Of a stretch of 64,000 nucleotides of DNA, positions 1-64,000 are shown piece by piece. The translations under genes and the position numbers were made by a program. The DNA is taken from contig OZ024742.1 of NCBI GenBank assembly GCA_964016885.1, positions 189,286,001-189,350,000 on the forward strand. The letters are read 5' to 3'. The number at the start of each line of letters is the position of its first letter. The first letter of the stretch is position 1. The DNA is from Eledone cirrhosa. Its lineage: Eukaryota. The notes beneath the pieces are model-generated. The model was not told the DNA's origin and did not search any database. It saw nothing but the letters and a program-made list of their open reading frames with translations.

Positions 1-636
1 CACGAAGGTCACTGATGTTATTTCAGCGACCTCCGGTCATGACCCTCACACTAAATGAGACAATAAGCTTGTAGTTGTGAAACTGTATTCAATGTTCAGA
101 ATGTACATATAATAGTGGCAGTGGTTTGGTAAAGATGTGGTGTATATAACTCCAGAATGGATTCCGTTTCTATACAATATTCTGCCCATCAACAATTATT
201 AAAACTGCAGTGTGCAGGAATTGTGCATTATCGGCTGATATTACGCAATCGGACTATAGTATTTCCTCAGCAGATTTTTCCCAACATGCCACACATGTCT
301 TAATGTGTGCATAATTGCGCGTATGGCTATGTTAGTGAACCTACCAGTCCTACACTATCGTGACAAATGACCTCTAAAATAGAGGAAGATCATTGTATGA
401 AAAAAACACGTCATGGTGGGTGAATTCAAAATGTAGAAACCCTCCAAATATATATATAAGCGATCGTGCAACCTGGGATCAATGCTATGCAATCCCACAT
501 TTATGCACGAAATCCCATTTTCCAGAATGTGGCCTAAAAGGAATTAGGATGCTTGCGTTCGTTCATCACGTATTTCATTTTTATTTTTTTTAGTGAAATT
601 TGCAATATATGTTTGTATATATATATATATGTATGT

Positions 637-1015
<379 letters not shown>

Positions 1016-1179
1016 CAAAGATATGTAAAGTTAAAATTTGTTTGTGTGAATTAATGTGCAAACAAATTAAACAAGGAAGATTGCTTACCAAAGTATTTTT
1101 CTGTATATGGTCTTGCAGGAGGTACGGTAACAGTCCAATTTGATAGTTCAATGTACAGTACCCAAGTGTAAGATCACGG

Positions 1180-1833
1180 AGTAATTATAAATTTAAAGGT
1201 ATAGTACTATGAAAAACAAACGACTAGGCATGAAGTTGAGGTTAGAGGATGAACATTTTCTTTAGAGTTCGTTCTTTAACATATGTTTCAGTACAACATC
1301 AGTCTACGAGCGCTGACTGAATATTATTATTATGTGGATTGGCAGTATCGGTAGAGAGTCGGACACCATGCTTTGAAGCATAGAGTTACGTCCCTTTATG
1401 ATCTGAGTTAAAATCCCGCCGAGGTTAACTTTGCCTTTTCATCCTTACGGGGTCAATAAAATAAAGTACCAGTAATGTACTGGGTAATTGCTGGCCTTGT
1501 GCCTAAAGTAGAAACAATTATTATGCTCAATCGTAAGCATTACATAAAATACTGCACTTCATCAGTTTCCTTTAAGTCCGAGTAGATAGTGGTAAGAAAA
1601 TACTTATTGCAAGATGCAGCGGCCTCACCTCGAACTATGAAATCTTTCTGATAAGTGCAGTATTTGATGTAATGCTAGCGATTGAGCATAATAATATGCA
1701 ATCAGCGCCATAGACTGATGTTATACTGAAACATGTTAAAGAACGGACTCTAAATACATTTTTCACCTCTAACCTCTACTTCATGCCTAGTCGTTTGTTT
1801 TTCCTAGCACTATACCTTTAAATTCATATTACT
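1180..1833. mobile_element. Foldback element (~200-bp diverged inverted arms, ~80-bp spacer) interrupted by a SINE
   Basis: 1180-1333 plus 1523-1565 is the inverted complement of ~1648-1833 (e.g. aaacaaacgactaggcatgaag / cttcatgcctagtcgtttgttt). A SINE sits in the left arm between attattatg repeats. Confidence 0.7.
1334..1522 (+). mobile_element. tRNA-derived SINE, Meta-domain-like family
   Basis: A-box-like tggcagtatcggtagag, B-box-like gagttaaaatccc, core ttgccttttcatccttacggggtcaataaaataaagtaccag, end ggccttgtgcctaaagtagaaac, flanking attattatg duplication. Confidence 0.85.
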
Positions 1834-2269
1834 AAATCAGTTTATAAAATTAATTCCTGGTTTCAGAAATTCAGAGAAATTATTCTAGTTTCTTTCAATG
1901 TTATTTCAACAAAATTAATCAAACTACACAAAAATAAAAAACGCAAAATATCTAGAAATATATTTCTTCAAGTTCTGTTTGTAAGAGGCTTTATCTCGGA
2001 AATGCTAGATTTCAGAATTTAACTGTCATGCGTGTATATGACATTCATACGTACATGAACAATTCGTGTATTGTCATAAATTGTTGTTTGAATAAACATA
2101 ACCAGATGAGTTTTTACATCTGCAAAAGGATAGTTTTAAGAAAAAAATGTGGTGGAAAGTTAAGATACGCTCCGAATACAACATGTTTTGAGTATTTCAA
2201 ACCTGACAGAACTCATTCCTTCCCACGTCTGAATAAACGGGATTTCTTCCAGAGAAAGAGGATAAAAGA

Positions 2270-2460
2270 GAGAGGCAAAGGGATGACGAGAGATAGGGGA
2301 GGAAACGACCCTAAAACGAGAGCGTTACTTGATTTGTCGACTTCCAAAGAACGGAATGCATAATTTGACTTCGTTGGGATTTAAGCTCAAAGCATAGTGA
2401 GCCGGAACAAATGAAAAAGCATTTGATCTGGCACTCTAACGACTCTGCCAAATTGCTGCC
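2270..2460 (-). mobile_element. Degraded SINE (Meta-like family)
   Basis: Diverged reverse-strand match to the SINE head and core (gactctgccaaattgctgcc; gggatttaagctca). Confidence 0.5.
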
Positions 2461-2974
2461 TTCAAAGGCACTTGTATTCCTCCAAAATTAGATGTATTGT
2501 TTTCCTAAAATCAATAGTTAACCATGCACAGCTAGATGAATAGCAAAATTTCGGTTATCATTCGTTAATTTCAACATCCGGGTCTCGTTATGGTTATTAA
2601 TATTGTGTGCAATATCCTATTTTTGTTTGTTTTATATTTTTGTAATAAGCCACAAAAATCATCCACAAATAATCAGACAAAAACAAAATTGTATTCATGC
2701 AAATGTAAAATTATTGCCCAAAATATACTTCTAGATATGAATCGTAATCTGTAAGAAGCTATTTATTTTCCAACTCAATACAGGAAATTATATATGCAAA
2801 TAACACAACCTACGTCATTATGACCAATGAGGAGTAAACACAATAAACTCTGCCTTGTTTTTGATGTTTAAACAACAATAGTTAGTGATGACATTGGTGG
2901 AATTCCCTATGTCTATTAACAGCTTTCTCTCCCCCACCTCTCGTTCTCTCTCTAACATACTCTTTCCCGCTCTC

Positions 2975-3052
<78 letters not shown>

Positions 3053-3890
3053 ATTCCCACCTCCTTCACTCCTTCACTGTGCCTTTAAACTGTTCCTGTA
3101 TTTCTATGTAAGAAGCGAGAGCAGAGCTGATCCAGTTGAACTTTCAACTTGCGATATTTATGACATTATTGTTATCAGATCCAAGAGAATTTTAAATTAG
3201 GAGTAGAACTGAATAACGATTTCTAGTTAAGGCACAAAGCCAGCAATTTTAGGGGAAGGGTAAAGTTATTAAATCAACCCCAGTACATATTTTATCGATC
3301 TCATTCTTGTCGAAGTGCTAGTTTAAGGGATATAAACACAGATTCAGGCACACGCATACACATACATGCGCACACACACTCACATATATATTGTTTCAAC
3401 TTTTTAGTTAAAGGCCAGCAGTTTGAAGGGGAGAGGGAAAGTCGATTAAATCGACCCCAGTTCATTACTGGTGCTATATTTTACCTGCACCATGTTTGCA
3501 AATGCAGTTTGGAAATATATCTCAAACCTTTTTGGGTTTTTGTTACAGTATTTTATTTCCGTAATTTCTTCGGTTATCTCGATTTTAGAAAAGTTAAGTC
3601 CATGTAGATAAAAACACGAGTTGCATCCCTAAATTCTGTTTTAATTCTGTTTAATGTGTTGAGTTTTAAATATGGGCACTAAAAAACATTAAAATAAAAT
3701 AATGCGCATAAACTTTTGGTTCGCATTTTTTAAACTTGCGTTAAACCTATGAAAACAGGCGAATGATCGTAAAGGTACGAGTAAAGTGACACGCTAATGT
3801 ATACCACATATGCAAATGCCGTATATTGCTTACCCCAATTTAGAGGGTAATAATTAGAAAAAAAGTGTCCGAGTACTTAATACCAAGTAA

Positions 3891-4623
3891 TCTATATATA
3901 TAAAACTGAGGTTGTCTGTCTGTCTATCGATTTTTGGCACACATCTCCTCTTAGAATCTCTCACGGAATTGCACCGAAATTGCTATACTTGTACATTGAG
4001 CCCTAGCGAAGACATCGGAAAAAAATATTTCAAATTGACCCGCCCTATCTGACGAAATCGAATATAATGTATCGATTTTTGAGCGTAAGTGATCAGTTAT
4101 TTCCCTTTGTTCTGTTTACATTCAGCGTAGCGTCTTACGTTCTCTTTACATTTACAAAAATTAAAAAAATGATTAGGCGTGCAGACAGACAGTCGTGCAG
4201 ACAGACAGTCGTGCAGAGAGGTGATATAGGCGTGCAGACAGACAGTCGTGCAGAGAGGTGATATAGGCGTGCAGACAGACAGTCGTGCAGAGAGGTGATA
4301 TAGGCGTGCAGACAGACATAACTGATAATTTGGTTACGCTAATGTTTTTCTCTGCGTTGCAGTGTTTACATTTTCGATCTTTGTTAATAAATAACCAGTG
4401 CAGTTTCTATCCCCAGCATCCTCTTTTGTTATAACATTCGGGTTATCGTTATGTTTTCTTAACTTCATAAGGCATATTCTTGGTTGAGGGAATATTAATC
4501 AAAAACACCACATGCAAGTCTGCACAGTAGACACTACAGTTTTTAAGCCAAGAAAGAAACTTAACATTGTAACTTTAACACAGCTACTGAGTGACCCCGA
4601 GCAACGCCGGGCTTTACTGCTAG
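3891..4623 (+). mobile_element. Non-autonomous Helitron
   Basis: Starts 5'-TCTATATATATAAAA after an A and ends with a GC hairpin (cccgagcaacgccggg) plus CTAG before a T. No TSD. Internal ~37-bp tandem repeat at 4175-4318. Confidence 0.8.
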
Positions 4624-4664
4624 TATTTACTACAATGATACATAGCATTATTTCAGCCTGAAAA

Positions 4665-4882
4665 AGGTTGGTAAATTGGCAGTGATGGTAAAGCGTCGGA
4701 CACCATGCTTTGCGGCAGAGAATTACCGCTCTACGCTCTGAGTTCAAATCCCGCCGAGGTTATCTTTGCCTTTAATCCCTCCGGAGTCCATAAAATAAAG
4801 TACCAGCAACACACTGAGGTCGATTTAATCGACTTTCCCCTCCCCAAAATTGTTGGCCTCATCCTAAATCAGAAACTATTAT
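4665..4882 (+). mobile_element. tRNA-derived SINE (Meta-like family)
   Basis: Head ttggcagtgatggtaaagcgtcgg, B box gagttcaaatccc, core ttgcctttaatccctccggagtccataaaataaagtaccag. Confidence 0.85.
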
Positions 4883-5865
4883 TTCAGCCTGAAATCCTTA
4901 CTTTTGACGAATTCATCACAAACCATGATATTTGTAATTTTGGTTACGATAAATAAGGTTAGATTTGATTTATGGTAGGTTAGAACGTACGATAAATCTA
5001 GTGCTCATGTGCAGAACACTTTATTTTAGCTTGAAACCTTCACCCCCAAACATATAACTACCCTTACTAACCTTCAGTAAAGGCAAAATTGTTTTTTAGA
5101 GACATTTTATAAAAACTATAATGCGGCTTATAAGCTGCGGAATATGGTACATACCTACGACCTATACATAAATCACATATATTTAGCTCTGATTACTAAA
5201 ATACTTAATGAAATGCTTAATGAAATGAGATGGTCTATTCCAACATTAGTGGTCTATACTTCGTATCTAGCCTTAACCTAATACCAACGTTGTTCGGGCC
5301 TACATTTTACATCTGGACTGGGCCTATTACCAATAATAATGTTTTACATCTGGCGTCTGTCTATTACAAGCTTTTGATGTCCACATTTTACATGCGGCAT
5401 AGACCTATTACCAGCTTTGTGTGGCGTATATTTTAAATCTGGCTTGTGCCTAAATCTGGCTTGTGCCTATTGCTATTTTTTGGTGTAGCCTTGTGACAAA
5501 ACAGCCTCCCGTTTCATTGCTTTATATTACTGGAAATATACCATCAAGCTGATCACATTAAACATCGTCAGTAGTTCGATGTGGTCCCTGAGCCTGTGAC
5601 ATGGTGACACACCATACACCAGTCTGTTTCTTTTTCTTTTCCTTCAAAAATACTTGCAGGGTTAATGTTGAAAATATAAAGAAGAAGAAACGTGGCACAT
5701 CAACTCCAGGCCGAGAACAAAATATCACTGGTGGCTGGGTCGTCTATCCTACATTGGTCTCATCAGCACCCAGTATGCCTGTAATATATGTGAACATTCT
5801 CCTTAATAAATGTTCGTTAATGAAGTTAAATCATGATGATGGTTATTTTTATTGAGTATTACTAA

Positions 5866-6095
5866 GGGCGGTGGATTGGTAGAATCGGTAGAGCGTCAGA
5901 CAAAATGCTTGGCAGTATTTAGTTATGGCCTTATGACGCTTTAAGTTCTGAGTTCAAATCCCACTGAGGTTAGCTTTGCATTTCACCCTTCCGGGGTCGA
6001 TAAATTAAGGTACCAGTAACGCACGGGAGTCGATTTAGTCGACTTTCCTCTCCCCAATAATTGCTGGCCTTGTGCCAAATGTAGAAACAATTATT
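5866..6095 (+). mobile_element. tRNA-derived SINE (Meta-like family)
   Basis: Full head, B box gagttcaaatccc, core ccttccggggtcgataaattaaggtaccag, end ggccttgtgccaaatgtagaaac. Confidence 0.85.
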
Positions 6096-6278
6096 TAGTG
6101 CCACTTCTAATTATGTAATTATATCCAATGAACAAGAGCAGACGCTCTACTTAATTACTGTTAAGCTATAATAGAAACTATTGCTTTATCGTTGATTCTT
6201 CTCCTATCTCTCTTTCAAGTAACAAATATATTTTAGTCACTTCGACAAAATATTCAGCTCTATTATACACTCATGTAT

Positions 6279-6692
6279 AATTGTTTCTACTTTACCCACA
6301 AGGCCAGCAATTACCCAGTGCATTACTGGTACTTTATTTTATCGAACCCGTAAGGATGAAAGGCAAAGTCAACCTCGGTGGGATTTGAACTCAGATCGTA
6401 AAGGGACGTAACAATGCTGGAAAGCATGGCGTCCGACCCTCTACCGATACTGTCAATCCACCGTGTATGTGAGAGTGTATGTGTGTGAGAGGGTGTATGT
6501 GTGAGTTTGTGTCTGTGTGTCGGGGTATTTGTGTGTTTATGTCTGTGTGTGAATTGTCGCAGCCATAAGTAAATAAATGCAGAGTACACCGGCGATAACT
6601 TGTACATATACAGGGTGTCTCAAAAAATGTATACACAATTTTATTAGAATGCTCTTGAAGTGTGTATACAAGTTTAAAAGATATATATTGAG
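6279..6692 (-). repeat. 414-bp block (SINE 6279-6462 plus its upstream flank) duplicated at 19903-20316
   Basis: Near-identical sequence 13,624 bp downstream. It includes a Tc1/mariner-like terminus ta-cagggtgtctcaaaaaa. Confidence 0.9.
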
Positions 6693-6780
6693 AGAGGAGA
6701 AAAACATATATCGTTTGAGAAACACGATCGTTACATCGTTAATTATTTCATATGCATTGATACCTTTACATAGTATATAC

Positions 6781-6834
<54 letters not shown>

Positions 6835-6847
6835 ATATGTGTGTGTA

Positions 6848-7441
6848 TGGTGCTACTGGTAACATGTATCCCAGTACAACCTGTCCCATGGTCGGGTCGT
6901 TGGCGACTAAACTGGCAACCCCACCAAGGTTTCTTGGTGAGGAGGGTGACTTTGGACATCCTGCAGGACTAAAAGCAAAACCTGTCAAAGGGCAAAGGAG
7001 CTCTTAAGAGTCAATGGCCATCCAAAATCTCCGGGAGAGATGACCCCTTAGCCTTTGTCAAGGCGGAATTCTAGGAGAAGGAAAACTCTGATATTACACC
7101 TGCAACCCTGATGGTATCCAATGATGTTGACTTGTTCTTCTTTTTGGTAAATATCATCTTGGTTAAGAGAGTGGGACTGGCTTTGTGCAGTGCCTTTGCT
7201 CACTATAAAAGCTTCACGGCACAGGCTTTGCTTTATATCTGGAGATCTCTCTGCACTTGTCGTCACATGGTACCATGGGCCCAGCACTATGTGTCAATAA
7301 TTGTCACAAGTGTAGTGTTTGTACCAGAGTTTTCAAGTCGCTGGCTGGACTAAAAAGTCACACTCGTTCAGCGCATCGGTAGGCGTTCTCCTACATGGAT
7401 ATAAAGTAGAGGCCGTACTCGAAAACGAGTTGGCAACCACC
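6848..7441 (+). mobile_element. Bipartite non-autonomous RTE-derived element (5'UTR-like part + ORF C-terminal C2H2 finger + 3' end)
   Basis: The 3' part encodes HKCSVCTRVFKSLAGLKSHTRSAHR*, a C2H2 finger typical of the C-terminus of some RTE ORFs. It ends ctcgaaaacgagttggcaaccacc and runs into a microsatellite. Truncated copies at 42012-42200 and 42251-42700. Confidence 0.7.
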
Positions 7442-7449
7442 ATATATAT

Positions 7450-8026
7450 ATAAAGGAAATGAATACAAAGAGTTTAAAACCGTTAAAACATGTTTATATA
7501 AGTGTGCACCTACGTACGTTTCGCCCTGAGCGGATTTATCAAGGGCATGACAGAAAAATAATGTTCAATATAGGACTCAGGAGGGAATTTACGGTTAAAT
7601 TAACATCATCATTCATTTTCCTCTCTGTGCATGTGTTTTTATTATCGTGTTTTTATTATGTGTTTTTATTATTTTTGATAATAAAAACACATGCACAGAG
7701 AGGAAAATGAATGATGATGTTAATTTAACCGTAAATTCCCTCCTGGGTCCTATATTGAACATTATTTTGCTTTCCATGGCCTTGATAAGCCCGCTCAAAA
7801 CGTACGTAGGTGCACAATTATATAAACATGTTTTAACGGTTTTAAACTCTTTGTATTCATTTCCTTTATAATCGCTCTGCTTATTTTTTCTCGCCCACTA
7901 AATATTGACGCTTCTAATATTTAACCCTGTAGGCACGAGTATTGAGCACACATGCATAAACTATTGGCAACTAAATATATGTATCGACCATCTTTCCATT
8001 CTCTTCTCTCTCTCTCGATACTTAAT

Positions 8027-8031
<5 letters not shown>
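7450..8031 (+). mobile_element. PLE-like hairpin element (arms ~7450-7647 / 7677-7869, tail to ~8031)
   Basis: ~195-bp inverted arms in a TA context. Degenerate hammerhead TTGATAA..GAAAC-gtac-GTA on the minus strand at ~7505-7549. Tail contains tattgagcac. Confidence 0.75.
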
Positions 8032-8089
<58 letters not shown>

Positions 8090-8493
8090 TACATATATAT
8101 GCATTAATATACATGAATACATATATATGCATATATATATATATGTGTGTGGGGGGCTGTGACGGTGCATGGCTCATTGTGTATACTGTTCAACACACGA
8201 TCGTATGCTTTTGAGTTCGATTTATGCAGGGCAATATATTTCACATTGAACCATTCCACTCACTTGGCAAAAGTGCGTTGTACTTGTAGTTACAACGACC
8301 AGTCATGTCACAGACTGTGTCACGGCGAAATTCTATAAACCTAGCGTTAATGGTGAACGTCGCAATGAAACTCTCTGTTATTTATAAGTTCATTTCACAA
8401 GTACGTTGTTCCACTGTTCAAACAACTGGAAAAACACGTCTTTAGAACCGACGGAGAAGCACTACACACACGCACACACACACACATACACTC

Positions 8494-8538
<45 letters not shown>

Positions 8539-8540
<2 letters not shown>

Positions 8541-8773
8541 ATAAAAGAGAAAACACAGGTAAACATTAAAAAAGGATTTTGTCGTAAATACCTGGATAAA
8601 ATCCTTTTTTTAATGCTTACCTGTGTTTTCTGTTTTATCCTTTACACTCCAACATTGAACGTGATTCTTACAAACTTGTGGAGTTACCCCTAACTGTACG
8701 TTGAAACCGTCCTTGAAACTGGCTGTCTTAACCACGAACTGGATTACAATAAGCAATTTTCTGCTTCCCTAAC
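8539..8773 (+). mobile_element. PLE-like hairpin element (arms 8539-8580 / 8599-8640, tail to 8773)
   Basis: Inverted arms followed by an unpaired tail, with (TA)n on both sides. The tail end resembles 14075-14127. Confidence 0.65.
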
Positions 8774-8862
8774 TATATATATATATAGTTATATGTCTCT
8801 CGCTATATGTCTCTCCACCACTCCCCTACACACCTTTTGAACTCTGTTCCCACACACTTCTC

Positions 8863-8895
8863 ACCCGAAGAAGGGCTTATGCCCGAAACGTCGTC
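8863..8895 (+). ncRNA. Minimal type I hammerhead-like motif with CCGAAGA core
   Basis: ac-CCGAAGA-a-gggc-ttat-gccc-GAAAC-GTC-gt, inside a TA-flanked insert (8789-8982). Stem I is eroded. Confidence 0.55.
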
Positions 8896-8980
8896 CCCCA
8901 CCTACCCCCCACTCTCCTGAGCGTGAATTTAATAAACATTTATCGTACTGCCTCTATGTTCTGTCCCTGTTCAATTTTTC

Positions 8981-9024
<44 letters not shown>

Positions 9025-9196
9025 CAATACATTTTTGCCAAAGTTTTCATATAGAAATTAATTATTTATAAGCAAAATGAATATGAATGAACCTATAAAT
9101 TTGAAGAATATCATATATAAACATAAATAAAGAATTGTTTACATATATTTATTTCTTCACATGCACCCACCACCATATATATTTATTTATATACGG

Positions 9197-9286
<90 letters not shown>

Positions 9287-9451
9287 TATATATAGATAGA
9301 TATATATACACGTAAATATACATGTATACATGCCCACCCGCAATGAAAGATAAATTAGAGTGAGAGAGAGAGACGGAACGAAGACGAGTGCCATGGTAAC
9401 ATATAATTTGGAAACATTGGAAGATAGAAAGGGATAGATAGAGAGAGAGAA

Positions 9452-9530
<79 letters not shown>

Positions 9531-9889
9531 AGGTTAACGCAGTGGAATAGTAGATTCCGTGATTCTATAGAAACCAACGAAGCAACAAACAGAAAATAAT
9601 AAGCTTCCTCTTCAAGTGAAATGCTAGTAGTAGTATTAGCAGAATTGCTGAGAATGGTCGCTACTATATGAGACTAGTGGAATTAGTACAGAACTGTGCT
9701 AGAATTCAAACCGACAATGTGATGTGATGTTAGGTAACTTAACAGGTCGTTGCTATAGCAACTTTTCAAAATCGTTTCATCGTATATATATATATATGTA
9801 TATATATATATACAGGCATACATACATAAATACATACATATAGGCATACATTTTTATATATACACACGCACGCACACACACGCATACAT

Positions 9890-9967
<78 letters not shown>

Positions 9968-10032
9968 GTACACATATATATGTATATATATTATATATAT
10001 ATACATATATATACACACATATATATATATAC

Positions 10033-10065
<33 letters not shown>

Positions 10066-10139
10066 CATATTATATACATGTATATATTATATATACATAT
10101 ACATATATATATATATATATGTATATATTATATATATTC

Positions 10140-10202
<63 letters not shown>

Positions 10203-10204
10203 TG

Positions 10205-10320
<116 letters not shown>

Positions 10321-10362
10321 CGAAACATAAGTCAATTGCAGGAACTCATAATCCTTTATTTT

Positions 10363-10418
10363 ACTGCTATATATATTTCGATGATAGCCATTGAATGGCT
10401 ATGACCTCATCAGGCAGT
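10363..10418 (-). ncRNA. Type I hammerhead ribozyme
   Basis: Minus strand: actgc-CTGATGA-ggtcatagcca-ttcaa-tggctatcatc-GAAA-tatata-TA-gcagt. Perfect 5-bp stem I, ~10-bp stem II, AUA triplet. Lies in a TA-flanked insert (10317-10481). Confidence 0.85.
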
Positions 10419-10481
10419 TAGTCAGTTCTTAGATATGCCAGCTCTGTGTTTATAGTGTTGATGCTATCAGAGCCTTGGGAC

Positions 10482-10553
<72 letters not shown>

Positions 10554-10584
10554 ATATATATGTATACATATACATATATATATG

Positions 10585-10622
<38 letters not shown>

Positions 10623-10672
10623 ACAATTTTGTTTACAAATATTTTGTTTAAATTATGCCTTTCTCTAGAAAT

Positions 10673-11015
10673 CCTGGGGATTAAATGGAGTGACCATGTA
10701 ACAAACCAGGAAGTCAGGAACCGCACCAACCAGCAGCTGGTCTCTTCTGCCATCTGCAAGCGACGCCCGGGCTGGTTTGGACACGCTTTGAGACTTTTCC
10801 CCCGGAGAGACTGGCGAACCAAGTACTTAAATGGAACCCACAGGGAAGCAGACGGAGAGGGCGACCCAAAATGAACTGGCGCCAGACAGTTGAGAGGGAC
10901 CTGCGAGCGACAAACAGACAATGGCGGCACACTGTGCAACTGGCTGCTGACCGAACGCGGTGGAAGACTATGATTGCCTCATGCGTCGCAAGACGCGGGA
11001 GCTTCTGAGACTGAG
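10673..11015 (+). mobile_element. 5'-truncated RTE-clade LINE 3' end with 13-bp TSD
   Basis: Frameshifted peptide [30 protein letters not shown] / [30 protein letters not shown], an RTE ORF C-terminus. Tail is ctgaga-ctgag. TSD tttctctagaaat at 10660-10672 and 11016-11028. Confidence 0.92.
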
Positions 11016-11574
11016 TTTCTCTAGAAATGGAAGATTTGAAACCCTCGACTAGTGTTACAGTGATAGAGGTTTCGTTTCACATTCCAAATACATCAAATAG
11101 ATGAAAAAGCTGGTAACACAAAAATCCGTTGCTCTTTTAATCCCATATTCCTTTTAGTTGAGAAAAGTTTGAATGAAAGGTATTCCAGCTATGACCATCC
11201 CCGTTTAGTTTCATTAATATTTTGCCCCGGATTACATACACCAGTACTCTATTTCTTTTGTAATGAAGGTAAGGTGTTGTTTCAAGGGTATTTGATTGCT
11301 CTTTCTAGCAGGTTTAACATAATTGTTAAGTAGGACCATACCATTAAGAAGAAGGACCATAAGCGTATAAAGACGTATAAAGAAAATTCATTGTATAAAG
11401 GGCATATATTTCTATAGGAAGAACAATATACCTAGTGTACATATCTCTAGACCCACTCTGCATCTCCCCATGCATTGAGTACTCCCATGGTTAGTTGTCT
11501 CCTCAGTCTCAATACCGCATACTCTATACACACACATACATATCTATCTATCTATCCATCCATCCATCCATCCA

Positions 11575-11648
<74 letters not shown>

Positions 11649-11721
11649 GTTCAAGAATAAATAAAACAACCATAGAGATGAAAAACACAAAGTCTTATTA
11701 GGTTCACGCTCGGTATGAGGG

Positions 11722-11757
11722 TTTCAACGTATCGGACATAAGTCTTTCTTCGGGAAA
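11722..11757 (-). ncRNA. Minimal hammerhead-like motif with CCGAAGA core (degenerate)
   Basis: Minus strand: tttc-CCGAAGA-a-agac-ttat-gtcc-GATAC-GTT-gaaa. The downstream gagcgtgaa..taataa is shared with the 8.9-kb insert. Confidence 0.5.
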
Positions 11758-11948
11758 TAAAAAAGTTCGGTGAGAGAGAGAAGGTTGGAAAAAACATCTA
11801 AGATAGGTGGGAATGATATGCGAGTTTTCCAAGAAGAGCAGAAGGGATCCACTGTTAAATATGGTACGCAATACATTAGTATAAAAGATACACTTGTATT
11901 TTATATATAAATGCTCCATAATGAAACTAGTCTAGTGCTGTAGAAATC

Positions 11949-12209
<261 letters not shown>

Positions 12210-12520
12210 CGTGTGTATTCAAGAGCAAAGGATGTCGAGGAGGGCTGTCACCATCGGGTGCTGGTTTGAATCTTCTGGTCTGTCACACCTGTTAGTTGTA
12301 ATGGGAGTGACACCAAACATATATTTGCCCCCGAAGTCACTGAGACCACCTCTTGCTACACCACAGAATACATACATTTTCAAACATGATTTCATAAGTG
12401 CTATGCTAATATGGAAACCAATTTGCTTTCTCCAGCAAGTTGCTGAAATATATGACCTGTTTTCATTTCTACTGTTGTGGTTTTAGAGCAGTGTTACATG
12501 ATATAAATATCTCGATTTAA

Positions 12521-12725
12521 CCCTTTCATCACCATATTTCTAATGAAACACACTGTCTATTTTTATCAAATGTTTTCGAATGGAATACAGAATTTTAAAT
12601 ATTTAGTGATACAACTAACTTTCGCTTTATGGTTGATGGTTTTTAGATAAATATAAACACTTTGAAATAAACAAGTTTGTATCATAAAACCAGGTGTTTT
12701 CTCGGGCGGATTTATTTCAAAAGTG
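12521..12725. mobile_element. Possible piggyBac-type MITE
   Basis: TTAA-ccctttc ... aaaagtg-TTAA. The termini are degenerate. Confidence 0.4.
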
Positions 12726-13124
12726 TTAAATATGTTACGGAATAATGCAACTTTTGAGTTGGGTTACGATGACACTGGTGCCAATCTGTGTAGTCCATTG
12801 CCATTCACTTGGACATCAGGCTTGACATGGTTTAATGAAGTGAGACAAGTATGCACCAAACCCCTTGTCAAAGCTCGCTACTTCGAGTAGTGTTCTCCCG
12901 GCGGCCTGGAGGCAATCCATAATGCTGCAAATGACGGCTTGATCTGGCTCACCTGTCTCGACCTGCCTCTCTAACTATTGTGCATGTGTCATACGACAAG
13001 AAGAAGTGCATATTAAAGGAGGCCTAGTGTCCGAAACGTTAACACATTTTTCCTACTATATTAAGGGCAAAACTTTTATATTTCTTCACTTTACTATATT
13101 GTTTGCTCTGTAGCTTTCTGTTTA

Positions 13125-13160
<36 letters not shown>

Positions 13161-13328
13161 CAATATGTTGAAAGGGTAACACTCCAGAGAGAGATATACA
13201 ATGCGCTATCAATAAAACAGGGAAAAAAACACCAGTGTATGGAATCTATAACCTATGAAAGGCAGACTATAGACATGATAATTAAAAATATAAATTAAAG
13301 CGTAATTAAATACCTCTATAACTATATA

Positions 13329-13408
13329 ACACACGTACAAATCCAAAGAGATGTTTCGCCAGTAATTTGTTGACAGAAATGGAATAACCTCGGTTCATCA
13401 GCGTGTGT
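13329..13408 (-). ncRNA. Type I hammerhead ribozyme with enlarged domain II
   Basis: Minus strand: acacacg-CTGATGA-(37 nt)-GAAAC-atctctttggattt-GTA-cgtgtgt. Perfect 7-bp stem I. Lies in a TA-flanked insert (~13156-13550). Confidence 0.8.
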
Positions 13409-13618
13409 AAGGCTATACATTTCAGACAAAAACTAAGAGAATTTTAAAAGTGACTGTCCAGCTACACGTGGGAGAGAGAAGTCACAGCGTGTTTAAGGGC
13501 AGTGAACCAGTGGCCTCTGAGGGACGAGCTGCTAGAAAGGTCAGCCCATCATATATATATATATATATAAATGAAAGGTATACATATATATATATATATA
13601 CATCCATATGTATATATA

Positions 13619-13689
<71 letters not shown>

Positions 13690-14124
13690 ATAATTGGTGT
13701 TGGGTGCTTAAAGCGTCCGGATGCGGTAGGCCGTATTAGCACTCGATGCTCTCATAGAGCAGAGTATGATATCACAGAAAAAATGCCTAATCAAATCATC
13801 GGATTATTCCGTTGGTTTGAATAGGCATACATGTAATTAAAATTGAGTGACACAACTTCAAGTGATTACCAATTTTTAGACATCCTAATCAATGAAACAA
13901 TTGTTAATACTGTAAATAAAACCCTTTTTGTACTGTTGACCATGTTATTCTTCACTCTTTCACTATTATTACTCCAAGATAAACCTGCATAGAAATTCCC
14001 GAGAACTCGCCACCTAACTAAGGAAACCTCTTGTTGAGTCAAACAACGCTGTACGTTAAAACTATCCACAATACGGAGTACTCACAACCTATAACTGGAT
14101 TACCTATAACGATAATTTGTTATC

Positions 14125-14217
<93 letters not shown>

Positions 14218-14329
14218 ATATATTTAAATATACATATATATATATATATATATAAATATGCACACACATATATATATATATGCATTTTTTCTCTCTCATG
14301 ACCCCACCCAAGATTAAGATAAAGCTAAA

Positions 14330-28319: not shown

Positions 28320-30075
28320 GTATAGTAATAGTTATAGATCTGGCAATGGCAGTATAATAATAGTTATAGATCTGACAGTGACGGTATAATAATAGTTATA
28401 GATCTGGCAGTGACGGTATAATATATAGTTATAGATCTGGCAATGACGGTATAGTAATAGTTATAGATCTGGCAATGGCAGTATAGTAATAGTTATAGAT
28501 CTGGCAATGACGGTATAGTAATAGTTATAGATCTGGCAGTGGTGGTATAGTAATAGTTATAGATCTGGCAGTGACGGTATAGTAATAGTTATAGATCTGG
28601 CAGTGACGGTATAGTAATAGTTATAGATCTGACAGTGACGGTATAGTAATAGTTATAGATCTGACAGTGGCGGTATAGTAATAGTTATAGATCTGACAGT
28701 GACGGTATAGTAATAGTTATAGATCTGACAGTGACGGTATAGTAATAGTTATAGATCTGACAGTGACGGTATAGTAATAGTTATAGATCTGACAGTGACG
28801 GTATAGTAATAGTTATAGATCTGACAGTGACGGTATAGTAATAGTTATAGATCTGACAATGACGGTATAGTAATAGTTATAGATCTGGTAATGGCGGTAT
28901 AGTAATAGTTATAGATCTGGTAATGGCGGTATAGTAATAGTTATAGATCTGGTAATGGCGGTATAGTAATAGTTATAGATCTGGTAATGGTGGTATAGTA
29001 ATAGTTATAGATCTGACAGTGGCAGTATAGTAATAGTTATAGATCTGACAGTGACGGTATAGTAATAGTTATAGATCTGACAGTGACGGTATAGTAATAG
29101 TTATAGATCTGACAGTGACGGTATAGTAATAGTTATAGATCTGACAGTGACGGTATAGTAATAGTTATAGATCTGACAGTGACGGTATAGTAATAGTTAT
29201 AGATCTGACAGTGGCAGTATAGTAATAGTTATAGATCTGACAGTGACGGTATAGTAATAGTTATAGATCTGACAGTGGCGGTATAGTAATAGTTATAGAT
29301 CTGACAGTGACGGTATAGTAATAGTTATAGATCTGGCAATGACGGTATAGTAATAGTTATAGATCTGACAGTGACGGTATAGTAATAGTTATAGATCTGA
29401 CAATGGCGGTATAGTAATAGTTATAGATCTGGTAATGGCGGTATAGTAATAGTTATAGATCTGGTAATGACGGTATAGTAATAGTTATAGATCTGACAGT
29501 GACGGTATAGTAATAGTTATAGATCTGACAATGGCGGTATAGTAATAGTTATAGATCTGACAATGGCGGTATAGTAATAGTTATAGATCTGGCAGTGACG
29601 GTATAGTAATAGTTATAGATCTGGTAATGGCGGTATAGTAATAGTTATAGATCTGACAGTGACGGTATAGTAATAGTTATAGATCTGGCAATGACGGTAT
29701 AGTAATAGTTATAGATCTGACAGTGACGGTATAGTAATAGTTATAGATCTGGCAATGACGGTATAGTAATAGTTATAGATCTGACAGTGACGGTATAGTA
29801 ATAGTTATAGATCTGACAGTGACGGTATAGTAATAGTTATAGATCTGACAATGGCGGTATAGTAATAGTTATAGATCTGGTAATGGCGGTATAGTAATAG
29901 TTATAGATCTGGTAATGACGGTATAGTAATAGTTATAGATCTGACAGTGACGGTATAGTAATAGTTATAGATCTGGTAATGGCGGTATAGTAATAGTTAT
30001 AGATCTGACAGTGGCAGTATAGTAATAGTTATAGATCTGGTAATGGCGGTATAGTAATAGTTATAGATCTGACAA
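28320..30075. repeat. 32-bp minisatellite, ~55 copies
   Basis: Unit gtatagtaatagttatagatctgacagtgacg. The first ~23 nt are almost invariant and the last 9 vary by substitution. Confidence 0.98.
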
Positions 30076-30179
30076 TTATAGTAGTAATATATCTGACAAT
30101 AACGGTAGTTTTAGTTCTGGTAATGACGTGATAGATCTGATAATAACAGAATGATAATGGTTCCTGATTTAGGCACAAG

Positions 30180-30270
<91 letters not shown>

Positions 30271-30331
30271 CTATCTCTCTCTCTCTCTATCTCTATCTCT
30301 CTCTCTCTCTATCTATCTCTCTCTCTATCTA

Positions 30332-30394
<63 letters not shown>

Positions 30395-31784
30395 TCGGAA
30401 TCGACAACGTAAAGTGGCCCATAAAACAGCATTCACATGCTCGGTCTAATAATCCTTTCTCCCCTCACACAGTAAGTAGACACGGGGTAAATAAACATGA
30501 TCATCTTCATTATCCGTTCATGTTTTCCATACTGACGTGAGTTGAATCGGTTTCACAACATCCCACTACACATCCAAGAGCCTTTAACATCTGGTGCACA
30601 CTCCAACAGGATAAAAGATCCCAGCCAACTCCACTGTTGTGTACGTCATTATTCTGGCATAATAGATGCAACATGGCGGAATGGTGAAGATGCTTGCAAT
30701 CATTAGGTAAAGCATTCAATTCCAGTGTATGTCATCTTTTGCGTCGACCCACGTCACATGATTGAAATTGGGTAAATGGAAACTGTTTAGAAGCTCATTG
30801 AATTGATTTTACCTGAATCTCCCTGAGAATTACGTTAATGGTATTGGTGTCTGTGGAATGCTCAGTCACGTATACGTCAATTTCATGACTTGGTTGTTTC
30901 GTTGATCAAACAACTAGAACAGTGATCGTCGAAACCGACGGAGGAATAGTTCAACCCACATTCCATGTTAGGTTTGTTAACTAAGACACGTAGACTTCAA
31001 TATTTCGTCCAGTGTTGGAAGATGAATACAAATTCACATCCGGTTATGACAAGCAGTTGTGGTGGACGACATAATAATCCTCCTCTCCTCTTCTCTTCCT
31101 CCTAATTCCCTTCATCATTGTGTCTCCTCCATTTATGTTTCCTGCTTAAACAAGTTTCCAACCTCCAGCAGATGATATGTCTAACATGTAGTAGTTATGT
31201 TTAATATTATTGATTGGAATAATCAAATTTGCCTAGCAACTTTATAATATCGATTGTGGTAATGTGGTTTGTTTCGAACCATTATCATTTATATTGATTT
31301 TTTGTATGTGTCGTGATGTTCCGAGTAGCTTTGTAGTGTTAATTGTTGGTTAGTATTGACATAGTAATATAACAAGGATATTATCCACGCTCCAATCCTG
31401 CTTTTAATTGACACCATGTCATCTTCCTACTTTGCTATGCATATTTCGTTTCGTTTCATTTTTTTTTTAAATCGTCGGTCGTCTGTTTGGCATGGTGAAG
31501 CGTCTGTTTGGCATTATGAAGCGTCTGTTTTTCGCGTTGTCGTCTGCTAACTAGCTAAATGCCGTTGTTATATTTAAATGTTTTGGTTCTTAAATTATCG
31601 TCTGCAAAATCAGCCAAATTGCGGTATTATGTTACATCGTTTGCTTCTTAAATTATCGTCTGCAAAACTGGTTATGTTTTGTGTTTTGATATTTAACAGA
31701 TGTCATAATTGTACAATTATTCGTTTCAGTAATTAGACTGCCACCATGCTGGAGCTTCGCCTGAAAGAGATTTAGTTATATATG

Positions 31785-31907
<123 letters not shown>

Positions 31908-32408
31908 GGTTACACAACAGTTAGTTCACCATACCGAGAACAATTGTTTCACCTTCGCGGATCTTCAGCTCGGGATGTGTATGGTTATAGGAACAGGAAG
32001 GACAACCGTACGAACGCGCACGCGCAGAAACTCGATCACTTCACACAGGCAATACTAGACTGCGTGCGGGGGGTGTAAGGGAGATAACTGCGAAAGTCCG
32101 GAAAGTTTTAGGGTTGAAAATAAAATAAAAAAAATTAAAATTAAGTTTACAAAGAATCACTCCGGAGCCTTGTAGTTATGCAATAGATGTTTGGTGACGT
32201 GTGGACAACGTGTGAAAAATTCACTCCTCGTGTTTAGGCAATCACTATTGCGTAATCTCTTTAGGATAGTTATTCGTTCGTCAATACATAGGCCACACGT
32301 CGGATTTCCCCTTGCGTATGGCTTGGACTTAGTGATGGCTTTCCATTGAATGGAGTACCATATACTTGAGTCCTTGAGGGACCATACGTGGCTCGCGAGT
32401 TTCGAAGC

Positions 32409-32805
32409 TTTCCCCCTTCAACAACAATGCAACACACCAGCTGTAATCTATGAAACTGTGGTCACTTCCAACCGACCAAACGAAACACAGGAGGGCCGAT
32501 TCAAGGAGCGGTTCCTGAACCACCAGTCTACCTTCAGATACCCGGACAGACGTTCATTCACGAAACTCACGAGCCACGTATGGTCCCTCAAGGACTCAAG
32601 TATAGGGTACTCCATTCAATGGAAAGCCATCACTAAGTCCAATCCATACGCAAGGGGAAATCCGACGTGTAGCTTATGTATTAACGATCGAATAACTATC
32701 CTAAAGAGATTACGCAATAGTGATTGCCTAAACAGGAGAAGTGAATTTTCCACACGTTGTCCACACGTCACCAAACATCTATTCCATAACTACAAGGCTG
32801 CGGAC
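32409..32805 (+). pseudogene. GIY-YIG endonuclease domain fragment of a Penelope-like element
   Basis: xPLQQQC..VIY..FKERFLNHQSTF..TKLTSHVWSLK..IQWKAI..PY..CSLC..ITIL..LNRRSEFSTRCPH matches the PLE endonuclease with a C-terminal CxxC..CxH extension. The YIG segment appears deleted. Confidence 0.85.
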
Positions 32806-32989
32806 TGTTTCTTTGTAATTTTAATTTTAATATTTTTATTTTATCTTCAATCAAAAACTTTCCGGATTTTTGCAGTTATCTCCCTTACACCTCCCGCACG
32901 CAGTCTAGTATTGTCTGTGTGAAGTGACCGGGTTTCTGTGCATGCGCGTTCGTACGGTTATCCTTCCTGTTCCTATAACCATACACATC

Positions 32990-33029
32990 CCGAGCTGAAG
33001 ATCCGCGAAGGTGAAACAATTGTTCTCGG
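32990..33029 (+). ncRNA. Minimal type I hammerhead ribozyme (mirror copy 31934-31973 on minus)
   Basis: ccgag-CTGAAGA-tccgcgaaggt-GAAAC-aatt-GTT-ctcgg. Perfect stem I and palindromic stem III aacaattgtt. Confidence 0.9.
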
Positions 33030-33101
33030 TATGGTGAACTAATTGTTGTGTAACCACTTCTACCTAACTCGTCCCTTGGACTGAGTGCTCTACCACTACG
33101 G

Positions 33102-33254
33102 ATATTACCTTCCAGTGTTCCACCACTGATGATTTCTAATGAATGAAACAGTTCTAGTCCTGTAGAATCTCATCTATATTAAAACTTTTATACTCTGCTA
33201 TGTATTGAGTACCTTACTTACTGTGGTTACCTCCGATTCAACCCGGAATAACGT
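33102..33254 (+). mobile_element. Second PLE-like 3' end abutting the Naiad-like tail
   Basis: Has a CTGATGA-tttctaatgaat-GAAAC core at 33127. From ~33143 it is almost identical to 63856-63966. Followed by (TA)n. Confidence 0.7.
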
Positions 33255-33286
33255 GTATATATATATATATATATGCTGTTATATAT

Positions 33287-33344
<58 letters not shown>

Positions 33345-33566
33345 TGTTATATATACACATATATATATATGCTGTTGAAATGTTGGGTAAATATTCTATT
33401 GCGGTCGGCCGCGAAGAGGCTGGTGTCGTTTATTTATCAAATATTTCTTCATGGGAGCCTTTATTCTTATAGCCTGGTCTAATTGATTTTTTATGTGGTT
33501 AATTATGCTAATTGGGAGATGAAATGGTGTATATATTTTATCAAATGATTCTATGGACATAATTTA

Positions 33567-33622
<56 letters not shown>

Positions 33623-33645
33623 GGGGGGGGTATATATATATATAT

Positions 33646-34280
33646 CGTTTCTGAATTTGTTTACCAAGATTCTTTATCTGAAAACGTGTGTTGAAACCGA
33701 TATTGTTATACTTTGGGAGGGTCATGTTGCCAATAAGAAACACACGCACCAGTTGTTCCACTCCAATTTATTATAAATACACACAGAAAAGACGCAATGT
33801 TTAGACAAATCATAGAGGTAATAAACATAAATGAACTCCAACCAAAATTAAATAGAAAACATGAATGGAATAGCAACATCACAACTTACAATTAAAGACA
33901 AAATGAAAACACACACACATAGAACAAACAACCAACCAGTAACATGTAAATAAGCAAATAAATAAACACACACAGACACCCGGATGTAAAACATGCGCAA
34001 ACTAAGCCCACAACACACACAAAAACAAGATGGCGTAGGACAGAACAAAGGAGAGGCACAAAACAAAGAAAAGAATCCCCAGTCACTGAAGAGGTCACAT
34101 AACATGTGACGAAAGAACTTTGACAATATATGAACAACCGTCCGGTTGTGGAACCAACCAACCAACCGAAAATTTATGAATTTTTTTAAATGTATAATTT
34201 AATTTATAATAAATTGGAGTGAAAGCAGTTGGTGCGTGTGTTTCTTATTTGCAACATGACCCCCCAAAGTATAACAATAT
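33646..34280. mobile_element. PLE-like element with inverted ends, one-sided tail and hammerhead
   Basis: 33700-33778 is inverted at 34201-34280, tail is 33646-33699, flanks are (TA)n. Confidence 0.8.
34082..34124 (+). ncRNA. Minimal type I hammerhead ribozyme
   Basis: gtca-CTGAAGA-g-gtcacat-aac-atgtgac-GAAAG-aa-CTT-tgac. A decayed homologue lies at 56101-56143. Confidence 0.8.
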
Positions 34281-35807
34281 ATATATATATATATATTTAC
34301 ATATATATAACGTCTGTGTGTGTTTACATTCCGTAACTTAACAATTCGGCAAAAAGATATATACATATAATTCACGTGGTTTCCGTCTACTATCTTTCAA
34401 TCACAAGTTTGCATTAGTAGGCACTTACCCAAGATGGCAGCCAGAAAGTACGAATGAGCCAAGATCCACGCGGTTCCGTTGCGAACTCCTTAACCACTAT
34501 TTAAGTGTCTTATTATAAGCAATACTGAACTGTTTATTGTCCCGTTTTGTCATCACAAGTAATGTACCTAGCATTATTGTGTTATCGATTTTCTTAGCTT
34601 GCCTTGCGTGCTCAATCCATTTAGTTTCCTGCATCAAAGTGTGAACTTCAAGTTAAAAAAATCTATCATTTGTTTATCAGATAATATTGATTTCTAATTT
34701 AGTCACAATGCTAACAATTTGAGGGGAGGGAAAGTCGATTAACTCGACTCCAGTACATGACGGGTAATTTATTACATCGACCCTGAAGGATGAAAGTAAA
34801 GTTGAGCTTGGTGGTATTTGAACACAGATGGTAACGGGGCATACTACATGCTGCAAAGCATTTTGTTCGAATATTGGGCGTCTATTCATTTTAACTTCTA
34901 GAACATTATGTCGACATGAACCTTATATTCTTCTTCTTAGTTTTGTTATAACATAATTCTCTGTTGAAGGCTGCAAATTCACAGAATCGTTAAAACGTCC
35001 GAGAGATTGCTTTGCGTAATTCGTTTCAGCTCTTTGAGCTTTAAGTTCAAAAACTATCGGGGTCAACTTTAGCTTTCATCCTTTCGAGGTCGATAAAACA
35101 GTGCAATCCCAGTACTGGAGTCGATCCTTCATCTATATCTCTTTTTCGCTTCCTCTCTAATGCTCTCTCTTTCTTTCTCTCTTTCCCTCTCTCCCATTTT
35201 GAACCTCCCGCCACTCTTTCTGGACGAAATCGCTTGTATTCAGAAATTGAGAGGAGATGGGCTTTGTCAGATATAAAATATCCTGTCCAGGGGAAAGTCT
35301 TGTACTGTTAATCGCTTCACGCAACGAAAACCGGGATAAGCACCGGCCTAATGAGCCTCGGGTCTCGAGACAGATTTTAGACTTTTAGGAAAGTCGATTA
35401 AATCAACCCCAGTACTTGATCGGTACTTTATTTTTTATCAATCCCGGAAGGATAAAAGACAAAACTACCTGCGGCGGGATTTGAACTTAGAGTGTTATGG
35501 CCATGACTAAATGCTCAAAGTATTTCGTCCGACGCTCTTATGATTTTGGCAATCCATCACCCTCACGTCAACTAATAATTATAATAATAATGGGTTTTGA
35601 TTTGGGCACAAGGTGGAAGGCACATTTAGAGGAAGGAAAATGTCGATTGAATTGACCCCAGTGCGTGACTGGGACTTTATTTTAACGACACCGTAAAGAT
35701 GAAAGGCAAAGCTAACCTCGGCGAGATTTGAACTCAGTGATGTGTTTCGACTAATTTAGGTTTATTGTATTTTGTTGTTGGGTGGGGTTGTATAAGTCTA
35801 AGTCAAA

Positions 35808-37330
35808 AGTCTGTTTCAAGCCAGAAGGCTCGTTAGGCCGTGCTTATCCTGGTTTCGTGGCTTTAAGTGACTGAGAGAACAAAACTCCCCGCTGGACAGG
35901 GTGCCAGTCTATCGCAGCGTTAACCCGCCAGATATTGCTGGTACTCATTTTCAGCTGAGCAACGTGAAATGAAGTGTTTTGCTCAAGAACACAACACAGG
36001 AGTTGAACCCATGACATTATGATCGTAAGTCCAACACCTTTACCACTGGGTCACGCGCCTCCACAGTATTAGGGAAATTATATATAGAGTAAAGAAAAGT
36101 TATTTTAAATATTCCACGTTCTTCACTAAAAGTAATGAAACAAAATCCATCTGATGTGTAAAATGATTCGTCCCGTTATAAATTTATCCGTCTCTGATGG
36201 AATTAATTTTCAACCTAACTGAATCAATGAACGAACATCAAAAGGCTAGTTTGTTTGTTGTCCGACAGTGAGTTTTGGGTTACATGTGTGTTTTAGTGTG
36301 GTTTTGTAAGTGATTTTTTTTTAAATGTTATTATTTAATTTGTTATTGTTTAGTTATAGACGTTTCAAGTTCGTTTCTCTATGTTGGCCTGCATTGGATG
36401 AAGCCCAGAATTTATCCCGGTTTAATCGAGACCAAGTGACTGAGAGTACACGATCCTTCCCTGGTTAAACCAATCTATCTGTTGCTGGTGCTAGTGGGAC
36501 TCATTCTAAGTTGAGTGAAAGGGAACCTGTCTAAAGCACACAAGACGTCCCCCACTTTGAGAATCGAACCGATGACGTTATGATTGGGTGCCCAGCATCC
36601 TAACCACTAAGTCACGTACTTTGACACAAGCAACAACAAAAATTAATGTTATAAAACGTACAAATTCCACGCCCTTCACTAAAAGTAATGGAACACAAAT
36701 CCATCTAATGTGTAAAATTATTTGTCCTGTTATAAATTTATCCATCTCTGATGGAATTAATTTTCAACTTGACTGAACCAATGAACAAGCATCAAAAGGA
36801 CAGTTCGTTGTCTGAGTTTAGAGTTTGGGTTTTTATTATGAGGTTGTGAGTTTTTGAAACTTTTACTTCTTTTATTTACATACATTTATCGTTTTTACGT
36901 GCGTTTTTTTTTTATGCGTTGCACTGGTTGAATGAAGAACAAATTTTATTTCGCTTTTATAAGCGTTAAGCGACATAGAGTACAAAAAGCTCATCTCTTG
37001 AGAGGACACCCTTTTGTCACAGGGTTAACTCTAAGCTGCGGCTAGTCCTTATTTTACAGTTGAGTGAACTGAACTGGAACAATGAGAAATAAACTGCCTT
37101 GCTCGAGGGACGCACCACGACATCCGATCTGAAAACCGAACTTTGACATTATGATCCTGAGCTCAACAAGCTAACCAGTAGGCCATGCACCTTCAAAAAG
37201 AATAAAGTAAATAGTTATAAAATCCATGTGTAAAATAATCTGTCCCATTATAAATTAATTTTCAGCCTAACTGAATCAATGAACCAACATCAAAGGAATA
37301 GTTTTGTCTGAAAGTGAGTTTTTGGTTGTT
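35808..37330. repeat. Old tandem triplication of [minus CORE-SINE + ~170-bp flank]
   Basis: The flank aatccat..tgtgtaaaat..aattaattttcaacctaactgaatcaatgaac..catcaaa recurs at ~36110-36280, 36660-36830 and 37220-37325, each after a SINE. Confidence 0.75.
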
Positions 37331-37557
37331 TGTTTTGTGGTGGTTTCGTGAGGGTTTTTTTAATTTACTATTATGTGTTTTGTTATTGTTTAGGTATGGG
37401 TGGGGAATTAGCTGAGTCGTTAGAGGTATTGAATACAATGGTTCGGAATATTTCTTCTGGTTCTTCGTGCTTAGGTTTCAAATGCCACCGAAACCAACTT
37501 TGTCTTTCACCCTTTCGGTGTCGATGGATAGAGAACCAGTCAAGTATTGTGGATCAA

Positions 37558-37813
37558 TTCTTCTTCTTCTTCTCCTCCTCCTCCTCCTCCTCCTCCTTCT
37601 TCTTCTTCTTCTTCTTCTCCTTCTCCTCCTTCTCCTCCTTCTTCTCCTTCTCCTTCTCCTTCTCCTCCTTCTCCCCCTTCTCCTCCTTCTCCTTCTCTTT
37701 CTTCTCTTTCTTCTCCTTCTTCTCCTTCTCCTCCTTCTTCTACTTCTACTTCTCCTCCTTCTCCTTCTCCTCCTTCTTCTCCCCCCTCCTCATCCTCCTC
37801 CTCCTCCTCCTTC
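37558..37813. repeat. (CTT/CTC)n pyrimidine tract
   Basis: Mixed trinucleotide repeat directly after a SINE core (37397-37558). Confidence 0.95.
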
Positions 37814-38532
37814 TATAAAACCATTTCCAATGAGCAATATTCCACAACGGAAAGATATATGAAGATTTGAATAGTTATGTCATGGTTAGGGATGAGGTTT
37901 CAGTTAAATCAAAATCGGTTTTCCATATTTATTGCACTAAAATTCATTGGAATCTCCTCGACACAAAACACCCTCTTTCTCAAAAGCTTTGGTTCTGATA
38001 TCGCGGACATTTTTTTCTATTCATGTAGCGGATATGCTTATTAGTTGTAACACTTACCTCTCTTGTTTACTTGACCTGCTAATGTACCTTTCGAGCCGTT
38101 CAACGCCTCCACAAGTGCTGTAGCCTTTATTTTGAGAATCACGGCTCTAAATAAAGAACAATGCCATCTCTGTGATATATATAAAAAGCTGTTATAGTCA
38201 TTACTACAATAGTTTTGATGAAATATCTGCTAGGATTAAACAATCAAAATAACAACAACAATCAGACCATCACGATTGTATTGTTTTTTTTTGTTTTTTT
38301 CAATCACGAATGAATCTGATATTTTACATCTAACATATAACGTTTTAGAACAAAAGAGCGTGCTAGTCAGGGCCGTTTATTTACCAGTCTGTTGATTCAG
38401 AAACTATATAAATCTATATACATAAACTCACACATATACACACACACATTTACATACACCCACACACACCCACACACACACACACACACATATATATATA
38501 CATATGTATATATATATATAAATAAATATATG

Positions 38533-38733
<201 letters not shown>

Positions 38734-39155
38734 ACTGTAAATACAGTTTCAATTCAATTGATTATTTATTCTGATAATGTTCTGTGTTTATTTAGTTAGT
38801 ATGGCCTGAAACTATAAAGAGTTTGATGATGTAGAGAGCTTGGAAATATATAAAACTAGGTTGGAAGGACAGACTTCGATCTATGATGGTGACATAGATA
38901 AGTCCTTCTCTTTCACACACACACTCTTTCTCTCTCTCGTTTCTTCCCTGTCACTCTCATTCCTTCTTTCTCGTTCCTTCTCCGTCACCAGTTACCTTTT
39001 CCCCATATCCGTCACTCTCCTCTCTTTCTATTGCTCTCTCTCTCTCTCTCTCTCTCTCTTTGCTTACTCTATTTTCCACTCACCCTCACTCTCCTTCCCT
39101 GTCTCTGTCGTTCCACCTCTCTGTCTCTCTACCCTCTCCGTTTTCATCTACATTT

Positions 39156-39235
<80 letters not shown>

Positions 39236-40253
39236 CTTTCCTCATTCACTAAAAAAAAAGGATTCTGTACATTCCAAAACCAGATAAATGTATTACAGCG
39301 GAAAAAATACACGCACACACACACATATATACACGTACGCACAAACACAAACACTAACACAAACACAAACACACAAATACACGCACTGGTGGTGTCCTCA
39401 TACATACAATTACATACATACATACATACTTACATATATACATACATACACAGATACATACATACATACATACATACATACATACATACATACATACATA
39501 CATGCATGCATGCATACATACGTACATACGTACGTACATACATACATACATACACAAACAGGTGCCCTGCACGCGTATACATGTACGCACAAACACAAAC
39601 GCACACATAAACACACACGCAGGTGGCGCCCCCATGCAAACTCATACATACACAAACGCACACACACACATATATACACACACACACAGAGAGAGGCGCC
39701 CCTATACACATACACAGAAACACACAAACGCACAAACAGGTGCACCCACCACCACAAACACGCGCACGTACGCTCCCATACACACACAGAAACCAACACA
39801 AATGCACAAACAGGCGCTACCACCACCACCACCACACACCACAATGACACACTCTCTCAAACATACAATCAGGAACAATACCCACCCATCCAATACCCGA
39901 ACAATTCCCGGGCTGGGTTGGAACTGGGTGGAATTAAAAACACGCAAAGGGTTAGTCTTTGAAGCTGGTGGAATTTCTCTGTGAATCTACCGATCGATAA
40001 TAGAATAGAATGAGCCGTCATCGGTTTCGAACGATGAGTGGTCCAGTTGTTTGACTAGCACAGAGATTCTCAAAGTGTGTGCTACTGCTTCCCGGGGAGG
40101 CGAGCGGTGATAAGATCCAAGGGGTGCTGAGGCCTATGGGGGTTGGGATATGATAAAATAGTATACTACATATCAAATGATATATATAATATATAAATAT
40201 AGTAAAATAAAAAATATATGATGTTCATTTATACACAGTATATATTACATTAA

Positions 40254-40541
40254 TTGGCAGTATCGGTAGAGGGTCGGACGCCATGCTTTACGGCCCTTGC
40301 CATTCTGAGTTCAAATTCCGCCGAAGTTAACTTTGCCTTTCATCCTTACGGGGTCGATAAAATAAAGTACCAGTAATACACTGGGGTAATTGCTGGCCTT
40401 GTGCCAAAAAGTAGAAACAATTATTTATTATATATAAATTAACTTTGGCTTTCATCCTTACGGGGTCGATACAATAAATTACCAGTAATGCACTGGGGTA
40501 AGTGCTGGCCTTGTGCCAAAAGTAGAAACAATTATTTATTA
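40254..40541 (+). mobile_element. Meta-like SINE with tandem duplication of its 3' half
   Basis: 40327-40430 is repeated at 40439-40541. Confidence 0.85.
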
Positions 40542-41363
40542 CTAGCAGTGGTACCCGGCGTTTCACGGGATAAGGTATTTTGGAACGCGGGCCGCCAACA
40601 GACCCAATCGTGGAAAAAAACTGCATGCCTGGACAATATGTAAAGAAAATAAACCGAATACTCTGATGGCTGGATAATCTTTTCCTCGATGAAGCAGGAA
40701 AAATGCAGGTTTTCACCTAATTTAGGGGATCAAGAAAATCAATTTTTTTTATGTGCATAATATGCTTTGAAATTTCGGGAAAATCGGCTAGACGTAACGC
40801 CTCCAAAAAGCCCTAAAAAGTTGAAAAAATGAAGTTGGATTTTCTTTGCTCACGGTATGAAGAAGAGATTGACTAATACATAGTAACAATTTCAAGGAAA
40901 TCGGTCTGACGTAACGCCTCAAAAAAAAACCTAAAAAGCTTAAAAAACGCAGTTTTTCTCCTAATAATTTATGTGCATATCACTCCCTGAAACATAAGTA
41001 ATACACATGTAAAATTTGAAAAAAATCGGTTGGGTACTTCTCGAGTTTTAGGGATTCAAACTCATAGACACACACACACACACAGACATCCTCAGGGAAG
41101 TGACGTAATGAAGACAGTCAGACATACAGACATATATTATAAGGGCGCGACGTTATATGTATGTATCTATCTAAAACGAGAAAGACTAAGAATTATAGAG
41201 AGAGATCGCTAAATCGCCTAATGCGGTCCCCTAGGGCATTGAAAATTTGAAATTTTTTAAGTATTACATGTGTAAAGTTTGAAAACAGTCGGTTGCGTGG
41301 TTCTCGAGTTTTAGGGATTCAAACTCACACACACACAGACATCCTCTGTTTTATATATATAGA
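40542..41363 (-). mobile_element. Non-autonomous Helitron
   Basis: On the minus strand it starts TCTATATATATAAAA and ends cccgtgaaacgccggg..CTAG. It is inserted at A|T, and the empty site attatttatta|tatataaattaac is visible at 40420-40443. Confidence 0.88.
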
Positions 41364-41377
41364 TATATAAATTAACG

Positions 41378-41562
41378 ATTCTGGCAGTATCGGTGGAGGG
41401 TCGGACGCCACGCTTTTCAGCATAGAGTTACGTCCCTTTACGGTCTGAGTTCAAATCCCGTCGAGGTTAACTTTGCCTTTCAACCTTACGGGATTGATAG
41501 AATAAAGTACCAGTAATATACTAGGGAAATTTTGGCCTTGTGCCAAAAGTAGAAACAATTAT
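41378..41562 (+). mobile_element. Meta-like SINE
   Basis: Head, B box, core and 3' end are all present. Confidence 0.85.
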
Positions 41563-42011
41563 TTACAATTTGCGCGTAGGCAGGCCTCTCTGGAAATATG
41601 AGTGGGGGCGCTGAGGCTATTATGGGGCCATTGCGAGGGGGCAAAAAGTTTGAGAACCTCTGGTCTAGGAGAACAGCCAGCTCTTGATATTAACGTGTAA
41701 ATTTCTGTGCGTTCCACAGGCAACGTGTGCTCTAAATATTGGTCTCAGGGAGATTCAGCATGACAAATTATACAAGGCTGGACTTTCGAATTACAGGTAA
41801 AGCTGTTTTTCAGCTGTGTGGAATGAAGTAACGTGAAATAGAGTGTCTTGCTCAAGGACACAATGCAACGAGTGTTTCATCAATGGAAGAGATTGTACAT
41901 GAAAGTAACGTACTAGTGACTGAGCATTCTACGAACAAGTGTCCACTTAACATAGTTTTCAGTGTGGGTGTGTGTGTGTGTATGTGTGTATATATGTATG
42001 TATGTATGTAT

Positions 42012-42700
42012 GCACTTGTCGTCACATGGTACCATGGGCCCAGCACTATGTATCAGTAATTGTCACAAGTGTAGTGTTTGTACCAGAGTTTTCAAGTCGC
42101 TTGCTGGACTAAAAAGTCACACTCGTTCAGCGCATCGGTAGGGGTTCTCCTACATGGATATAAAGTAGTGGCCGTACTCGAAAACGAGTTGGCAGCCACC
42201 ATGTATGTACGTATGTATGTATGCCTGTATGTTTGTATGTGTGTATGTATATCAAAGGGCAAAGGAGCTCTTAAGAGTCAATGGCCATCCAAAATCACCG
42301 GGAGAGATTACCCCTTAGCCTTTGTCAAGGCAGAATTCTAGGAGAAGGAAAACTCTGATACAACACCTGCAACCCTGATGGTATCCAATGATGTTGACTT
42401 GTTCTTCTTTTTGGTAAATATCATCTTGGTTAAGAGAGTGGGACTGGCTTTGTGCAGTGCCTTTGCTCACTATAAAAGCTTCACGGCACAGGCATTGCTT
42501 TGTATCTGGAGATCTCTCTGCACTTGTCGTCACATGGTACCATGGGCCCAGCACTATATGTCAATAATTGTCACAATTTGTACCAGAGTTTTCAAGTCGC
42601 TGGCTGGACTAAAAAGTCACACTCGTTCAGCGCATCGGTTGGGGTTCTCCTACATGGATATAAAGTAGTGCCCGTACTCGAAAACGAGTTGGCAGCCACC
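42012..42700 (+). mobile_element. Two stacked 5'-truncated copies of the RTE-derived element (42012-42200, 42251-42700)
   Basis: Both match the 3' parts of 6848-7441. Both end ggcagccacc and sit in (TATG)n. Confidence 0.85.
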
Positions 42701-57827: not shown

Positions 57828-58144
57828 CAATAAAAACATTCATGTGAAACTGCATGCTCTTCTATATAAATACACACATACACACACACAGATATATATA
57901 TATTATATATATTATATATATATAATATATATATATATATATGTGTGTGTATGTATGTGTGTATTTATATAGAAGAGCATGCTGTTATTGAAAAAAAGGG
58001 AAAGGGGAAAATAAGGAAAGGACTATAAACGAGAAGAAAAGGGGGAAGAGCAAGGGCTATTAGGCCACGGAAGAAAGAAAGGGCAATGGGAGAGGGTGAC
58101 AGGCTCCACGCCTAGGTCGTGGCTCTGTTTCAGATGTATATATG

Positions 58145-58182
<38 letters not shown>

Positions 58183-58290
58183 GTAATAATAATAAAATTG
58201 AAGACTAAAATCCAAAGAGGGCTCGATAAGTTAAGGGTGAAAGCAGCGATTCTTTGCTTAAACTTTAATCTGTTATTTTAATAAATATAT

Positions 58291-58797
58291 ATACAACAAG
58301 CAAATATTTTTATAACTGATAAAAAGCACCCAACAAGTATTTGGAGTAAACATACGATATTAACAAATGGAAACTATATTTATAAAACCATATTTATTTT
58401 ATTATACATATTTCAAGGACTCCACGTTAAATTATGGTGTGCTTTCATCAGACAAAATATAATATAGATCAGTTTTATAAATAAATATTGACATACCATT
58501 AAAAAATGCAACCATTACTGTTGGAAGCTGTTGGAAGCTTTCAACAGTAATGGTTGCATTTTTTAAGGGTATGTCAATATTTATTTATAAAACTGATCTA
58601 TATTATATTTTGTCTGATGAAAGCACACCATAATTTAACGTGGTGTCCTTGAAATATGTATAATAAAATAAATATGGTTTTATAAATATAGTTTCCATTT
58701 GTTAATATCGTATGTTTACTCCAAATACGTGTTGGGTGCTTTTTATCAGTTATAAAAATATTTGCTTGTTGTATCCCAACAATTTAAATAGAACTTT

Positions 58798-58800
<3 letters not shown>
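58291..58800 (+). mobile_element. PLE-like hairpin element with hammerheads (arms 58291-58528 / 58537-58774)
   Basis: ~238-bp near-perfect inverted arms, short residual tail, TA flanks. Same family as 16389-16801. Confidence 0.88.
58607..58669 (+). ncRNA. Type I hammerhead ribozyme (mirror in left arm)
   Basis: attttgt-CTGATGA-aagcacacca-taatttaacg-tggtgtcctt-GAAA-tatgta-TA-ataaaat. Confidence 0.8.
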
Positions 58801-58856
<56 letters not shown>

Positions 58857-58860
<4 letters not shown>

Positions 58861-59433
58861 AAGTTAATATGCCCACAGGTACTAAGTACCCCTGGAAATA
58901 TATAGGGTGTCTATGATACAAGGGTTGTTCTATAGTATTAATTTGACATACCAGAACTATAATATTGAGATAAGCAGAACAAGCAAGATTTAAACAATTT
59001 TTTAAAATAAATTAAAAAATATAATTTAAATATTTACCTATTCCAATTGCTTTTACCGATCGGTTTCACTTCACAAAAGATTAGAGATCCCTAGGGACCT
59101 CCAATGGAAAAGTTTAGATCATCAGAAAGCATTTTCCTTTCCTAGGACTAAAAGTCCCAGGAACGGCAAAATATATTGCCATCTGCCAGCTAGCACAGGA
59201 TCGAATGGGGCCGAAAATTTGACCTATGCATGAACCAGTCCGAAGTAGAAGCGGAAGTAAACATAGACGTATTGTCTACCTCACCACTAAAAATAGCAGC
59301 TCAATAGAACAACAGATTTGTTCTCTACATAACGGAGAATATTAAAAGAAGTTAATATGCCCACAGGTACTAAGTACCCCTGGAAATATATATTTTAAAA
59401 AATTGTTTAAATCTTGCTTGTTCTGCTTATCTC

Positions 59434-59442
<9 letters not shown>
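58857..59442 (-). mobile_element. Retrozyme-like non-autonomous PLE: 488-bp unit with terminal redundancy and short inverted arm
   Basis: 58857-58904 is repeated exactly at 59345-59392. 58959-59008 is inverted at 59393-59442. No ORF, one hammerhead, (TA)n flanks. Confidence 0.75.
59048..59131 (-). ncRNA. Type I hammerhead ribozyme with ~50-nt domain II
   Basis: Minus strand: tgcttt-CTGATGA-(~51 nt including hairpin attggaggtccc-ta-gggatctctaat)-GAAAC-cgatcg-GTA-aaagca. Confidence 0.82.
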
Positions 59443-59481
<39 letters not shown>

Positions 59482-59615
59482 GTATATATATATAAGAAAG
59501 TGATTGAAATATATTCATACGCAGTTAAGTGTACAGTAAGACATATCTTGAGGTGTTTTTAGAGACAAGACATGTGTTTGATTTTGTACCCTTTACTTTG
59601 AAAGTAATAATAATG

Positions 59616-59710
<95 letters not shown>

Positions 59711-60049
59711 CATGTGTATGTGTGTGTATGCATGCATGTGTGTGTGTGTGTGTGTGTATGTTTGTATTAAAAGGGTATTGACCGAAGAAAAGGATTAACG
59801 TATAACATGAAATCGATATTGATGGTGATGATGAAACCTGACAATATCAACAACAATAACGATTTCTCACATTGAGGGAAAACATTTGAATGGCTGACCT
59901 TGACATGGGAGATCGTGGCCACCACCAGGTGGGGTGCGAAGTGCATTAACAATAACTGGGTTGGTCTTAGCAATAGCGGTGTTGCTATGAACACTGATGG
60001 CTATTGCTATTGTTGTTGGATGTTTCGTTGTGTGTATGATACTAATGCA

Positions 60050-60490
60050 TGTGGCGAATTGGCAGAGTCGATAGAGCGTCGGATACAAAGATTTATGGTA
60101 TTTGTTCCGGTTCTCTGCTCTCTGATTTCAAATCTCACCGAGGTAAACTTTGCCTTTCATCCTTTCGAGATCGATAAAATAAAGTACCAGTCTAGTACTG
60201 GGTTCGATTCTTCCTCTTTCCGGAAGAAATCTGTTGTACTCAGGCCTGGAGAGGGATGGGGGTTCATTAGGGTTTAAATGCCCAAGATACGCCGTATCTC
60301 AACACGGCGCTCCTACGATTCTATGAGGAGTTACGGGACCGTACATTCATACATGATACCAATAGCAATACGCTTTTTTTCTCTTTTACCTGTTCCAGCC
60401 ACCCGGCTGTAGCCATATTGGGGTACCACCCTTGTTGCTTCACTTTCTATATCCAACCTGCGTTGGCTGGCCATTGATGTGGTAGGTTAT
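60050..60490 (+). mobile_element. Long-tailed Meta-like SINE
   Basis: Head and core, followed by an ~280-nt extension that is shared with 60729-61153(-) and partly with 15140-15455(-) and 63165-63295. Confidence 0.75.
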
Positions 60491-60728
60491 CTTCATACTT
60501 TGCTGTGGGTTCATCTGGGATCTTGGATGTGTTAAGATGTTTCTTGAAAACATCTACATCCACATCCTGTTGATGTAGATGTTTGTTACAATGGTTTCTG
60601 ATTTAGGCACAGGGCCAACAAATTTTTTTGGGGGGTGGGGGGGTGGGGGGAAGTCGATTAAATCGACCTTAGTATGTTACTGCTACTTTATTTTATCGAC
60701 ACTGTAACCTAAGGGTAGCAGCAACGAA

Positions 60729-61153
60729 CTCCCTTCTACATCAATGGTCAGACAAAGCAGGATGGGTATAGAAAAGGAAGAAACAAGGGTGGTGCCCCAG
60801 CATGGCCTCAGCCGGATGGCTGGAACAGGTAAAAGAGAAAAAAAAAGCGTATTGCTATTGGTATTATGTATGTATGTATGGGCCCGTAACACCTGGTAGA
60901 GTCATAGGAGCGCCGTATTGACATACGGTGGTTGCTGGGCATTTTAAGTCAGGCGAAGCCTATCCCTCTCGTGGCCTGAGTACAGCAGATTTCTTCTAGA
61001 GAGAGGAAGAATCGACCCCAGTACTAGACTAATACTTTATTTTATCGACCTCGAAAGTTAACCTCGGCGAGATTTGAACTCAGAACGTAAAGGGCCGTAA
61101 CTATATGCCACAAAGCATGCTGTCCGACGCTCTACCGATTACTGCTAATCCAC
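60729..61153 (-). mobile_element. Long-tailed Meta-like SINE, inverted relative to 60050-60490
   Basis: Reverse-complement match over ~420 nt. Confidence 0.75.
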
Positions 61154-61399
61154 AATCATTGTTTGTTATAATGTAGTGATGACGATGACATTGTAGTGAT
61201 GATGATGATATTATAGTAAAGGTGATGATGATGTGATGACGATAATGTAGTGATGGTGATGATAATGTGGTGTTGACGGCGATATTGTTGTAATGGCGAC
61301 AATACAGATGTGATGACGGTGATAATGTAATGAACACGATGATAATGTTGTGATTACGATGATATTGTAATGATCAAAACGATAATGTTGTTATGACAA

Positions 61400-61577
61400 T
61401 AATTGTTTCTACTTTATGCACAAGGCCAGCAATTACCCAGTGCATTACTGGTACTTTATTTTATCGACCCCCTAAGGATGAAAGGCAAAGTTAACCTCGG
61501 CGGGATTTGAAATCATATCGTAAAGGGACGTAACTATGCTGGAAAGCATGGCGTCCGACCCTCTACTAATACTGCCG
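61400..61577 (-). mobile_element. Meta-like SINE
   Basis: Close match to 19903-20085. Confidence 0.85.
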
Positions 61578-62432
61578 TGATTGCAATGATATTGTGAACG
61601 CATTGATAATATGATCGCAATGATAATGTTGTGATCGTAATGATATTGTTGTAATGATAATGATATTGTTGTAATGACAATGATAATGTTGTAATGACAA
61701 TGATAATGTGATCGCAATGACAATGTTGTGATCGCAATGATAATGTTGTGAACGCATTGATAATATGATCGCAATTATAATGTTGTAATGACAATGATAA
61801 TGTTGTGATGACAATGATAATGTTGTGATCGTAATGACAATGTTGTGATCGCAATGATAATGTTGTAACGACAATGATAATGTTGTAATGACAATGACAA
61901 TGTTGTGATCGCAATGACAACGTTGTGATAACAATGATAATGTTGTGATCGCAATGATAATGTTGTGATCGCAATGATAATGTTGTGATCGCAATGATAA
62001 TGTTGTAATGACAATGATAATGTTGTAATGACAATGATAATGTGATCGCAATGACAATGTTGTAATGACAATGATAATGTTGTAATGACAATGATAATGT
62101 TGTGATCGCAATGATAATGTTGTGATCGCAATGACAATGTTGTGATCGCAATGATAATGTTGTGATCGCAATGATAATGTTGTAATGACAATGATAACGT
62201 TGTGATCGCAATGATAATGTTGTGATCGCAATGATAATGTTGTGATCGCAATGATAATGTTGTGATCGCAATGATAATGTTGTAATGACAATGATAATGT
62301 TGTGATCGCAATGATAATGTTGTAATGACAATGATAATGTTGTGATCGCAATGATAATGTTGTAATGACAATGATAATGTTGTGATCGCAATGATAATGT
62401 GATCGCAATGACAATGATGTAATGACAATGAT
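61578..62432. repeat. 20-bp minisatellite
   Basis: Units atgataatgttgtgatcgca / atgataatgttgtaatgaca. Confidence 0.97.
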
Positions 62433-62564
62433 ATTTATGTGTTGATATTGATTACATTAATGATGATAATAAATCAATGATAATGTCGACTTTTTGTTGC
62501 TAATGGTTTATAGCTATAACTAATCGTTGAATTGGCAGGTCCTATAGAATGCTTTGCAGTATAC

Positions 62565-62900
62565 GTGAAGGCGCAGGGCTTAGTGGTTAGAGAATTGGGC
62601 TTGCAATTAAGAGGTTGTGAGTTCGATTTTCGGACCGGATGATGCATTGTCTCCTTGAGCAAGACACTTTATTTCACGTTGCTCCAGTTTACTCAGCTGT
62701 AGAAATGAGTTGGGATATCACTGGTGCCAAGCAGTATCGGTCATTGCCTTTCCCTTGTACATTATCGGTGTCGTGGGAGAGAGGAGACTGGTATGCATGG
62801 GCGATTACTGGTCTTCCTCAAAATAAACCTTCCTCAGGCTTGTGCCGCGGAGGGAAACTTTCTAAGTGCAAAACCATGGTCATTCATGACCGAGTGGGAC
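62565..62900 (+). mobile_element. CORE-type SINE, full length
   Basis: tRNA head, CORE-like domain and a distinct 3' tail ending ccatggtcattcatgaccgagtggg. Confidence 0.8.
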
Positions 62901-63056
62901 CTTAAGATATGTTCCAGCGTTCTGTCCTCTCTGGATTCGAATCCTGCCACCGACATCATCTTTGATTTTCATCATCTCAAGGTTGAAAAATATACCAGTT
63001 CACTACTGGTGCCTATTCTTTATCTATATCTTTTTCTCACTCCTTCTGTATCACAC

Positions 63057-63143
<87 letters not shown>

Positions 63144-63343
63144 CGCTCTCACTCTCTCTCTCTCTTGAAGAATTCAGCAGTGTTCACACATGGAGCAGAT
63201 GGCCTCCACCACGTTAAAAGTGCCCAAGACACGCCCTAGCCCTACCACGAGGGTGTCCTATGATTCCTTGAGGAGTTACGGGTCCATGCATATATACAAC
63301 CAGACCATATATTACTAGTAGTAGATGCAGCGTGGGTGAATGG

Positions 63344-63614
<271 letters not shown>

Positions 63615-63640
63615 GAACACTGGATTAATCCCTTTACTTC

Positions 63641-63675
63641 CCTCCGAAGAAGAGATATTGTCTCGAAAATTAAGG
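63641..63675 (+). ncRNA. Minimal hammerhead-like motif with CCGAAGA core
   Basis: cct-CCGAAGA-a-gagat-att-gtctc-GAAA-at-TA-agg, in a TA-flanked insert (63611-63787). Confidence 0.55.
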
Positions 63676-63783
63676 ATATTCAAATAAATTTAAGGTAAAA
63701 GACTAATTGTCAACAATATCTTTTGCATTTGTATTTATATTCTATATCCATACCTGCATTGTCTTGGCCTTCCAACTCCAAAC

Positions 63784-63813
<30 letters not shown>

Positions 63814-63817
<4 letters not shown>

Positions 63818-63965
63818 TTAATATAGATGAGATTCTACAGGACTAGAACTGTTTCATGAAACAGTTCTAGTCCTGTAGAATCTCATCTATATTAAAACTG
63901 TTATACTCTGCTATGTATTGAGTACCTTACTTACTGTGGTTACCTCCGATTCAACCCGGAATAAC

Positions 63966-63966
<1 letters not shown>
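63814..63966 (+). mobile_element. PLE-like perfect palindrome (43-bp arms, no spacer) + tail
   Basis: 63814-63856 is the exact reverse complement of 63857-63899. Tail is 63900-63966, flanks are (TA)n. Confidence 0.88.

Positions 63967-64000
<34 letters not shown>

Follow-up and report, generated by a model that had tools for sequence, protein, structure and literature searches.

The closest described systems are the metazoan non-LTR retrozymes, for which mobilisation by Penelope-like element (PLE) machinery is proposed (PMC7229834; bioRxiv 10.64898/2026.07.22.740005), and the PLEs themselves, whose insertions are described as partly tandem, with a 5' copy in inverted orientation and a one-sided tail (PMC8557442, PMC3846280). 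The PLE tail is bounded by two RT start sites that have been mapped in vitro (PMC11167929). Cervera and de la Pena proposed in 2020 that circular RNA serves as the template for tandem cDNA (PMC7229834), and more-than-unit reverse transcription of a circle is a tentative model in PMC4209133. The origin of the tandem and inverted insertions of PLEs and the role of their hammerheads are described as open (PMC8557442, PMC4209133, PMC11167929), and for animal retrozymes the circle model is founded on the detection of circles in cells rather than on a demonstration of their copying back into the genome.

We analysed a 64,000-nucleotide stretch of the Eledone cirrhosa genome (hereafter the window), which contains an insertion comparable to both systems, together with related loci of the same assembly. 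The insertion agrees with non-LTR retrozymes in its small non-coding unit with less than 45% GC, its type I hammerhead and the head-to-tail order of units. It does not match the LTR retrozymes of plants, as its motif is of type I rather than type III and its overlap length is freely variable. The RT/GIY-YIG ORF that an autonomous PLE carries between its pseudo-LTRs is absent from the window and from between the repeats of the 162 family loci described below. We regard it as almost certainly a non-autonomous hammerhead element mobilised by PLEs.

Layout of the window insertion

The insertion occupies 58857-59442 and is composed of a 536-nt arm that starts at the outer start site and a 52-nt inverted arm that starts at the inner one, with (TA)n target tracts bordering it on the left (58802-58856) and on the right (59443-59478). 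Its RNA sense is the minus strand. The long arm comprises a complete non-coding unit of 488 bp (58857-59344, 35% GC) and the first 48 nt of a second lap (59345-59392, minus strand), which terminates in an ATATATA stretch (unit positions 45-49), the end point of 10 of the 218 family arms with start-site ends. A sequence-only reading of the window had reported this direct repeat, and 58857-58904 is indeed repeated exactly at 59345-59392, over 48 bp and with a period of 488. The same reading described an inverted arm of 50 bp; the arm is present, with a measured length of 52 bp, 59391-59442 (plus strand) being the exact reverse complement of 58958-59009. The inverted arm starts at the inner start site, at unit position about 102-106, and BLAST carries it to 59388, resulting in a 5-nt overlap with the direct part (59388-59392). 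The interval between the inner and the outer start sites, both placed from the ends of copies, forms a "tail" of 101-105 nt (58857-58961, minus strand).

The unit has no ORF, as the reading had stated: the longest ATG frames measure 24 aa in the RNA sense and 39 aa on the antisense strand, and the longest stop-free frame 70 aa, even with the unit taken as a circle. We rejected coding or rolling translation on these lengths. The unit is strongly structured (fold z = -6.1, with none of 100 shuffles equally stable). The window copy spans 1.1 units and is a monomer in the terms of Li et al.; having one hammerhead, it cannot release a 488-nt monomer by itself. It diverges by 2.2% from its closest relative and by 8% from the median, and is an ordinary, probably inactive member of the family and probably a dead end. 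The 48 bp are simply the stop point of this copy and arbitrary for the family, because 5' ends are spread across the unit in other copies, where the overlap ranges from less than 20 to more than 400 nt.

Several other repeats were recorded in the window. A separate inverted insertion of another family lies at 58291-58800. Each of its 239-bp arms has a type I hammerhead (core at 58614 on the plus strand, identified by eye), whereas a tail, ~26 nt long, is confined to the right arm; this family recurs in other loci examined. We considered the 239-bp palindrome as a part of the window insertion and rejected it, as it belongs to a different family and has its own ends. Type I hammerhead-like motifs of other repeat families were found at 23846 (minus), 48314 (plus) and 52684 (plus). 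Two inverted pairs were noted at 60058-61149 and 60123-61515, an older one of 433 bp whose arms are 79% identical and one of 81 bp that belongs to a common short repeat. A weak tRNA-like Rfam match at 18224-18281 (29.1 bits against a cut-off of 29) is probably the head of a short interspersed repeat.

Structure and conservation of the hammerhead

The type I hammerhead was located at 59048-59131 (minus strand) by motif inspection, folding and covariation. It has a perfect core (CUGAUGA at 59125-59119, GAAA at 59067-59064), a 6-bp helix I formed by 59131-59126 and 59053-59048, and a helix III (59064-59055) that is palindromic, and by its motif position the predicted cut falls after GUA, at 59054/59053. 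Helix II (59118-59112 with 59074-59068) opens with a U.U first pair and contains a 2x2 internal loop, with a predicted side hairpin of 26 nt (59105-59080). The hammerhead had been called well formed, which holds for the core, helix I and helix III and overstates helix II, which is weak. In the predicted circular ensemble, the helix II pairs of the window copy have a probability of about zero and helices I and III have probabilities of 0.2-0.5. An Rfam scan of the window did not find the hammerhead at the gathering score.

To assess conservation, we hand-picked 22 related representatives from 137 motif matches, a few of which belong to other families. The core is invariant across the representatives. 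Two-sided change was observed at 16 of 28 hammerhead pairs, a level reached by none of 500 shuffles, and pairing dropped from 89% to 33-51% in slid controls. Since these sequences are relatives of one another and themselves supplied the structure, we take covariation as support and not as a probability; it supports a hammerhead that would be retained while the sequence changes, its core fixed and its helices covarying. At position 10.1-11.1, 79 of the 137 matches have U.U and 15 have G-C, whereas G10.1-C11.1 is described as highly conserved in PMC4209133; 12 of the 22 representatives lack a standard pair at this position. The U.U mismatch that opens helix II has been described as a natural variant retaining more activity than other mismatches do (PMC3088659), and a palindromic helix III is suited to dimers (PMC4209133).

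The U.U base also occurs in several unrelated hammerhead families in the flanks of many loci (among them L030, L060, L108, L112, L118 and L190), the two commonest with 18 and 8 matches, so that the variant is widespread in this genome. A 483-bp tandem family (L016:1-1470, L021 and L024) follows the same hammerhead plan with an otherwise different unit and carries the canonical G10.1-C11.1. In a further tandem (L233:2322-3600) the hammerheads lie 485, 335 and 297 bp apart, so its laps are shortened internally, possibly through template jumps.

Family copies and their start sites

We counted patterns genome-wide in one 3.0-Gb assembly, using reversed patterns as controls. The hammerhead 20-mer gave 97 exact matches at 84 loci, the tail 18-mer 409, the head-to-tail junction 25-mer 71, and a looser hammerhead pattern capturing the wider family 1,398, against 0 for every control. 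A total of 162 loci was then compiled from a BLAST list (37), the hammerhead pattern (65) and the tail matches (60, from the first 100 listed of the 409, more distant subfamilies included). These loci contain 243 arms, 99 of which start at the outer site (unit position 1-13), 119 at the inner site (about 102) and 25 elsewhere, with 5' ends dispersed over the unit. Among start-site ends in the first 102 loci, 117 of 130 have (TA)4 within 20 nt; duplications are unreadable inside (TA)n.

The head-to-tail junction is crossed in 92 of the 162 loci and is present in 71 exact copies, so that the 48-bp redundancy is not unique to this locus. None of the 162 loci has an RT-coding body between the repeats, RT-like matches being found in the flanks of 14 and in no case between repeats. 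Both results stand on the side of the sequence-only reading, which had named a locus-specific redundancy and an intervening RT body as observations that would speak against it. It had further proposed a search for tandem arrays with a 488-bp period: tandem junctions do exist, and the window's own subfamily reaches a maximum of only about 2.2 units, with only two pairs among the 71 exact junctions lying one unit apart. Four runs whose kind is not recorded, from 2 samples of 1 study, also have the family in their contigs, which carry no information on strand, ends or circles; none of the runs listed is on record as RNA.

Family copies show partial tandems, 5' truncation and an inverted 5' copy. 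Among the 162 loci we identified 48 inverted insertions, 41 of them with both outer ends classifiable, and 40 of these 41 pair an outer with an inner start site (about 2e-11 at 50:50). The sister subfamilies described below follow the same pairing in 17 of 18 (457 bp) and 10 of 10 (481 bp) cases, yielding one start site per arm in 67 of 69 inverted insertions overall. Tail length is 101-105 nt in the window's family and 101-109 nt across the inverted insertions counted. One exception, L146, was rejected as an outer-plus-outer case, its left arm continuing through the junction with its own end lost, and was still counted as an exception. The sole unexplained exception, L282 (G000:C3:54557000-54564000), is inner plus inner, with about two units per arm inside a very long degenerate (TA)n. 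The outer-plus-outer assignment of L275 and L192 was discarded as an artefact of the identity filter, both being outer plus inner. With one site per arm, both target ends would prime on the same RNA. L1 twin priming produces abutting arms; classical twin priming was rejected here, as the arms overlap in sequence and their junctions are dispersed across the unit.

Rare alleles are shared at 0.35 per 100 sites between laps of one insertion (40 pairs) and at 0.40 between inverted arms (34 pairs), against 0.02 between random loci (4,000 pairs). The sharing between arms bears out the proposal that the inversion is part of the same insertion, and these rates support, for the window's family, what may be one template per insertion. 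A two-unit parent with unlike units was rejected: consistent differences between lap 1 and lap 2 are expected from it, and the commonest recurrent differences go in both directions within an A/T run, the others being seen two or three times.

Long arrays in two sister subfamilies

Two sister subfamilies were analysed, one of 481 bp (83% identity to the window unit over positions 2-481) and one of 457 bp (72% over positions 19-254). The 16 insertions of the former and 39 of the latter are top-ranking BLAST hits and pattern matches from the start of the list, and the sample is therefore biased to young, long copies; 40 loci had entered the 457-bp analysis, of which L234 was excluded by the identity filter. 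Sizes among the sampled insertions are 1.1-28.3 units (457 bp) and 1.1-7.4 units (481 bp). The longest array (G000:C1:156425690-156438635) is one inverted insertion in (TA)n, with 19.1 units from the inner site and 9.2 units from the outer site. Of the 18 whole units of its left arm, 10 are identical, and two variants are present in all 28-29 units on both arms.

A variant fixed in every covering unit and absent from the other sampled insertions was found in 15 of the 55 young insertions (10 of 39 in the 457-bp and 5 of 16 in the 481-bp subfamily, with 2 to 28 units each), next to 81 single-unit variants in the same 55 insertions. Three private variants, picked for many units on both arms, were searched genome-wide. 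They gave 27, 10 and 6 exact matches, none of which lies outside the insertion concerned, and occur on both of its arms. The candidate 289A>G of L273 was discarded as a private variant, being also present in L234. Other variants are shared by part of an array, in 6 of 28 scattered units and in 2 of 28 adjacent units of the longest array and in just 2 of 7 units of L269. One unchanged circle is insufficient as an explanation of these, and they point to some later duplication, conversion or assembly error.

Autonomous PLEs of the same genome

Autonomous elements with an RT, a CX4CxxC linker and a GIY-YIG domain sit in (TA)n in the same genome, and the linker agrees with the description of the Neptune clade, which has a CX2-5CxxC linker and microsatellite targets (PMC8557442). 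Two stop-free frames with RT, CxxC linker and GIY-YIG region are candidate enzymes, one of 938 aa (L123:4809-7622, minus strand) and one of 1,096 aa (L125:2275-5562, plus strand). In the inverted autonomous PLEs L128 and L130 a tail, about 60 and 40 nt long, is confined to one of the two arms, and some 75-110 nt before the inner end there is a sequence resembling the 3' half of a hammerhead.

We found no partner sharing the end of the unit among 28 PLE loci (about 7 groups) from 10,597 GIY-YIG candidates, nor any element ending in the unit among eight long-ORF loci and the RT matches in the flanks. L160 resembled a partner and was rejected, as it is a distinct PLE that ends in (TA)n and has a hammerhead of its own. 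In one case (L116:2490-3540; G000:C3:200083500-200090000), an inverted PLE tail, an RT piece and a 3' UTR piece are fused, in the sense orientation, with a family copy at its 5' end; this junction reflects either a template switch between partner and passenger RNAs or a nested insertion with a deletion.

Nature of the template

We think it probable, from the patterns of arms and variants, that a borrowed PLE-type RT/endonuclease copies a unit-length circular RNA and is primed from both cut ends of the (TA)n target. One unit-length, covalently continuous RNA copied repeatedly from both target ends would be the simplest account. The circular or tandem ~488-nt RNA of the sequence-only reading is thus supported, and between its two forms the sister subfamilies favour a repeatedly copied unit-length template; as arrays are long only in the sisters, a circle is assigned to the window copy by homology. 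A locus with two or more hammerheads would be transcribed and cut at GUA, and a 457-488-nt monomer would be ligated into a circle. Insertion would follow into (TA)n where, as genomic copies show, copying begins at either of two fixed sites ~100 nt apart. Both target ends would prime on the same RNA, in keeping with the pattern of one site per arm, and the length over which each cDNA runs round the circle would vary, from the 536 and 52 nt of the window copy to as many as 19 and 9 laps in a sister copy. The two cDNA ends would finally be joined via a few bases of microhomology.

The predicted cut site lies just 91-197 nt ahead of the start sites. Across the family, 185 of 218 arms cross it and 7 of 218 stop within unit positions 193-202; since arms cross it with no pile-up of ends, the template was uncut or religated there. 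A linear cut template, for which a pile-up of 5' ends at the cut site is predicted, was rejected on the same 218 arms.

An uncut template could also be a long read-through RNA of a genomic tandem array, with the element as a non-autonomous PLE passenger and no circle involved, which we consider unlikely. A lizard PLE initiated internally on unprocessed linear RNA in vitro and inserted it, hammerhead cleavage being dispensable (PMC11167929). Read-through accounts for the crossing of the cut site, the clean junction and the part-array variants, and two hammerheads are covered, by coordinates, in 13 of the 162 loci (one in L160 partly deleted). It requires a parent array, however, and the three variants fixed on both arms have no parent locus anywhere in the assembly, while the 19-unit arm would need a parent of at least 19 units, itself in need of an origin. 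Against the circle, parent arrays may be missing from one assembly, the lizard PLE did not depend on hammerhead cleavage, and 8 of 9 Xenopus retrozyme dimers are reported without cleavage (bioRxiv 10.64898/2026.07.22.740005).

Local DNA amplification as a source of arrays is discussed by Li et al. and is a known route for tandem repeats (bioRxiv 10.64898/2026.07.22.740005). Short PLE-type insertions would on such an account have been expanded and homogenised later by unequal crossing-over or conversion, and the variants common to adjacent or scattered units in two arrays fit with this. Fixed variants nevertheless cover both inverted arms, yet the 81 single-unit variants of the 55 insertions stayed unspread, and the sister arrays are about 99% identical to each other, with fractional unit counts and ends at the two start sites, which leaves expansion in DNA very improbable.

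Other non-LTR RTs are known to make end-to-end jumps between templates. An RT re-copying a linear cut monomer by jumps from its 5' to its 3' end would fix variants in all laps, and so would rolling on a small DNA circle; we give either very little credence. Template jumps usually add or lose bases, whereas none of the 140 laps scored, all with intact flanking motifs, has an indel at the cut site, where ends do not pile up either. A DNA circle leaves the conserved hammerhead and the excess of sense-strand A>G changes unexplained. That the element is a mere terminal repeat of a long autonomous PLE after 5' truncation is largely refuted and next to impossible: PLE hammerheads in animal genomes are mostly in truncated copies (PMC4209133) and the autonomous PLE piece of L116 adjoins a copy's 5' end in the same orientation, but the unit recurs head to tail with a period of 457-488 bp, the 162 loci have no RT-like match between repeats (L160 being a separate element), and the 3' ends of the 28 PLE loci lack similarity to it, except for a separately inserted sister copy in L124.

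Repeated copying of a unit-length circle, our preferred reading, admits a bolder version, which we offer tentatively and lean against. The insertions may be a fossil record of single hammerhead-made RNA circles, on which a dimeric PLE RT would roll for up to 19 laps, so that changes in that one RNA molecule, including A-to-I editing of its hairpins, would enter every unit and drive the evolution of the element. A-to-I editing of the template would yield A>G on the sense strand. On that strand, A>G makes up 9 of 26 distinct fixed variants and 8 of 81 single-unit variants (Fisher p 0.005, in a post hoc comparison of small numbers). The ratio of A>G to T>C is 9:3 among fixed and 8:15 among single-unit variants (p 0.035; binomial for 9:3 alone, 0.15), and among fixed variants it is 7:0 in the 457-bp and 2:3 in the 481-bp subfamily. 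Of the seven A>G fixed sites of the 457-bp subfamily, six are predicted to be paired, compared with a mean pairing of 0.64 over all A. The excess in the 457-bp subfamily is a possible imprint of RNA editing.

Comparison with known systems

Both the retrozyme class and the circle hypothesis are already published, and the new part is the genomic evidence from the sister arrays. Our literature search, mainly of open papers, found no cephalopod retrozyme, no report of insertion-private variants fixed across arrays and no counted one-site-per-arm rule. Fixed-variant arrays address a step that was proposed without demonstration in the available text of PMC4209133 and PMC7229834: private variants fixed in both inverted arms constitute a simple genomic test of copying back from a circle, applicable to any long-read assembly with young arrays. 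By the one-site-per-arm rule, the pair of start sites observed in vitro is linked to the pair of ends of a single insertion. The family provides a template of 457 nt that is young, its genome contributes candidate enzymes with long ORFs, and positions 223, 279, 289, 317, 325, 420 and 439 of the 457-nt unit are candidate sites for RNA editing.

As in metazoan non-LTR retrozymes, the unit is small and carries one type I hammerhead, and copies range from monomers to multimers and are found together with PLEs. Unit length is 457-488 nt here, compared with 170-400 (PMC7229834) and 51-972 (bioRxiv 10.64898/2026.07.22.740005). Unlike the retrozymes of these reports, the element has a helix II that is long and branched and a position 10.1-11.1 that varies and frequently lacks a pair, and its single inverted insertions, PLE start sites and insertion-private fixed variants differ from what the available text of these two reports describes. 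Cleavage and circular RNA were shown for retrozymes in published cases, whereas the element presented here is known from DNA.

With the endonuclease-bearing PLEs (Arkhipova et al. 2013, PMC3846280; Craig et al. 2021, PMC8557442) the Neptune clade included, it shares partial tandems, an inverted arm, a tail confined to one end, (TA)n targets and a hammerhead shortly before the 3' end. It differs from them in having no ORF, a tail of 101-109 nt instead of the usual 30-40, up to 28 units per insertion and a near-strict one-arm tail (67 of 69). Poseidon_Ac, as studied in vitro (Frangieh et al. 2024, PMC11167929), likewise has two internal RT start sites flanking the tail, an AT-rich target of which both strands are cut and extended, and a predicted dimer; it differs in being autonomous and in using linear RNA with a dispensable hammerhead, and the available text of that report describes no multi-lap products. 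The hammerhead itself resembles those of PLEs in its long helix II and palindromic helix III (Cervera and de la Pena 2014, PMC4209133), and the U.U at the base of helix II corresponds to the U10.1-U11.1 variant of Perreault et al. 2011 (PMC3088659).
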